In this document: positions 1 through 57,107 of the stretch, one piece after another
How the letters are laid out: each line of letters starts with the position of its first letter
Position numbering within the stretch: the stretch's first letter is position 1
UHGV virus genome: UHGV-1334481
DNA length: 57,107 nt
Reading direction: 5' to 3' (one strand)
From: a virus
Notes under the pieces: model-generated
The model's input: the letters and a program-made list of their open reading frames with translations, nothing else
Databases searched by the model: none
Told to the model about the DNA's origin: nothing
Made by a program: the position numbers and the translations under genes

Positions 1-540
1 GTTTGGGTCTGTTTTAAGTTTACGAGATTTAACTGCGGTTTGCCATTTATTAATCTGGAATCTAGCATCCGCAATTTCACTATCAGAGCTTTCAAATTTG
101 CTTGTTACTGCAGCATCAGAAAATAGACGAACCTTTAAAAGAACAATTGCAATCTGAAGAGCTAATTCTAAATCGCTTTCTTCAATATCAGCAAATGGTG
201 TATCTTCTAATACTTTATAAACGATATTATTATATTTGAATAAATCGCCTTTATTGAGAGTTAATTTAGACTCTTCTGTTAATTCTGTGATTTGTTCTCG
301 GTCTACATACCCAGCTTCGCCGGCGTAAGTAGCACCAGTTTTAAATGTAAATTCGTTATCCGGGTTAAGGTATTTGATACCATAAAAAGCAGCAACAGGT
401 TGATTAGTTCTTTGCGTTGCTACAATGTCAGAATATATTAATTTAGTGGTAGCGCGAGTCAAAGCAACGAGATTTGGGCGACCGATTGAGTTGCTATTCG
501 TTGTGGTTGATTCGCGCAGAAGTTCGTTGATTTTAGCCAT
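1..540 (-). CDS. 24: head vertex protein gp24 (partial; 3' end of gene lies beyond window start)
   Basis: Minus-strand ATG at 538-540; hand translation MAKINELLRESTTTNSNSIGRPN... matches T4 gp24 N-terminus from memory; open to window edge. Confidence 0.85.
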   Translation of the reverse strand, partial: MAKINELLRESTTTNSNSIGRPNLVALTRATTKLIYSDIVATQRTNQPVAAFYGIKYLNPDNEFTFKTGATYAGEAGYVDREQITELTEESKLTLNKGDLFKYNNIVYKVLEDTPFADIEESDLELALQIAIVLLKVRLFSDAAVTSKFESSDSEIADARFQINKWQTAVKSRKLKTDPN

Positions 541-567
541 TGCGCTTTCCTTTTGGTTTATATGATT

Positions 568-575
568 TATTTATA
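568..575 (-). promoter_or_regulatory. late promoter (TATAAATA) upstream of gene 24
   Basis: Forward tatttata = TATAAATA on minus strand, about 28 nt upstream of the gene 24 ATG. Confidence 0.55.
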
Positions 576-585
576 CCATAAAAAC

Positions 586-610
586 AACTAAAGGGACCCG
601 AAGGTCCCTT
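586..610 (-). terminator. stem-loop after gene 23 (putative terminator)
   Basis: Perfect hairpin aagggacc-cgaa-ggtccctt at 591-610, followed on the minus strand by a T-rich stretch. Confidence 0.4.
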
Positions 611-623
611 AAATCGTCAAAGA

Positions 624-2189
624 TTAGATACCTTTAACATATACACGGCGGAAGTAAGCGTTTTTACCAAGGCTATTCAGAATAGAAGGCATACCGCTCT
701 GGATGCGAGAAGCCGGAGCCTGAGCAGCGGATTCTGCAAATGGGTTGATACCGATACCGTAACGAGTTTTGAATCCCATTACCGGTTGGAAGTTCTTCGG
801 ATCGGAACCACGCAGCGGAGTCAGAGCTACATATGGAGCGTAGTAAATACCAGCATCCATTTCGTTCGGACCTTTATAACCTACAGTGAAATAATCCTGT
901 TTAGCATACTGGTCGATATATACACGGTATTTACCACCCAGAACACCAGCAAATACTGACTTGGTAGTATCAGTGTTAAAGCCGGTAGCCAGACCCTGTG
1001 CAGCATAAGAAATGCCAGTATCAACTGAAGCCAGAACGTTAACTACGTTACGGGAAGCGATAATGAAGTTACCTTCACCACGACCGGTCTGACGAGCAAT
1101 TTCAACAGCTTCTTTGTCAATCTGGAACAGCAGAGCTTTAAAGGATTCACCCGCCCAGCGAGCACCACGAATATCAATCGGATCCTGGAAGTCAAATACA
1201 CCAGCTTTAGAACCCGGAGTCAGGGTCATACCAGATTTACCAACCTGAGCTGAGTAGTTAATCCAATCAACAACTTCACGGTTGATTTCCAACATGATTT
1301 CGGTAGCCAGAATACCAGACAGTTCAGCATCAGCATCCATACCGTGAACAGCGCGGAGGTCTTGTGCTAATTCGATAGAGTAAGCAGCTTTCAGCTGACG
1401 AGATTTAGCTTCGATAACTTGTTTATCGATACGGAAGCCCATTTCATTCCATGGGTTATCGGTAGAACCGTTGAAACCTTCCTGAAGTTCAGCGATAGAA
1501 GTAGCCATACCTTCAGCGATTTCTACCAATGCGCCAGCTTCCATTTGTTTCTTAATTTCAGCATCTAATTTAGCTGCATCATCTGCAGTAGAACTAATTG
1601 TTACTTGAGCAGAAGCTTGCAGATATACAGTACCAGTTTCCTGGAAGAAGTGAGTATAGATATCACCTACTTTGGTTTGTGTGCTAGCAGCCAGAGCTGG
1701 GAATTTCTTAGCAGCACCCTGACCAGAGAACATTGCATCTGGACCATACATTGGGTGGAATGCTTCTTTAGCATCAGCAGCGATTGGGTCTTTACCATAT
1801 ACTGCGCGCAGTGCGAATACCTGACCAGTCGGGCTGTTCATCGGCTGAACACCACAAATATCGAAAGCAATCAGGTTAGGAATAGCACGACGTACCATAC
1901 CCATAACAGCTGGGCCAATCTGAGTTACCGCGCCAGAAGTCTGACCAGCAGCAATGTTAGTAGCGTTGTAACCGTGGTCACCACCGATTTCAGCTTCTGT
2001 TAAGAAAGAACCGAACGCCTGAGCGATTTTTTCGTCTTTGTACTCTGGAGCTGTCTGGAAATCTTTTTCCTGGTTTTCAAAGATTTTAGCGATAATCGCT
2101 TGTTTGCTATTAGCAATTTCCGGTAAACCTTCACCTTCCAGTAATGGCTTCCATTTGTTCAAAAGTTCAGCTTTAGTTTTGATAGTCAT
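624..2189 (-). CDS. 23: major capsid protein gp23
   Basis: 521-aa ORF, MTIKTKAELLNKWKPLLEGEGLPEIANSKQAII...; same length and N-terminus as T4 gp23 (memory). Confidence 0.97.
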   Translation of the reverse strand: MTIKTKAELLNKWKPLLEGEGLPEIANSKQAIIAKIFENQEKDFQTAPEYKDEKIAQAFGSFLTEAEIGGDHGYNATNIAAGQTSGAVTQIGPAVMGMVRRAIPNLIAFDICGVQPMNSPTGQVFALRAVYGKDPIAADAKEAFHPMYGPDAMFSGQGAAKKFPALAASTQTKVGDIYTHFFQETGTVYLQASAQVTISSTADDAAKLDAEIKKQMEAGALVEIAEGMATSIAELQEGFNGSTDNPWNEMGFRIDKQVIEAKSRQLKAAYSIELAQDLRAVHGMDADAELSGILATEIMLEINREVVDWINYSAQVGKSGMTLTPGSKAGVFDFQDPIDIRGARWAGESFKALLFQIDKEAVEIARQTGRGEGNFIIASRNVVNVLASVDTGISYAAQGLATGFNTDTTKSVFAGVLGGKYRVYIDQYAKQDYFTVGYKGPNEMDAGIYYAPYVALTPLRGSDPKNFQPVMGFKTRYGIGINPFAESAAQAPASRIQSGMPSILNSLGKNAYFRRVYVKGI

Positions 2190-2207
2190 TTGTGTTAACC
2201 TTTAAAA

Positions 2208-3017
2208 TTAGAAACGAGATGCGACTTTCGCATATACACTTACAATATCTTCTGCACCAGGTGCAGCTTTATCTTCTACAGCTTCAGTGACGAAATTCAG
2301 TCCGGCTGCTTCAGTATCAGGAGTATTTATACCCTCAGTAATAGTGCTTTCATCTTTATTAGACTTCTTCACCATTTCTACGATGGCACTCAATTTACTT
2401 GAGAATGCATCTGAATAATCCATACCTTCGACCAGAGCAGAGACTTTTTCTTTTTGAGACTCAGTCAGATCTTTAGTACTTTCGCTCAATGCCACTTCAC
2501 GCTGCACATAATTGATATATGCGTCACGCTTATTGAGTTCTTCGAACAGACGAGCTGATTCTTCTTTATGTTCTTGCAGCTCTTCTTCCATTTCAGCTAC
2601 AACATCAACTGATTCTTCTGGAACAACAACGTTGTGTTCAACAAAGAGCTCTTTTAATCCACCAAGCATGGATTCAAACAGTTCGGCTTTGATGCCTTTA
2701 TCAACTGCTAATTTATTTTCAGCGAGCCATTCTTTCGCAAGATGGTCGATGAATTTAGAAGCTTGCTCAGCGATTTTCTTCTCAGCTTTTTCTTCGGCTT
2801 CTTCTTTATTTTTTTCTACTTCTTCTTCTGCTTTTTCAGCAATTTTAGCGATATGAGATTCAGCTAATTTAACGGCGTGCTGCTTGACGGTAGCTTCGAA
2901 TACAGTGCCGAAAGTTTCTTTTGCTTCCGGAGAAATATTAACTGATTCGAAAATACTATCAAGAGCAACGGAAGCATCAATTTTTTGCGCTTCAGCAATC
3001 AGTTGTTCTTTAAGCAT
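2208..3017 (-). CDS. 22: prohead core scaffold protein gp22
   Basis: 269-aa acidic coiled-coil-like ORF directly upstream of gene 23; length and position match T4 gp22. Confidence 0.9.
   Translation of the reverse strand: MLKEQLIAEAQKIDASVALDSIFESVNISPEAKETFGTVFEATVKQHAVKLAESHIAKIAEKAEEEVEKNKEEAEEKAEKKIAEQASKFIDHLAKEWLAENKLAVDKGIKAELFESMLGGLKELFVEHNVVVPEESVDVVAEMEEELQEHKEESARLFEELNKRDAYINYVQREVALSESTKDLTESQKEKVSALVEGMDYSDAFSSKLSAIVEMVKKSNKDESTITEGINTPDTEAAGLNFVTEAVEDKAAPGAEDIVSVYAKVASRF
2324..2331 (-). promoter_or_regulatory. late promoter (TATAAATA) for gene 23, inside 3' end of gene 22
   Basis: Forward tatttata at 2324-2331; matches the known placement of the T4 gene 23 late promoter within gene 22. 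Confidence 0.6.
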
Positions 3018-3044
3018 TTTGTAGTCCTGTTGTTTAGATAATAA

Positions 3045-3052
3045 TATTTATA
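3045..3052 (-). promoter_or_regulatory. late promoter (TATAAATA) upstream of gene 22
   Basis: Forward tatttata 28 nt upstream of the gene 22 start. Confidence 0.55.
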
Positions 3053-3686
3053 ACGCTTTTTTCATGGCCTCTGCGAGAGCCATATAGGCGTCATCGGCAC
3101 TTGTATCGGCTTCCGCCGTCTGTGATTCGGTAATTTCCTTAGGAGTTACCCATGCATCTGGAGCACTTGGACCCCATACTGCATCAACACCTACAGTTAA
3201 TTTGAATCCTTCGTTTACGATACGATAACCTTTATTTGTGTCAGTCAATGAACCTAATCCACGAGAAGAAACTCCTGGAATCCATCCGGCACGAATATTA
3301 GCTGCTAATTTATCTCCAGGACCATGGTCACCTTCAATAACACGAGCTCGTCCGTATACGTCATTTCCTTTCCACCACATATCTTCTATAATGATAGCGG
3401 CTTGCATCGGGTCAACATTAGCGCGTGGAGGATGATTTAATTCTCCGAGAGCTTGTTTAGTTAAAACTTGCTCATTGATATAGTCTTTTACCGCTTTTTC
3501 TAATATGCGTTTTGGATAAAGACGTTTATTTCTATTGACGACTTCCGCTTGCATGAATATTCCTTCGATGTATAAACCGGGTTTTAAACCTAGGTCTTTT
3601 CCATCATGAGATTCAAGCATTGGCACGCCATCAATAATTTCGCCAGGTTGACCCCAAGTTTCAATTAGTAATTGGGGTTCATTCAT
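3048..3686 (-). CDS. 21: prohead core protease gp21
   Basis: 212-aa ORF; length and synteny (between 68 and 22) match T4 gp21. Confidence 0.92.
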   Translation of the reverse strand: MNEPQLLIETWGQPGEIIDGVPMLESHDGKDLGLKPGLYIEGIFMQAEVVNRNKRLYPKRILEKAVKDYINEQVLTKQALGELNHPPRANVDPMQAAIIIEDMWWKGNDVYGRARVIEGDHGPGDKLAANIRAGWIPGVSSRGLGSLTDTNKGYRIVNEGFKLTVGVDAVWGPSAPDAWVTPKEITESQTAEADTSADDAYMALAEAMKKAL

Positions 3687-4111
3687 TAGCTTAATCCTAA
3701 TGCTTTACGGCGTTTAAGAGCTTTTTTACGCTTACGCTGAGCACGAGATTGACCTGCTGGATTGGCAATCTTCGTTTTGGTAGCTTTGCGAGCAATTTGT
3801 CTACGTTTTGCTTTAGACAGCCCGGTGGTTTGAAATGCATTACGTTCACGCGTTTTGCGGTCTTTGGTACGTGTAATTTCACCACGAGCAGAAACATGTT
3901 TAACGATGAATTCATTTAGCGGCATATCTTCATTAATAGAAGCTAATGCAACCGCTAAATCAGTTTCATCATCAAGCATATTCTCGACAATTGTATTTAT
4001 ATCGTCTTTATTTAAAGCAGAAGACAATTCGTCAAAGCGACCCTGTGCTTCAGGAATAAGTGCTTCGACATTCTCGAGAACTAATTCATGAGTTTCAGGG
4101 ATCAGAAGCAT
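3686..4111 (-). CDS. 68: prohead core protein gp68
   Basis: 141-aa ORF with basic C-terminus; length and position match T4 gp68. Confidence 0.8.
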
Positions 4112-4349
4112 TATTCATCATCCTCGTCTTCGTCATCTTCATCAGAGTCTTTGTCTTTTTTGTCGTCTTTATCATCGCTATCTTCGTCATCTTCATCGTC
4201 AGGTTCTTCACCTTCGATTAAGAAATTACGAGCGATAGCGATTTTTTCTTCTTTAATTAAATCAATCGTTCTTGCAGCCATGGCTTCAGCAAATAATTTA
4301 CGAGCGGCTACGAGGTCGTTTGATTTAATAGCTTCAATTAAACCTTCCA

Positions 4350-4350
<1 letters not shown>
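4111..4350 (-). CDS. 67: prohead core protein gp67 (acidic C-terminal tail)
   Basis: 79-aa ORF with poly-D/E tail; position between 20 and 68 as in T4. Confidence 0.8.
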
Positions 4351-5974
<1,624 letters not shown>

Positions 5975-6006
5975 TTAAGCAGGATGGGGATTTCTCCCCA
6001 TTCATT

Positions 6007-6498
6007 TTATTCCCAATAATCGAGAGCAAGAGTTACTTCAAAGGTTTGGATTTCATTGTTTGAATCCCAATCTAATTGAAGTTCACCCACGTTAGTAGGC
6101 CACAGGCCTTTAATTTCGACTTCTTTTGTTACAGTTTTAGCATCACGAGCATATTGGCGAACAACAGCACTCTTTTTATACTCTGCTGGTTTTCCACCAG
6201 TAATTTCGTTCCCTTGCCCAGCAGCAATGCTTTGCCAATCAACAAACTTCTGGCGAGCATCATGTGCCTCATCGTTCATTACTGTAACAGTCCAGTCATC
6301 GAATGTACGATCGCCTGCTACGTTAATTTTACGGTTCATAAAACCGACTGGAATTTTTTCTACAATACCAGCTGGTAAAGCAGTGGCTTTACATTGAAAC
6401 GTAAAATTTTGTCCAAGATAAGAAATTTCTACTTGGAATAAGTTAGGTCGAGCAAAATCACCAGATTCAAACGCTCGTGTTACATCATCTACAAACAT
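6007..6498 (-). CDS. 19: tail tube protein gp19
   Basis: 163-aa ORF; length and synteny match T4 gp19. Confidence 0.92.
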   Translation of the reverse strand: MFVDDVTRAFESGDFARPNLFQVEISYLGQNFTFQCKATALPAGIVEKIPVGFMNRKINVAGDRTFDDWTVTVMNDEAHDARQKFVDWQSIAAGQGNEITGGKPAEYKKSAVVRQYARDAKTVTKEVEIKGLWPTNVGELQLDWDSNNEIQTFEVTLALDYWE

Positions 6499-6512
6499 AT
6501 TAGCCTCTGTAG

Positions 6513-6520
6513 TATTTATA
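6513..6520 (-). promoter_or_regulatory. late promoter (TATAAATA) upstream of gene 19
   Basis: Forward tatttata 15 nt upstream of the gene 19 start. Confidence 0.5.
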
Positions 6521-6614
6521 TCCCTATGTTTAACCTAGGGCATATAGAATTAAAGAATTAAGGATATAGTGTATTTATATGGCCTGCCGAAACAGGCCTT
6601 TAGAATGCACCGTA

Positions 6615-8594
6615 TTAACCTGCAAGACCAGTTAACTCATCGAAATCTGCACCAGTAGCAGTTGCTACGAAGTTCAAGGTAATGTAGTTAATGCTTCTAG
6701 CCGGTTGAATGTAGAATGTTGCAACAAACTCATTTCTATCAATTACTGACGGAGTGTTATTTGTTGTATCGCAAACTACACGATATTCATAAATTCCACC
6801 GAGAGCTTTAATTCCCTGTAAGTATTGGGCAGTTTCTGTGCGGAATGATGAACGAGTAAACGCGTTGTTTAATTCGAACAAACGATATTTTGAACTACGT
6901 CCGATATTCGTTTTCAACATATTAAACAGACGACGAACGTTAATACGATCAAATGGAGAAGGAACAGAAGTAGCTGTTTTATCACCATATAATACGTAAC
7001 CATCACCACCTGTACCAGTTACTGGGTTGATAGCTTCTTGATATAAACGGTCGCGCTGAGCTTGGCGAGTTTCAATAGCAAGTTTAATAACGTTAAGAAT
7101 CTGGCCACGATTATAACCAGCTGGAGACATCCAAGTCTGAGAAACGTTATCAGTTCTCGCGCATAAACCAGCAATGTCAGCTGCTAATGGAACCCAACGA
7201 TTTACATCATTATATTTGTCATACTGATACTTGTAGTTACCATCAATTGCTGCGTAGGTTGAACTGATATTAAAGTTATTATCAGTGTATGAACCTGATG
7301 CGGTTCTCCAATTGACTAAGTTATCAACAGCACGAGTTACAGGAATTCCAACAACAGTTTCACGCGGTGGTGAGCACAATACTAAGCAATCTTGGCGAGC
7401 ATCTCCAATTGAAACGACGTGTTTTTGGACAGTAGATGCTGTTTCTAAAGATTCACCGGCACAAGAACCCGCAATAAACAACTGAACGTCAACAGATTCG
7501 CGGTCAGCAAAGAAGTCCCAAGCTTCCATCAAATCTCCTGCTGTTACTTCAGCATTTGATGATAATCCACCAGACAGAGTTAAAATTCCAGAGAAGCCTT
7601 CTGGCCAGTTTTGTGCAGTTGCAAAAATATACTCTGAACCGCCTTTTGCGAAAAAGTCATCAATATAGATGTTACTATCGTAAATATCTTTTTCACCACG
7701 CTTTGTTGAAAGAACAACGCTTTGAACAATAGCATCATTGCGACGAACTATGATAGCGTATTGTGAATCAGTTTGCGGTCCATATCCAAACACCGCTTTA
7801 GCAGTAGATGCGCGTGTTCCGCCACCTGGATAAATTGGAAGTAATGCAGAAGCACCTTTTGCGTAGTCAGCTTTAGATACGATTTCAATTTCGATTTTAT
7901 CGCCCAACTCGCCTGGATAAAGAGCTACTACTCCAGGAATTCCATATTTTTCGAGATTTGCCTGAAAGTCAACGGCTGTCATAGCAGCTTCGGCATTTTC
8001 AATTTCAGCTAATAAAATACCAGAATCAGTAATAATTTTTCCAAGAGTTATTACTGCAGCTAAACCAGAGGAAGACGAAGAAATTTCCGCGGTCCAATTA
8101 GAACCTAATGCTGGATATTCGCCTACTTCTTTTGCTTTAGCGATAATTTTTGCGGTAGGAATATTAATTTTCTTAATTTTTCCATCAGCATCTACTTCGG
8201 TAACTTTACATTCTGTTTCAACATCTTCTGAAACATACTTAACCGTGATTTTATCTCCAACCGCGTAGTTACTACCTGGGGTAGAAATAGTGTATTCAAT
8301 ATTACCGGTAATCGGAGATGAGTTTTTAGCGGTATCTCTATCGACAGCACGCACGACTCGCAAATCATTTCCATATTGTAAGAAATTCATTGCAGACATA
8401 AAATAGTCAGCAGTTTCAGTTGTAGGTTGACCAAAAGTATTAACTAAATCTACTTCATTTGTAACCTGTTTAATTTGAAAAGCAGGACCCCACTGGAATT
8501 TACCGGCCAAAGCTGCTGTACCAGTAGAGTTATTAACCACGGTGCTTTGAACCGTAGTTTCTTTGAGCTCAATGCCCGGAGATAATAAAGTCAT
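6615..8594 (-). CDS. 18: contractile tail sheath protein gp18
   Basis: 659-aa ORF, same length as T4 gp18; conserved position. Confidence 0.95.
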   Translation of the reverse strand: MTLLSPGIELKETTVQSTVVNNSTGTAALAGKFQWGPAFQIKQVTNEVDLVNTFGQPTTETADYFMSAMNFLQYGNDLRVVRAVDRDTAKNSSPITGNIEYTISTPGSNYAVGDKITVKYVSEDVETECKVTEVDADGKIKKINIPTAKIIAKAKEVGEYPALGSNWTAEISSSSSGLAAVITLGKIITDSGILLAEIENAEAAMTAVDFQANLEKYGIPGVVALYPGELGDKIEIEIVSKADYAKGASALLPIYPGGGTRASTAKAVFGYGPQTDSQYAIIVRRNDAIVQSVVLSTKRGEKDIYDSNIYIDDFFAKGGSEYIFATAQNWPEGFSGILTLSGGLSSNAEVTAGDLMEAWDFFADRESVDVQLFIAGSCAGESLETASTVQKHVVSIGDARQDCLVLCSPPRETVVGIPVTRAVDNLVNWRTASGSYTDNNFNISSTYAAIDGNYKYQYDKYNDVNRWVPLAADIAGLCARTDNVSQTWMSPAGYNRGQILNVIKLAIETRQAQRDRLYQEAINPVTGTGGDGYVLYGDKTATSVPSPFDRINVRRLFNMLKTNIGRSSKYRLFELNNAFTRSSFRTETAQYLQGIKALGGIYEYRVVCDTTNNTPSVIDRNEFVATFYIQPARSINYITLNFVATATGADFDELTGLAG

Positions 8595-8622
8595 TTTTAA
8601 TCCTCTTTAATATGCTTTAATA

Positions 8623-11763
<3,141 letters not shown>

Positions 11764-11804
11764 GATTTCTCCTAATCTGGGCTTTAATTAGTTTATAATA
11801 TTTA

Positions 11805-13506
<1,702 letters not shown>

Positions 13507-13518
13507 TTAAAATCCTTT

Positions 13519-13534
13519 GGGGCCTTGCGGCCCC
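13519..13534 (-). other. GC-rich stem-loop between wac and gene 13
   Basis: Perfect hairpin ggggcc-ttgc-ggcccc in the 31-nt wac/13 intergenic space; no U-run, so function unclear. Confidence 0.35.
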
Positions 13535-13537
13535 ATG

Positions 13538-14995
13538 TTATGCTGGTGATAAAAAGGTAGAAAGTAATACCCATTCGCCGTCTTTACGAACGTAAGCTTG
13601 GCCATCTTTTGGAGCTTCAGGAATATAACCTGCTTCTTGTAGATCTTGAACGCTACTCTGTAAAGAGGATATATTTTCTTTAACTGTATTTACTTCCTGT
13701 GTGACTGCCGCAATGTTAGTTTCATTCGTTTTTACAGAATTAGTTAATCCTCGTTCTTCAACAGTTGATCCGTCAGGATTATTTCCATTTATAAGTGAAG
13801 TAAGTTCAATAACTTGACCTTTAATTCCTGTTCTATTATTTCCTATTTCAACTTGTATATTTTGAACATTATTGTTTAAAACTGAAACTTCTCCTTCAAT
13901 CACTGAAACTTTATTTAATAGAGATCCAGAAGGAGACGGTTGTCCTCCGCTGGAGTCAGTTCCAACAATTTGATTTAACCATGAAACATTTGCTCTTAAA
14001 CCAGACGAAGTGTTTTCACCGACAATTCCATTTAAAGACTCAATAGAAGTTGTGTGATTTTTAATTTTTCCTTTAATACTAGAAGGAATATCATCTGAAC
14101 CTATAGAAGTTTCAATAGCCGTTAAGCGCTGTTTAACACCTTCACTCTGATTTAATTCATTATTAATAGCTTCAATGCTACTTTTGTTATTATTAATTTC
14201 TGTTATTATAGAAACATTTTCTGGGTATCCAATAGAAGATTTAATTTCTGCTATATCAGAATTTATTAAAGTTTGTTTATCATCTATGGTGTTTAATCTA
14301 TTATAAATATTTGGCCCAAAATCTACCGGTTTATTACCAAGTTCATCGCGTAATTTACCAACTTCAACAGTTAATGATCCTACGTCAGATTCAGTAAATT
14401 TAGTTTCTAATTCGCTTAAACGAATGCCTTGTGAAGATAATAACGTACTATTTGTTATTATTCTGTGTTTCATTCCTGTGCTAGCATTACCAACAACAGG
14501 AAGACCGTTAATGTCTTGACCAGAATATTGTCCTAATTCCTGTTTAATCCACAATAAATCATTTCTAATTGTTCTGTAAACAGAGTTTTCTTCATCATTA
14601 AATGGACCTATATCAGCAATAATTTTGTCAACTGTATTATTAGTTCCAGTTAATATATCAGTGTGTTCATTAGTAAGTGTCTTTAAATTTGATATGTCAT
14701 TTTTATTAACACTGATCTGTGCTAGTGCTTCTATATCTCCTGATACATCTAAAACTCCTTGAATTGTTTTAATATCTTTCTGCGATGTTTCAATGGCAGT
14801 TTTAAGAATTCCCACATTTTCATCAAGAACTTCGACATTTTTAAACACGGAAACAATAGGTCTATTCATTGATCCATCATTTCCATACTTAGTACTAGCT
14901 CCTAATATTTCTTCACCATTTTTAATCCATGAAATACGCTCTTGACCTTCGTCAGGAGCGCTATCAACAAAAGGTAACTCTTTTAATTCAATCAT
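13538..14995 (-). CDS. wac: fibritin (whisker antigen control) wac
   Basis: 485-aa ORF, coiled-coil-like composition, between genes 12 and 13 as in T4 (T4 wac about 487 aa). Confidence 0.88.
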
Positions 14996-15004
14996 TTGTA
15001 ATCC

Positions 15005-16555
15005 TTAGTAATGAATTTTAATAATATAGTTTAATGATATATTCCATGGTCTAGTTTCATAACCAATTAATCCTTCACGATTAAGTGTACCATGAGCATC
15101 TCTCGGTCCACCTAATTCAAATCCATCATTAGTGAAGTATGAAGCATTATCCCAGTCGGAATATTTTCTAGTTCCAAGATATCCTTGATAAACTGACGCG
15201 CCAAATGGGCCTTCACTTCTGTTATATTCTCCCCAACCACCGGCGTGTTTATGGTATGACATTTGTTGTGCCTGGACACCACCAACATGCATTCCGTCAC
15301 ATCCTACACCAAGTCTATCCTTTCCATAACCATCTTGTCCTCGTTGATTTAAAATATGACCGCCAGTACCGGCTCCTCTGACGAAAAGACCTCGCATATC
15401 AGGAATACCAGGATTATTCCAATCACCACCAAATCTTGATCCAACTACGTTTCTATAATCAGGAAATTGGTCACCTGACACGGTTCCACCGTGACACATA
15501 ATCCAACCTGGAGGTGCTGAATCACCCGCAAACATCATAATAGTTCCAACTGGAACCCTTTCGGACGCATATCTTTCAGTGGCAACAGGTTGATCGCCAT
15601 TTTTCCACATTCCACCGCGTGACCAAATTCCATTTGCTGTAAGATGGTCTAAATTTAAAGAACCATTAATAGTTTGTCCACCACGAGTATTAATTACATC
15701 TGCGTTCCATGCTAATGCTCCAGAGCTATCACCTTCAGGGGCAATACCGGCTTGCGTCGTTAATTTAACTACTCCACGCATAGAACCGGTAGCTCCTCGA
15801 CCATTTAGTGTTTCACCTGTTACTGCAACACCGCCCAAATTATTATTAATTTCAGTCTGCGTTCCTAGGCGTATAACACCCTTATATTCATGTGTTGCAA
15901 CAGAATTCATAAAGGTATACGGGGAAATTGCATATCCTTCGCGGAGAGTTCCTTGACGAATTTGTGCAACAGTAGATAATTGAACTACTCCTCTCACCGA
16001 TTCTGTTGCAGTGTCTTCTGAAGGAGCTATTTGCGAAATTAATTTTATTGCAAGTTTTTGGGTTTTTAGCGGAGTCATCGCAGTAGTATCATCAACTCCA
16101 GCCAAAGCTGCAGGTGTAGATGATATTTTAATAACCCCGTTTGATGACTCAGACGAATATCTATTTTTGAACACATCGTCAGTGTGGTATTTCAGTTTTT
16201 GTGGTGTTATTGATGAATTATTATCTGAGCCTTTTAATGTTTCTTTATTTGTTGAATAACGCGTTAAACCATATTTAGTTTCAGTAGCATTTGGATACAA
16301 TAATCTTGTTGCTAATGTAGCTGGTGTAACGATTTTAGAATTATTAGTTCCATCTAAAACCTCTTGTTCTGACGCAATCATTGCTATTCCTTTAACTTCC
16401 ATAGTTGCATCAGGAATACCATTTACGCCGATATTACTTATTTTTGATAATGCAGACTGTACTGTCGTAACAGTGCCAGGAAAATTCGATCCTACTGGAT
16501 CGAATTTAACATATTTTGATTCATTTGATACGTGCTGATATGTATTGTTACTCAT
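15005..16555 (-). CDS. 12: short tail fiber protein gp12
   Basis: 516-aa ORF in gp12 position (T4 gp12 is 527 aa from memory; length differs). Confidence 0.88.
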
Positions 16556-17229
16556 GCTACTCTCTCAAAATAATAAAATACTGTAGGTTGTGTGTGACTA
16601 TCTAGCGTAACAGTTTGCGCACCTAATAATTGCCAAGTTCCATACCCAGGTTTAGAAGGAGAAATTATTTCCTGTTTGAAAGTAATTCCTTTATCAGAGT
16701 ATTGTTCTAAGATATGTTCTTGGTTATCTAAATACTTAACTTGTATTTTATTTCCTATGGTAGGATGGTCTTCAAATGAATCAATTGCAATAAATTTTAC
16801 AACCATTTCCTGTAGAGCTATTCTAACGGCACTAGTAAATTCAATTGAAGTCATTCCATTAGTAGCTTTAACTGGAATACCAAACATGTTAACAATAACT
16901 GGGTCACCTGATTTGACTGAAGTATCAGTAACAGTTCCTTCAAATGACCAATAGTCGGTTTGTTGCACGCCAGTAGGAGATACGCCGCTTATATTAACTA
17001 ATACAGCTCCAACCGGTTGCTCTGCCATATTTCTAACGTCATTGATAGCAGATTCTACATTTGAATCATAAAAACCTTTTGATATTTGTGAAATTGTTAC
17101 AGCGCCTACTGGCTGATTATTCATAATCGAAATATCATTTTTCTTAGTTCTAAAACCAAGAAAATCCGCTAAGCGGGAAATAACTCCCGCTTTATTATTA
17201 AGTAAACTCATTATGCAATCCTTATCCAA
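16552..17229 (-). CDS. 11: baseplate wedge protein gp11
   Basis: 225-aa ORF overlapping gene 12 start by 4 nt; synteny with T4 gp11. Confidence 0.88.
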
Positions 17230-19016
17230 CGGTATACAGTAATAGACGGTTGAATATTACTAATATTAGTAGGAGGAGTATGTGAAGAGTTTGTTGTTGC
17301 ATAGTCTTCACGATATTTTGTATATATAGGACCAGTTTCATCTGGGTCATATTGACAACCTCCAATAATAACTGATCCATTTTCATCTTCAATTAAAACT
17401 CTTTCATCAGTTTTAGTCGCAGGAAGATTTGCGTTTTCAAGCGTTACTGATGTTGTTCCAACTGTTCCACCGGCAGTGTGTGAAGGATTTCCACTAGAAT
17501 CTAAATCATTATTGTTTAAAGCAAAGTTTGGATCCGTAACATCATCATTCCATCCTACTAAAACTTGTCCTTTACCAAATAATTTCCATGAACCAAACCC
17601 CATATAAGTCACCGGATTATTTGGGTTTATAGCATTTTCATAAATTGAACCTACAGGATAAATGCTATCGAAAATAGATGATATTGAATTATACGTTCTA
17701 GTATAAGAATCAACTTTTTCAACATTTGGCCAACCGATTTTATCAAAATCCGTTAAGGCTACATCACCAGTAACTTCGGTAGATGATCCTTTACTAACAT
17801 AACGGTCATCCGTTAATTCAATGATGTCATCTTTTTCTAAAAGAGTTCCTAAATCATTATTGAACCACGTTATAACGATTATATCGCCTGATTCAAATTT
17901 TCTATCAAATAAAAGACTTGTAGGTTTTCCATCTTCATATTCTATAGAATAATCTGTATTTGATTCTTTCCATTCGCCACCAAGAGATATACATCCTTCT
18001 TGCGTATCTGAATTAGCGCCTTCGCACAAAAACAGAGGATACCCAGCTGTTCCAGCCTGTTGCTGTAAAATTCCATTAAAACGAACCTCAAGAGAATTAG
18101 GATTAATGGGTTCGCCAGGAATTAATCCAAACGCAGAGAATGGAATTGATTTCATCGCCGATAAATCAGTAACATAAATGCTTCCTTCTAAAGAAGTCTT
18201 TGATGTTAGTTTTGAATCTAGTACTTTTATTTGGCGTCTTGTATATGAACTTCTCCATTGTGATACACCATCCATAAATGTTTCAATTTGAACAGTGTCA
18301 CCAATATTACAAGGCTGTCTTAACCTAATATTAAATCCATCAAGAGGAATTAATTCTCCTTCATTTTCCCCTGGAGAGCCAAAGTCGCTGTTTTCACTAA
18401 ATACATCGCCGTAATATAATTCGTTACCGCGATGTTTTACTCTTATGTTATTAACATTATAACTAGTTCCACGGAAAATATCTAAAAAGTCAGTTTGTCC
18501 TTGAACTTCTACTAAAAATTCTTTGCGAGCTACATTACTAATATCTGAACTAATAATTTTATCAATTTGTTTGTTTTTGACATACTCCCAACGTCCTGGA
18601 GCGCAATAAACAAGCTCTAAATCACTAAATTGAATATTAATTTCAACTGACGATGACGACCCTTTAATTGTATCCCCAGAAGCAGCTACTAAAGTAACTG
18701 GATTAATGTTCCATGTTGCAAATACATCCCTAGCTCTAATTACTTTATTATAATCATTAACAGTTCCTTTAGGAAGTTGTAAAGTTACTCTTCCAGAAGA
18801 GGTATTAATAGCGTATGATTTTCCCCACTTAGCTTTTAATGTTTGACCGGATGAAGCATTATAAGTTTTCCAGGCACCGGCTGAATATGGAACATCTCCA
18901 TCGCCAAGTTCATAATAAAGTTCATCAAAGTTTTCATTTATTTTTATACCACCTTTACGCAGGTAGTCACCGGTACCATCATCAACAACATTACCGATAT
19001 TAATATTTTGTTTCAT
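17211..19016 (-). CDS. 10: baseplate wedge protein gp10
   Basis: 601-aa ORF; length and synteny match T4 gp10 (602 aa). Confidence 0.9.
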
Positions 19017-19882
19017 TATTGAGCCACCCCGATTTTCTGCGTAGCGATAACTTTAACTGCTGCTCTCATACCGACAGTTGAAGAACTTATAGTCGCTGTT
19101 ACATAATTTGTTTTAATACTAAATGCAATATTAGCGATTTCGTCTTCTTCAGTTTCATTCCCAACTCGCATGACAGCATATTCAGAAGAAATGACCTCTG
19201 AATTAACATTATCCACAAGAATATTTATTTCTGCTGTTTTAATTTTTCTTCCATCTATCGATTGGCACGTAACTAACAATTTAGCCATGTTATATTCAGT
19301 ACGGTGAAATAGTGGAATGTCAACTGATCCAGATGTAGAAATATTCCATGTACCTTCAGCTGGTGATTCCTTTTGTCCAAACATGCTTTCAATAGAATAA
19401 TTCCAAACAGATGTAGAATTATCAGATGAAATACATCGTAAAGTAACTTTACTATATGGGCTAGTTACTACCAAATTACCCGAAACACCTTTGATTGAAT
19501 CAATAGCCTGAATTGTTAAAGGATTAGTAACTGATATTGATCCATTTGAGTTAATAAATTCAACACAGTCGCCAAGTTCGCCTTTTTCAATGATAACTTT
19601 AACACCTACAGTAGAGGTATCAATATCATGTCTAGTGCCAACTTTTACTGGAGTTGCGTACTCTGCTATAGAGTGCTTTTGATAATATCCAGTAGCATGG
19701 ATAATTTGGCCATTTGCTCCAGTGCCATTTGCTACTGCCATTTTGCGCTGATCGCCAAACGCATTATAAATTGCGTTAAAATCACTATTAATTTTATTAC
19801 CACCGTCGAATAAGATATCACCAGTAGAAGCGTTACCAATTTCGCCGGTATCAATCAATTTCTTTGGTTCTTGAATGAACAT
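19016..19882 (-). CDS. 9: baseplate wedge / long-tail-fiber connector gp9
   Basis: 288-aa ORF, same length as T4 gp9. Confidence 0.9.
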   Translation of the reverse strand: MFIQEPKKLIDTGEIGNASTGDILFDGGNKINSDFNAIYNAFGDQRKMAVANGTGANGQIIHATGYYQKHSIAEYATPVKVGTRHDIDTSTVGVKVIIEKGELGDCVEFINSNGSISVTNPLTIQAIDSIKGVSGNLVVTSPYSKVTLRCISSDNSTSVWNYSIESMFGQKESPAEGTWNISTSGSVDIPLFHRTEYNMAKLLVTCQSIDGRKIKTAEINILVDNVNSEVISSEYAVMRVGNETEEDEIANIAFSIKTNYVTATISSSTVGMRAAVKVIATQKIGVAQ

Positions 19883-19906
19883 AGCGGTTTCCTTATGAGT
19901 TTATAG

Positions 19907-19914
19907 TATTTATA
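19907..19914 (-). promoter_or_regulatory. late promoter (TATAAATA) upstream of gene 9
   Basis: Forward tatttata 25 nt upstream of the gene 9 start, immediately after the gene 8 terminator hairpin. Confidence 0.55.
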
Positions 19915-19916
19915 AA

Positions 19917-19942
19917 GAAAAAAGGGAGCCTATGGGCTCCCT
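19917..19942 (-). terminator. rho-independent terminator after gene 8
   Basis: Hairpin gggagcc-tat-gggctccc flanked by an A6 run that is a U-run on the minus-strand transcript. Confidence 0.6.
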
Positions 19943-19946
19943 TAAT

Positions 19947-20951
19947 TTAAAATGTAAACAGAATATTGATTTCTTCTGTTTGATCCATTGCCATGATAAT
20001 AGGTGGCCTATTTTCCATATAAATCATTTCGCCCGAATGCCTCATTAAATCTTCCGGATCATAATAATCCTTTTCAGCTTTAACGTTTGGGTCATTTGGA
20101 TGAACTTTAGCTTCAAGAGGATTGGTGATTATTGATATTTGTCTAAATCCTTTATTTCCCGGTAATGCAGCATCAGGAAAATAAACTGAATCTAAATATG
20201 CTTTAAAACGGATAGTATTTGCCTTAACGCGATAAATTAATCCAAAATCATCTTGTTGCCAAGTGAGATTATCTTCATACCCCCATCTAGTTGGGTCTTC
20301 TTTTAATTCCTCAGGCCAAGGAACTACGATATATTCATTTGTGCATCTATTTATAGATACATCAGGCGGAATCTCAAAAAGATATTCCCAAACATATCCG
20401 TCTCCAGGTTCGATTGTTCCTTCCGCGTCTCCTCGACCTTCAGGAGGAGTCATTGACCTAACAGAAGGAGTCCATTTTCCACCTAACTTAATACATTCAT
20501 CCTTGTCAGTCAAAGATGTTATTGAGCATGTTCCTGTGTCAGGAACATCTAAACAACGATATACTAGCCAGCCTGCGCCTGATTCAGTAGCATTGTAAGG
20601 AGCTGAGTTACATACTACAATATCGTTAATTCTAAATGTGTATGGATCCGGATATCTAGTATCTCCCCAATCTCTACGAGGAATAACCGCATCAAGCATA
20701 GATGGAAGAACCTTTACGGTTCCCATCATATGAGTCCACATGTCAGTTACACCCAATACAGAATCAGTTGGATAAGGTGGAGCAAAGCCCACCTCATTTT
20801 CATTTGATGACCACGGTTCTGATCTTCCAAATGTGATAAAGATAGTGTTTTTATCCGGACCACTCCCAATTGAATTATAAAAATTCAACATTTTTTCTGT
20901 TCTAAATTTTGAAGTAACTATCGCACGATAGATAACACTTGAATCATTCAT
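19947..20951 (-). CDS. 8: baseplate wedge protein gp8
   Basis: 334-aa ORF, same length as T4 gp8. Confidence 0.9.
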   Translation of the reverse strand: MNDSSVIYRAIVTSKFRTEKMLNFYNSIGSGPDKNTIFITFGRSEPWSSNENEVGFAPPYPTDSVLGVTDMWTHMMGTVKVLPSMLDAVIPRRDWGDTRYPDPYTFRINDIVVCNSAPYNATESGAGWLVYRCLDVPDTGTCSITSLTDKDECIKLGGKWTPSVRSMTPPEGRGDAEGTIEPGDGYVWEYLFEIPPDVSINRCTNEYIVVPWPEELKEDPTRWGYEDNLTWQQDDFGLIYRVKANTIRFKAYLDSVYFPDAALPGNKGFRQISIITNPLEAKVHPNDPNVKAEKDYYDPEDLMRHSGEMIYMENRPPIIMAMDQTEEINILFTF

Positions 20952-23900
20952 CTATTTTAACCTGTGTTGGATTTTCAGGGTCTCTTGGATTTCCTATATT
21001 ATCTTTTAGACGTTTATTAACTAAATCCCTAAACTGTGCAAATGTTGTTCCAGATGCGTCAAATAGAGGACTCATTAACTTGCGTCGTTCAGAAGGCAAT
21101 TGACCTTGAAATATTGAATTATTATTTTCAGCATTATAGTCATCAGGAAGAGGATATTTTACACCAGCCATTGGGCCAGGTTCATAAATTGCTTCTCCTG
21201 TTACTGAATCATGTTCAATTTCACCAGTTGGAGTTAATTTAGCTACTCTATCAGCATATTCAGTAGGCAATCCAGAATCCCATTTGTAGTTTTTGTATTT
21301 ATTAATTATAGTCTCTGTGTGTTTAAGAGTTAAACCAACATTAATAAACATCGTTAAAAGGGTAATTGCTATAAATCCAAATCCTACTGGATGAACAAAA
21401 CGAATAACGTCAGATTTCCAGCGAGAAGAAGGTAAATTGGATTTAATTTTCATTACATAATATGATCGGCTTCTATTAATATAGTCTATATTATTTTGAA
21501 GCAAATCCTTTCCTTTAACACCACGAATAATTTCGCCTTCAAAACTCGGAAGTCTTTCTGCTTTAACTTCTTGACCAGCAATTAATCTTCCCAAAAGATT
21601 ATGAATAGTTACGGTCCATTGCAATTTACCATCAGAATAACTTCTTTCTATATAAGTAACATTACATCTTCCTGTAGCTGTATAAATCGTTTGTCCTACC
21701 AAATCTTCAGTTAAAGAATCAGATTGAACGATTATATCGTATTCAGTACCAGCACCAGATTCAATTTCAATTTCAACTTCTTCATTATAAAGAACTTTAA
21801 AAAGAAATTTATATGATGCTTCAATTCCTTTAGTAGAATAAAAATCATAGCTACGTGATTCAAAAAATCTTGCAACAGCATCACGTTTGTCAGCATTTAA
21901 ATAAATGTTTCTTTTATATATCTCTGACCACAAATATTCCCATGCATGCTCTTCTCGTGGATATTTGTTACGAATTAAATTTCGTAAATTGTTATACTGA
22001 GTTCCATATCCATCAGAAAGATATTGAATATATGCTTCGCAAAATGCCTCAAAATTCGAATCTTGTAGTAAATAAGAATCAGGCATCATTGTGCCAATCA
22101 ATGGTCTTAAATCAGGGTCAGCTAATCCATGCTCTTCTTCTGGTGACCAAGGAGTTTCATGCTCTTGGTTTTGTAAAAATGCTTTTAAAAATATTCCAGT
22201 TGGCTTCCAAATTATTTCAACCGTGTCTCTCACTCGATAGTTAAAATCATAATAAGAAATTATTTCACCAGAGGATTTATAAAAAAGCATCCCAGACGCA
22301 TATTTTTTAAATCCCGTGAATTTAACGTTTGGCATTACTATAGTGCAATCGCCGTCATCCCAGTATTCATGAACTAATCTATCTGGCGATGTTTCTGGAA
22401 AATTTTCAATAACTTTAGTATATTTTAAATCTGCATAAACTACCACAGCCCTATTAGAGTTGTTTATCCAGCACCGTGTATTAGACTTTTTAGACCAGTT
22501 AAAGAATGGTTCTGCATAGTATTTCATCGGCTGAGGCGTAAAAGTTTCCCAATCAGACTTTTCATCTGCTATAAATGCCATCATATGATAATGCTTATCA
22601 GCTAACCATTCACGAGGAAATTCATATTTAACGGCACCGATTAACTGATATTTTGCTACAGTTTCAGGGTCATTAACAATATTATCACTTAAAAATTTAA
22701 AATTACTCGAAGATAGAGAAACTAATTTACCATCAGTTGACATATTCGCATACCCAGGTTGAATACGTCTTCTTTCTTCTTCAGTGTTGCCAAAAACTCT
22801 TTTCCACGTTTTTGTGTCATGATTTAAAACATATATTCCTTTATCAGCAGAATCAATTATTTTTGACGTTCTAGGATTAGCATTTAATGTTTCAACTTCA
22901 CCGATAATAAGAGCAAAAACTTTATCACCAATAGAATCCATTTTATAGCATACTGCTTTAGGATTTCCAGTTATAGTCATTGTATCAGGTTCAAATAGCC
23001 TTTCTGAATATGTTGGAGATAATGGATCAGAATCTATAGGTGCATTGCTCGTTTTTATGTATCTAACTTTGTCTCTGGCGACAACGTAAATGTAATCATC
23101 GGTGCAAGTAATAGCTTCAGCTATACGATACACATTTGCAGGTAATGTAGCATAAGTACCAAAGATTTCAACATCAAATCCCAAATGAAGTTGATCACCA
23201 AGTTTAGCGAATGTTATGTACTGCGAACTAAATCTGACATCATCAGCTGACCATCTAACATCAGTAGATTTGCGGCCATAGAAAATCTTGTCGTATCCTA
23301 GAACGTATGTTGTGCTCGCAGATTGGTAATATACAGTCTTAGATAAAGGATATCCTACACGGTCATTGAAGAGCTTTACAGCTTTCCAGGTTTGTCCTTT
23401 ATCATTGGATACTTTAACTACAGGCTGATAGCGCTCAAAAAGATATAGAATTCCTTCTGATTCCATCAAATAAACTCGGTTAATATCCTTACATACTTGC
23501 TGAATAGAACCTTGTATTTCATGATACTCATTTTCACCAATAATAAAATTACTTATTGATGAAACATCAGCATATGATGGGCTGAATTGGAATGATTCAT
23601 TCATCAATGCAGCCATTATAGTGTCATTATTAAAATTAACATAGTCAGAATTATTAAGAGTAAATTTTTCCTGAATGAATTTATTAGCTAATTGCATTTC
23701 AATCATGTTTTGAAATGTATAAGCGTTTGTAGCAAAAGTTTCAAACTCTTCGGTATAAATCCAATCAGACTGCTCAAAATCCTGTGCAGCTGTAGCTACT
23801 CTAATAATGTACGATGTCAATGGATTAGCATTATCAAAAAAGAAGCTGTTATTTGCAGTATATCCTAAGTTAACCCATCTGTATTGATTACTCGGGAGAT

Positions 23901-24042
23901 TTTCCCCCGAGTCTGTTTTTGTCTCAGCGATTTCTACAAAATAGTAGAAATTAGCACCAACGTCATCCCAGCGTACTTGCACCTGATTTGCGGATAACTT
24001 GGAAATTCTGAGACTAGTGACTGAAGGTGCTTTTACTGTCAT
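20944..24042 (-). CDS. 7: baseplate wedge initiator gp7
   Basis: 1032-aa ORF, same length as T4 gp7. Confidence 0.92.
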   Translation of the reverse strand: MTVKAPSVTSLRISKLSANQVQVRWDDVGANFYYFVEIAETKTDSGENLPSNQYRWVNLGYTANNSFFFDNANPLTSYIIRVATAAQDFEQSDWIYTEEFETFATNAYTFQNMIEMQLANKFIQEKFTLNNSDYVNFNNDTIMAALMNESFQFSPSYADVSSISNFIIGENEYHEIQGSIQQVCKDINRVYLMESEGILYLFERYQPVVKVSNDKGQTWKAVKLFNDRVGYPLSKTVYYQSASTTYVLGYDKIFYGRKSTDVRWSADDVRFSSQYITFAKLGDQLHLGFDVEIFGTYATLPANVYRIAEAITCTDDYIYVVARDKVRYIKTSNAPIDSDPLSPTYSERLFEPDTMTITGNPKAVCYKMDSIGDKVFALIIGEVETLNANPRTSKIIDSADKGIYVLNHDTKTWKRVFGNTEEERRRIQPGYANMSTDGKLVSLSSSNFKFLSDNIVNDPETVAKYQLIGAVKYEFPREWLADKHYHMMAFIADEKSDWETFTPQPMKYYAEPFFNWSKKSNTRCWINNSNRAVVVYADLKYTKVIENFPETSPDRLVHEYWDDGDCTIVMPNVKFTGFKKYASGMLFYKSSGEIISYYDFNYRVRDTVEIIWKPTGIFLKAFLQNQEHETPWSPEEEHGLADPDLRPLIGTMMPDSYLLQDSNFEAFCEAYIQYLSDGYGTQYNNLRNLIRNKYPREEHAWEYLWSEIYKRNIYLNADKRDAVARFFESRSYDFYSTKGIEASYKFLFKVLYNEEVEIEIESGAGTEYDIIVQSDSLTEDLVGQTIYTATGRCNVTYIERSYSDGKLQWTVTIHNLLGRLIAGQEVKAERLPSFEGEIIRGVKGKDLLQNNIDYINRSRSYYVMKIKSNLPSSRWKSDVIRFVHPVGFGFIAITLLTMFINVGLTLKHTETIINKYKNYKWDSGLPTEYADRVAKLTPTGEIEHDSVTGEAIYEPGPMAGVKYPLPDDYNAENNNSIFQGQLPSERRKLMSPLFDASGTTFAQFRDLVNKRLKDNIGNPRDPENPTQVKIDE

Positions 24043-26021
24043 TGTGATATAGGCTCCAAATCGATAGTTAAGTATTGTGGACGTAAGTCATTTTCAAATA
24101 CAATCAGTGAACCATCGCGAGTAAAGATAACATCATCGGTTGGGTCAGAATATAATTCAATGGTCTGAACTTCAAATTTTTCAGATGTTAAATTAATTTT
24201 AGCGATATTCCAATAAATCACATCAGCTGGATAATTTATTTCACCGATAACATAGTATTTGTCGCGTCCATCAGAATTTGCTAATTTGTTAAAATCGTTT
24301 CCTGTATATGGACGAATGTTTTTATTTTCTGTAACATCGCCAGAAGCAAATGGACCAATAATAACTTTACCAATTCCTTTAGAATTTCGGTCTGTTGATA
24401 CTATGCGAACGTCATATAATACATCTTCTTCTAAACCAGTATCAGGATTTACAACCTTTCGTCCAGAATTAAATGAAAACGTATTAGATTCCATAGAACG
24501 ATCTTTTATTTGATTATTGTATTTAATACCTGCTTCAGGCGTTTTATAGAAGTTTTGTACTTCACGAACAATTTGAATTGTCGCTGATGAGCCAATGATA
24601 GAATGATCTGCATCATCTACATATGTCAACATCTTAGATTTAGCGAAAGATGAGTTAAAAATTTCTACATCTTCGGTATAATAACGATCAATTTTATCAA
24701 TTATTTGACCTTCGAGCCACTGTTCGGATTCTTGCAGCTTATTTAAAGCATATGTGACTTTTAAATTAGTCTTAATAAAAAGGTAATTAGGAGAAATAAT
24801 TGATGGCGTAATAGGAGCTAAATTATAGTCTTTGAGATAATTTTTAATATCTTCGCGCTGTACAGTAGTTAAATATAGTCCTGATTTAGGTTTAGCGGCA
24901 ATAAATGCATAACCAGGTTTAGTAGAATCAGTGAACGTCTGAACTGCTTGAATAATAGAACCAAATCTCTCTGAAACGAATGTATCATAGTCAGTCGCAG
25001 TTACGCAGCGTTGCTGGGTTTCGCGTTTAATAGTACCCAATTCGCGAATACGTTCAATATCTTCTGGATCGCCGCCGCCATCTGCCCCAACAAAATCTGG
25101 GTCATCGTTTGGATTTTCATTAATGTTGATGACAGTTATATTTGTTAATGTATCTGCATATGAAAATCCGACTGCGCCATTCGCATCTGCACCGTTAGTA
25201 CTGATGTACTCAATAACAATCGTAGAGTTCTGGGTAGGTTTAAGACCTCCAATATAATTAGCGGTCAATGCTCCTTCTGCCGCATTAACAGAAATCTCGC
25301 CTTCACCAAAATAAAACTCAGTATTTCCATCAATAGTTTCACGCATGTAGTAAATTGTTGATGTAGAACCAGCATGAACCATTGACTTTCTTGTCCAGTT
25401 AATCCATTCTGCTCCATCAACGTATAGTTTAACTTGGTTTCTATCTATATTTTTGTCATAAATGATAATAGGTGTTAATTTATCATAAATGATTTCAGTT
25501 CTTACTATACGTCCCTGGGCCAATTTTAAACGTGGAAAATATTGGTTATTTTTATCACGAATAGCAATAACATCTTCGGTAGATACAAAGTTGTAAGGAT
25601 TAACGGAAGTATCCTTTGCATATGCTAAAAAGCGAGTACCACGAGGAATAGTAATATAATTTCTATTCAATGCGTCTGTACAAGTTAGCATAATTTCAGT
25701 TTGAGCAGCTGATTTTGAAGTAGGTAAATATCCATTATCTTGTGCAGCTTGAACTACTGAACTACGTAAATTAGCAGTACGCATAAAGCTTTCATACAAG
25801 GCAGCATTACCAAACTGCTGAATGTACAATGTATTATAAGCCAAAAGGTCACACAGAACGTTTAATCTTGAGCCTTCAAAATCATAATCCAAAAATTCAT
25901 TTTGGCCATTAAGCCATTCAATGAGGTTTTGTTTTATTTCAGCAAATGTACCCCCGACGAATATCTCGGGAATAGCATTTGCTGTTCTTGTTAATTGATA
26001 ATTTACAGGGGTATTTGCCAT
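24039..26021 (-). CDS. 6: baseplate wedge protein gp6
   Basis: 660-aa ORF, same length as T4 gp6. Confidence 0.92.
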   Translation of the reverse strand: MANTPVNYQLTRTANAIPEIFVGGTFAEIKQNLIEWLNGQNEFLDYDFEGSRLNVLCDLLAYNTLYIQQFGNAALYESFMRTANLRSSVVQAAQDNGYLPTSKSAAQTEIMLTCTDALNRNYITIPRGTRFLAYAKDTSVNPYNFVSTEDVIAIRDKNNQYFPRLKLAQGRIVRTEIIYDKLTPIIIYDKNIDRNQVKLYVDGAEWINWTRKSMVHAGSTSTIYYMRETIDGNTEFYFGEGEISVNAAEGALTANYIGGLKPTQNSTIVIEYISTNGADANGAVGFSYADTLTNITVININENPNDDPDFVGADGGGDPEDIERIRELGTIKRETQQRCVTATDYDTFVSERFGSIIQAVQTFTDSTKPGYAFIAAKPKSGLYLTTVQREDIKNYLKDYNLAPITPSIISPNYLFIKTNLKVTYALNKLQESEQWLEGQIIDKIDRYYTEDVEIFNSSFAKSKMLTYVDDADHSIIGSSATIQIVREVQNFYKTPEAGIKYNNQIKDRSMESNTFSFNSGRKVVNPDTGLEEDVLYDVRIVSTDRNSKGIGKVIIGPFASGDVTENKNIRPYTGNDFNKLANSDGRDKYYVIGEINYPADVIYWNIAKINLTSEKFEVQTIELYSDPTDDVIFTRDGSLIVFENDLRPQYLTIDLEPISQ

Positions 26022-26029
26022 TTTAAATC

Positions 26030-26323
26030 CTATTTAATGAATACTTTAGATGATGCCTGAGCCACAGTATCACCGCATGATATTGGATCAGCCATTTGAA
26101 CAGCTTTCTTTCCAGTGACATATACCTTAGAAGTTCTAGGTTGTGTCACTCCGCCATGTGTTTCATATGGCTTTTTAATTTCTGTATGTTCTGTAATTGG
26201 ATCGCCTGCTACGAGAACAGCAATTCCTCCAGTGAATACTTTACTTTGTGTAGCATTCACAACTGTTGGAGGCCATGCTTCATGGCCAGCAGTAACACAC
26301 TTATCATAGCTTAATCCTGACAT
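26030..26323 (-). CDS. 5.4: PAAR-repeat tail spike tip protein gp5.4
   Basis: 97-aa [25 protein letters not shown]...; matches T4 gp5.4 in length and position. Confidence 0.85.
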
Positions 26324-26881
26324 TTATTGCCTCTCATACACGTAGCTTCTCAATTTATTAGCCCAACGACTCCAATTTCCAACTATAGTTTTTGTGTAAT
26401 TTTTAACAAGAGTTTTTCTTATTGGAGCTGGAGGATCAGTTGGTTCAGTGGTATCAGAAGATGACCTAGAATTACTACCAGAACCTCCAGATTCACTTTG
26501 TTCTTGGTAGTCATATATTAATGTTACTTCGTAAGTGAATGTCTTCTGGAGGTTCTGAGGAGCTTTCCATAAATACAATTGGGTATTAGAATCAGTTGGA
26601 AGGTCTTCCCATGAAGCAGCAGTTTTAAATTCATTATCTAAACGATATTTCAACGCATCATTTCCAAATCCAAATACAGATTCATACGTTCCATATAAAC
26701 GATTTTCTTCTACTAAAACTCCAGGAGTTTCTTCGTAACTAGTTATATTTATAGATACTAACGTTTCACCTGTTTCTAATTGAGCGGTAAAGGTGACGTC
26801 GATAGAAGAACCTTCCATGGATTCTCCTAAATCAGCGCTCATTGGAAGTATATTAGCCAATGTCAATCCTCGATCCATCAA
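26324..26881 (-). CDS. hypothetical protein (gene 5.1-like, between 5 and 5.4)
   Basis: 185-aa ORF overlapping gene 5 3' end by 29 nt; position of the T4 5.1/5.3 ORFs. Confidence 0.6.
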
Positions 26882-28580
26882 TTGTGTATTGACCAGATGA
26901 AATAGAGCTCATAGATGCCATTTTTTCCGTCCAATCACCACCAACGTCCCAATCAACTGTCCCAGCAACTTTCCAAGAAAGATTTCCATTTACTGTATTA
27001 GTCTGGTTTCCTTCAACTAAAGTGGTAGCATCTCCTTTAACTGTAATGTCAGCATTACCTTCAACTACAATAGTAACATTACCTTTGACTAAGATAGTTC
27101 CATTACCTTCAACCGTCTTAGTTTCATCGCCACGTACAAATATTGTATTGCTTCCATCTATTTGGTGGAGACGATTATCCATGTTGTAATAAATTTCTGA
27201 CCCACCGACGTTAGTCTTTTTATCACCGGCTACCAAAAAATTACCATCAGCATTTGTTATATCATACAAATTATCAACAGTTTTTCTTGTTCTTCTTCCT
27301 GAGGGTGATACTTCCTCATATGTTCCAGTCGGATGAACTAATCTGTATCGTTCTTGCCCAGGGGTATCATCAAATTCCTGAATATGACCGCTTTCAGTTT
27401 CCATTGTGTGAACATACGGATATTCACCTTTATATGAAGAAACAGGTTCTTTAAATAAAATTCTCGAATCATTCGGAATAGGAGGATCAGCTGGATCAGA
27501 AGACTTTGCTACAGTAGCAGCCATTGCTGACAAAGACCTAGACGGTGTTTTCACTTCAATACCGTATGATTCCAAATTACCTGTAAGAATAATCATGGTA
27601 ACACGAGATGCACGGCCTTTTGTTTGTTGATACCACAATGAATCACGACCAGCTTTATATGCCTTTTCCCAATCTCCGGCTAACATAGCAGTTAACATTG
27701 TGTTAAATTTAGCTACACCGCCAATGCCCATCTGAAATGCCATATTTTCTAATGCCATTTGACGAGAACGATTAACTGCTTGCCAAACTGGGCCAACTTT
27801 AGAATGTGATTTAATGTCACGTTGCATATCAGCCAAATCACGTTCAAATAAAGTTACCGCTTCTTCCATTGTAATAGAACCTGGATTTCCGGTAATTTCA
27901 CGACCAACTTGTTTTGATAAAACTTTATTAATTTGGGTCATATCACGAACTGGCTGCTTCATGATAAGATGACCAATACCAATTGTCGGATATCCTTCAG
28001 TATCCCAATAAACTTTTAGTCTTAATCCTTCATCGCGGCGAAGCATTTCAGCCATTGACATATTTGGATTATCATCAGTTGGAATCTCTGATAGTGGTCT
28101 ATCATCAGGATTTATCGCAGTGTCTAGATTGCTATCTTGGATAATATTAGAAGACGAATCATATCCTACTTCTCCGCCTTGGTTTAATACGTTAGTATCA
28201 TTTCCTAGACGTCTAGGATACTGTCCAGTCGGGTCAGAAAATCCTTCGAGTCTATTAGGCTTTTCGCGAACTATTCCACCATACGTGCCAAGGACAATTC
28301 CGTTAGTTTTCCATTTGTCTAAAAAATGACCATAGACTCTAGTTCCTTCTACCGGACCAGTAACGGAGCCTCCAATTCCAGACATTGCTGCAGAAGTTAT
28401 AGGTTGAATAACTGACATCCACGGTAATTTATCAGTTGGAATACCCATTACATCGCCTTGTGCTCTTTGAGTTGGATGCAGACCAACCACACGAACACGA
28501 ACACGACCTAATTTTAATGGGTCCATTCTATCTTCAACAACACCAACAAACCAATTAAGGTTATTACTTATCATTTCCAT
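26853..28580 (-). CDS. 5: baseplate hub and tail lysozyme gp5
   Basis: 575-aa ORF with internal lysozyme domain (LRRDEGLRLKVYWDTEGYPTIGIGHL) and C-terminal VxGxxxxx beta-helix repeats. Confidence 0.95.
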   Translation of the reverse strand: MEMISNNLNWFVGVVEDRMDPLKLGRVRVRVVGLHPTQRAQGDVMGIPTDKLPWMSVIQPITSAAMSGIGGSVTGPVEGTRVYGHFLDKWKTNGIVLGTYGGIVREKPNRLEGFSDPTGQYPRRLGNDTNVLNQGGEVGYDSSSNIIQDSNLDTAINPDDRPLSEIPTDDNPNMSMAEMLRRDEGLRLKVYWDTEGYPTIGIGHLIMKQPVRDMTQINKVLSKQVGREITGNPGSITMEEAVTLFERDLADMQRDIKSHSKVGPVWQAVNRSRQMALENMAFQMGIGGVAKFNTMLTAMLAGDWEKAYKAGRDSLWYQQTKGRASRVTMIILTGNLESYGIEVKTPSRSLSAMAATVAKSSDPADPPIPNDSRILFKEPVSSYKGEYPYVHTMETESGHIQEFDDTPGQERYRLVHPTGTYEEVSPSGRRTRKTVDNLYDITNADGNFLVAGDKKTNVGGSEIYYNMDNRLHQIDGSNTIFVRGDETKTVEGNGTILVKGNVTIVVEGNADITVKGDATTLVEGNQTNTVNGNLSWKVAGTVDWDVGGDWTEKMASMSSISSGQYTIDGSRIDIG

Positions 28581-29154
28581 AAGATTTCTCCATTATACGT
28601 ATAAGGTCGTTCATAAATGAATTGATGTCTGATTTTGCTATTATTTTTATTTGACGAAGTTTTTCATTTTCAAGAACAGCAGCTTCATACGTATCGACCG
28701 CAGCAAGTGCTCCTTCATATTGAGGATATTTTCTAGCTTTATCGCCTTTGTCATACCAAACATATGGATTATCATCGTATGATATTAAATTATAAAATTT
28801 TTCACCGTTCTCATTCACATGATATACTATTTGGTCTCCACCTACGTTTTTGTATTTTTGTATAGATGCTTGATAAGCAGCTTCTTGCGAAGTAATCCAT
28901 CCATAATACGGATCATAATTATCATTACACATCAATAAAACCCAATACAACTGCTGATTTCCATATATAGCATTTGCTAATTCTTCCGGGCGCGGTGAAC
29001 CTTTAATATAATAAGTACGTAAGCGGTATCCCGCAAGAGCACGTTTGAAATAGTCTTTATAGTTTCTAAAAATATCTGTCATAGGAATAGTCGGCGCGTT
29101 TTTATTCACCGTTTTGGCCGCATATTCAATCGGATCAAAAAATGTAAAGAGCAT
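28564..29154 (-). CDS. 53: baseplate wedge protein gp53
   Basis: 196-aa ORF, same length as T4 gp53; overlaps gene 5 start. Confidence 0.88.
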   Translation of the reverse strand: MLFTFFDPIEYAAKTVNKNAPTIPMTDIFRNYKDYFKRALAGYRLRTYYIKGSPRPEELANAIYGNQQLYWVLLMCNDNYDPYYGWITSQEAAYQASIQKYKNVGGDQIVYHVNENGEKFYNLISYDDNPYVWYDKGDKARKYPQYEGALAAVDTYEAAVLENEKLRQIKIIAKSDINSFMNDLIRIMEKSYGNDK

Positions 29155-29167
29155 GGGCCCTCCTGTT

Positions 29168-29175
29168 TATAAATA
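29168..29175 (+). promoter_or_regulatory. late promoter (TATAAATA) for genes 4-2-3
   Basis: Exact tataaata 27 nt upstream of the gene 4 ATG; AGGAG RBS follows. Confidence 0.55.
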
Positions 29176-29182
29176 TATTATC

Positions 29183-29190
29183 TATTTATA
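29183..29190 (-). promoter_or_regulatory. late promoter (TATAAATA) for gene 53, divergent from the gene 4 promoter
   Basis: Forward tatttata 29 nt upstream of the gene 53 start. Confidence 0.55.
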
Positions 29191-29201
29191 AGGAGAATCC
29201 A

Positions 29202-29654
29202 ATGGCATATTCTGGAAAATGGGTTCCTAAAAATATATCAAAATATAGAGGTGACCCTAAAAAAATTACGTATAGATCAAATTGGGAAAAATTCTTTTTT
29301 GAATGGTTAGATAAAAATCCAGAAATTATTGCATGGGGTAGTGAAACAGCAGTAATTCCTTATTTTTGTAATGCAGAAGGGAAAAAACGTAGATACTTCA
29401 TGGATATTTGGATGAAAGATTCTTCTGGACAAGAATTTTTTATTGAAATAAAACCTAAAAAAGAAACACAACCACCAGTTAAACCGGCACATCTAACAAC
29501 TGCAGCGAAGAAAAGATTTATGAATGAAATTTATACATATTCCGTTAATACTGACAAATGGAAAGCAGCGCAATCTTTAGCTGAAAAGCGTGGAATAAAA
29601 TTTAGAATTTTAACAGAAGATGGATTACGAGCTCTTGGCTTTAAGGGGGCATAA
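29202..29654 (+). CDS. 4: head completion protein gp4
   Basis: 150-aa ORF with AGGAG RBS; length and synteny match T4 gp4. Confidence 0.85.
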
Positions 29655-30478
29655 TGGCTATTTTTCAAATAATTAATGAAAGCACTCCCCAAGTTCCAAA
29701 GGTTAAGCAATCATTAAACGAAAAGAAATGGATTCAGATAGGTCTTGAATACAAAAAGGCCAAAGCAAAAGGAATGACAGGAAAGCAATTTGCTGAAGAA
29801 AGAGGAATCAAATACTCTACGTTTACTTCGGCAATGTCAAAATATGCTTCAGGAATTAAAACAGCTGAAAAGATTCAAAAGCTTGAATCAAAACCAATGA
29901 ATAAACTCAATAAGCAAGAAAGACAACTGCTTATGATAAATTCATTCAGGCAAACATTGCGTGATAAAATTCGTAATGAAGGCGCAGCAATTAATAATAA
30001 AACCAGAAAGTGGTTTGCTGAAACTATTAAGCAAGTAAAAGGACATAAAGTTGTTCGCCCGCAGCCGGGACGAATATATGCTTTTGCTTATGATGCTAAA
30101 CACAAGGAAACTCTTCCTTACTGGGATAAATTTCCTTTGATAATTTACCTTGGTTTAGGTAAACATAATTTAATGTATGGATTGAACTTGCACTATATTC
30201 CACCTAAAGCTCGTCAGCAATTTCTAGAAGAGCTTTTAAAGCAATATTCAAATACACCTACTATTACTAATAAAACGAAATTAAAAATTGATTGGAGTCA
30301 AGTGAAAGGATTTAGAGGTGCAGACCAAATGATTAAGGCATATATACCTGGTAATATTATGGGTAGCCTTGTTGAAATCGCCCCGAAAGACTGGGCGAAC
30401 GTTGTGTTAATGCCACTTCAGCAGTTCGTTTCAAAAGGAAAACGTTTCTCTGCAAACAAAGTCTGGTCAAATATCTAA
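29654..30478 (+). CDS. 2: DNA end protector protein gp2
   Basis: 274-aa ORF, same length as T4 gp2; start overlaps gene 4 stop. Confidence 0.88.
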
Positions 30479-30584
30479 TTCTATTATCTTCCATTCTTTT
30501 CTATTGTTTGTTCTAATTGGAATTGAATGGAAGGGACTTAGACCCATTATACCACCAACATTTATAAAGCATTATGAGGAATAT

Positions 30585-31115
30585 ATGTCGCAAGCACTGC
30601 AACAAATTTTTAACCAAGCAAATACAACTAACTTTGTAGTATCAATACCACATAGTAATACTACATCTGCTTTTACTTTAAATGCTCAGTCAGTTCCTAT
30701 TCCAGGAATTAGGATACCTGTTACTGATACCGTGACTGGGCCGTTTGGACTAGGCAGAGCACAACGTCCAGGAGTTACATTTGAGTACGATCCACTCATC
30801 GTGAGATTTATAGTTGACGAAGAGCTTAAGTCGTGGATAGGAATGTATGAATGGATGCTAGGAACTAGTAACTATCTTACAGGCGAAAATACTGCCCAAA
30901 AAACAGGTCCTGAATACATTACGCTTTACATTTTAGATAATAGTAAAACTGAAATCGTGATGTCAATAAATTTTTATAAGCCCTGGGTTTCTGACCTGTC
31001 TGAAGTAGAATTTAGCTACACGGAAGATTCAGACCCAGCTTTAGTATGCACAGCAACGATTCCTTATACGTATTTTCAAGTAGAAAAAGATGGTAAAATT
31101 ATAGCAGAAGTTTAA
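30585..31115 (+). CDS. 3: tail completion and sheath stabilizer protein gp3
   Basis: Start chosen at ATG 30585 (GAGGA RBS 5 nt upstream), giving 176 aa as in T4 gp3; the tool ORF from 30504 has no RBS. Confidence 0.85.
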   Translation: MSQALQQIFNQANTTNFVVSIPHSNTTSAFTLNAQSVPIPGIRIPVTDTVTGPFGLGRAQRPGVTFEYDPLIVRFIVDEELKSWIGMYEWMLGTSNYLTGENTAQKTGPEYITLYILDNSKTEIVMSINFYKPWVSDLSEVEFSYTEDSDPALVCTATIPYTYFQVEKDGKIIAEV

Positions 31116-31139
31116 TGCTTCAGTTTCATGTGTTATAAT
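31112..31139 (+). promoter_or_regulatory. putative middle (MotA-type) promoter for gene 1
   Basis: ttaaTGCTTca MotA-box-like element with tataat 13 nt downstream; spacing slightly short of consensus. Confidence 0.35.
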
Positions 31140-31164
31140 CTTAACTAAATTTGAGGAGAAACAT

Positions 31165-31890
31165 ATGAAACTAATCTTTTTAAGTGGTGTAAAGCGTAGT
31201 GGAAAAGATACTACTGCAGATTTTATCATGAATAATTATTCTGCAGTTAAATATCAACTTGCTGGTCCTATTAAGGATGCATTGGCTTATGCATGGGCTG
31301 TATTTGCAGCAAACACTGACTATCCTTGCTTAACTCGTAGAGAGTTTGAAGGAATTGACTATGATCGTGAGACTAATTTAAATCTGACTAAATTAGAAGT
31401 AATTACGATTATGGAACAAGCATTTTGCTATCTTAATAGTAAAAGCCCAATTAAAGGTGTGTTTGTTTTTGATGACGAAGGAAAAGAATCAGTTAATTTC
31501 GTAGCATTTAACAAGATTGCTGACGTTATAAATAATATTGAAGATCAATGGTCAATCCGTCGTCTGATGCAAGCCCTAGGTACGGATTTGATTGTTAATA
31601 ACTTCGACCGCATGTATTGGGTAAAATTATTTGCTTTAGATTATCTTGATAAATTTAACTCAGGTTATGATTATTATATCGTTCCTGATACTCGTCAAGA
31701 TCATGAAATGGATGCGGCTAGGGCGATGGGTGCTACAGTAATTCATGTAGTTCGTCCTGGTCAAAAATCCAATGATACTCATATTACAGAAGCTGGATTG
31801 CCAATTCGTGATGGCGATTTAGTAATTACAAACGATGGTTCTCTTGAAGAACTTTTTTCTAAAATTAAAAATACACTAAAGGTACTATAA
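31165..31890 (+). CDS. 1: deoxynucleoside monophosphate kinase gp1
   Basis: 241-aa ORF with P-loop GVKRSGKDT; same length as T4 gp1. Confidence 0.92.
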   Translation: MKLIFLSGVKRSGKDTTADFIMNNYSAVKYQLAGPIKDALAYAWAVFAANTDYPCLTRREFEGIDYDRETNLNLTKLEVITIMEQAFCYLNSKSPIKGVFVFDDEGKESVNFVAFNKIADVINNIEDQWSIRRLMQALGTDLIVNNFDRMYWVKLFALDYLDKFNSGYDYYIVPDTRQDHEMDAARAMGATVIHVVRPGQKSNDTHITEAGLPIRDGDLVITNDGSLEELFSKIKNTLKVL

Positions 31891-32119
31891 TGTCTGAACA
31901 AACTATTGAACAAAAACTGTCTGCTGAAATCGTAACTCTGAAGTCTCGTATTCTTGATACGCAGGACCAAGCGGCTCGTCTGATGGAAGAATCCAAAATT
32001 CTGCAAGGAACTTTGGCTGAAATTGCTTATGCAGTAGGTATCACTAGCGATACTATCAAAGTTGAAGAAATCGTTGAAGCCGTCAAGAATCTTACTGCTG
32101 AATCTGCTGATGAAGAATA

Positions 32120-32120
<1 letters not shown>
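31890..32120 (+). CDS. 57A: tail fiber assembly chaperone gp57A
   Basis: 76-aa ORF MSEQTIEQKLSAEIVTLKSRILDTQDQ...; matches T4 gp57A. Confidence 0.85.
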
Positions 32121-32576
<456 letters not shown>

Positions 32577-32588
32577 TTTCACAAAGTT

Positions 32589-32618
32589 GTTTACATGCTG
32601 ATGAGGTAGTGATACTAT
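32589..32618 (+). promoter_or_regulatory. T4-type early promoter
   Basis: -35 gtttac and -10 gatactat (tactat) with about 18 nt spacing; AT-rich upstream tttcacaaagttg element. Confidence 0.6.
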
Positions 32619-32648
32619 TACCTCATCAAAATTAATTAGGAAAATAAA

Positions 32649-32906
32649 ATGAAAACTTTCAAAGAGTTTGCTGCAAAAACTACTATCACTGAATCTTCCC
32701 ACGGTATGGAAGTAAAGCTTGGAATGGCTTTAGCTGAAGCTGAGCGTCTTTTCTCTCGTATTAAAGAACTTGCTGCTGCAGTCGATCCTTCATCTTTTAA
32801 AGGAGACCAAACTAAAGTTAAAGCACTTTTAGCATTATGCTCCGATGCAGGAGAAATTGCTAAAAATGGTTCTAAGATGAAGAAACGATTAGAAGATTTA
32901 AAATAA
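32649..32906 (+). CDS. internal-protein-like protein with capsid targeting sequence (ipI locus)
   Basis: 85 aa; N-terminus MKTFKEFAAKTTITE matches the MKTYQEFIAE-type CTS/gp21 cleavage motif (memory); AGGAAA RBS. Confidence 0.6.
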   Translation: MKTFKEFAAKTTITESSHGMEVKLGMALAEAERLFSRIKELAAAVDPSSFKGDQTKVKALLALCSDAGEIAKNGSKMKKRLEDLK

Positions 32907-32918
32907 TTTCACAAAGTT

Positions 32919-32948
32919 GCTTACATAGGGTTTTAGTTGTGATACTAT
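32919..32948 (+). promoter_or_regulatory. T4-type early promoter (near-identical copy of the 32589 cassette)
   Basis: -35 gcttac and -10 gatactat; flanking sequence almost identical to 32577-32630. Confidence 0.55.
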
Positions 32949-32985
32949 TACCCTATCAAAACAAAACAATCGAATGGAAACTAAA

Positions 32986-33282
32986 ATGAAAACTTTCAAA
33001 GAGTTTATCGCTGAATCTTCTGATGTAAAAGTTGAGTTTATTTACACCGGCAAGAAAGATAAAATGGGTGAAATGCCTCATGGAGTTCTTCGTGATGCAT
33101 TAGATAATTTCGGTCAACTCGCCGCAGAAGATTACGGTGATAAAATTGTTGTTACTGGTCCTGCTGCAGTTATTGAAAAATGGGCAGCAGAAAATAAATC
33201 AATTTTTCGTAAAAAAATAAGTTTACTTTTAGATGGGGTAGTGATACTATTACCCTATCAACTACTGAGGAGAATAAAATGA
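32986..33282 (+). CDS. internal-protein-like protein with CTS; 3' end reads through the downstream promoter
   Basis: MKTFKEFIAESS... from ATG 32986; frame passes an A7 run (33211-33217) and ends at TGA overlapping the next ATG; with A6 it would stop at ...SIFRKK. Confidence 0.5.
   Translation: MKTFKEFIAESSDVKVEFIYTGKKDKMGEMPHGVLRDALDNFGQLAAEDYGDKIVVTGPAAVIEKWAAENKSIFRKKISLLLDGVVILLPYQLLRRIK
33221..33250 (+). promoter_or_regulatory. T4-type early promoter
   Basis: -35 gtttac and -10 gatactat, followed by GAGGAG RBS and ATG 33279. Confidence 0.55.
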
Positions 33283-33464
33283 AATGTTGTGAATTAATTC
33301 GAAATGTTGCTATTGCAATTTCTGCTTCCGCTTTCAGTTTTTCAATGTTTGTTGGATTTATATGCGGATTATTGACTACGGCAGAAAATGTTTTTTCACT
33401 TGTAGTAGCATTTTTAATTGGTTTAATTGCTATTGTTATGGATAAAATTTCTAAAGGTGAATAA
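33279..33464 (+). CDS. small hydrophobic membrane protein
   Basis: 61-aa ORF with two hydrophobic segments; strong GAGGAG RBS. Confidence 0.55.
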   Translation: MKCCELIRNVAIAISASAFSFSMFVGFICGLLTTAENVFSLVVAFLIGLIAIVMDKISKGE

Positions 33465-33862
33465 TGAACGTTGAATATTATGTATATGCGGATTACGAAA
33501 ATAATCCGTCTAAAGATGAAGATAATCGTTTAGGTGTAGATGCTTTCGATTCCCCTGCGGCGGCATGGCAATGGGTTGAAAGAACCGATATTCCTTACCG
33601 TTATATTGAAGTGGTTGACCACGCAGGAAACAAGTATCCTAAGGAAGCATATGTTCCTTCCGGGAAGGTAAATTTCCTTTTGTTTGCAGGTGATAATTAT
33701 TATCCCCGTGGTGGGTATACCGATTTAATTGCTAAAGCATTCTCTGAAGATGAACTCCGTGACATTATCAAAGAAAATGAAAACAAACCGATGGATTCTA
33801 ATCGCTTTGATTGGTGGCAAATCGTAAATGCTAATACTCACACTATTGTTGATGAAGGCTGA
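33464..33862 (+). CDS. hypothetical protein
   Basis: 132-aa ORF; start overlaps the upstream stop (translational coupling). Confidence 0.6.
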   Translation: MNVEYYVYADYENNPSKDEDNRLGVDAFDSPAAAWQWVERTDIPYRYIEVVDHAGNKYPKEAYVPSGKVNFLLFAGDNYYPRGGYTDLIAKAFSEDELRDIIKENENKPMDSNRFDWWQIVNANTHTIVDEG

Positions 33863-33864
33863 TA

Positions 33865-34155
33865 ATGATTCTTTATGCGAAAGTATCATCCATTGAAAAT
33901 GGATATAAATATGATCAAGACGCGGCTAAAGCTTTGATTGATGATTATGGCATTTTAACATGTTTTGAAGTTGAAAAGGTTTACATTGACCGTTCATCTT
34001 CTCAAGTTAAATTAGTGAAGGAAGAACGTAAATTTAATACAGTAAATTTTGATTTCTTTATTGAAACAGAAAAAGGTCCTCTTGAATATGATATTTTCAA
34101 GAATCCTTTGGGTCTTGAATGTATTAAATATACTTACATTAACGCAGCGTGGTGA
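33865..34155 (+). CDS. hypothetical protein
   Basis: 96-aa ORF tightly packed after the previous gene. Confidence 0.55.
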   Translation: MILYAKVSSIENGYKYDQDAAKALIDDYGILTCFEVEKVYIDRSSSQVKLVKEERKFNTVNFDFFIETEKGPLEYDIFKNPLGLECIKYTYINAAW

Positions 34156-34158
34156 AAA

Positions 34159-34674
34159 ATGAATATTTGTTTAGGTACTACAATTCCGCAGGGCTACGTA
34201 ATTGATGTCACTACCTGGGAAAATGATGGTGACAACTATAAAACTAAAACACTGTTTGGCGTAGAAGAGCATGAAATCTTACAATTTCAGTATCTTTTAA
34301 AGAAATTTAAAAGCAGATATTCTAGTACTAAAATTGAGCGCTATTGCGGTAATGGTTTGTTCAGCGAGCAATCTCTTTTTATTTATGAATACTTGGTTGA
34401 AGGACTGTTCTCAGACCAGCTTTATCCAGAATTGATTAAAAAGGTCTTTCGCATAGAAGTTGATCTTGGTAATAAATCTGAAGAAGATGAAGAACGTGTA
34501 TTTGACTTATTCTTTGTGAATAGTAATAAGGTGCTTGAAGGACTTATTAATATTTTAGGTAATGCTTCTGAGTATTATGATTATGATTTTTTGCGTGTAG
34601 TTGAGAGTGTTAAATACTCTTATATAGAAGAAGAAATTGTTTTGCCGACCGTTAAAATGTTTAATTTGCTTTAA
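34159..34674 (+). CDS. hypothetical protein
   Basis: 171-aa ORF; compact arrangement. Confidence 0.55.
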   Translation: MNICLGTTIPQGYVIDVTTWENDGDNYKTKTLFGVEEHEILQFQYLLKKFKSRYSSTKIERYCGNGLFSEQSLFIYEYLVEGLFSDQLYPELIKKVFRIEVDLGNKSEEDEERVFDLFFVNSNKVLEGLINILGNASEYYDYDFLRVVESVKYSYIEEEIVLPTVKMFNLL

Positions 34675-34760
34675 GAATTATTTGTTATTATTAACTCATA
34701 TCGCACTGATTAATACCCTCTATCATCAAGGGTTCTTGCTTAAGAGCCTTTGTTAATAAT

Positions 34761-34833
34761 TGGGAATTAGCCAAGTTGGTAAGGCACTGGATTTTGATTC
34801 CAGGATGCAAAGGTTCGAGTCCTTTATTCCCAG
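34761..34833 (+). tRNA. tRNA-Gln (anticodon UUG)
   Basis: Hand-folded cloverleaf: acceptor tgggaat/attccca, anticodon loop ttTTGat, T-arm aaagg-ttcgagt-ccttt; no encoded CCA. Confidence 0.8.
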
Positions 34834-34834
34834 C

Positions 34835-34921
34835 GCGAGAATGGTCAAATTGGTAAAGGCACAGCACTTAAAATGCTGCGGAATGATTTCCTTGTGGGTT
34901 CGAGTCCCACTTCTCGCACCA
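34835..34921 (+). tRNA. tRNA-Leu (anticodon UAA), long variable arm
   Basis: Acceptor gcgagaa/ttctcgc, anticodon loop ctTAAaa, T-arm gtggg-ttcgagt-cccac, encoded CCA. Confidence 0.8.
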
Positions 34922-34926
34922 AATTT

Positions 34927-35000
<74 letters not shown>

Positions 35001-35010
35001 ATTTAATTTA

Positions 35011-35084
35011 CTCCGTGTAGCTCAGTTTGGTAGAGCGCCTGATTTGGGATCAGGAGGTCCAAGGTTCAAATCCTTGTATGGAGA
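35011..35084 (+). tRNA. tRNA-Pro (anticodon UGG)
   Basis: Anticodon stem cctga/tcagg with loop ttTGGga, T-arm caagg-ttcaaat-ccttg; acceptor has two G-U pairs. Confidence 0.75.
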
Positions 35085-35086
35085 CT

Positions 35087-35176
35087 GGAGGCGTGGCAGA
35101 GTGGTTTAATGCACCGGTCTTGAAAACCGGCAGTCGCTCCGGCGACTCATAGGTTCAAATCCTATCGCCTCCGCCA
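35087..35176 (+). tRNA. tRNA-Ser (anticodon UGA), long variable arm
   Basis: Acceptor ggaggcg/cgcctcc, anticodon stem ccggt/accgg with loop ctTGAaa, encoded CCA. Confidence 0.8.
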
Positions 35177-35181
35177 GTTTT

Positions 35182-35257
35182 GCTGATTTAGCTCAGTAGG
35201 TAGAGCAACTCACTTGTAATGAGAAGGTCGGCGGTTCGATTCCGTCAATCAGCACCA
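35182..35257 (+). tRNA. tRNA-Thr (anticodon UGU)
   Basis: Acceptor gctgatt/aatcagc, anticodon loop ctTGTaa, T-arm ggcgg-ttcgatt-ccgtc, encoded CCA. Confidence 0.8.
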
Positions 35258-35258
35258 A

Positions 35259-35333
35259 GGCCCTGTAGCTGGAAGGTTCAAGCAAGCGACTCATAATCGC
35301 CAGATGGTGGTTCAATTCCACCCAGGGCCACCA
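35259..35333 (+). tRNA. tRNA-Ile (anticodon CAU, presumed lysidine-modified) or tRNA-Met
   Basis: Acceptor ggccctg/cagggcc, anticodon loop ctCATaa, encoded CCA; T4 tRNA-Ile is known to carry CAU (memory). Confidence 0.75.
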
Positions 35334-35337
35334 ATCT

Positions 35338-35412
35338 GGATGTGTAGCTCAGTGGTAGAGCAGTTGACTGTTAATCAATTGGTCCATGGTTCGAATCCAT
35401 GCATGTCCGCCA
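35338..35412 (+). tRNA. tRNA-Asn (anticodon GUU), tentative
   Basis: Anticodon stem gttga/tcaat with loop ctGTTaa, T-arm catgg-ttcgaat-ccatg, encoded CCA; acceptor has two G-U pairs. Confidence 0.65.
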
Positions 35413-35416
35413 AATA

Positions 35417-35492
35417 CGAGGCATAGCTCAGAAGGAAGAGCAAGGACCTTCTAAGTCCTAGGTCGTAGGTTCGATCCCTACTGCCTCGACCA
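35417..35492 (+). tRNA. tRNA-Arg (anticodon UCU)
   Basis: Acceptor cgaggca/tgcctcg (C1-G72), anticodon stem aggac/gtcct with loop ctTCTaa, encoded CCA. Confidence 0.8.
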
Positions 35493-35508
35493 ATTAAGTG
35501 AGGAAAAT

Positions 35509-35859
35509 ATGAAAGGTAATGTTTATTTAGTAGTTCATGATTTAACATTCTATTTTAATCATAATGACACTGTTATTTCTGAACGTGTAATTAATTTGCT
35601 TTATCAGCATGCAGATTATGTTTATGTCGAAAACGAATATGGTCATTGGCAATTTCTCAAAAATCGTTCATTTGGTTTAGATGGTTACGAATATTTTGAA
35701 CGTAAAGACCTTTTAGATAAAATTCCGTTATCTACACAATATCAAAATCACAAGTCTTTATATAAATGCCGTCCAATTCGAAATGCTGAATCTGCGTATG
35801 AAGTAATTGATTTATGGCGTAAACGCCGTGAATATATTGATTCTTTAAAAGAATATTAA
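35509..35859 (+). CDS. hypothetical protein (tRNA-region ORF)
   Basis: 116-aa ORF with GAGGAAAA RBS immediately after tRNA-Arg. Confidence 0.6.
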   Translation: MKGNVYLVVHDLTFYFNHNDTVISERVINLLYQHADYVYVENEYGHWQFLKNRSFGLDGYEYFERKDLLDKIPLSTQYQNHKSLYKCRPIRNAESAYEVIDLWRKRREYIDSLKEY

Positions 35860-35864
35860 GAAAC

Positions 35865-36170
35865 CGGGTCGCTACCGGTAAGTCGTCGGACTGATGTTCC
35901 CTGAGTAAGGACTGGCATTAACAAATCTTTACGATCTGTTAACGTCCCCTTACATCACAGCAGAAACGGCGCACCGAATTATCGATTCGAGGAAATATCT
36001 TTGCCGTAAGCCGAGTAGCGTTTTTGACGGAACGTTCGGATATGGTCGAGATATGGCCTTTTAAAAATATTGAGTGGCGTCAACTACTTAATAACCGGGT
36101 TCGAATCCCGGCGTTTCGTACAAACACTTGCCTTAGCAGGTGGAACCCCGACAAGGTTGCCGCAAGGCTT
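35865..36170 (+). ncRNA. putative stable small RNA(s), tRNA-like (T4 species 1/2 rnaC/rnaD-like)
   Basis: About 300 nt with no ORF of 60 codons or more, GC-rich with tRNA-like T-arm cgggttcgaatcccg (about 36097-36111); bounded by a terminator at 36172-36198. Confidence 0.4.
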
Positions 36171-36171
36171 A

Positions 36172-36198
36172 GCCCCGACCGAAAGGTTGGGGCTTTTT
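36172..36198 (+). terminator. rho-independent terminator
   Basis: gccccgacc-gaaa-ggttggggc hairpin followed by TTTTT. Confidence 0.7.
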
Positions 36199-36200
36199 AG

Positions 36201-36208
36201 TATAAATA
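36201..36208 (+). promoter_or_regulatory. late promoter (TATAAATA) upstream of the internal-protein-like gene
   Basis: Exact tataaata 41 nt upstream of ATG 36249. Confidence 0.5.
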
Positions 36209-36248
36209 CAGTAGTATATTAAATCCACGAATTAAAACAGGAAATAAG

Positions 36249-36542
36249 ATGAAATCATATGCTCAATTTTTAAATGAAGCGGTGTTAAATGAAGCATCTA
36301 GCACCGAAATTCAAGCTGTCGCAAAAGCAGCCATTGCAGCGGGTAAATATTCCTATAAAGATGCTTCTGACGAATCACGATTCCAGTTTGCTCGCGACAT
36401 GAAAGCAGAAGGATTTACGGGAAATGCAGTTAGTATGGCCTGGAAAAGTTTAGTTGCTACTGGCGCTGCTTTTGCAAAGGCTTCGGGTAAACCTGCTCCT
36501 AAAGCAGATCCTAAAGCTGCACAAGAAAAAAAATATCGTTAA
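36249..36542 (+). CDS. internal-protein-like protein with CTS (ipII-like size); possible frameshift extension to 36723
   Basis: 97 aa, MKSYAQFLNEAVLNEA... CTS-like N-terminus; an A8 run at 36526-36533 precedes the stop and the +1 frame stays open to 36723. Confidence 0.6.
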   Translation: MKSYAQFLNEAVLNEASSTEIQAVAKAAIAAGKYSYKDASDESRFQFARDMKAEGFTGNAVSMAWKSLVATGAAFAKASGKPAPKADPKAAQEKKYR

Positions 36543-36732
36543 AGGAATTATCGCTAAATATGAAGCTATCCTTAAAGAGCTTTTAGTAATCAAAACCGAA
36601 GGCCAAAAGTTAGCCCGTGCTTATAGTTTCAAAGATAATCCACATGTTCACTCTCTTGAGTATGTTGAAGACATTCAAAAAATTATTAAAGACCGCATTT
36701 GGTCTGCTAAACAAATCAAATAACATTCTTAA

Positions 36733-36758
36733 CCCCGACCAAAAGGTTGGGGCTTTTT
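36733..36758 (+). terminator. rho-independent terminator (near-identical copy of the 36172 terminator)
   Basis: ccccgacc-aaaa-ggttgggg hairpin followed by cTTTTT. Confidence 0.7.
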
Positions 36759-36848
36759 AGTTTGAATCACTCGGATAACGCTGTTACGGATAATAACAAA
36801 GTAATAAATAATTAATAACCAACCGATAGATTATTTCAAGGATTTTAA

Positions 36849-37412
36849 ATGAAAACCTATGCCGAATTTTTAACCGAAGCAGCAAAATTACCATCTGAAG
36901 CAGATCTTACTAAAGTATTCTTCCACTTGGACCCAAAAGACCGCGGCGATTTTCTTAAGTGGAAAGCTAAAGCTATTGAAATGTACAACATCGATAATAG
37001 TTCTTTTACAATGAGTCAAGAAAATAAATTCAATAAAGCATTTTTCAAAATTTCTAAGAAATTGGCATCTGGCGCTCAGGTTCCTAAATCTGTATTAGCT
37101 ACTCCTGAACGCGCACCTGTTAAAATTTCTAAGAATATGTTCGACACTAAAAAATACGTTAATGCTTTGAATAAAGCTCTTGATGCATTGGATGATGCAA
37201 AGAAGGCAGCCCGCGATCTTCAAGACGTGTACACCGATTTTGACCGCAAAACTAAAGGTTCTATTTCAAATAGCGAACGCAATAGTGTAAGTGTTTATTC
37301 TGATAGCCTTGATGTTCTTGGCGATGCGTATACTGAAATTAAAAATCGTATTAACACTGCATCTAAGCTAAAAGCTGCTGCAGAAGCTATAATAACTAAA
37401 CTAGATAAATAA
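36849..37412 (+). CDS. internal-protein-like protein with CTS (ipIII-like size)
   Basis: 187 aa, N-terminus MKTYAEFLTEAAKL; T4 IPIII is 194 aa (memory). Confidence 0.6.
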   Translation: MKTYAEFLTEAAKLPSEADLTKVFFHLDPKDRGDFLKWKAKAIEMYNIDNSSFTMSQENKFNKAFFKISKKLASGAQVPKSVLATPERAPVKISKNMFDTKKYVNALNKALDALDDAKKAARDLQDVYTDFDRKTKGSISNSERNSVSVYSDSLDVLGDAYTEIKNRINTASKLKAAAEAIITKLDK

Positions 37413-37420
37413 TTTTAAAT

Positions 37421-37446
37421 CCCTATCTAAATGATAGGGCTTTTTG
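37421..37446 (+). terminator. rho-independent terminator
   Basis: ccctatc-taaat-gataggg hairpin followed by cTTTTT. Confidence 0.65.
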
Positions 37447-37568
37447 GTATCTAGGCCTTTCTGGGCCTCTCTAGGCATCATTTAGTTTATACCCTTTATA
37501 ATATATTATCCTACCTTTTAATTGCCCCTCCCTGCCCCAGAATTCCCTAAAAATTTTTTCACAAAACT

Positions 37569-37598
37569 GTTTACATCCATGTTCTTCCATGGTACTAT
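37569..37598 (+). promoter_or_regulatory. T4-type early promoter
   Basis: -35 gtttac and -10 ggtactat with an AT-rich upstream tttcacaaaactg element. Confidence 0.55.
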
Positions 37599-37642
37599 AC
37601 AACTATCAACTACTGATACAGAAAAACAACTTGGAGAATGAA

Positions 37643-37906
37643 ATGGATAATTACGGCGAACTGTTCAACTTCTTTATGAAATGCGTTTCAGAAGATTTCG
37701 GTCGTACAGTGAATGATATTAAAGTTATCGGTCCTGATCATCCGATGTTTGAAACTTACGCAGTAATGGGTAATGAAGACGGACAGTGGTATACTGTAAA
37801 GGTTGTGATTAATATGTTCACTGCTGAAGGTTATGTTAAACTGTCTTCTAAAGTTTACCACGATAACGACGAAATCGCAGAAGAATATTTCAATAATATG
37901 AAATAA
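37643..37906 (+). CDS. hypothetical protein
   Basis: Start moved to ATG 37643 (GGAGA RBS) from the tool's 37589; 87 aa. Confidence 0.55.
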   Translation: MDNYGELFNFFMKCVSEDFGRTVNDIKVIGPDHPMFETYAVMGNEDGQWYTVKVVINMFTAEGYVKLSSKVYHDNDEIAEEYFNNMK

Positions 37907-37935
37907 GTTTACATAGGCTCATGATTGAGATATTA
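37907..37935 (+). promoter_or_regulatory. T4-type early promoter with -10 inside an 8-bp inverted repeat
   Basis: -35 gtttac, -10 gatattat; perfect inverted repeat aggctcat/atgagcct (37915-37922 / 37935-37942). Confidence 0.5.
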
Positions 37936-37961
37936 TGAGCCTGTAACTTGAGGAAACCGTT

Positions 37962-38492
37962 ATGTCTCTTTATACAGAACTGAATGAAACTTCCGAAAAA
38001 TCTTTTGATGGTATCTTATCAATAATGCAAAAGCAGGTATTAGAACAGCTTAGTGAAGCCGCAAGCAATGGGCACAAGGCTTGTCGAGTCCGAAGCCCAC
38101 ATCGCCGCATGTATGAACGCCCTCTTATTAATTGGCTAGAAAGCGAAGGTCTTACGGTTAAGATTTGCCCTGCTAAATTTGATGTCCCACGTATTCTTAA
38201 TATTTACTGGGATAAACCGATTGATAAACCGGTTGAGAAAAGTGACCCTTGGGTTGTTAATGTAAAAACATGTGATAATGGATGCTCACTTGAGGTGTCT
38301 GCTGTAATTAAAGGCACTCACGGTGAAAAAACGTGGGGTTGGCCTGGTAAAGATAAAGAAATCGTGTTAAGTGTAAAAGCTACTAGTATTAGTACTCCTA
38401 TAGCTAAAAGCATTATCGCCGCCGCTGTTGAAGAAGCTGAACGAATTTGTAAAATTAAAAATAGTTTACACCTCTTAAATAGCATGATATAA
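37962..38492 (+). CDS. hypothetical protein
   Basis: 176-aa ORF with GAGGAAA RBS. Confidence 0.6.
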   Translation: MSLYTELNETSEKSFDGILSIMQKQVLEQLSEAASNGHKACRVRSPHRRMYERPLINWLESEGLTVKICPAKFDVPRILNIYWDKPIDKPVEKSDPWVVNVKTCDNGCSLEVSAVIKGTHGEKTWGWPGKDKEIVLSVKATSISTPIAKSIIAAAVEEAERICKIKNSLHLLNSMI

Positions 38493-38534
38493 TTCTTCCA
38501 CAGATTTTATTTTTAATCAACCTAAGGAAATACT

Positions 38535-39128
38535 ATGAACACACTAAAGAAAATTGTTGAGTTTATTCGCACTAAACTTGGTTCTGCTATGGCTAAAAAT
38601 CTATCTGTTGAAGAACAGTATACTGCTGCAGCAGCAAAACTGCTTGATAAAATTAAAGATCTAAAAACTGCTTCTGTTAAATCTATTAATGAAGAAAAAC
38701 GTATTCGTGAACTTATTGTCGAAAAGAATCGACAGGCTGAATCAAAAGAGCGTGAAATTCGTAAACTTCTTTCCGAAGGTCAAGATGTAACAATGCATGC
38801 TAAACTCGGTTTACTATATCGTCGAACAGCTGAGCAGTTGACTACTAAGGCTGACGGTTATGCTGAAATGCGAATTGAAATCGCCAAGAAAGTAGTTGAG
38901 TTAGATGATGCTCGTCAAGAGCTTGCAGTTAAATTGGAATATATCCGTGAAACTCGTGCGGCAAATGCCCTTGGAATTAGTACTGCCGATGATGTAGTTG
39001 AAATTGCAGCACTGACTAAGGTTGATATTGAAGATACCCTTGCTCGAGTTGAAACCTTTAATGGTAATATTTCTGGGGTTGAAACTACCTCTGCCGATGT
39101 TCAGGAATACATTAATTCTCTGAAATAA
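38535..39128 (+). CDS. hypothetical protein (coiled-coil-like)
   Basis: 197-aa ORF with AGGAAA RBS; heptad-like charged composition. Confidence 0.6.
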
Positions 39129-39132
39129 TGAT

Positions 39133-39156
39133 AAGGGGCTTCGGCCCCTTATACTT
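39133..39156 (+). terminator. stem-loop, weak terminator
   Basis: aaggggc-ttcg-gcccctt hairpin right after the stop at 39128; downstream U-run is poor. Confidence 0.4.
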
Positions 39157-39169
39157 GGAGTAAATAGGA

Positions 39170-39784
39170 ATGAAAATGAAAATGCAAAGTGATTTCAATT
39201 CAATGTTTGAAGAGTTCCAAAGACAGGTTGATGTTCCAGACCAATTACTAAATGCTCTTAAACGCATGGCAGAAGGACGTAATTACTATTGGGGGTCTTC
39301 ATATGAAACTGATGAAAGTCTTTCTGGAAGATTTTATAGAGGTAAAAAGTCTTTAATACGTCCTGGAATACTCATTAACAGTATTGAATCAATTCATTCA
39401 TTGACATGTGATTTTGATGTTGAATTTACTGATTTCATTTCTCCTGAATGGACGGTTTGTTATTTAAACGACGATTATGATTATCTTGGCGTTTATAGTT
39501 TAAGTGATGCATGGTTTAAACGTAATTTACAAAAATCAAATTTATTTTATATTGATACTACGGTAAAATTTCAGGGAAAGAAATATTTCTTTACTCTTAT
39601 AGTTGACTCTGAAACAAAATATGAAAATAAGCGTATTCTTAGTAAAAAGAATATCTTAACTATTGTTGATGATCTTTTTGATAAATTCGTAGAAAATCCC
39701 AATTTTGAAAGCGATTTATTATTAGAAAAATTTGTTAAGGAATGTAGAGAATATGTCAAAGCCATCACTATACCTTCCAAGTAA
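39170..39784 (+). CDS. hypothetical protein
   Basis: 204-aa ORF with GGAG RBS. Confidence 0.6.
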   Translation: MKMKMQSDFNSMFEEFQRQVDVPDQLLNALKRMAEGRNYYWGSSYETDESLSGRFYRGKKSLIRPGILINSIESIHSLTCDFDVEFTDFISPEWTVCYLNDDYDYLGVYSLSDAWFKRNLQKSNLFYIDTTVKFQGKKYFFTLIVDSETKYENKRILSKKNILTIVDDLFDKFVENPNFESDLLLEKFVKECREYVKAITIPSK

Positions 39785-40145
39785 ACCTGTGAAGTATGAA
39801 CCAAAGCGTCAGCTAATTTCTACTGATGTGTTAATAGGTCCTGTGGTAGCTGTATCATTTGTGATTTTGGTGATTGCTGGAATGGTTATAGACGTTATGA
39901 CTGATATTGAATCTGGTGTAATATTTGGAGCAACACTAATTCTTCCATTGGTAGTTCCGCTTTTATTAGTACCTGTAAATTGGGTAGGATACTGGTATCA
40001 AGGAAGACATTATCGTAAACGTGTACGTGATTGGAAAGCTCAGTGTAAAAAGATTAAAAAGGAACACCAGCTTAAGCTAGATATGTATGAATTTGATGAA
40101 ATTATGAAATTTGTTAAGGAATCACGATGCAAAAGCCAAAACTAA
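39753..40145 (+). CDS. small membrane protein (member of a tandem trio)
   Basis: Start at ATG 39753 (tool ORF began at TTG 39732); two hydrophobic helices then a basic tail; overlaps the upstream gene. Confidence 0.5.
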   Translation: MSKPSLYLPSKPVKYEPKRQLISTDVLIGPVVAVSFVILVIAGMVIDVMTDIESGVIFGATLILPLVVPLLLVPVNWVGYWYQGRHYRKRVRDWKAQCKKIKKEHQLKLDMYEFDEIMKFVKESRCKSQN

Positions 40146-40501
40146 ATAAAGTCAAATATTCTTTTTCTGAGTCATTTTTAATTTTTGCTGTGGCATTGGC
40201 TGCAGCTCTTGCGGGTAGTTTTATTGGATTGTTAATTGACTGTTTTATTTTAAACATCCGCAGTAACGTCAGCGGTATAGTAGATATAATAGAAGTTTGG
40301 AGTGAACTTCATTATACTATAGCAATTTCATTATTTTCATTCTTTGGTACCATGTTATATTTTCATTATGATAATTTTAAAATAAATTGGCAAAGAAAAA
40401 AGGATTACAAAATACAATTAAAGGAATATAATAGCTATATGTCTTATATTGAAAAAGAATCAATGGAAGAGTTTGTGAGTGATTGTAGGAAAATTAAATG
40501 A
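40127..40501 (+). CDS. small membrane protein (member of a tandem trio)
   Basis: 124 aa, two predicted TM helices; start embedded in the upstream gene end (AAGGA RBS). Confidence 0.6.
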   Translation: MQKPKLNKVKYSFSESFLIFAVALAAALAGSFIGLLIDCFILNIRSNVSGIVDIIEVWSELHYTIAISLFSFFGTMLYFHYDNFKINWQRKKDYKIQLKEYNSYMSYIEKESMEEFVSDCRKIK

Positions 40502-40986
40502 TTTTAAAAACTCGCTGGTATGATTTAGATGATGGGGACGATGGCATTTCAGTTGATAGAGTTGACTGGAGCGGCTGTTCTGAAGATACAAAGAAACGAT
40601 TAATTAGGGAGTTTAGAATGGGATATCAAGCAGTTAAGCCATCTACTGTAACAGATGATAAATTCGTGTGTATTCATAATGGTCGTGCTAAGTTAACGAA
40701 TGCTGAATGGTTCACAGATAAGATTATGATTCTGTGGTATATCATTAGTCTTCCTGTGTCATCATTCGTATTTTACTTTTTTATAAAAAATCCAATGGAC
40801 AGAATAGGAGATTGGATTCTTTTAACCATACTTGTTAATATTTTTACAGCATCAATATTATCAGGAATATGGTACATGTTCATTGAAATGCCATGGCGGA
40901 TGCGCAGACAACAAAAGATTTTTGATGAAAAGAAATATGCTCAAAATTTAAATAATTTTATCACTGAATGCAGGAAATTAAAATGA
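40498..40986 (+). CDS. small membrane protein (member of a tandem trio)
   Basis: 162 aa, hydrophobic segments; ATGA start/stop overlap with neighbours. Confidence 0.6.
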   Translation: MILKTRWYDLDDGDDGISVDRVDWSGCSEDTKKRLIREFRMGYQAVKPSTVTDDKFVCIHNGRAKLTNAEWFTDKIMILWYIISLPVSSFVFYFFIKNPMDRIGDWILLTILVNIFTASILSGIWYMFIEMPWRMRRQQKIFDEKKYAQNLNNFITECRKLK

Positions 40987-41423
40987 AAACACTATCAGCT
41001 GGTATTATCTTTATGACAGAAGATAAAGATTTATTTATGGGACGAGTTACTGGTTCTCGTAAACATGGAATGATGGCACATCGCTGGGATATTCCAAAGG
41101 GGCGTGTAGAAAGTTCTGATTTAAGCGCACTAGATGCAGCACGAAGAGAATGCTTAGAAGAGACTGGCTTTAGCAATTATAATCCAGACCTTCTAGAAGA
41201 CTTAGGTGTATTTAAATATTCTAGTAATAAAGACTTACAGTTATTTTATTATACGATTCCAGTAGAGCATGAGATGTTTAGAAATTGCCATTGCGAGTCT
41301 TATTTTGAAAATAAAGATGGCGTTATGATTCCAGAGATGGATGCTTTTGCTCTTATTCCTCGTACTCAGTGGCAATATGTGATGGGCCCTTCACTTTACC
41401 GAATAATGAACAGCCTCTTTTAA
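40983..41423 (+). CDS. nudE: Nudix hydrolase NudE (e.1)
   Basis: Nudix box GRVESSDLSALDAARRECLEETGF; start at ATG 40983 coupled to the upstream stop; about 147 aa (T4 e.1 is 151 aa). Confidence 0.8.
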   Translation: MKTLSAGIIFMTEDKDLFMGRVTGSRKHGMMAHRWDIPKGRVESSDLSALDAARRECLEETGFSNYNPDLLEDLGVFKYSSNKDLQLFYYTIPVEHEMFRNCHCESYFENKDGVMIPEMDAFALIPRTQWQYVMGPSLYRIMNSLF

Positions 41424-41954
<531 letters not shown>

Positions 41955-41958
41955 AGTT

Positions 41959-41988
41959 GTTTACTTTCTCCTAGAATTGTGATAGTAT
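41959..41988 (+). promoter_or_regulatory. T4-type early promoter with -10 inside an 8-bp inverted repeat
   Basis: -35 gtttac, -10 gatagtat; perfect inverted repeat aattgtga/tcacaatt (41975-41982 / 41991-41998). Confidence 0.5.
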
Positions 41989-42013
41989 ATTCACAATTAC
42001 TTGGAGGGATAAA

Positions 42014-42430
42014 ATGACTCGTATTAATTTGACTTTAGTATCTGAACTTGCTGATCAACATTTAATCGCAGAATACCGCGAATTGCCACGTGTTTTTGGT
42101 ATAGTTCGTAAACATGTAGAAAATGGTAAGCGGGTTAAAGATTTTAAAATATCTTCTGAGTTTATTTTAGGTTCTGGTCATGTTACGTTCTTTTATGATA
42201 AGTTAGAATTTTTGCGAAAGCGTCAATCAGACATTATAGCGGAATGCTTAAAACGTGGGTTTAGTATAAAAGATACTGAAGTTCCTGACATCAGCGATAT
42301 TCCAGCAGAATGGAAAAATGATTATAACCCATGCAAATCAGCTATTAAGTTGAGTCAACAACGACTCGATGAAAAAATTTTAATGAAGCCACACTGGTAT
42401 AAATACTACGGCAAAAATATTTACATTTAA
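42014..42430 (+). CDS. denV: endonuclease V (pyrimidine dimer DNA glycosylase) DenV
   Basis: 138 aa, [29 protein letters not shown]...; matches T4 endo V length and sequence (memory). Confidence 0.93.
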
Positions 42431-42439
42431 AGGAAACAC

Positions 42440-42913
42440 ATGAAAACATATCAAGAATTTATCACTGAAGCAGCTATTAATTCTCAAATTATCGCTGAAT
42501 CTTTTACTGATCTTTTGAAATTTAAAAAAGGTCAAAAAATCACTGCTGTATTGGATGATGGTACAGAAGTTGAGATGGATGTACAGGGATATAATTATGC
42601 AGTAGATGGAAAACTGTATAATAAATCTCACGCTAAATTTGATTCATTTGACGACTTTGTTAATACGGTTGAAGATGAAAAAACTCGTAGATCCATTGCA
42701 ACTGGCGACGCTAAGGTTCTTATGGCACACGGTCATGAACGTATCCGCGCCAAACAGAATAAAATGGGTGAAGATAATTTCGCATTAGTTGGTTATCAAT
42801 CTGGTAAACAAACTTATGGTTATCAGCGTACTGCTACCATGTATAACAAAAATGGTAAAATCGCTTTCGTGAATAGCAAAGGTTCTATTCAGTACGTCAA
42901 ATCATTCAAATAA
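42440..42913 (+). CDS. internal-protein-like protein with CTS
   Basis: 157 aa, N-terminus MKTYQEFITEAAI (CTS-like); adjacent to denV. Confidence 0.6.
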   Translation: MKTYQEFITEAAINSQIIAESFTDLLKFKKGQKITAVLDDGTEVEMDVQGYNYAVDGKLYNKSHAKFDSFDDFVNTVEDEKTRRSIATGDAKVLMAHGHERIRAKQNKMGEDNFALVGYQSGKQTYGYQRTATMYNKNGKIAFVNSKGSIQYVKSFK

Positions 42914-43066
42914 GCAAATAAGAAATATGGGAACAAGCTGGACCTCATGATTCTATGAGGGATTCCCGCCAACCTGTAATAAGGTCGAGCCCAAGTGCGG
43001 TAATGGGTAAATACAGAAATGGACAATTCATGTGCCATGGAATGGCCCAAATTTAGAGAGAATAAA

Positions 43067-43606
43067 ATGAGAACATTTTTAACTGGTCCTTATCTATCCC
43101 TGATGAATGCTTTTACACACCATTCTGATGCTAGAGTAGAAGAAATTTGTAAAAACGATTATATCCCACCATTTGAAGACTTGCTTAAACAATATTGTAC
43201 ACTTCGACTAGATGGTGGACGCCAATCTGGTAAATCAACTGCTGTGACTAACTTTGCTGCTAATTGGCTGTATGACGGTGGAACAGTTATTGTTCTTTCT
43301 AATACTTCAGCTTACGCTAAAATTTCTGCAGGCCACATTAAAAAAGAATTTTCTCGTTATTCTAGTGATGATATTCGATTCCGCTTATTTACTGATTCTG
43401 TCCGTAGTTTTATCGGTAATAAAGGAAGCAAGTTCAGAGGTTTATCTCTTTCGCGAATTTTGTATATAATCGATGAGCCTGTTAAATCTCCTGATATGGA
43501 TAAAATTTACGATATTCATATTGAAACTGTGCAACACTGCTGTAATAGTAAATGTTGCATTGGTGGTATTACTCGTCCGCAGTTTTTCGTAATCGGAATG
43601 CAATGA
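43067..43606 (+). CDS. P-loop NTPase-like hypothetical protein
   Basis: Start at ATG 43067 (AGAGAGAA RBS); Walker A-like GGRQSGKST and Walker B-like ILYIIDEP. Confidence 0.55.
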   Translation: MRTFLTGPYLSLMNAFTHHSDARVEEICKNDYIPPFEDLLKQYCTLRLDGGRQSGKSTAVTNFAANWLYDGGTVIVLSNTSAYAKISAGHIKKEFSRYSSDDIRFRLFTDSVRSFIGNKGSKFRGLSLSRILYIIDEPVKSPDMDKIYDIHIETVQHCCNSKCCIGGITRPQFFVIGMQ

Positions 43607-43911
43607 TGACAGACACACAGCTTTTCGAATATCTTTATTTTTCGCCAAAAACTATTAAAAATAAATTGGTGAATCATTTTGAAATTTTGGCAAATAACAA
43701 CGTCTTGAGCGAATTTTATCCTAAGCAATACAAATTGCAAAAAGGTGTATTCAAAGGATGCAGAGTTTTGTGTACTGCTCCTAATGCAAGATTAATGAAT
43801 AAAATTCCATATTTTACCATGGAATTTATTGATGGACCTTTTAAAGGACTAATCACCCAAAGTTTAATGGCATACGATTCTGAGCCATTTTTAATTAAAG
43901 AACAATCTTAG
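43603..43911 (+). CDS. hypothetical protein
   Basis: ATGA overlap with the upstream stop; 102 aa. Confidence 0.5.
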   Translation: MMTDTQLFEYLYFSPKTIKNKLVNHFEILANNNVLSEFYPKQYKLQKGVFKGCRVLCTAPNARLMNKIPYFTMEFIDGPFKGLITQSLMAYDSEPFLIKEQS

Positions 43912-43938
43912 ATAAATTTATTTTCTAATTGAGGTTAT

Positions 43939-44301
43939 ATGAAAGCATATCAAATTCTTGAAGGCACACATAAAGGTACTATTTATTTTGAAGATGGTAT
44001 TCAAGCACGAATTATTGTTTCTAAAACCTTTAAAGAGGATTCTTTTGTAGACCCAGAAATTTTCTACGGTTTGCACACCCGTGAAATTGAAATTGAACCA
44101 CAACCTACAGTTAAAATTGAAGGTGGTCAACACCTGAACGTTAACGTTCTGCGTCGTGAAACTCTGGAAGATGCAGTTAAGCATCCGGAAAAATATCCGC
44201 AGCTGACCATCCGTGTATCCGGTTATGCAGTTCGCTTTAACTCTCTGACTCCGGAACAGCAGCGCGACGTTATCGCTCGTACCTTTACTGAGAGCTTGTA
44301 A
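43939..44301 (+). CDS. grcA: autonomous glycyl radical cofactor GrcA/YfiD-like protein (T4 Y06I-type)
   Basis: C-terminal half matches E. coli GrcA from memory, including [29 protein letters not shown]; that half has host-like GC-rich codons. Confidence 0.85.
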
Positions 44302-44522
44302 TGGCAAAGATAATTATTGAAGGTTCTAAAGATGTGTTAAATGCTTTCGCAGAATGGTTTAGTAATTCAGGCGAACAGCAATTTAATGAAGCGTGGAATA
44401 TGGGTGATATTAGTGGAATTTATCCTACGACAGAAATTTCTGTTCAGGGATATGGCATTTATGAACCTATTCGTTTAGTTGAATATGATTTGGGAACGGG
44501 CGAGGAAGTCAAATATGATTGA
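44301..44522 (+). CDS. hypothetical protein
   Basis: 73-aa ORF coupled to the grcA-like stop. Confidence 0.5.
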   Translation: MAKIIIEGSKDVLNAFAEWFSNSGEQQFNEAWNMGDISGIYPTTEISVQGYGIYEPIRLVEYDLGTGEEVKYD

Positions 44523-44781
44523 AGATATTAAAGGTTATAAGCCGCACACTGAAGAGAAAATCGATAAAGTGAATGCTATCAAAGACGCTGAAGTTCGTTT
44601 AGGACTTATCTTTGACGCTTTATATGATGAATTCTGGGAAGCACTAGATAATTGTGAAGACTACGAATTCGCAAAGAATTATGCTGAAAGCCTCGATCAG
44701 TTAACTATTGCTAAAACGAAACTCAAAGAAGCTAGTATGTGGGCTTGTCGTGCTGTGTTCCAACCAGAGGAAAAATATTAA
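44515..44781 (+). CDS. hypothetical protein
   Basis: Start at ATG 44515 overlapping the upstream stop; 88 aa. Confidence 0.5.
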
Positions 44782-45059
44782 TGGCTCAATTAAGCGCAGG
44801 GTTTGGTTATGAGTATTATACTGCCCCTCGTCGTGTATCTGTTGCTCCTAAGAAAATTCAAAGTCTTGATGACTTCCAAGAAGTAGTCCGTAAAGCTTTC
44901 CAGGACTATGCACGTTATCTTAAAGAAGATTCACAGGACTGTCTCGAAGAAGATGAAATTGCTTACTATGAGCAGCGTCTTGAACAGCTTAAAAACCTAC
45001 ATGAGGTCCGTGCAGAAGTTTCAAAGTCTATGAATAAATTGATTAGATTTAAAGAATAA
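44781..45059 (+). CDS. hypothetical protein
   Basis: Start at ATG 44781 (GAGGAAAA RBS); 92 aa. Confidence 0.5.
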
Positions 45060-45062
45060 CTG

Positions 45063-45090
45063 TTTACTTTTCCTCTTGACTGTGGTATAA
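45063..45090 (+). promoter_or_regulatory. T4-type early promoter
   Basis: -35 gtttac and -10 tataat, followed by AAGAGGAG RBS. Confidence 0.55.
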
Positions 45091-45118
45091 TTTTTCTATC
45101 AGTTAAGAGGAGAATAAC

Positions 45119-45580
45119 ATGACTATCAACACAGAAGTTTTTATCCGTCGAAATAAGCTTCGTCGTCACTTTGAGTCGGAGTTTCGTCAAATTAACAATG
45201 AGATTCGTGAGGCATCAAAAGCAGCAGGAGTCTCATCGTTTCATCTAAAATATTCTCAGCATCTTCTTGATCGTGCAATTCAACGGGAGATTGATGAGAC
45301 ATATGTTTTTGAATTATTCCACAAAATAAAAGACCACGTTTTAGAAGTTAATGAATTCCTGAGTATGCCTCCACGTCCTGATATTGACGAGGATTTTATT
45401 GATGGGGTTGAATACCGTCCTGGACGTTTAGAAATCACAGATGGAAATCTTTGGCTTGGATTTACGGTTTGTAAACCTAATGCGAAGTTCAAAGACCCGT
45501 CGCTTCAATGCAGGATGGCAATTATCAACAGTCGTCGTTTACCAGGAAAGGCTTCTAAAGCAGTAATTAAAACTCAATGA
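45119..45580 (+). CDS. hypothetical protein
   Basis: 153-aa ORF with strong RBS. Confidence 0.6.
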   Translation: MTINTEVFIRRNKLRRHFESEFRQINNEIREASKAAGVSSFHLKYSQHLLDRAIQREIDETYVFELFHKIKDHVLEVNEFLSMPPRPDIDEDFIDGVEYRPGRLEITDGNLWLGFTVCKPNAKFKDPSLQCRMAIINSRRLPGKASKAVIKTQ

Positions 45581-45587
45581 GGTAAGC

Positions 45588-46133
45588 ATGAGAAAAGCAC
45601 TACTCGCTGGTCTATTGGCCATTTCAATGATGGCACATAGCTCCGAGCATACTTTCAGTAATGTCCAACTCGATAACATGCGTTACGCGTATCAATTCGG
45701 GGAACAATTTTCTAAGGATGGAAAATATAAAACACACAAAAATATCCACAAGAGCGGATTGGGTCATATAATGGCTGCTATTTTATGGCAAGAAAGCTCT
45801 GCCGGAGTTAATTTAAAATCTAAACCAAAGCATCATGCCTATGGAATGTTCCAAAATTATTTGCCTACTATGCGAGCAAGAGTTAAGGAACTTGGTTATA
45901 ATATGACCGATGCTGAAATAAAAAGAATGTTGAATAAACGGTCCAATTCAGCTTCCTGGGCGTACATTGAACTTTCTTATTGGTTAAATATACATAAGGG
46001 CGATATAAGAAAGGCGATATCCTCTTATAATTCGGGATGGAATGTTAAAGCAGGTTCTAAATATGCTTCTGAAGTCCTAGAAAAGGCTAATTACCTTAAA
46101 AATAATAAACTTTTGGAAATAGTAAATGACTAA
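45588..46133 (+). CDS. secreted lytic-transglycosylase-like (SLT domain) protein
   Basis: N-terminal signal peptide MRKALLAGLLAISMMAHS; SLT-like motifs WQESSAG, YGMFQN, SYNSGWN. Confidence 0.5.
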   Translation: MRKALLAGLLAISMMAHSSEHTFSNVQLDNMRYAYQFGEQFSKDGKYKTHKNIHKSGLGHIMAAILWQESSAGVNLKSKPKHHAYGMFQNYLPTMRARVKELGYNMTDAEIKRMLNKRSNSASWAYIELSYWLNIHKGDIRKAISSYNSGWNVKAGSKYASEVLEKANYLKNNKLLEIVND

Positions 46134-46473
46134 AATTTTGGTTTTATGTATAGGATTAATTTCATTTTCTGCTTCTGCGTTAGCAGATACATCATATACT
46201 GAAATTAGAGAGTATGTAAACCGTACTGCCGCGGATTATTGTGGGAAAAATAAAGCATGCCAAGCTGAATTTGCGCAGAAATTAATATATGCATATAAAG
46301 ACGGAGAAAGAGATAAATCAAGCAGATACAAAAATGATACATTGTTAAAACGATATGCTAAAAAGTGGAATACCTTAGAATGTTCAGTTGCGGAGGAGAA
46401 AGATAAAGCCGCTTGTCATTCAATGGTTGACCGTTTAGTAGATTCTTATAATCGAGGATTGAGTACTAGATGA
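46126..46473 (+). CDS. secreted Cys-containing protein
   Basis: Signal peptide MTKILVLCIGLISFSASALA; 4 Cys in the mature part. Confidence 0.55.
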   Translation: MTKILVLCIGLISFSASALADTSYTEIREYVNRTAADYCGKNKACQAEFAQKLIYAYKDGERDKSSRYKNDTLLKRYAKKWNTLECSVAEEKDKAACHSMVDRLVDSYNRGLSTR

Positions 46474-46949
46474 TTGTAAAATATATCAAGGGCGATATTG
46501 TCGCCCTATTTCTTCAAGGTAATATTATTGCGCACGGGTGCAATTGCTTCCACACAATGGGCTCTGGCGTAGCGGGTCAATTAGCAAGAGCCTATCCCAA
46601 AATTTTAGAAATAGATAAAACCACTACCGAGTACGGTTCTCGTGATAAATTAGGCGATATGTCTATTGTTTTTAAACATAGTCCTACGGGATTTGGTATA
46701 TGCTATAACCTGTATACACAATACGAACCGGGTCCTAATCTTGATTATGGTGCTTTAGTAAACTGCATGATAGAATTAAATCTACAGGCAGAAACCCTTT
46801 TGTTTAAACCAGTAATTTACATTCCACGTATAGGTTGCGGTATTGCTGGCGGCGATTGGGATAAGGTTTCTAAATTAATCGACATGTTTACTCCTGATAT
46901 TGATTTAATAGTGGTGGATTATGAAAGTACATTACCCGCATCCGTTTGA
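46470..46949 (+). CDS. macro-domain-like protein (putative ADP-ribose binding/hydrolase)
   Basis: Motifs GDIV..., HGCNCFHTMGSGVAGQL and IPRIGCGIAGGDW resemble macro-domain signatures; by eye only. Confidence 0.45.
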   Translation: MIVKYIKGDIVALFLQGNIIAHGCNCFHTMGSGVAGQLARAYPKILEIDKTTTEYGSRDKLGDMSIVFKHSPTGFGICYNLYTQYEPGPNLDYGALVNCMIELNLQAETLLFKPVIYIPRIGCGIAGGDWDKVSKLIDMFTPDIDLIVVDYESTLPASV

Positions 46950-47133
46950 TCCTAAAAACAAAGTGGAAATTATTCGTCAATGGGAACGCATTTGCCGTAC
47001 TAAATGCCCAATTAATAGTCCACATGGTGTAGATAAAGACTATATTGGAACATTCGTTGAATATACCTTTATTGATAAGAAAGGTCGTAAACAACACGTA
47101 GAAGAATATTGTTTAAAGGTTACATGGTTATGA
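46921..47133 (+). CDS. hypothetical protein
   Basis: 70-aa ORF overlapping the upstream 3' end. Confidence 0.45.
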   Translation: MKVHYPHPFDPKNKVEIIRQWERICRTKCPINSPHGVDKDYIGTFVEYTFIDKKGRKQHVEEYCLKVTWL

Positions 47134-47336
47134 GCCAAACAAGTATTCTTAAAAATGCCCACTGCGAAAAGTGTGAATGGCCAGTTGTTTTTGCTTTATG
47201 TAATGATGAAATGGCTTGTGATTTCGATTATTGGTGCTATTGTTCTAATAAAGGATGCATCAATCATAAAGGTGAAGGATTTTATTCAGGATTTTATCCT
47301 TATCCCGATTTCGTTAAAGAAGGTAAACCGAAATGA
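47130..47336 (+). CDS. Cys-rich small protein (putative zinc-binding)
   Basis: Start at ATG 47130 (ATGA overlap); CxxC pairs CEKC...CNDEMAC...CYCSNKGC. Confidence 0.45.
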   Translation: MSQTSILKNAHCEKCEWPVVFALCNDEMACDFDYWCYCSNKGCINHKGEGFYSGFYPYPDFVKEGKPK

Positions 47337-47506
47337 ATAGTTTTGAGTTACAATATGAAGTGTTACGTGAGCTTGATAATTTAATTGAACTCGCTGTCAA
47401 TAAAGGTTTTGCCATTGGAATCGGTCAAAAAGATACTGGTCATTTAACTATGGAAATATTTAAGCAAAAGCGAATTATTTTAAAACTCCTGGAAATTAAT
47501 ATATGA
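47333..47506 (+). CDS. small hypothetical protein (57 aa)
   Basis: Hand-found ORF below the tool cutoff; ATGA-coupled at both ends. Confidence 0.4.
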   Translation: MNSFELQYEVLRELDNLIELAVNKGFAIGIGQKDTGHLTMEIFKQKRIILKLLEINI

Positions 47507-47688
47507 GTCTGAGTAAAGAACAAAAAGATAAATTGTTTGAGCTTATCCATGAACTTCTAGATGAGCATACAGAAGCAAACACCTTTTATGATGAATACGG
47601 CCCGCTATCTCCCGATCAACAAGAAGAATTTGCTGATCGGTTTGATAAGAAAGAAAACGAATTAATAGCTTATGTGAATACGCTTTAA
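47503..47688 (+). CDS. hypothetical protein
   Basis: 61-aa acidic ORF, ATGA-coupled. Confidence 0.5.
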   Translation: MSLSKEQKDKLFELIHELLDEHTEANTFYDEYGPLSPDQQEEFADRFDKKENELIAYVNTL

Positions 47689-47697
47689 GAAGGTGAT

Positions 47698-48279
47698 ATG
47701 GCGAGTTTAATTTTTACTTACGCAGCAATGAATGCTGGAAAATCTGCTTCTCTTTTGACTGCTGCGCATAATTATAAAGAACGCGGAATGGGTGTATTAG
47801 TTCTTAAGCCTGCTATTGATACTCGTGATTCTGTCTGTGAAGTCGTTTCTCGCATTGGAATTAAGCAGGAAGCGAATATTATTACGGATGATATGGATAT
47901 TTTTGAGTTCTATAAATGGGCTGAAGCACAAAAGGATATTCATTGTGTATTTGTAGATGAAGCCCAGTTTTTAAAAACTGAACAGGTGCATCAATTAAGC
48001 CGAATTGTTGATACATATAATGTTCCTGTTATGGCTTATGGACTAAGGACTGATTTCGCTGGAAAATTATTTGAAGGTTCTAAAGAACTTTTGGCGATTG
48101 CAGATAAACTTATTGAACTAAAAGCAGTTTGTCATTGTGGTAAAAAAGCTATTATGACAGCTCGATTAATGGAAGATGGAACGCCAGTTAAAGAAGGTAA
48201 TCAAATCTGTATTGGTGATGAAATTTATGTTTCTTTGTGTAGAAAACATTGGAATGAATTAACTAAAAAGCTTGGTTAG
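47698..48279 (+). CDS. tk: thymidine kinase
   Basis: 193 aa; P-loop MNAGKSASLL, VDEAQF motif and C-terminal Cys cluster; same length as T4 Tk. Confidence 0.92.
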   Translation: MASLIFTYAAMNAGKSASLLTAAHNYKERGMGVLVLKPAIDTRDSVCEVVSRIGIKQEANIITDDMDIFEFYKWAEAQKDIHCVFVDEAQFLKTEQVHQLSRIVDTYNVPVMAYGLRTDFAGKLFEGSKELLAIADKLIELKAVCHCGKKAIMTARLMEDGTPVKEGNQICIGDEIYVSLCRKHWNELTKKLG

Positions 48280-48321
48280 TGCAAAAGTTATAAATAGGTT
48301 TATCTAACTAAAGGGGTATAT

Positions 48322-48534
48322 ATGCTACAATTAACTGAAAAGCAACTTCGCAATCTTACTGTTCTTCAATTAGATGAAATTCGTAGGGAAGTTGGAAATA
48401 TCATTTCAGCTTTGCGTCGAGAAGTATCACTCAACCAATCTCCGGCAGACTATACTAGATTGCGAAATTTTGAAAAATACCTTGATAAAGTTAAGGCCGT
48501 GCATCGGCATAAAGTAAATACAGGACAAAAATGA
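48322..48534 (+). CDS. hypothetical protein
   Basis: 70-aa ORF with RBS between tk and rI. Confidence 0.5.
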
Positions 48535-48546
48535 TAGGAGGCCTTT

Positions 48547-48840
48547 ATGGCCTTAAAAGCAACGGCACTATTTGCCATGCTAGGATTAGCATTTGCTTTG
48601 TCTCCACCGATTGAAGCGAATGTCGATCCTCATTTTGATAAATTTATGGAATCTGGTATTAGACACGTTTATATGCTTTTTGAAAATAAAAGCGTAGAAT
48701 CATCTGAACAGTTCTATAGTTTTATGCGAACGACCTATAAAAATGACCCGTGCTCTTCCGATTTTGAATGTATAGAACGAGGCGCGGAGATGGCACAATC
48801 ATACGCTAGAATTATGAACATTAAATTGGAGACTGAATGA
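48547..48840 (+). CDS. rI: lysis inhibition regulator RI (secreted antiholin)
   Basis: 97 aa with N-terminal signal-anchor MALKATALFAMLGLAFALSPPIEA; matches T4 RI in length, location next to tk and sequence (memory). Confidence 0.7.
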   Translation: MALKATALFAMLGLAFALSPPIEANVDPHFDKFMESGIRHVYMLFENKSVESSEQFYSFMRTTYKNDPCSSDFECIERGAEMAQSYARIMNIKLETE

Positions 48841-49223
48841 AATTCAGCGACTTTTCACAAAGTGGAAAACCTTCAAAGGCAGATGAATACTTAGGTTTAT
48901 TAATGGCTGCACAAGCTTATTTTCATTCTGCGCATTTTGAAACTAAAAGTTATGCTAGACACAAAGCATACGATTTTATTTTCTCTGAATTGCCAGATTT
49001 GATTGATAAATTTGGTGAGCAATATTTAGGGTATTCTGGTAGAAAATACACGCCTTCAATTCCAGATGCCAGTAAACTTCCTACCGACACAATTAAAATG
49101 ATTGATCGCATACTAGACCAATCTAACAGCATTTATAAAGAAATGCCTCCAGCCATTCAAAGCACGATAGATGATATTACTGGGATGTTTTACCAGAGCA
49201 AATATCTTCTTTCCCTCGAATAA
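48837..49223 (+). CDS. hypothetical protein (rI.1 position)
   Basis: 128-aa ORF coupled to the rI stop. Confidence 0.55.
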
Positions 49224-49227
49224 CATT

Positions 49228-49251
49228 AGTCTCCTTCGGGAGACTTTTTTC
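49228..49251 (+). terminator. rho-independent terminator
   Basis: agtctcc-ttcg-ggagact hairpin followed by TTTTTT. Confidence 0.7.
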
Positions 49252-49260
49252 ATTTTACCA

Positions 49261-49290
49261 GTTTACTTTCAATTTGAGCTGTGATACTAT
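49261..49290 (+). promoter_or_regulatory. T4-type early promoter
   Basis: -35 gtttac, -10 gatactat, 10 nt after the terminator hairpin. Confidence 0.55.
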
Positions 49291-49318
49291 ACAACCATCG
49301 GATAAAGAGGAGAACATC

Positions 49319-49507
49319 ATGAAAATTGAAGCACTCAATCAAGAAGGAAATATCTACGTCATCATTAATGGTGATTTTTTCGTCAACATGGATGAAGTTA
49401 CTAGTGAAGAACTTGTAGAACTTCTTAAGAAACGTTATGATATGTGTGATGAAGCTGCAACTCATATGGCGTGTGCAATATTCTCTCTTTCATATGTGGT
49501 GGAATAA
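49319..49507 (+). CDS. hypothetical protein
   Basis: Start at ATG 49319 (AAGAGGAGAA RBS); 62 aa. Confidence 0.5.
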
Positions 49508-49710
49508 TGACTAGAATTGAACAAGCAGATAAAATTAAAGAATTGGTAGCTTTAATTCGCAAAGCAGATGAGGAACTTAGTGACTTTGCTTGGTTTTCGG
49601 CAGGCATTGCAAATAAAGGTATTGAAAAATTTGAAGCTAAAGTTGATAATGCTGTAGAAGCTTTAGATATGTTTCTTGATGAAATTATCGATCATAATAC
49701 GAGAGTTTAA
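49507..49710 (+). CDS. hypothetical protein
   Basis: Start at ATG 49507 overlapping the upstream stop; 67 aa. Confidence 0.5.
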   Translation: MTRIEQADKIKELVALIRKADEELSDFAWFSAGIANKGIEKFEAKVDNAVEALDMFLDEIIDHNTRV

Positions 49711-49712
49711 GT

Positions 49713-49907
49713 ATGCTAACACGTGAACAGTTTGAAAAAATTATTAAATTAGCACGTGATGTTGAAATAGATTCATATCAATTAGCAGTTGAGCATTGTG
49801 AAGGATACTCATACGATGGTATAGAAGCAGCTAAAAAGGATTTGGATAAATCCAAAGCTAAGTTAGTTCAATATCTTGAAATGATTAGGTGGAATAATGA
49901 AAACTGA
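49713..49907 (+). CDS. hypothetical protein
   Basis: 64-aa ORF. Confidence 0.5.
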   Translation: MLTREQFEKIIKLARDVEIDSYQLAVEHCEGYSYDGIEAAKKDLDKSKAKLVQYLEMIRWNNEN

Positions 49908-50070
49908 AAAGCAGATGTTTTTAATGAAGCTAATTGAAGAATATGCTAATGCAGTTTCTGACTATGAGTATTCTGCTCGAGAAAGAGGTACAGCTTTCGC
50001 AAAGGAAGAAATGAAAATCATGGTTGATGCTCACACAAAGCTTCAGAATTTTATTGAAAACGTCATTTAA
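49897..50070 (+). CDS. small hypothetical protein (57 aa)
   Basis: Hand-found ORF below the tool cutoff; start overlaps the upstream gene end. Confidence 0.4.
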   Translation: MKTEKQMFLMKLIEEYANAVSDYEYSARERGTAFAKEEMKIMVDAHTKLQNFIENVI

Positions 50071-50072
50071 TG

Positions 50073-50102
50073 GTTTACAAGTTGGCAAGGTTATGATATA
50101 GT
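50073..50102 (+). promoter_or_regulatory. T4-type early promoter
   Basis: -35 gtttac and -10 gatatagt. Confidence 0.5.
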
Positions 50103-50237
50103 AATCTTGTCAACTGCCAAGGAGAAGAGAATGAAAGTTTTGTTTGTTGTGTATGTGATGATTCAATATAATTATCCAATGTTTACTTATAATCTGGTGA
50201 ACAATATTATTGATATTATTCAAAGGAGTATGTAATT

Positions 50238-50537
50238 GTGAGTGAGTCGAAGAGAATCAATATGAAACGATTAGTATTAGAAGTTAGTCCGCTTTTTGGT
50301 GAATTGGCTATAGAAAAAGTAAATAACATGTATCGTTTGACACAAGAAGACGATATGCTGTATTTTATGCCTAGTGAAATCATTCATTTAACCCAAATTG
50401 AATATCCTTATACTGATAAAATAGTAAGCATCAATGATGAGCACAAAATTCATTTTTATTCTTCATGCCCAGGATTTAATATTAAAAGTGAGTCAATGTG
50501 CTTATCAATTAATAATTTAATTGGGATAATTTTATAA
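50238..50537 (+). CDS. hypothetical protein (GTG start); possibly the 5' part of a gene continuing in another frame to 50809
   Basis: 99-aa ORF with AGGAG RBS 9 nt upstream of GTG; a second frame is open for 97 codons from 50516 to 50809 with no usable start. Confidence 0.45.
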   Translation: MSESKRINMKRLVLEVSPLFGELAIEKVNNMYRLTQEDDMLYFMPSEIIHLTQIEYPYTDKIVSINDEHKIHFYSSCPGFNIKSESMCLSINNLIGIIL

Positions 50538-50815
50538 CTTACATTAAATATTTTTATTATTCTAATGAAAGAAAACATAGTTTAAAATGGCTCAAAAATT
50601 GCAATGCTATTATTACTAACGCTTGCGATCAGTGCGATCAAAATGATGAAACTGTTTTAAATGTGTCAAAATGCTATGAAGATGGAGATGTCTTAACTAT
50701 TCGTCAAATTGATGATTTTCGTTCACATATTGTCACATTTACCAAAGACGAAGCTATTGCGCTAAAGACTTATCTCGATTCTGTCATTCCAACTATGATT
50801 TCAAAGTGAGGAAAT

Positions 50816-51337
50816 ATGTTTATTTCAAGTGAAAGCGGTTTAATTCGTGTTGAATTTAAAAATGACATCTTTCTTATTCAAGGAGATGATATTATTAAAA
50901 TGAGTTATGATGAAATCAAGAAAATTTGTCATGCTCTTGAAAGTCATGGAAAAGTGAACGCTGTTATTGATATTGGCGATTTATGGGTGACACTTTATGA
51001 AGTATCCGAAGGATTTAACATTGAAGATGAAAATAACATTTTAGCTATTGATAAAAGAAGTGATTTGTTTGATGTGTTAAAAGTTTATGAACAGTCAAAC
51101 GGTGGAAGAAAAGCTGTATTGATTTATCAAAAACCACATTCATGTGGAACTGCTTCAATCATTTCAGATATTGAAGATGAAACTGATACTTATATGTGTG
51201 TTTTAAAAGCTGGTGGTGACCGTCATCCGGATTTTATTTCTATTCGTCAAAACAATGGAGAAATTTCATTATCAAAATCAGAAGCTGAAGCTATGATTAA
51301 GTATTTAACAACTGTTACACCTTCAATGAAAGGATGA
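50816..51337 (+). CDS. hypothetical protein
   Basis: 173-aa ORF with GAGGAAA RBS. Confidence 0.55.
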   Translation: MFISSESGLIRVEFKNDIFLIQGDDIIKMSYDEIKKICHALESHGKVNAVIDIGDLWVTLYEVSEGFNIEDENNILAIDKRSDLFDVLKVYEQSNGGRKAVLIYQKPHSCGTASIISDIEDETDTYMCVLKAGGDRHPDFISIRQNNGEISLSKSEAEAMIKYLTTVTPSMKG

Positions 51338-51819
51338 TTATAATTATGATTATTAATGAAAACTCTTGGCACTTTAAAATTTACTCGGCATTTAACAGCA
51401 CATGGAATCGTCCAAAAACGTTATGTGCTTATTTTTGGAAAACGTTTCTCCCGGTATTAGCGGTTTCAATTGTTGGATTTGCAACTTTAACAGGTGCTGC
51501 AATAATTGGCCAAGAAATTTTAATTAAATTCTTTGTCTTTAGTAGTCTATGGACATTAATTCCAGCTTCAATTGGTATAGGCATTTTAGCATTATCGGTC
51601 ATGGTTCTTATTGCTGTCGGGGCGGTAATTGGTCCTTCCTGGTTGTTAGACAAATATAACGACCGAAAGCTCAATAAAGAAATTGAGCTCATTGTACAAA
51701 ACGAAGAACGAATCAAAAATGGACTTGAGCCTATTCAACCCAAGAAATCTATTATCGTCGAATTTTTAAAAGCGCGTAAAGCTAAAGTATGTCCTGTTAT
51801 TGAATATAAGGCTGAATGA
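51334..51819 (+). CDS. membrane protein
   Basis: 161 aa with several hydrophobic helices; the start may instead be ATG 51346. Confidence 0.55.
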   Translation: MIIIMIINENSWHFKIYSAFNSTWNRPKTLCAYFWKTFLPVLAVSIVGFATLTGAAIIGQEILIKFFVFSSLWTLIPASIGIGILALSVMVLIAVGAVIGPSWLLDKYNDRKLNKEIELIVQNEERIKNGLEPIQPKKSIIVEFLKARKAKVCPVIEYKAE

Positions 51820-52829
51820 TGAAAACAGTAATGAAAAGCTATTTTGGTAGTCATCTTTATGGAACTTCTACTCCAGAATCTGATGTAGATTTTAAAGAAA
51901 TCTTTGTTCCTCCTGCTCGTGATATTCTTATCGGAAATGTTAAAGAGCATATGAGTAAAAACACTAACAACACATCATCTAAAAACACTAAAGATGATAT
52001 TGACCATGAACTATACAGTCTTAAGTATTTCTTTAAATTAGCAGCAGATGGTGAAACTGTAGCATTGGATATGCTCCACACTCCACCTGAACTGGTAGTT
52101 AAATCTGATTTGCCTGATGTATGGAAGTTTATTCAAGACAATCGTTCTCGTTTTTATACGACTAACATGAAATCCTACTTAGGATATGTTCGCAAGCAAG
52201 CTTCTAAATACGGTGTTAAGGGTTCTCGTTTGGCCGCATTACGTGATGTATTGAAAGTAGTTAATCAAATCCCTGAGCAATGGGTTGATTACCAAGAAGA
52301 CGGTTCCATTAAGCAGCGTCGAACTAAAGTTGAAGATATTAAGCATCGTCTTCCAGAGAACGAATTCTGTGAATGGGTATTCCATAATCATGAGAAAACA
52401 GGCCCACAAACGTTCTACACTGTGTTGGGTCGTAAATATCAAACAACACTTTCTCTTATTGAGCTTAAGCAATCTTTGAATAAACTTGATGCTGAATACG
52501 GCGAACGTGCTCGTAAGGCTGAAGCGAATGAGGGCATTGACTGGAAAGCTCTGAGTCATGCTTGCCGTGGTGGACTCCAACTATTGGAAATTTACAAAAC
52601 TGGTGACTTAGTCTATCCACTTCAAGACGCTCCATTTATTCTCGACGTGAAGTTGGGTAAACATCCATTTAAAACTGTTCAAGAGTTTTTGGAAGATGTG
52701 GTCGATCAAGTAGAAGCAGCATCCATTGAAGCTTCTAAGAACGGTATACAGCAAAAAGTAGACATGTGTTTTTGGGATGACTTCCTTGAGAGGGTTTATC
52801 TTGAAAACCATCGAAGTTATTATAAATGA
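51816..52829 (+). CDS. nucleotidyltransferase-fold protein (Pol-beta-like NTase motif)
   Basis: 337 aa; N-terminal GS...(10 residues)...DVD motif (YFGSHLYGTSTPESDVDF) typical of minimal nucleotidyltransferases; by eye only. Confidence 0.55.
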   Translation: MMKTVMKSYFGSHLYGTSTPESDVDFKEIFVPPARDILIGNVKEHMSKNTNNTSSKNTKDDIDHELYSLKYFFKLAADGETVALDMLHTPPELVVKSDLPDVWKFIQDNRSRFYTTNMKSYLGYVRKQASKYGVKGSRLAALRDVLKVVNQIPEQWVDYQEDGSIKQRRTKVEDIKHRLPENEFCEWVFHNHEKTGPQTFYTVLGRKYQTTLSLIELKQSLNKLDAEYGERARKAEANEGIDWKALSHACRGGLQLLEIYKTGDLVYPLQDAPFILDVKLGKHPFKTVQEFLEDVVDQVEAASIEASKNGIQQKVDMCFWDDFLERVYLENHRSYYK

Positions 52830-52831
52830 TA

Positions 52832-52856
52832 GGGAGCCTTCGGGTTCCCTTTTTTA
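52832..52856 (+). terminator. rho-independent terminator
   Basis: gggagcc-ttcg-ggttccc hairpin followed by TTTTTT. Confidence 0.7.
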
Positions 52857-52944
52857 TTTCAAAATTTTTTCACAAAACGGTTTACAAGCATTAGTGTCCC
52901 GCTCGGTTTATTTGGATTTGGGTGTTCACACTAATGAAGAAATT

Positions 52945-53157
52945 ATGGTCAGGGTTGAAGATGTTATTCTTTCAACTGACATGATGCAAAAGCGTGGTCT
53001 TTCTGATGAAGAAACTTATAAAGCATTATCATGGATGAAAGTTAATGTTAATCGTTTACGCAATGTTTCACTGCGTACTGCTCTTTATCTTGCTGACTTT
53101 ATTATGACCGACAAAAACGGTTGGGAAGAAATCGCTGAGGTTACTCTTCTGAAATAA
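52945..53157 (+). CDS. hypothetical protein (start uncertain)
   Basis: Tool ORF 52777-53157 spans the terminator and promoter; first plausible ATG downstream of them is 52945; RBS weak. Confidence 0.35.
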   Translation: MVRVEDVILSTDMMQKRGLSDEETYKALSWMKVNVNRLRNVSLRTALYLADFIMTDKNGWEEIAEVTLLK

Positions 53158-53258
53158 TTCATAAGAGGACTTCTATGACAAAAAGGCAGTTCAGAAATAG
53201 ATTATATGGACTGCCATTAAAAAGATGACTAGAATTAAACTGGTGAATGGAGGTAGTG

Positions 53259-53561
53259 ATGTTATACTCAAAGGCTCGTGAAATTTACGAAACTAAAATT
53301 AAAGAAGCAGTATTTCAGTTCGCAACGACAATGCGATGGACAAATGACTGGGAGTATTCAAAAAATCATAAGAAGCCCATGGTGACAAGAAAGGCTCATA
53401 TGTTAGTGTTAATAGACCGTGAGCAGATTAAAGCCCGAGAAGCCCTCCAGAATCACAAAAAGGCTGCCTTTGAATGGTTTATGGATAACACTGCTCCTGA
53501 GACCAAGAAAGCGGTAAGTGCATGGTTCAGTGGAAAAAATTGTGAAAGAAGTTTCTTTTAG
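53259..53561 (+). CDS. hypothetical protein
   Basis: Start at ATG 53259 with GGAGG RBS (the tool's ATG 53247 lies inside the RBS); 100 aa. Confidence 0.5.
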   Translation: MLYSKAREIYETKIKEAVFQFATTMRWTNDWEYSKNHKKPMVTRKAHMLVLIDREQIKAREALQNHKKAAFEWFMDNTAPETKKAVSAWFSGKNCERSFF

Positions 53562-53563
53562 TG

Positions 53564-53593
53564 GTTTACAAGACTGTTCCTCTGTGGTATTAT
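53564..53593 (+). promoter_or_regulatory. T4-type early promoter
   Basis: -35 gtttac, -10 tattat; leader ttaccctatcaactac is identical to the one at 33250-33265. Confidence 0.5.
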
Positions 53594-53621
53594 TACCCTA
53601 TCAACTACGGAGGAACAGAAA

Positions 53622-54149
53622 ATGAACGCTAAAGATATTTTCAACTTAGTAAATTATAACGATGGTAAATTTAAATCTGAAGCACAAAGCAAGTTCTTTA
53701 ATGACATCTCAATCGGAGGTGAAATCACTGTTGATGGAGGACAAATTTACAAATCACGTTGGAATTGGATTGTTATTATTGATGAGATCGGTATTGTAGA
53801 AATTTACAAAAATACGAATAAAAATCGTACATTACACTGGTCTCGTGATACTAACAAACAGTACAAAAAGGATAAAGCATCTAAATTATCTCGTGTAACT
53901 CAAGAAGATATTGAGTTCATCAAGAAAGATATTTTAATGTATGATAACTTAATTGCTGAAGAGCAAGCTGTTATTGATAAATTTGACGAGATTAAAGCTT
54001 CTCGTGAAATTCCTGATTTTATGAAAGAATCGGTAAATGAACGATACACTCTCATTTCAGAGCGTATTGAAACTTACAAAAAGCAAAGAGCTGAACGCCA
54101 AAATACTCTTCGGAAGTTTGAAGAACGGTTAAAGACGGTACTCGCATAA
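53622..54149 (+). CDS. hypothetical protein
   Basis: 175-aa ORF with GGAGGA RBS. Confidence 0.55.
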   Translation: MNAKDIFNLVNYNDGKFKSEAQSKFFNDISIGGEITVDGGQIYKSRWNWIVIIDEIGIVEIYKNTNKNRTLHWSRDTNKQYKKDKASKLSRVTQEDIEFIKKDILMYDNLIAEEQAVIDKFDEIKASREIPDFMKESVNERYTLISERIETYKKQRAERQNTLRKFEERLKTVLA

Positions 54150-54204
54150 CCGCTTTATACCAAGGATGGTATAATGGTTCTAAGCCCTTTTAATTGAGAT
54201 TATT

Positions 54205-54612
54205 ATGAAACAGTTGATAATTAAAAGATTGAATTTATTGATATGTTGTTTATGTGTAGTAGTTGCATATGGTTATTACGCAATTAATGATTATATGCAT
54301 TATAAAGATTATGATGTTACTGTAGTTAATACCCTTACAGGAACTCAAGGAAAGGGGTCTAGTTTATCGTTTATTGCCGTATATGAACTCAAAGACGGTT
54401 ATAGATTTAGTGAATATATTTCCCCAGAGATGTATTCTTCAATAGAAAAAGGTGATAATATTACTGTAAGTTTACGTCCTTTCGACGTAAAACAGACATG
54501 GTTTGATAATATTGTTTGGTTCTTTGGAATGGTATTAGTTCAATCTGTGTGTGGTGCTTATATAGTCTTTTCCATCATATTCTGTGTATTTAGTAAAATT
54601 GAAATTGAGTGA
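54205..54612 (+). CDS. membrane protein
   Basis: 135 aa with N- and C-terminal hydrophobic segments. Confidence 0.55.
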   Translation: MKQLIIKRLNLLICCLCVVVAYGYYAINDYMHYKDYDVTVVNTLTGTQGKGSSLSFIAVYELKDGYRFSEYISPEMYSSIEKGDNITVSLRPFDVKQTWFDNIVWFFGMVLVQSVCGAYIVFSIIFCVFSKIEIE

Positions 54613-54619
54613 GGAAAAT

Positions 54620-55510
54620 ATGTCAGTAGTAATTAATAATGTCAATGCAGTAATTAAATCTTTAGTTAATAAAAAAATGATGAATGAATGGACTGTATTT
54701 CGCAGTGCAGAGCCAGATAAATTTTTTCATAGATTTAACTCAACTTTGGATTTGAATGTTATCGACAGAGATGTTCATGCAGAAATTTTAGATAAGTTTA
54801 AAGTTGATATTGGATTTGGATTAGAAAAACATTTGCAGCGAATAAACGGATCTGGAATGAGTTTATCTAATCGCATTATGAAAGCCCTTAATAAAATTGG
54901 AGCATTGTCTCGTATTAACGCGAATGAAATCCTTCGTAATTATAATAAAGGATATGACCTTTATGGTCGACTAATGCCAAAATTATCATTCGATCAAATG
55001 ATTGCGGATTTGTGGGAAAATCAAAGACGATTATTAGCATTAGGCGCTCGATTAGCTAAAGGTCTAGATAAACAAATGATTTTTAAGACCAATAATACAG
55101 AAGACCTTAAATGCTTTAAATTTAGTATTCGTGGCGATGATTATTATATCAGAGCTCGCTCTACAGATTATGTCAATATGGGGCATCATCTCTGTTTAGC
55201 TTTTGAAGTTTTAAAAGAAGCTGGAACATTAGAATATTCATCTGGTGCAAAATGCCCTATTGGTTCAAGTTGTATTTTAATTTATCGCCCGGATGAATCC
55301 AGTTCAACTACATTGCCTACGAAACCTGTACCAGTTCGTAGTAACGAAAAACATTCTGAACAAATTGATTATTTTAATAAGCAAATTGAAGAGCTGAATA
55401 TTTCTATTCAACAATATGATGATGAAATTTTCAGACTATCTGGACTGAGTAGTAAAGCTAAATCTGAGCGTGAAAAGTTAATTAAAATTGTCGATTTACT
55501 TAAATCTTAA
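54620..55510 (+). CDS. hypothetical protein
   Basis: Start at ATG 54620 (GAGGAAAA RBS); 296 aa. Confidence 0.55.
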   Translation: MSVVINNVNAVIKSLVNKKMMNEWTVFRSAEPDKFFHRFNSTLDLNVIDRDVHAEILDKFKVDIGFGLEKHLQRINGSGMSLSNRIMKALNKIGALSRINANEILRNYNKGYDLYGRLMPKLSFDQMIADLWENQRRLLALGARLAKGLDKQMIFKTNNTEDLKCFKFSIRGDDYYIRARSTDYVNMGHHLCLAFEVLKEAGTLEYSSGAKCPIGSSCILIYRPDESSSTTLPTKPVPVRSNEKHSEQIDYFNKQIEELNISIQQYDDEIFRLSGLSSKAKSEREKLIKIVDLLKS

Positions 55511-55518
55511 GGAACACC

Positions 55519-56541
55519 ATGAAAACTCGTTCTCAAATTGAAGATATGGTTCGTAATGCCAGCTATACTCGTGATGCTATGACGTTTTTGTGTGAAAATA
55601 ATTTAGACCTTGGTAAAGTTAATTGTTCCATTCATGCCTTTAAACATCTGAACAGCAGTGAATGGGTGCGCAATTTTAACCAAGCAGGATATATTACACA
55701 AATGACTGCTCGTGAGCAGCTCACTGATTTCTGTAAAACTATTGATTATAAAAATCCTCTATTTGTTCAAGGCGTTGGTCAAAGTAAGGTCGATTTATCA
55801 TCTGGATTTTTCAATCCAAATCATTATCGTATTGAATGGAGATTTATTGCTCTGTTCCGTAGACAATTAAAGCAAATTTTATCAACTGCGAGTCGATTAA
55901 AAGGTTCTGATATTAACTTAAAGAATCTGAAATTTGATGGTTATACTCTTCAGATGGAAGTAAGACCATTAAAAGAAAATAATAGAACTGCACGAATTAG
56001 CTTTAAACCTAATACAAAAAATTCTCTTTCAATTTGCGAATGCCTTAAATCGCAGTTGACAGAAGCATTTAAGTATATGGATGTTGTTGCCGCTGTTCAG
56101 TCTAAGATTTTACCTCATTTTGAGCGAAATTGGGAACATACAACAACGTATGAACTTGATATGATCGTTTCATTTAAATACGATTTTTTGAGAAAGGACG
56201 AAGTCCCACAAGAGAAAAAGCAGGAAGTGCAAGATAACTTAAATTTATCCAATTACTCATCAAACGATCCTAAATTTTGGATGTATAGTTCAAGTAATAA
56301 AGATGCATGGAAATTCAATAAAGCGAATTTTCTTCCTGTTGAAAATCCGAGTCTTAAACCTGTTGAAAAATGGCATGCGGATGCGATTGAGAAGTCTATC
56401 AAGGCAGTAGATGATGAACTCGTTAAAGCAACTAATGAAGTGTTAGAAGCTGAAAAGATGCTAGAAAAAGCTCAAGAAAAAGTCAAAAATCTTACGAAGC
56501 AACGTTCTAAACTGAACAATGCACTAAATGCACTAAACTAG
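55519..56541 (+). CDS. hypothetical protein (C-terminal coiled coil)
   Basis: 340-aa ORF with AGGAA RBS. Confidence 0.55.
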   Translation: MKTRSQIEDMVRNASYTRDAMTFLCENNLDLGKVNCSIHAFKHLNSSEWVRNFNQAGYITQMTAREQLTDFCKTIDYKNPLFVQGVGQSKVDLSSGFFNPNHYRIEWRFIALFRRQLKQILSTASRLKGSDINLKNLKFDGYTLQMEVRPLKENNRTARISFKPNTKNSLSICECLKSQLTEAFKYMDVVAAVQSKILPHFERNWEHTTTYELDMIVSFKYDFLRKDEVPQEKKQEVQDNLNLSNYSSNDPKFWMYSSSNKDAWKFNKANFLPVENPSLKPVEKWHADAIEKSIKAVDDELVKATNEVLEAEKMLEKAQEKVKNLTKQRSKLNNALNALN

Positions 56542-56570
56542 TTTACTTTGCCACAAGGATGTGGTATAAT
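56541..56570 (+). promoter_or_regulatory. T4-type early promoter
   Basis: -35 gtttac, -10 tataat, followed by GAGGAG RBS. Confidence 0.55.
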
Positions 56571-56598
56571 GTTCTTACTTTCTACTGAGGAGATTAAT

Positions 56599-57107
56599 AT
56601 GACTCGTAACGAATATATCAAATCATTCAATAGCGTTATTGATGATAAAGTTAAGACTGTGTCTAGTCAGAATAGTGTTATTTCCATTATCAATCAATGG
56701 CTCAATAATACTGATGCAAGTATTGTTTCTTCAAGCAAATTTATTCATGAAGTTCATAAAATTTCTAGTCGCGAATATAAAGATGATATTAAGGAAACCT
56801 TCAAAGGTTCTCGTCTTCTTTCATATTTAGTTAACCAAGATATTCTCGGTAAATTTGGGAAAGAAATTAAACGAACTAAAGATGTAGTAGGATATAATTG
56901 GTTCGGTGATGTTAATTCATATCATCTTAATAATAAAGAAGACCCTGAGAATATTTTTACTCGTCGTTGGATTAGTAATTTCAGACTTTTCAAAAAGCAA
57001 ATTCTAAAATCAGCTTCTAAATTATGCTATGGCGATTATCGTCAAATTCATCCTTGGGCTTCTGATATGATTATCATAAAAGAATATGAACTTGATAAAA
57101 ATAAAGC
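56599..57107 (+). CDS. hypothetical protein (partial; continues beyond window end)
   Basis: ATG 56599 after the RBS; frame open to the last base (MTRNEYIKSFNSVIDDK...). Confidence 0.5.
   Translation, partial: MTRNEYIKSFNSVIDDKVKTVSSQNSVISIINQWLNNTDASIVSSSKFIHEVHKISSREYKDDIKETFKGSRLLSYLVNQDILGKFGKEIKRTKDVVGYNWFGDVNSYHLNNKEDPENIFTRRWISNFRLFKKQILKSASKLCYGDYRQIHPWASDMIIIKEYELDKNK

What the first reader, a model, noticed from the sequence alone, without database searches (positions are those of the whole stretch)
45588..46473. Two adjacent genes for secreted proteins, one with lytic-transglycosylase-like motifs
The ORFs at 45588-46133 and 46126-46473 both begin with classical signal peptides, which is unusual for early phage genes. 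The first has SLT-domain-like motifs (WQESSAG, GMFQN, SYNSGWN) and the second is a small Cys-containing protein. Periplasm-targeted early proteins in T-even phages typically act in superinfection exclusion or lysis inhibition (Imm, Sp, RI), so this pair may modulate the cell wall or block incoming phage.
Basis: inference. Interest (0 to 1): 0.5.

Follow-up and report, generated by a model that had tools for sequence, protein, structure and literature searches.

The report
Phage T4 vs.1–vs exported gene pair
These are the already catalogued phage T4 genes vs.1 and vs: the first encodes a cell-wall-cutting enzyme predicted to be sent to the periplasm, and the second, long labelled a modifier of a cytoplasmic tRNA-charging enzyme, also looks like an exported protein, which puts that label in doubt.

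Summary
The window is a Tequatrovirus (T4-type) genome. The two ORFs are T4 genes vs.1 (45588-46133, 181 aa) and vs (46126-46473, 115 aa), lying between regB and tk.4.

Vs.1 is a single-domain family-1 (GH23/SLT) lytic transglycosylase. It scores above the Pfam SLT cut-off. Its Glu69-Ser, GxFQ, YNxG and Tyr159 motifs are invariant from T4 to Acinetobacter, Ackermannviridae and Felix-type phages, and its predicted fold matches MltD, Slt70 and LtgA. This similarity was already published (Nolan 2006).

Both proteins have N-termini that fit a Sec signal peptide, and homologues keep the type but not the sequence.

Vs is annotated everywhere as "valyl-tRNA synthetase modifier". Several features argue for export instead:
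- four invariant cysteines placed to close two helical hairpins;
- a lipoprotein-signal variant in one distant homologue;
- no internal start codon that could give a signal-less form;
- a position directly after vs.1 in 27 of 27 viral loci.

In public T4 transposon data, vs and vs.1 insertions lose fitness together while the flanking genes do not.

Best reading: an early/middle-expressed periplasmic cell-wall module. The genes are known. The conflict between Vs topology and its annotation is the only potentially new point.

The parts
45588..46133 (+). vs.1 CDS (181 aa; predicted mature protein 163 aa, 18.8 kDa, pI 9.65): exported family-1 lytic transglycosylase
   Evidence: ORF. Annotated vs.1 in LR746311. 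PHROG 600, E 5.6e-69. Pfam SLT above cut-off. AF2 pLDDT 88.6. Foldseek top hits are MltD, LtgA, Slt70 and Cj0843.
45588..45641 (+). Predicted Sec signal peptide of Vs.1 (residues 1-18, MRKALLAGLLAISMMAHS | SEHTF)
   Evidence: Heuristic n/h/c-region analysis. The type is conserved but not the sequence in 75 of 77 homologues. AF2 pLDDT is about 55 here against >90 for the rest. The Mineola annotators also note a 'non cytoplasmic domain'.
45768..46049 (+). SLT (GH23) catalytic domain, residues 61-154. Includes catalytic Glu69 (45792-45794), G86-M-F-Q89 and S146-Y-N-S-G150. Tyr159 lies just beyond the domain.
   Evidence: Pfam PF01464 envelope 61-154. E69, G86, Q89, N90, Y147, N148, G150 and Y159 are invariant in alignments A2 (30 sequences) and A3 (13 sequences, down to 30% identity, four phage groups).
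46126..46473 (+). vs CDS (115 aa; predicted mature protein 95 aa, 11.05 kDa, pI 8.9): small four-helix protein with four invariant Cys, annotated 'valyl-tRNA synthetase modifier'
   Evidence: ORF. Annotation. PHROG 1256, E 1.6e-39. Homologues carry PF26829 ValRS_modifier. AF2 residues 21-115 have pLDDT >90, with helices 22-39, 43-63, 70-86 and 91-112. C39, C45, C86 and C97 are invariant.
46126..46185 (+). Predicted Sec signal peptide of Vs (residues 1-20, MTKILVLCIGLISFSASALA | DTSYT)
   Evidence: Heuristic passes in 17 of 19 homologues. The distant homologue P0096 has a lipobox (LSG|C) instead. AF2 pLDDT is about 43 for residues 1-20. There is no in-frame ATG/GTG/TTG between codons 5 and 73, so internal initiation cannot give a signal-less isoform.
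46126..46133 (+). 8-nt overlap of the vs.1 stop and the vs start (ATGACTAA); possible translational coupling
   Evidence: Sequence. In 27 of 27 IMG/VR loci the Vs match lies directly downstream of the Vs.1 match; the tblastn match ends lie -4 to +106 nt apart, the larger values where a match is partial.
45063..45091 (+). Sigma-70-like promoter (TTTACT-17-TATAAT with TG) upstream of regB; likely drives regB-vs.1-vs early transcription
   Evidence: Consensus scan only. The total number of such sites in the region is not above the shuffle expectation. No TATAAATA late-promoter motif lies between 42405 and 48289.

Best explanation
The two ORFs are the T4-type genes vs.1 and vs. They are transcribed early with regB and made as early/middle proteins.

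Vs.1 is made with a cleavable Sec signal peptide and released as a soluble, basic periplasmic enzyme of about 18.8 kDa. It consists of little more than one GH23/SLT domain. With Glu69 as the single acid/base catalyst it should cleave the MurNAc-beta-1,4-GlcNAc bond of peptidoglycan and form 1,6-anhydro-MurNAc ends. In other words, it is a small 'specialised' lytic transglycosylase that remodels or locally opens the sacculus during infection, not the terminal endolysin.

Vs is most likely exported too. Cleavage after Ala20 would give an 11-kDa four-helix protein. The two conserved Cys pairs (C39-C45 and C86-C97) sit at the two helix-hairpin turns and would form disulfides in the oxidising periplasm. 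Because vs always directly follows vs.1 and the two share a fitness phenotype, I infer that Vs acts in the same periplasmic process as Vs.1, as a partner or regulator.

Shown: gene identity, domain family, motif conservation, signal-type N-termini, synteny, and the shared transposon phenotype in public data. Inferred: export, disulfides, enzyme activity, the partnership, and therefore the doubt about the cytoplasmic 'ValRS modifier' label.
For: - Identity.
- Lytic transglycosylase: Pfam SLT 23.4 bits against a cut-off of 21.3. All four family-1 motifs are invariant across T4-like, Aeromonas, Acinetobacter, Ackermannviridae and Felixounavirus homologues. AF2 pLDDT is 88.6, and the best PDB matches are all family-1 lytic transglycosylases.
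- Export of both: n/h/c-region signal peptides are conserved in type but not sequence (75/77 and 17/19). The known periplasmic RI is one of the only two other hits in the window. The N-termini are excluded from the confident fold.
- Vs specifically: four invariant Cys survive in relatives that are barely detectable by sequence, with loop lengths of C-x5-C and C-x8/10-C. One homologue uses a lipobox. No internal start codon exists. N-terminally His-tagged full-length Vs was insoluble, as expected for a blocked signal peptide.
- Pairing: Vs.1 lies immediately upstream of Vs in 27 of 27 IMG/VR loci (41-100% Vs identity) and in Acinetobacter phage AC4 and Klebsiella phage Mineola.
- Shared phenotype: in T4 HIDEN-SEQ tables both genes have about 10-fold fewer insertion reads than regB, tk.4, vs.3 and vs.4 in LB. 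Both fall further in M9 (vs -2.19, vs.1 -0.87 log2) and on clinical strain CFE299 (vs.1 -1.20, padj 0.015; vs -1.04). The flanking genes do not.
- Precedent: T4 Spackle is a 97-aa, signal-peptide-bearing, helical, disulfide-containing periplasmic inhibitor of a phage muralytic enzyme.
Against: - No dedicated signal-peptide predictor and no experiment was available. Export of both proteins is a prediction.
- Classical genetics and biochemistry (from my own knowledge of Neidhardt, Marchin and co-workers, not checked here because those papers were not held) tie the vs locus to a ~10-kDa factor that alters cytoplasmic ValRS.
- The M9-specific defect of a vs knockout fits an aminoacylation role at least as well as a cell-wall role.
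- Vs.1 occurs in about 2085 phage records and Vs in only about 796, so Vs.1 does not need Vs.
- The weaker phenotype of vs.1 insertions could be polarity on vs through the 8-nt overlap.
- Four Cys could in principle bind a metal. The model coordinates could not be inspected to check S-S distances.
- The Foldseek E-values for Vs.1 are modest (7e-3, TM 0.45-0.53).
Confidence: 0.6

Rival explanations
1. Classical annotation is right. Vs is the cytoplasmic tau factor that binds host valyl-tRNA synthetase and changes its properties. Its hydrophobic N-terminus is not used for export, or only a fraction is exported. Vs.1 is an unrelated neighbouring gene.
For: The annotation is universal in phage records and in PHROG 1256 / PF26829. 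The vs knockout is defective specifically in minimal medium, where amino-acid supply limits growth. From my own knowledge, unverified here: vs mutants were isolated by loss of ValRS modification and interact genetically with valS(ts).
Against: - A conserved, cleavable-type signal peptide, a lipobox variant and four invariant Cys in hairpin turns are hard to reconcile with a cytoplasmic protein.
- No internal start codon exists.
- The reported ~10-kDa size of tau (my own knowledge) fits the processed 11.05-kDa form better than the 13.08-kDa precursor. That would imply passage through the export machinery.
- I could not access any paper showing that this ORF, rather than a neighbour, encodes tau.
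Confidence: 0.3
2. Vs is a Spackle-like periplasmic inhibitor (immunity protein). It restrains the Vs.1 transglycosylase, or another muralytic enzyme, so that the wall is not breached before programmed lysis. This is a specific sub-case of the best explanation.
For: - Its size, signal peptide, helical fold and cysteines parallel Spackle.
- vs strictly follows vs.1.
- Vs evolves faster than Vs.1 in the same genomes (41-67% vs 61-84% identity).
- In M9, loss of vs is worse than loss of vs.1 (-2.19 vs -0.87), as expected if unrestrained Vs.1 is harmful.
Against: - Most Vs.1-bearing phages lack Vs.
- vs.1 insertions are themselves depleted to the same level as vs insertions in LB, and more significantly so on CFE299. 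A pure toxin/antidote model does not predict this.
- There is no structural similarity to Spackle or any known lysozyme inhibitor.
Confidence: 0.2
3. One reading: the pair mediates superinfection exclusion or lysis inhibition, like Imm, Sp or RI.
For: Only circumstantial support: early/middle expression and a predicted periplasmic location. rI lies 2 kb downstream.
Against: - The transposon phenotypes appear in single-library growth in minimal medium and on a clinical host. These conditions are not designed to select for exclusion.
- A wall-cutting enzyme has no obvious way of blocking incoming DNA.
Confidence: 0.1
4. Vs.1 is an auxiliary, Sec-exported endolysin that contributes to final host lysis, like signal-peptide or SAR endolysins. 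Vs is unrelated.
For: It is a muralytic domain with an export signal. Some records call homologues 'putative lysin'.
Against: - Timing is early/middle and there is no late promoter.
- T4 has its own endolysin, gene e; the syntenic reference record shows e just upstream of denV.
- The holin gene t and the presumed spanin genes pseT.2 and pseT.3 carry essentially no insertions in the same tables, while vs.1 is dispensable on LB (46 of 52 TA sites hit).
- From my own knowledge: T4 e mutants fail to lyse, so Vs.1 cannot substitute.
Confidence: 0.12

Closest known systems
T4 Vs.1 (UniProt P13311) and its orthologues (PHROG 600)
   Same: It is this protein. It is 99-100% identical to Tequatrovirus orthologues, with the same length, the same 8-nt overlap with vs and the same regB-vs.1-vs-tk.4 synteny. 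The SLT similarity is already published.
   Different: Nothing. The function is still unassigned in the literature I could reach.
Family-1 (GH23, Pfam SLT) bacterial lytic transglycosylases. This covers Slt70, MltD, MltE and LtgA, and especially the small 'specialised' ones attached to secretion and flagellar systems (VirB1, IpgF, EtgA, plasmid R1 P19; named from my own knowledge)
   Same: It has the Glu-Ser, G-x-x-Q, Y-N-x-G and Tyr motifs with similar spacing, a goose-lysozyme-like helical fold, a Sec signal and a single-domain size of about 160 aa.
   Different: It belongs to a phage-only clade: the best 120 profile hits are named as phage proteins or lie on phage-sized contigs (one on a ~169-kb contig is labelled Acinetobacter baumannii); many on short contigs are unnamed. 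Sequence similarity to cellular enzymes is marginal, with no PDB hit by sequence. It has a conserved extra N-terminal helix and hairpin (residues 25-47). No associated envelope-spanning machine is known.
T4 Vs / 'ValRS_modifier' family (UniProt P13310, PF26829, PHROG 1256)
   Same: It is this protein, 99-100% identical to the Vs of T2, T6 and related phages.
   Different: The family's stated function needs a cytoplasmic location. The sequence features predict export.
T4 Spackle (gp61.3), periplasmic inhibitor of the gp5 tail lysozyme
   Same: It is a small early T4 protein with a cleaved ~20-residue signal peptide, an all-helical fold, a disulfide, and a function tied to a phage muralytic enzyme. 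Vs shares these traits apart from the proven function.
Signal-peptide and SAR endolysins (for example P1 Lyz and phage 21 R; from my own knowledge)
   Same: They are phage muralytic enzymes exported by the host Sec system.
   Different: Those are late lysis-cassette genes of the GH24 or other families and are essential for lysis. Vs.1 is early/middle, GH23 and dispensable.

Membership tests
Family-1 lytic transglycosylase (GH23, Pfam SLT PF01464) | Match to the SLT profile above the curated cut-off | tested here: met
   23.4 bits against a cut-off of 21.3, E 4.8e-5, residues 61-154. Many homologues carry a precomputed PF01464 hit.
Family-1 lytic transglycosylase (GH23, Pfam SLT PF01464) | Catalytic Glu in the Glu-Ser motif I | tested here: met
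   E69 is invariant in A2 (30 sequences) and A3 (13 sequences, to 30% identity). S70 is conserved in at least 90% of sequences in A2.
Family-1 lytic transglycosylase (GH23, Pfam SLT PF01464) | Motif II G-[LM]-x-Q, motif III [AS]-Y-N-x-G and motif IV Tyr, with the usual spacing (motif definitions from my own knowledge of Blackburn & Clarke 2001) | tested here: met
   G86-M-F-Q89, S146-Y147-N148-S-G150 and Y159. G86, Q89, Y147, N148, G150 and Y159 are invariant.
Family-1 lytic transglycosylase (GH23, Pfam SLT PF01464) | Goose-type-lysozyme-like helical fold | tested here: met
   AF2 pLDDT 88.6. Of the top 22 Foldseek PDB hits, 21 are lytic transglycosylases (MltD, LtgA, Cj0843, Slt, Slt70) and one is a goose-type-lysozyme-like chitinase, most with probability 0.9-1.0, though E is only 7e-3 to 0.3 and TM 0.43-0.53.
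Family-1 lytic transglycosylase (GH23, Pfam SLT PF01464) | Non-hydrolytic cleavage of peptidoglycan giving 1,6-anhydro-MurNAc products | not testable with these tools
   Needs a sacculus digestion with HPLC-MS.
Sec/SPase I-exported proteins (both ORFs) | Positive n-region, 7-16-residue hydrophobic h-region, small residues at -3 and -1 | tested here: met
   My own heuristic passes both ORFs, 75 of 77 Vs.1 homologues and 17 of 19 Vs homologues, and only 4 of 88 window ORFs including the known RI. SignalP was not available.
Sec/SPase I-exported proteins (both ORFs) | Demonstrated cleavage and periplasmic location | not testable with these tools
   Needs fractionation, N-terminal sequencing or PhoA fusions.
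T4 Vs 'valyl-tRNA synthetase modifier' (PF26829 / PHROG 1256) | Sequence membership | tested here: met
   PHROG 1256 E 1.6e-39. All homologues carry PF26829, named ValRS_modifier. It is 99-100% identical to annotated Vs proteins.
T4 Vs 'valyl-tRNA synthetase modifier' (PF26829 / PHROG 1256) | Cytoplasmic location compatible with binding ValRS | tested here: inconclusive
   Prediction points the other way: signal peptide, lipobox variant, four invariant Cys and no internal start. No localisation experiment was possible.
T4 Vs 'valyl-tRNA synthetase modifier' (PF26829 / PHROG 1256) | Binding to and modification of host ValRS by the product of this ORF | not testable with these tools
   The original papers were not held. 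Later papers only repeat the annotation.
Spackle-like periplasmic inhibitors of muralytic enzymes | Sequence or structural homology to gp61.3 | tested here: not met
Spackle-like periplasmic inhibitors of muralytic enzymes | 1:1 complex with, and inhibition of, a muralytic enzyme | not testable with these tools
Needs biochemistry.
Superinfection-exclusion / lysis-inhibition proteins (Imm, Sp, RI) | Homology to Imm, Sp or RI | tested here: not met
   Pfam, PHROGs and NCBIfam gave no match to an Imm, Sp or RI family, and the fold searches did not retrieve Spackle. No direct comparison with Imm, Sp or RI sequences was run. An exclusion phenotype was not tested.
Sec/SAR endolysins of lysis cassettes | Late expression and requirement for lysis | tested here: not met
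   No late promoter nearby. Early RNA and middle protein. Non-essential on LB in Tn-seq.

The most novel reading that the evidence does not exclude
The ORF that every database calls the T4 'valyl-tRNA synthetase modifier' is in fact a Sec-exported, disulfide-bonded periplasmic protein. It works with the adjacent Vs.1 lytic transglycosylase as a conserved two-gene cell-wall module. This module, not ValRS modification, would underlie the minimal-medium and clinical-strain fitness defects seen in Tn-seq. The 60-year-old tau/ValRS phenomenon would then either map to another gene or reflect association of the processed protein with ValRS after cell breakage.
Probability: 0.3. Interest if true: 0.7.

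Novelty: already known. Interest (0 to 1): 0.4.

Why it matters
The genes and the SLT similarity of Vs.1 are textbook T4 inventory, so on its face the finding is a rediscovery.

Two things give it some value. First, T4-type, Ackermann-type and Felix-type phages all keep a small exported lytic transglycosylase that is not the endolysin, and its role in infection is unknown. Public Tn-seq data now show it matters on a clinical E. coli isolate.

Second, the role of T4's 'ValRS modification' has been open since the 1960s. The gene assigned to it carries the sequence hallmarks expected of a periplasmic protein. If that holds, an annotation copied into hundreds of phage records is wrong or incomplete. 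The recently reported minimal-medium phenotype of vs would then need a cell-envelope explanation. Both questions can be tested directly with simple fusions, fractionation and clean deletions.

Tried and rejected
- Sequence searches of both proteins and of their family profiles against PDB chains found nothing meaningful. The best hits were chance matches to FliK, BBS4 and CHMP4B, plus a marginal goose-lysozyme match at E 0.33.
- NCBIfam gave no hits.
- A profile search of 1.84 billion cluster representatives with the Vs alignment found 8 proteins, so the family is narrow and phage-restricted.
- A profile search with a diverse Vs.1 alignment, meant to find cellular relatives, listed no clearly cellular relative among the best 120: the named hits are phage proteins or lie on phage-sized contigs, and many hits are unnamed.
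- I tried to read the original vs/tau literature and the T4 genome review. Those papers are not held, and full-text searches found only papers that repeat the annotation. I could not establish how the ORF was assigned to the genetic vs locus.
- I considered a signal-less Vs isoform from internal initiation and rejected it, because there is no in-frame start between codons 5 and 73.
- I considered whether adjacency of two signal-peptide ORFs is significant within this window. It is not on its own (4 of 88 ORFs; expected adjacent pairs about 0.14).
I could not inspect Cys-Cys distances because the model coordinates are not exposed.
Full report
**What is there**

The window is a T4-type (Tequatrovirus) genome. 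The stretch 45100-47000 matches 717 phage records, the best at 99.6% identity. In an annotated relative the gene order is denV, vs.8 to vs.3, regB, vs.1, vs, tk.4 ... tk, rI.

In window coordinates the genes are:
- regB, 45119-45580 (Pfam REGB_T4, E 1e-68);
- ORF1, 45588-46133 = vs.1 (181 aa);
- ORF2, 46126-46473 = vs (115 aa);
- the next gene, 46470-46949 = tk.4 (Macro domain);
- tk, 47698-48279.

Lengths and the 8-nt vs.1/vs overlap are the same as in T4 itself: vs 61386-61733 and vs.1 61726-62271, UniProt P13310 and P13311.

**Vs.1**

The protein scores above Pfam's curated threshold for the SLT transglycosylase domain (23.4 vs 21.3 bits, residues 61-154).

I built two alignments. One has 30 homologues down to 41% identity. 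The other has 13 sequences and adds Aeromonas, Acinetobacter, Ackermannviridae and Felixounavirus homologues down to 30% identity. The residues that never change are the ones that define family-1 lytic transglycosylases:
- Glu69 (followed by Ser);
- Gly86-x-x-Gln89-Asn90;
- Tyr147-Asn148-x-Gly150;
- Tyr159.

An AlphaFold2 model built from the alignment is confident (pLDDT 88.6, pTM 0.83). Its best PDB matches are almost all lytic transglycosylases of the same family: MltD, LtgA, Cj0843, Slt and Slt70. Probabilities are about 1.0, but E-values are modest and TM-scores are about 0.5. Sequence-only searches of the PDB see nothing. That is why the assignment was called 'marginal' when first published (Nolan et al. 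2006, PMC1524935).

The family is large but phage-restricted. It occurs in 2085 phage records, and no clearly cellular protein appears among the best 120 profile hits: the named ones are phage proteins or lie on phage-sized contigs, and many are unnamed.

**Export signals**

SignalP was not available, so I scored n-, h- and c-regions with a simple rule set.
- Vs.1 begins MRK, then a 13-residue hydrophobic core and AHS|SE.
- Vs begins MTK, then a 16-residue core and ALA|DT.
- 75 of 77 Vs.1 homologues and 17 of 19 Vs homologues pass. The exceptions are fragments or have altered N-termini.
- The N-terminal sequences themselves are poorly conserved while the mature parts are well conserved.
- Of 88 non-overlapping ORFs in the window, only four pass: these two, rI (a known periplasmic protein, which serves as a positive control) and one membrane-anchor-like ORF.
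- In both AlphaFold models the first ~20 residues are the only low-confidence part.

**Vs**

The mature part (residues 21-115) is predicted with pLDDT >90 as four helices: 22-39, 43-63, 70-86 and 91-112. Cys39 and Cys45 flank the first hairpin turn, and Cys86 and Cys97 flank the third.

All four cysteines are invariant. They persist in relatives so distant that only a profile finds them (P0095, P0096, and the Acinetobacter phage AC4 protein; hhalign probability 89%). In those relatives the second loop shrinks from ten to eight residues. That pattern suggests loop-closing disulfides rather than a metal site, but I could not inspect coordinates.

One distant homologue has replaced the SPase-I site with a textbook lipobox (LSG|C). 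A cytoplasmic protein has no reason to acquire one.

There is no in-frame ATG, GTG or TTG between codons 5 and 73, so a signal-less isoform cannot arise by internal initiation.

The predicted precursor is 13.08 kDa and the mature form 11.05 kDa. N-terminally His-tagged full-length Vs went to inclusion bodies in a published expression screen (PMC8076793). That is what a blocked signal peptide would tend to do.

**The annotation conflict**

Every source calls Vs the 'valyl-tRNA synthetase modifier' (PHROG 1256, PF26829), and some records truncate this to 'valyl-tRNA synthetase'. That function requires the cytoplasm.

I could not reach the papers that assigned this ORF to the genetic vs locus. 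Recent papers simply carry the label forward. From my own knowledge, the tau factor was reported at about 10 kDa. That is closer to the processed form than to the precursor.

The conflict is therefore real but unresolved. The classical in-vivo genetics (vs and valS interactions, recalled from memory) remain the main argument against a purely periplasmic Vs.

**Are the two genes a functional pair?**

In 27 of 27 IMG/VR loci that encode a Vs homologue (41-100% identity), a Vs.1 homologue lies immediately upstream. The same holds in Klebsiella phage Mineola, in a metagenomic contig carrying the lipoprotein variant, and in Acinetobacter phage AC4.

In several of these phages the genes that follow vs also encode signal-peptide proteins. 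AC4 has five in a row. The locus therefore behaves as an island of exported accessory proteins.

Vs evolves faster than Vs.1 in the same genomes.

The converse does not hold. Vs.1 is found in about 2085 records and Vs in about 796. Aeromonas, Ackermann-type and Felix-type phages have Vs.1 without Vs.

**Phenotype from public data**

These numbers come from the supplementary tables of the T4 HIDEN-SEQ transposon study (bioRxiv 10.1101/2025.11.20.689424).

Both genes are dispensable on LB: 30 of 32 and 46 of 52 TA sites were hit. However, both have roughly ten-fold fewer insertion reads than their neighbours after growth in LB:

| Gene | Mean insertion reads in LB |
|---|---|
| vs | 26.6 |
| vs.1 | 22.6 |
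| regB | 178.6 |
| tk.4 | 289.6 |
| vs.3 | 652 |
| vs.4 | 265 |

Two further comparisons show the pair moving together:

| Comparison | vs (log2 fold change) | vs.1 (log2 fold change) | Flanking genes |
|---|---|---|---|
| M9-glucose vs LB | -2.19 (padj ~0; the authors' top hit, confirmed with a knockout) | -0.87 (p 0.0055, padj 0.16) | regB +1.17, tk.4 -0.07, vs.3 -0.06 |
| Clinical isolate CFE299 vs K-12 | -1.04 (not significant) | -1.20 (padj 0.015; one of 11 significant genes, not discussed in the authors' main text) | flat |

So the two genes share a quantitative fitness signature that their neighbours lack. Polarity of vs.1 insertions on vs through the overlap could explain part of this. 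Insertions in regB, upstream in the same unit, show no such effect.

**Expression**

A sigma-70-like promoter lies just upstream of regB (45063-45091). No late-promoter consensus TATAAATA occurs between 42405 and 48289. T4 time-resolved omics class both genes as early RNA and middle protein (PMC9697503 supplement). This rules out a role as a late lysis-cassette endolysin.

**Mechanism I commit to**

Vs.1 is a Sec-exported, soluble periplasmic lytic transglycosylase. It uses Glu69 to cut glycan strands with formation of 1,6-anhydro-MurNAc, and it acts from the middle of infection to remodel or locally open the sacculus. Vs is exported alongside it, is stabilised by two disulfides, and acts in the same process.

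The closest functional precedent is T4 Spackle. It is a 97-aa helical, disulfide-containing periplasmic protein with a cleaved 22-residue signal peptide that binds and inhibits a phage muralytic enzyme (PMC7650644). Vs is not homologous to Spackle.

Whether Vs inhibits, activates or merely accompanies Vs.1 is open. The M9 data (vs worse than vs.1) lean towards restraint. The LB and CFE299 data (both equally needed) lean towards partnership.

My confidence by step:
- export of both proteins, about 0.8;
- Vs.1 being an active lytic transglycosylase, about 0.7;
- a functional partnership, about 0.4.

**Verdict**

The finding is a correct reading of the sequence and a rediscovery of known genes. 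The SLT assignment is confirmed and strengthened. The superinfection-exclusion or lysis-inhibition idea has no support.

The one point that goes beyond the literature I could access is that the 'ValRS modifier' has the anatomy of a periplasmic protein and tracks genetically with the adjacent transglycosylase. That is worth a handful of simple experiments. It does not make the locus a new kind of system.

Noticed in passing
window 46470-46949 (+): The gene right after vs is tk.4, a Macro-domain protein (Pfam E 1.3e-7). A 2025 preprint names it AdfM and shows it protects T4 against the DarTG2 defence system.
   Followed up: partly
window 46489-46507: A perfect 8-bp GC-rich hairpin followed by a T-rich tail (AGGGCGATATTGTCGCCCT ATTTCTTCAA) lies 16 nt after the vs stop codon, inside the first codons of tk.4. 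It could be a terminator or an RNA-stability element that sets regB-vs.1-vs apart from tk.4.
   Followed up: no
window 44515-44781 (+) (vs.4) and 43939-44301 (+) (vs.6): In the syntenic metagenomic locus L002, the vs.4 counterpart carries Pfam Acb2_Tad1_hairpin (an anti-CBASS sponge family) and the vs.6 counterpart carries Gly_radical (GrcA-like). The region upstream of regB therefore also holds anti-defence and metabolic accessory genes.
   Followed up: no
phage records (e.g. Salmonella phage Maynard, Dickeya phage Coodle, Erwinia phiEa104): There are propagated mis-annotations. Many Vs.1 homologues are named 'RegB endoribonuclease', apparently by confusion with the neighbouring gene. Many Vs proteins are named 'valyl-tRNA synthetase', with the word 'modifier' dropped.
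   Followed up: partly
L004 2821-3820; L005 2863-3255; L002 4724-5143: In Acinetobacter phage AC4, Klebsiella phage Mineola and a metagenomic T4-like contig, vs is followed by one to three further small ORFs with signal peptides or a lipobox. One is a conserved family whose mature protein starts with W-E-K/Q-L. T4-type phages like this window lack them.
   Followed up: partly
window 54205-54612 (+): A 135-aa ORF has a strongly hydrophobic, Cys-rich N-terminal segment (MKQLIIKRLNLLICCLCVVVAYG...). It is the only other ORF in the window, besides vs.1, vs and rI, that passes the signal-peptide heuristic. It is more likely a membrane anchor.
   Followed up: no
L033 2501-2656 (IMG/VR contig of 155101 bp; same as NC_055783 phage vB_EcoM_005): This phage keeps a full vs.1 but only the C-terminal half of vs (residues 64-115). 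It is a natural vs truncation that could serve as a test case.
   Followed up: no

Follow-up and report, generated by a model that had tools for sequence, protein, structure and literature searches.

The open reading frame (ORF) at 46470-46949 (+) in the 57,107-nucleotide stretch of viral DNA analysed here, called the window below, is tk.4/adfM, from a phage of the T4 type (Tequatrovirus), a gene that is already annotated and whose role has recently been described. Its 159-aa product belongs to the ALC1/TARG1-like class of macrodomains and, with a probability of about 0.75, works as an early, stand-alone macrodomain ADP-ribosyl glycohydrolase that erases DarT2 thymidine marks from phage DNA. 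No new kind of system is revealed; what is added to the known gene is a Gln-type active site and an inter-genus allele swap, both modest, and purifying selection.

The tk.4 locus and its macrodomain product

In the ORF listing of the window, the 159-aa frame starts with ATG and lies exactly where the preliminary description had placed it. The three motifs quoted there are all present in the translation, namely G8-D9-I10, H22-L38 (HGCNCFHTMGSGVAGQL) and I118-W130 (IPRIGCGIAGGDW), and the location in an early accessory region holds as well, the gene being part of the T4-type phage block regB-vs.1-vs-tk.4-tk.3-tk. The gene and its neighbours are as follows.

46470-46949 (+): tk.4/adfM coding sequence, a single-domain macrodomain protein of 159 aa (ORF, Pfam Macro match, synteny with T4 tk.4, 58% amino acid identity, AlphaFold2 model)
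46126-46473 (+): vs, the valyl-tRNA synthetase modifier, upstream neighbour (ORF coordinates; 99% identical to T4 Vs)
46921-47133 (+): tk.3, downstream neighbour (ORF coordinates, DNA alignments)

The stop codon of vs overlaps the start of tk.4 (ATGA), which suggests translational coupling. At the other end tk.3 overlaps tk.4 by 29 nt, compared with 4 nt in T4, because a 13-nt difference extends Tk.4 by the tail ...ESTLPASV. A strong match to a sigma70-like promoter was returned by a consensus scan at 45063-45091, in front of regB and upstream of tk.4. The 2.8 kb around the gene match 831 phage records, most of them Escherichia/Shigella Tequatrovirus, with an identity of up to 99.8%. In a record annotated with T4 names the genes run regB, vs.1, vs, tk.4, tk.3, two small ORFs, tk.2 and tk, the present ORF being tk.4; T4 has the same gene order, and its RefSeq entry labels tk.4 'phosphatase; contains A1pp phosphatase motif'. 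The ORF thus occupies the orthologous position X of regB-vs.1-vs-X-tk.3...tk in a Tevenvirinae genome, and its product is homologous to T4 Tk.4 over the full length (58% identity over 155 aa, gap-free, E 1e-70).

In other records the gene is named 'macro domain protein', 'Poa1p-like family protein' or 'RNase III inhibitor'. Using tblastn, homologues were found in 2,790 of 50,697 phage records, from T4-like phages of many hosts and from Vibrio, Pseudomonas, Acinetobacter and Bacillus phages. This wide spread agrees with a phage survey in which macro domains were the commonest ADP-ribose-processing domain (PMC9503650).

Resemblance to macro domains had been seen by eye, and it goes well beyond chance. 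In Pfam-A the ORF product has one match, Macro (PF01661), with an E-value of 1.3e-7 and 32 bits, above the gathering score of 22; the match spans residues 22-136 of the protein and positions 2-117 of the 118-position model. PHROG 335 (phrog_335, labelled 'phosphatase') matches the ORF at 1e-71. The top matches of a PDB sequence search were BT1257 (4e-10), yeast Poa1p, SCO6735, M. tuberculosis DarG and human TARG1, and a 35-member family profile sharpened the PDB matches to between 5e-19 and 8e-12. The AlphaFold2 model built on the family alignment is confident (mean pLDDT 93.1, pTM 0.88) and predicts three alpha/beta/alpha layers around a central mixed sheet, an arrangement that superposes on solved macrodomains; a pLDDT below 50 is confined to residues 157-159, in a low-confidence C-terminal tail. 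Foldseek with this model returned the same structural class, SCO6735 included. Two of the checks proposed in the preliminary description, the Pfam search and the structure prediction with structural comparison, therefore gave a macro match and a macrodomain fold, and the contrary outcome named there, no profile match and an unrelated fold, was looked for and not encountered.

The conserved Asn and the two Gly-rich ADP-ribose-binding loops are present (N25, G31/G33 and G122/G124/G127/G128) and align to the corresponding elements of BT1257 and TARG1. The nearest neighbours in structure and in sequence belong to the ALC1/TARG1-like class (TARG1, DarG, SCO6735, BT1257 and Poa1p), clearly ahead of the MacroD, viral and PARG classes.

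Conserved residues and the Gln-type active site

The conserved elements of the protein map to the following positions.

46533-46547 (+): H22-G23-C24-N25-C26 motif, in which N25 is the conserved macrodomain Asn (H22, G23, N25 and C26 invariant)
46557-46577 (+): Gly-rich loop 1, M30-G36 (MGSGVAG), aligned to the BT1257/TARG1 loop (G33 and A35 invariant; M30 and G31 more than 90% conserved)
46707-46721 (+): N80-L-Y-T-Q84, at the end of the central strand (profile alignment to BT1257 and TARG1)
46824-46859 (+): phosphate-binding loop 2, P119-W130 (PRIGCGIAGGDW; alignment to TARG1 'PriGcGldrlqW'; P119 and W130 invariant)

Conservation was counted over 118 cluster representatives, 38-100% identical. 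H22, G23, N25, C26, G33, A35, D49, N80, Y82, Q84, P119 and W130 are invariant in 118/118, and G122 and G124 are Gly in 117, the remaining sequence being gapped there. The window allele shares all the family-invariant residues listed for T4 Tk.4 (H22, G23, N25, C26, G33, Q84, P119, G122, G124 and W130). Asp49 (46614-46616), invariant in all 118 representatives, lies in or beside an alignment gap, has no TARG1 counterpart and is a family-specific residue.

N25 aligns with N23 of PhiKZ gp104 (also named AdfM) in BLASTP and corresponds to Asn27 of SCO6735, which is essential (PMC9411070). Loop 1 is predicted, from macrodomain structures, to contact the diphosphate and the distal ribose of ADP-ribose. 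At the end of the central strand, 'nlYtq' aligns on BT1257 'nmigq' and TARG1 'ylitk' in the profile alignment; Q84 stands where TARG1 (K84) and DarG (K80) have their catalytic Lys, and Gln85, at the equivalent position of SCO6735, is essential there (PMC9411070). This equivalence of Gln and Lys is based on our alignments to TARG1 and BT1257 together with the structural alignment published in PMC9411070, SCO6735 (5e3b) and DarG (5m3i/5m31) lying outside the best five PDB alignments, and the residue-level comparison is accordingly one with TARG1 and BT1257.

In loop 2, P-R-I-G-C-G-I-A126-G-G-D-W aligns on P-R-I-G-C-G-L-D125-R-L-Q-W of TARG1. The K84/D125 dyad of TARG1 is Q84/A126 in the window allele, which has neither this Lys/Asp dyad nor the catalytic Lys of DarG. 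The loop after Q84 (Y85-Y93) aligns gap-free to TARG1 and has no Lys, and BT1257 carries a 6-residue insertion here; SCO6735 has a longer, Lys-bearing mobile loop after its Gln, whereas the Tk.4 loop is short, of TARG1 length. Of the SCO6735-type sequence features, the Gln at the Lys position, the Asn and the loop-2 Gly are found (Q84, N25 and G124) and the extended Lys loop is not. Judged from these alignments, the Tk.4 family joins a putative SCO6735-type catalytic position to a short-loop scaffold.

A divergent allele and its cassette

The features that delimit the divergent part of the gene are the following.

46489-46507 (+): 8-bp GC-rich, terminator-like hairpin (AGGGCGATATTGTCGCCCT) inside codons 7-13 of tk.4 (terminator-like scan, folding)
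46508-46975 (+), approximate: divergent allele cassette, comprising the tk.4 body and the first ~50 nt of tk.3 (two-way and four-way DNA alignments, per-gene identities)

Most proteins of the window are 95-100% identical to those of T4, the genes flanking tk.4 reaching ~99%, and Tk.4, at 58%, is among the most diverged, together with the receptor-binding gp11 and gp12, internal proteins, tk.2 and trna.3. At the DNA level vs.1 and vs are 97-99% identical to T4 and the match continues through the first 38 nt of tk.4, where identity drops abruptly to ~60%, a level kept over the remainder of the gene until it rises again within tk.3. Compared with Gaprivervirus P896, Tk.4 is 95% identical in amino acids and 88% in nucleotides, against 44-74% for RegB, Vs.1, Vs, Tk.3 and Tk; Dhakavirus IME08 is intermediate (Tk.4 75%). 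In the four-way alignment the window tracks T4 to the end of the hairpin, P896 to ~46975, and then T4 again. This pattern indicates the replacement of a sharp-edged cassette of ~460 bp between phage genera, and the swap is old, since dS against the P896 allele is 0.78. At this dS the dN/dS ratio is 0.035, therefore tk.4 is a selected coding gene, and the window allele is under strong purifying selection.

The hairpin (dG -12.9 kcal/mol, z -2.9) and the T-rich run that follows it lie within the first 40 nt of tk.4, where the hairpin marks the upstream boundary of the swapped cassette. It is kept at synonymous sites in the T4, P896 and IME08 alleles (Tequatrovirus, Gaprivervirus and Dhakavirus), the sole change being in the loop; it is absent from the Klebsiella phage allele examined, which restricts it to the coliphage alleles compared here. 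A terminator is annotated at this place in some GenBank records, and the hairpin may serve as an attenuator, another RNA element or a recombination junction.

Approximately 315 GenBank phage records carry the window-type allele (DNA match over at least 80% of the length). The T4-type allele is found in 221 records at 95% identity or more, and a further 159 are at 80-90% of T4's. In loop 2 the window sequence IGCGIAGGDW is the family consensus, and IGAGIGKGNW of T4 is unusual, with K127 in 3 of the 118 representatives. We raise as a tentative and rather doubtful proposal that the window-type and T4-type alleles of Tequatrovirus differ in function, being tuned to different DarT2 variants, substrates or toxin binding, and are exchanged as the ~460-bp cassette at the conserved hairpin. 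If this were true, adfM would be a host-range-like hypervariable anti-defence locus.

Several other loci of the window depart from T4. T4 tk.1 is absent and replaced at 47109-47506 by two small ORFs of 75 and 57 aa (RB32ORF111c/110c), of which the 75-aa one is Cys-rich (CEKCEW...CNDEMACDFDYWCYCSNKGCINH), a composition that suggests a small zinc-binding protein; tk.2 is 54% identical to that of T4. At sites including 13541-19016 and 42014-42649, diverged proteins are gp10 (85% identical to T4), gp11 (66%), gp12 (63%), wac (78%), denV (78%), ipII (33%) and trna.3 (64%). For ipI, ipIII, e.7, 5.3 and the homing-endonuclease genes segB, segC and mobD of T4, no protein match was found in the window, and the match of nrdC.10 is limited to the C-terminal 85 residues. 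The anti-CBASS gene 57B (acb1), at 32120-32576, has a one-base insertion near 32204 with respect to T4 (GGAAGTTCTTCCAGCGC versus GGAAGAACTT-CAGCGC), which frameshifts the first ~26 codons off the rest and leaves a 131-aa, TTG-started ORF. None of the 560 phage records matching this region reaches 99% identity, and IMG/VR does not contain the exact 30-mer; either the insertion is an error of sequencing or the gene has been inactivated in this particular strain. The product of vs.6 (43939-44301) is a GrcA/YfiD-like autonomous glycyl-radical cofactor (...RVSGYAVRF...), with 98% identity to T4 Vs.6.

Function of AdfM and comparison with known systems

DarTG systems halt phage replication through DNA ADP-ribosylation. 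That a phage macro domain might reverse DarT-type marks on DNA, as the preliminary description put forward, is supported, and has already been published for the T4 orthologue. In the HIDEN-SEQ preprint of November 2025, a T4 transposon library was grown on DarTG2-expressing E. coli and tk.4 was the sole significant hit; a clean T4 tk.4 knockout was sensitised to DarTG2, the gene was dispensable on plain K-12, and its authors, on the basis of a predicted structural similarity to Mtb DarG, renamed it adfM, for anti-DarT factor macrodomain (10.1101/2025.11.20.689424). Removal of ADP-ribose from DNA by T4 Tk.4 is a proposal in that work, worded as 'seems likely' (10.1101/2025.11.20.689424), and our literature search on 'tk.4' and 'AdfM' turned up no biochemical assay of a protein of the Tk.4 type. 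That DarTG2 resistance needs the gene is thus known for T4 Tk.4, and we infer the same role for the 58%-identical window allele. T4 also encodes AdfN (30.3), a NADAR enzyme that erases the guanine marks of DarT1 and gives no protection against DarTG2 (PMC11825919).

Related macrodomains have been studied in vitro. The PhiKZ macrodomain gp104, independently named 'AdfM' in Cell Reports in 2026, strips DarT2-made ADP-ribose from an oligonucleotide, with an activity that is reduced by N23A, and rescues DarT2 toxicity (PMC13309987). SCO6735 removes ADP-ribose linked to thymidine from DNA; its Q85A/E and N27S variants have lost this activity almost or altogether, and for the cleavage a water-mediated mechanism, positioned by the Gln and the backbone, was proposed (PMC9411070).

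Considering these data, AdfM, made early in infection, would act once host DarTG2 releases DarT2, which ADP-ribosylates thymidines of single-stranded phage DNA and blocks replication. It would grip the ADP-ribose with both Gly-rich loops and hydrolyse the N-glycosidic ribose-thymine bond, restoring replicable DNA and freeing ADP-ribose. Catalysis would probably be of the SCO6735 type, Asn25 holding Gln84, Gln84 positioning the distal ribose and a backbone-activated water attacking; the Lys-dependent chemistry of DarG and TARG1 is probably not used. The window also contains nudE (40968-41420), a Nudix hydrolase 97% identical to that of T4, described in the T4 record as active on ADP-ribose, and it is only an idea that NudE could dispose of the ADP-ribose freed by the macrodomain.

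The window allele presumably acts by hydrolysis. Against this stands that 42% of its positions differ from T4 Tk.4, loop 2 included (CGIAGGD compared with AGIGKGN in T4), and that it lacks the DarG Lys, the TARG1 Lys/Asp dyad and the Lys-rich mobile loop of SCO6735, a loop which has been tied to DNA processing (PMC9411070). The N-terminal half, moreover, also resembles Poa1p, an ADP-ribose-1''-phosphate phosphatase. Protection could come mainly from binding and blocking DarT2, as an antitoxin mimic, with hydrolysis secondary or absent. Such a mode of action would fit the observation that catalytically dead SCO6735 Q85A, DarG K80A and TARG1 K84A still inhibit DarT in vitro, SCO6735 the most (PMC9411070), and that the ICP1 factor AdfB appears to act through direct interaction (PMC11481870). 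The rapid allele turnover at tk.4 is also what is expected of an arms-race protein-protein interface. Nevertheless, the residues invariant in the 118 representatives are those of the ADP-ribose site (N25, Q84 and the Gly loops) and not a surface patch, and the DarT-binding C-terminal domain of DarG has no counterpart here, so that we regard protection by binding as improbable.

A soluble substrate in place of DNA, such as ADP-ribose-1''-phosphate (as for Poa1p), O-acetyl-ADP-ribose or an ADP-ribose-derived immune signal, is implied by the database names and suggested by the Poa1p similarity, but no phenotype supports it and we consider it very improbable. Reversal of the marks of Alt, ModA and ModB, another idea of the preliminary description, is unlikely because these enzymes modify arginine, and macrodomains are not known to cleave the arginine-ADP-ribose linkage. 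The removal of any other ADP-ribosylation, whether these marks, toxin-made RNA ADP-ribosylation or the marks of a different DarT2 variant, is the least probable alternative: the TARG1 class is broad in its substrates, SCO6735 acting on protein and DNA (PMC9411070), and one genus carries a pair of deeply diverged, co-circulating alleles whose loop 2 sequences differ, but genetics gives no support to such a role, tk.4 is dispensable on plain K-12, and loop 2 aside, both alleles have identical active-site residues.

With erasure of DarT2 marks as the preferred function, T-even phages would have a matched pair of 'erasers', the NADAR enzyme AdfN acting on the guanine marks of DarT1 and the macrodomain AdfM on the thymine marks of DarT2. 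In GenBank, the majority of T4-like phages have an adfM allele quite unlike the one tested in T4, and the gene travels as a cassette between phage genera; both points are useful for host-range prediction and for the choice of therapeutic phages, and the natural allele pair and the Gln-type active site are offered to biochemists for comparison.

Among known systems, DarG itself gave the best NCBIfam match, the antitoxin equivalog NF048014, scoring 27.7 bits where the cut-off is 250, and was the only PADLOC match, at 27.5 bits, through its N-terminal macro part (144 of 329 positions). DarG, as known from the DarG2 antitoxins of T. aquaticus and M. tuberculosis, differs in its additional C-terminal DarT-binding domain and in having Lys where the Tk.4 family has Gln. 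In the 159-aa single-domain protein no such C-terminal domain was found, the catalytic Lys (K80 of DarG) is absent, the family-invariant Gln84 standing there, and the neighbours are vs and tk.3, with no adjacent darT. Membership in the DarG2 antitoxins is ruled out on these grounds, and the protein is filed as working like the macrodomain of DarG, not as a member of the DarG family. PhiKZ gp104 has, as read from its sequence, a PTK motif like DarG, with Lys in place of the Gln of the Tk.4 family, and shows only marginal BLASTP similarity to the window protein; because of this motif and this near lack of similarity, the two proteins named AdfM fall into separate branches of the class.

SCO6735 of Streptomyces coelicolor and BT1257 of Bacteroides share with the window protein the Gln replacing the catalytic Lys, the conserved Asn and the loop Gly residues, and are likewise encoded by stand-alone genes not beside darT. 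BT1257 is the best match in both sequence and structure, although identity is only ~26%, and these two bacterial proteins serve host genome protection, whereas the window protein is phage-encoded and counter-defensive. A bacterial relative from Pelagimonas (40% identity) is also stand-alone among unrelated neighbours, and darT was looked for and not found nearby. TARG1/OARD1 and Poa1p are eukaryotic housekeeping enzymes, and Poa1p acts on a small molecule. T4 Tk.4, that is AdfM (bioRxiv 10.1101/2025.11.20.689424), is a single macro domain at the same vs/tk.3 locus; it has 155 aa compared with the 159 aa of the window allele, whose C-terminus is 4 residues longer.

Follow-up and report, generated by a model that had tools for sequence, protein, structure and literature searches.

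The founding case of counter-defence by RNA repair is the Pnk/RNA ligase pathway of phage T4, in which Pnk and Rnl1/Rnl2 work on 3'-OH/5'-P ends, and RloC-type nucleases have been proposed to defeat this Pnk/ligase repair by nucleotide excision. The protein described here is assigned to the RlaP family of nucleotidyltransferases, which reportedly received its name in a 2016 paper by Burroughs and Aravind and is named for the occurrence of its genes beside those for RNA ligases or RNA repair. The RlaPs of Pseudomonas fluorescens and P. aeruginosa add one or two NMPs to RNA 3'-OH ends, prefer Mn2+ and damaged-tRNA mimics, act on the broken end of the anticodon loop in preference to the acceptor end and, with little discrimination among NTPs, label RNAs of the size of rRNA, tRNA and fragments; they are inactive on DNA and on proteins (E. 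coli proteins stayed unlabelled), and RlaP products suit 5'-phosphate ligases better than RtcB (PMC12776372). COG3541 was assigned to T4 nrdC.11 in 2006 (PMC1524935), and in a 2025 preprint T4 NrdC.11 was named as RlaP SSN cluster 5, with the characterised RlaPs found in sequence cluster 1a (PMC12776372). The assignment of NrdC.11 to the RlaP family is already published; what the present analysis adds is its placement in a distinct 'long' clade of that family.

The DNA analysed here (the window, 57,107 nucleotides of virus genome UHGV-1334481) is that of a Tequatrovirus. The ORF of 337 aa at 51816..52829 on its plus strand is present exactly as it had been described in the sequence-only reading, and it is the ortholog of T4 nrdC.11 (38.9 kDa product, located between nrdC and mobD): the proteins are of equal length, are encoded in the same genomic region and share 332 of 336 residues. 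In view of the COG assignment of 2006 and the preprint of 2025, the earlier description of the protein as one of unknown role is out of date. Adjacent ATG codons are found at 51816 and 51819, the first adding a single Met, and an AAGG Shine-Dalgarno sequence can be read on the same strand at 51808-51811, 4 nt before the former and 7 nt before the latter. ATG 51819 is the likelier start because database annotations give 336 aa for the orthologs, among them that of T4, and the coding sequence then covers 51819..52829 (plus strand) and ends with a TGA stop codon at 52827-52829. In the sequence TGATG the same ATG shares its A with the stop codon (TGA, 51817-51819) that ends the ORF upstream, an arrangement suggestive of translational coupling between nrdC.11 and that ORF. 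The gene shows 94-99% nucleotide identity across hundreds of Tequatroviruses, with matches in 670 phage records, and is under purifying selection (dN/dS of 0.03-0.08). It is dispensable in the laboratory, as it is absent from a viable genome-reduced T4 (PMC9825161; OL964745.1). Orthologs are widely misannotated as 'thioredoxin' or 'HNH homing endonuclease'.

The GS-x10-DVD signature that had been reported for the N-terminus is indeed found in residues 9-26 (YFGSHLYGTSTPESDVDF), with G11-S12 followed after ten residues by D23-V24-D25. This catalytic signature, G11-S12-x10-D23-x-D25 (GSHLYGTSTPESDVD, 51846..51890, plus strand), conforms to the Pol-beta pattern hG[GS]-x9-13-Dh[DE]h by means of F10-G11-S12 and D23-V24-D25-F26. 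By itself the motif is insufficient, and it was rejected as sole evidence for a nucleotidyltransferase, because a six-frame translation of the window contains two to eight chance occurrences (two of the strict form GS-x10-D-x-D and eight of the relaxed form G[GS]-x9-13-D-x-[DE]). The evidence from the family far exceeds chance: residues G11, S12, D23, D25 and D63 are invariant in alignments of 44 diverse and 59 further homologs, and the nucleotidyltransferase motif is kept in 342 of 344 full-length ones. The proposed Pol-beta-type fold holds, with profile and structural similarity, retention of the motif in orthologs and the alpha/beta nucleotidyltransferase fold all found for NrdC.11. The Pfam family RlaP (PF10127) matches with 43.7 bits (cut-off 23, E 3.4e-11) over model positions 23-142 of 249 only, PHROG 388 ('nucleotidyltransferase') matches with an E-value of 9.3e-136, and PF10127 is the precomputed assignment on all close homologs. 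The search for homologs gave 3421 representatives of 50%-identity clusters at E <= 1e-3. As judged from its sequence, NrdC.11 is a catalytically intact nucleotidyltransferase of the Pol-beta superfamily, and within the RlaP family (PF10127) its place is in a divergent 'long' clade.

Like the canonical RlaP of the Pseudomonas RtcB-RlaP-RtcA operon (PMC12776372), NrdC.11 appears to consist of a nucleotidyltransferase domain and a C-terminal helical domain. Detectable homology between the two is limited to about 130 N-terminal residues; a comparison of the NrdC.11 clade with canonical RlaP by hhalign gave 93.5%, with the alignment confined to residues 3-131. The part that matches RlaP is the Pol-beta-type nucleotidyltransferase domain (residues 1-135 approximately, 51816..52220, plus strand). 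Here D23, D25 and D63 correspond to D43, D45 and the likewise invariant D82 of the canonical short RlaPs from the bacterial loci of this analysis. D63 (52002..52004, plus strand) is located on the DDIDHE strand (62-68 in the AF2 model) and is the predicted third metal-binding carboxylate, for which we infer a catalytic role. In sequence, the active site is conserved and intact. Outside this domain NrdC.11 differs from canonical RlaP in being about 70 residues longer, in having a beta insertion and in carrying a C-terminal signature of its own. The variable, beta-rich insertion (approximately residues 150-212, 52263..52451, plus strand) lies between the nucleotidyltransferase and helical domains, has strands at 155-159, 165-169, 185-192, 196-203 and 206-209 in the AF2 secondary structure, is the gappiest stretch of the family alignment and is closed by a conserved basic hairpin (Y201-x-V-x-G205-R206-K207). 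The helical domain (approximately residues 214-336, 52455..52826, plus strand) contains the invariant residues R231 and K279 and the family signature D242-W-K244-A-x-S-H248-A-x-R251 (DWKAxSHAxR; 52539-52568, plus strand). PDB sequences were searched with three queries, NrdC.11 itself, a profile of its clade and a profile of canonical RlaP; none gave a meaningful match, and no solved RlaP structure was found in the PDB copy used. A crystal structure of the P. fluorescens RlaP has been published. In a structure comparison with viral nucleotidyltransferases of 230-290 aa more than 300 columns could be aligned (TM 0.55-0.72, target-normalised), which suggests that NrdC.11 and these proteins share one architecture.

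Both the canonical RlaPs and the NrdC.11 clade are linked with RNA repair genes in bacteria. Among 80 loci of long-clade members in cellular genomes, a canonical short RlaP is encoded directly downstream or nearby in 24, RtcB in 9, Pnkp in 7, Hen1 in 6 and Ro60 in 3, at least one of the latter four being present in 15. NrdC.11 is a paralog and not an ortholog of canonical RlaP, because both often co-occur, and this frequent bacterial co-occurrence also suggests that the two forms are not redundant. The long and short genes are adjacent and often overlapping, with active sites kept in both, as in the Hen1-Pnkp-long-short locus of Asticcacaulis (L059); this hints at a module for nucleotide restoration made up of two enzymes, perhaps as a heterodimer. 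A canonical short RlaP was found neither in the 6 kb around the long form at 78 viral loci nor in any Escherichia phage record; it does occur in phiKZ-like and other jumbo phages. Two distant phages encode RtcB within approximately 3.5 kb of the nrdC.11 homolog, and three phages encode CCA-adding-type enzymes near it. The T4-like phages have the long form only, distant from their RNA ligase genes.

The genes around nrdC.11 encode homing endonucleases and small proteins, either of unknown function or membrane proteins, and no RNA repair gene was found beside it in T4-like phages; the nearest RNA ligase gene, rnlB, is more than 50 kb away, just beyond the start of the window. The upstream neighbour (51334..51819, plus strand), apparently co-transcribed with nrdC.11, encodes a predicted small membrane protein that is RB32ORF096c-like, has hydrophobic segments visible in its translation and gave no match to a Pfam family. 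T4 has the mobD homing endonuclease gene in its place and an intact nrdC.10, of which only the last 91 codons are present downstream in the window. The region had been called plastic and to be flanked by terminator and promoter modules. Its plasticity is evident from the truncated nrdC.10 and from the upstream genes (mobD in T4, RB32ORF096c/097c-like here), and a terminator-like element does follow the gene: 1 nt after the stop codon an intrinsic-terminator-like hairpin with T tract (AGGGAGCC-TTCG-GGTTCCCT; 52831..52857, hairpin 52831-52850, plus strand) has an RNA folding energy of -15.3 kcal/mol and a z-score of -3.32. The promoter module comes down to weak sigma-70-like consensus matches. 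In other T4-like phages NAD-salvage genes (NAMPT, NMNAT-Nudix, PRPP synthetase), and not ligases, are found beside nrdC.11 homologs. A functional link with NAD salvage was set aside as probable synteny in a shared accessory-gene region, because the association is missing from cellular loci except three (L004, L005 and L055); L004 and L005 resemble phage contigs. For phage ESCO10, whose record has a 'polynucleotide kinase' upstream of the nrdC.11 ortholog, a repair link was also considered and rejected, the protein being a small membrane protein without a kinase match. The gene labels in the ESCO10 record look displaced.

We put the probability at roughly 0.55 that NrdC.11 acts as a long-clade RlaP that adds 1-2 nt to RNA 3'-OH ends and in this way repairs ribotoxin-trimmed tRNA during infection. 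By analogy with the Pseudomonas RlaPs, D23, D25 and D63 would bind an NTP together with two divalent metal ions, probably Mn2+, and the RNA 3'-OH end would dock in the cleft that separates the nucleotidyltransferase domain from the basic helical domain at the C-terminus. [quoted passage not shown] The RNA substrate, the addition of 1-2 nucleotides and the anti-ribotoxin role are carried over to the T4 protein from its characterised relatives, and since its beta insertion and C-terminal domain are peculiar to the clade, its substrate could differ from that of canonical RlaP. The earlier suggestion of an anti-defence function would hold only as RNA repair directed against host anticodon nucleases. 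A more specific and more tentative reading, to which we give about half that weight or less, is that the long RlaP is functionally distinct, serving in bacteria as the partner of the short RlaP and being used alone by T4-like phages for wobble-nucleotide re-insertion. The bacterial pair would then work inside RtcB and Pnkp/Hen1 repair operons, and T4-like phages would combine the long subunit with Pnk and Rnl1/Rnl2 against RloC-type excision.

The same fold and active site could also serve an enzyme that tails other RNA 3' ends during host takeover, to repair the tRNA 3'-CCA or to tag mRNAs or small RNAs that are to be degraded or stabilised. The breadth of RNA sizes labelled by the Pseudomonas enzymes with little NTP specificity fits such a role, as do the lack of an RNA ligase neighbour of nrdC.11 in T4-like phages and the CCA-adding-type enzymes near its homologs in three distant phages. 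Class II CCA-adding/poly(A) polymerase head-domain enzymes are likewise of the Pol-beta type and are template-independent restorers of RNA 3' ends, but they form a separate family (PF01743), to which NrdC.11 has no match. Bacterial clade members, moreover, are found in ligase-containing repair operons (RtcB, Pnkp/Hen1) and not beside decay machinery, and RlaP is limited to 1-2 nucleotides and prefers the broken anticodon loop to the acceptor end; we regard tailing as improbable, though the least so of the rivals to tRNA repair. Most of the subfamilies offered by the sequence-only reading are wrong, the tRNA nucleotidyltransferase option being the nearest to the present assignment.

The remaining explanations place NrdC.11 elsewhere in the superfamily, and we consider each of them very unlikely. 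Hailong HalB (PDB 9dbh, 9dbj) makes oligodeoxyadenylate and acts with the HalA channel, and a HalB-like enzyme making short oligo(deoxy)nucleotides, whether protein-primed or free, could mimic the inhibitory oligo-dA of Hailong-type defence, such that the channel stays closed. Only the generic nucleotidyltransferase core aligns, however (15% identity, whole-chain TM of approximately 0.26), HalB (217 aa) has no counterpart of the C-terminal domain of NrdC.11, sequence profiles put NrdC.11 in RlaP and not in HalB, and DNA is not extended by RlaPs (PMC12776372). A HalA-like partner was not found at the locus, where the upstream membrane ORF is without a family match and T4 has mobD instead, and the bacterial homologs are in RNA repair operons. 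Equally doubtful is a phage antitoxin of the MNT type that adenylylates a HEPN-type or other host toxin: the MntA profile (NF047752) reaches 13.2 bits, far below its cut-off of 60, and covers residues 9-26 only, NrdC.11 is three times the size of an MNT, a reading of its C-terminal bundle gave no R-x4-6-H HEPN motif, no HEPN or other toxin gene adjoins nrdC.11, and no labelling of E. coli proteins by RlaPs was seen (PMC12776372). Slightly less credible still is an enzyme for small molecules or cyclic nucleotides. It could be a nucleotidyltransferase of the aminoglycoside/lincosamide type, or it could counter CBASS as a CD-NTase-like synthase or sponge of the signal. NrdC.11 has 8-10% identity and no profile match to kanamycin nucleotidyltransferase/ANT(4'), which act on antibiotics, and to JCSG structure 3c18, the substrates of which are not known, and 8-13% identity to such structures in general. 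Matches to ANT, SMODS/CD-NTase and cGAS families were absent from Pfam, NCBIfam and the PADLOC defence-system profiles (for CD-NTase at E <= 1 in Pfam), the PADLOC set gave no hit of any kind at E <= 1, no CBASS effector or partner was found beside nrdC.11, the neighbours being unrelated, and the genomic context of the homologs is RNA repair.

Since nucleotide restoration has already been put forward in print for RlaPs, the present analysis opens no new question; it is of practical value in that it corrects the 'thioredoxin' and 'HNH homing endonuclease' labels on orthologs. The existence of a separate long clade means that the biochemistry of the Pseudomonas RlaPs is not simply transferable to the T4 protein, and the tandem pairs of long and short RlaP genes in bacteria offer a tractable system. 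If NrdC.11 restores the excised nucleotide, T4 would possess a complete answer to ribotoxins of the RloC type, and a near-universal, strongly conserved accessory gene of T4-like phages would have a role. If T4-like phages do use the long RlaP to re-insert the wobble nucleotide, this would add to the classic tRNA repair pathway of T4 a third step that it has lacked so far.

The window belongs to a Tequatrovirus, and the gene at 51816..52829 is identified by its sequence as nrdC.11, with 94-95% nucleotide identity to nrdC.11 of T4, RB14 and RB32 and a product identical to T4 NrdC.11 at 332 of 336 positions. The sequence-only reading had described an ORF of 337 amino acids with a nucleotidyltransferase signature, and both were recovered, on the plus strand (N-terminus MMKTVMKSYFGSHLYGTSTPESDVDF; G11-S12-x10-D23-V24-D25). 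Adjacent ATG codons lie at 51816 and 51819; we take the latter, which shares bases with the stop codon (TGA) of the preceding ORF, as the probable start because orthologs are annotated with 336 amino acids, and the AAGG at 51808-51811 is also better spaced for it. The motif alone was not significant (translated in all six frames, the window has two matches to the strict pattern and eight to the relaxed one). Decisive at the sequence level is the profile evidence for the family (43.7 bits, where the cut-off is 23, and E 3.4e-11 for Pfam PF10127 (RlaP); PHROG 388 'nucleotidyltransferase', full length, E 9.3e-136). A strong terminator-like hairpin, with a T run, lies 3' of the stop at 52831-52850 (-15.3 kcal/mol, z -3.3).

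The RlaP match covers only positions 23-142 of the 249 in the Pfam model; two canonical 'short' RlaPs that were scanned match the whole length of the PF10127 model (E 1e-62 to 1e-73). When the NrdC.11 clade was compared with a profile built from the short RlaPs (~235-290 aa) in the loci analysed here, only residues 3-131 aligned (probability 93.5%, E 2.2e-7), with D23, D25 and D63 paired with D43, D45 and D82 of canonical RlaP, and by this profile evidence NrdC.11 thus represents a divergent 'long' branch of RlaP. Its published placement in sequence-similarity cluster 5, apart from the characterised enzymes in cluster 1a (PMC12776372), is consistent with this.

No solved structure was detectable by sequence searches. 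An AlphaFold2 model (59-sequence alignment; mean pLDDT 88.5, pTM 0.74) comprises an N-terminal alpha/beta domain reaching about residue 135, which together with the profile matches bears out the nucleotidyltransferase fold called earlier, a beta-rich insertion at about residues 150-212, where the alignment varies most, and an all-helical C-terminal domain (residues 214-336). The best structural matches were Hailong HalB (score 10.0, 140 residues aligned), the JCSG 'nucleotidyltransferase-like protein' 3c18 (9.1) and kanamycin nucleotidyltransferase (7.7), and the C-terminal domain resembled HEPN-type and nucleotidyltransferase substrate-binding four-helix bundles (6.3-7.5). Among predicted viral structures, many phage 'nucleotidyltransferases' of 230-290 aa can be aligned with the model across >300 columns, with target-normalised TM values of 0.55-0.72. 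These proteins therefore seem to have the two-domain architecture in common, with the ~70 extra residues of NrdC.11 probably forming the insertion.

The family is large: with sequences clustered at 50% identity, an exhaustive HMMER search returned 3421 representatives at E <= 1e-3, and 827, full length almost throughout, at E <= 1e-30. Invariant in an alignment of 44 diverse members (34-55% identity) are G11, S12, G16, S22, D23, D25, N57, D63, Y124, Y132, R231, K244, H248, R251, P268 and K279, and a second alignment of 59 sequences agrees. Since the N-terminal motif is kept in 342 of the 344 full-length homologs retrieved and dN/dS in pairwise comparison with orthologs from other T4-like phages is 0.03-0.08 (pairs with unsaturated dS), selection on nrdC.11 is, judged from these sequences, strongly purifying, and its active site is intact.

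The role had earlier been called unknown, which is outdated now that the gene is recognised as T4 nrdC.11, in a named family with published biochemistry. Nolan et al. (2006) already matched nrdC.11 orthologs to the COG3541 nucleotidyltransferases (PMC1524935). PF10127 was named RlaP after its association with RNA ligases, and a jumbo-phage comparison predicted that RlaP restores RNA-end nucleotides before ligation, for instance after RloC (PMC7824862). Carruthers, Fatma and Huang (bioRxiv, December 2025; PMC12776372) characterised two Pseudomonas RlaPs, in which a nucleotidyltransferase domain and a helical domain form a charged cleft. These enzymes extend RNA 3'-OH ends by one or two NMP, or dNMP, do not use DNA or proteins, work best with Mn2+, favour the broken end when given a tRNA mimic, and restore part of the aminoacylation of a tRNA from which one nucleotide of the anticodon loop is missing; the authors explicitly assigned T4 NrdC.11 to the family.

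In the best-supported reading, to which we give a probability of roughly 0.55, NrdC.11 would be a nucleotidyltransferase that extends RNA 3' ends without a template for T4 tRNA repair; we infer this substrate and role, while the evidence above and below shows the identity, fold, active site and bacterial gene context. The 3'-OH/5'-P end chemistry would suit the T4 ligases better than RtcB, and the poor fit with RtcB was raised in the preprint itself (PMC12776372). The same chemistry directed at a different target, in some other RNA 3'-end tailing role, is a distinctly less probable alternative. That the best structural match is HalB could speak for a HalB-like oligonucleotide synthase, but the likeness is limited to the core fold and we consider this very unlikely. 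An MNT-type protein AMPylase is just as improbable, since the score is far under threshold and both a toxin partner and R-x4-6-H are absent, and a small-molecule or CD-NTase-type enzyme, which has no profile or PADLOC support, is the least probable of all.

The clade also occurs in cellular genomes, mainly of Desulfobacterales, Nitrospirota and Alphaproteobacteria and in some archaeal MAGs, and the neighbours in 80 such loci (32-54% identity) were counted by tblastn with verified representatives. A canonical short RlaP, usually directly downstream and overlapping, was present in 24 of them, RtcB in nine, Pnkp in seven, Hen1 in six and Ro60/TROVE in three; any of the four repair genes was found in 15/80, and a repair gene or short RlaP in 31/80 (22/46 among loci of at least 12 kb). 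The short gene often directly follows the long one with stop and start frequently overlapping (L008, L019, L025, L026, L053, L054, L059, L070, L071, L078 and others, with the match at ~8001-8980 and the partner at ~8980-9800), and in several loci (e.g. L041, L059, L078) the pair adjoins Hen1-Pnkp or RtcB. The catalytic signature was seen in the long paralog of 13 of the 15 pairs checked (in one exception a contig end truncates the gene, and in the other the start may be annotated wrongly), and the catalytic residues are invariant in all 15 aligned short partners. On this gene order, the tandem may form a two-enzyme module. The best two 'cellular' matches (53-54% identity), in a 'Bacilli bacterium' MAG (L004) and Flagellimonas marina (L005), have phage-like neighbours such as NMNAT-Nudix and could represent contigs of T4-like phages that ended up in bacterial genomes during binning or assembly.

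No short RlaP was found within 6 kb of the homolog in 78 viral loci; among phages, canonical RlaP occurs only in jumbo phages, phiKZ-like ones included, and Escherichia T4-like phages have none. Distant phage homologs lie near RtcB in two loci and CCA-adding-type enzymes in three, and also near HD proteins, an ATP-dependent ligase and a SpoU methylase. Their commonest neighbours are NAD-salvage genes (NAMPT in nine loci, NMNAT-Nudix in 11, PRPP synthetase in five), in more distant T4-like and jumbo phages (L119-L153; e.g. L128 9571-11049, L120 3087-4157, L153 9314-10150), an arrangement that may reflect either shared synteny or a functional link. In T4-like phages themselves no repair gene adjoins nrdC.11; rnlB is over 50 kb distant, shortly before the window begins. 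At 34761-35492 there is a cluster of nine tRNA genes (Gln, Leu, Gly, Pro, Ser, Thr, Met(CAT), Asn(GTT) and Arg), one more than in T4, with tRNA-Asn apparently the additional one.

The region around nrdC.11 is plastic, as had been suggested. In T4 the homing endonuclease gene mobD lies directly 5', whereas here ORFs like RB32ORF097c and RB32ORF096c take its place. Downstream, nrdC.10 is truncated to its last 91 codons (52882-53157, inside ORF 52777-53157), starting just past the terminator without a start codon of their own and corresponding to residues 232-322 (90/91 identical) of the 322-aa AAA/STAND-like ATPase of T4. The mobD.1 (y05I) ortholog is split into 50238-50537, with only the N-terminal domain (91% identical to T4 MobD.1 residues 6-94), and 50663-50809 (48 aa, resembling the C-terminal domain), followed at 50816-51337 by an intact paralog with both domains (PF24449 and PF24448). 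Many nrdC.11 orthologs in GenBank and UniRef are labelled 'thioredoxin', apparently carried over from the locus name nrdC.x, and at least one 'putative HNH homing endonuclease'; neither label has sequence support. In Escherichia phage vB_EcoM_ESCO10 (L003, OM386655.1) the ORF 5' of the nrdC.11 ortholog (3552-4004) is labelled 'polynucleotide kinase', which we rejected, as this 150-aa hydrophobic protein has no kinase match; judging from nearby labels, for instance 97-aa ORFs called 'tail fibers protein', the annotation of that record is probably displaced.

T4 tolerates loss of nrdC.11-mobD.3 (PMC9825161). Direct evidence that nrdC.11 is dispensable on laboratory hosts comes from the viable reduced-genome clone T4_7t1 (L163, OL964745.1), in which a deletion removed mobD and nearly all of nrdC.11, leaving the final 119 nt fused to mobD.1 at 2272-2619. 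The family assignment of T4 nrdC.11 and the family biochemistry were already known; the modest additions made here are the distinction of the long clade, the repeated pairing of long and short RlaP genes within RNA-repair operons of bacteria, the lack of a short partner in T4-like phages and the annotation errors around nrdC.11.
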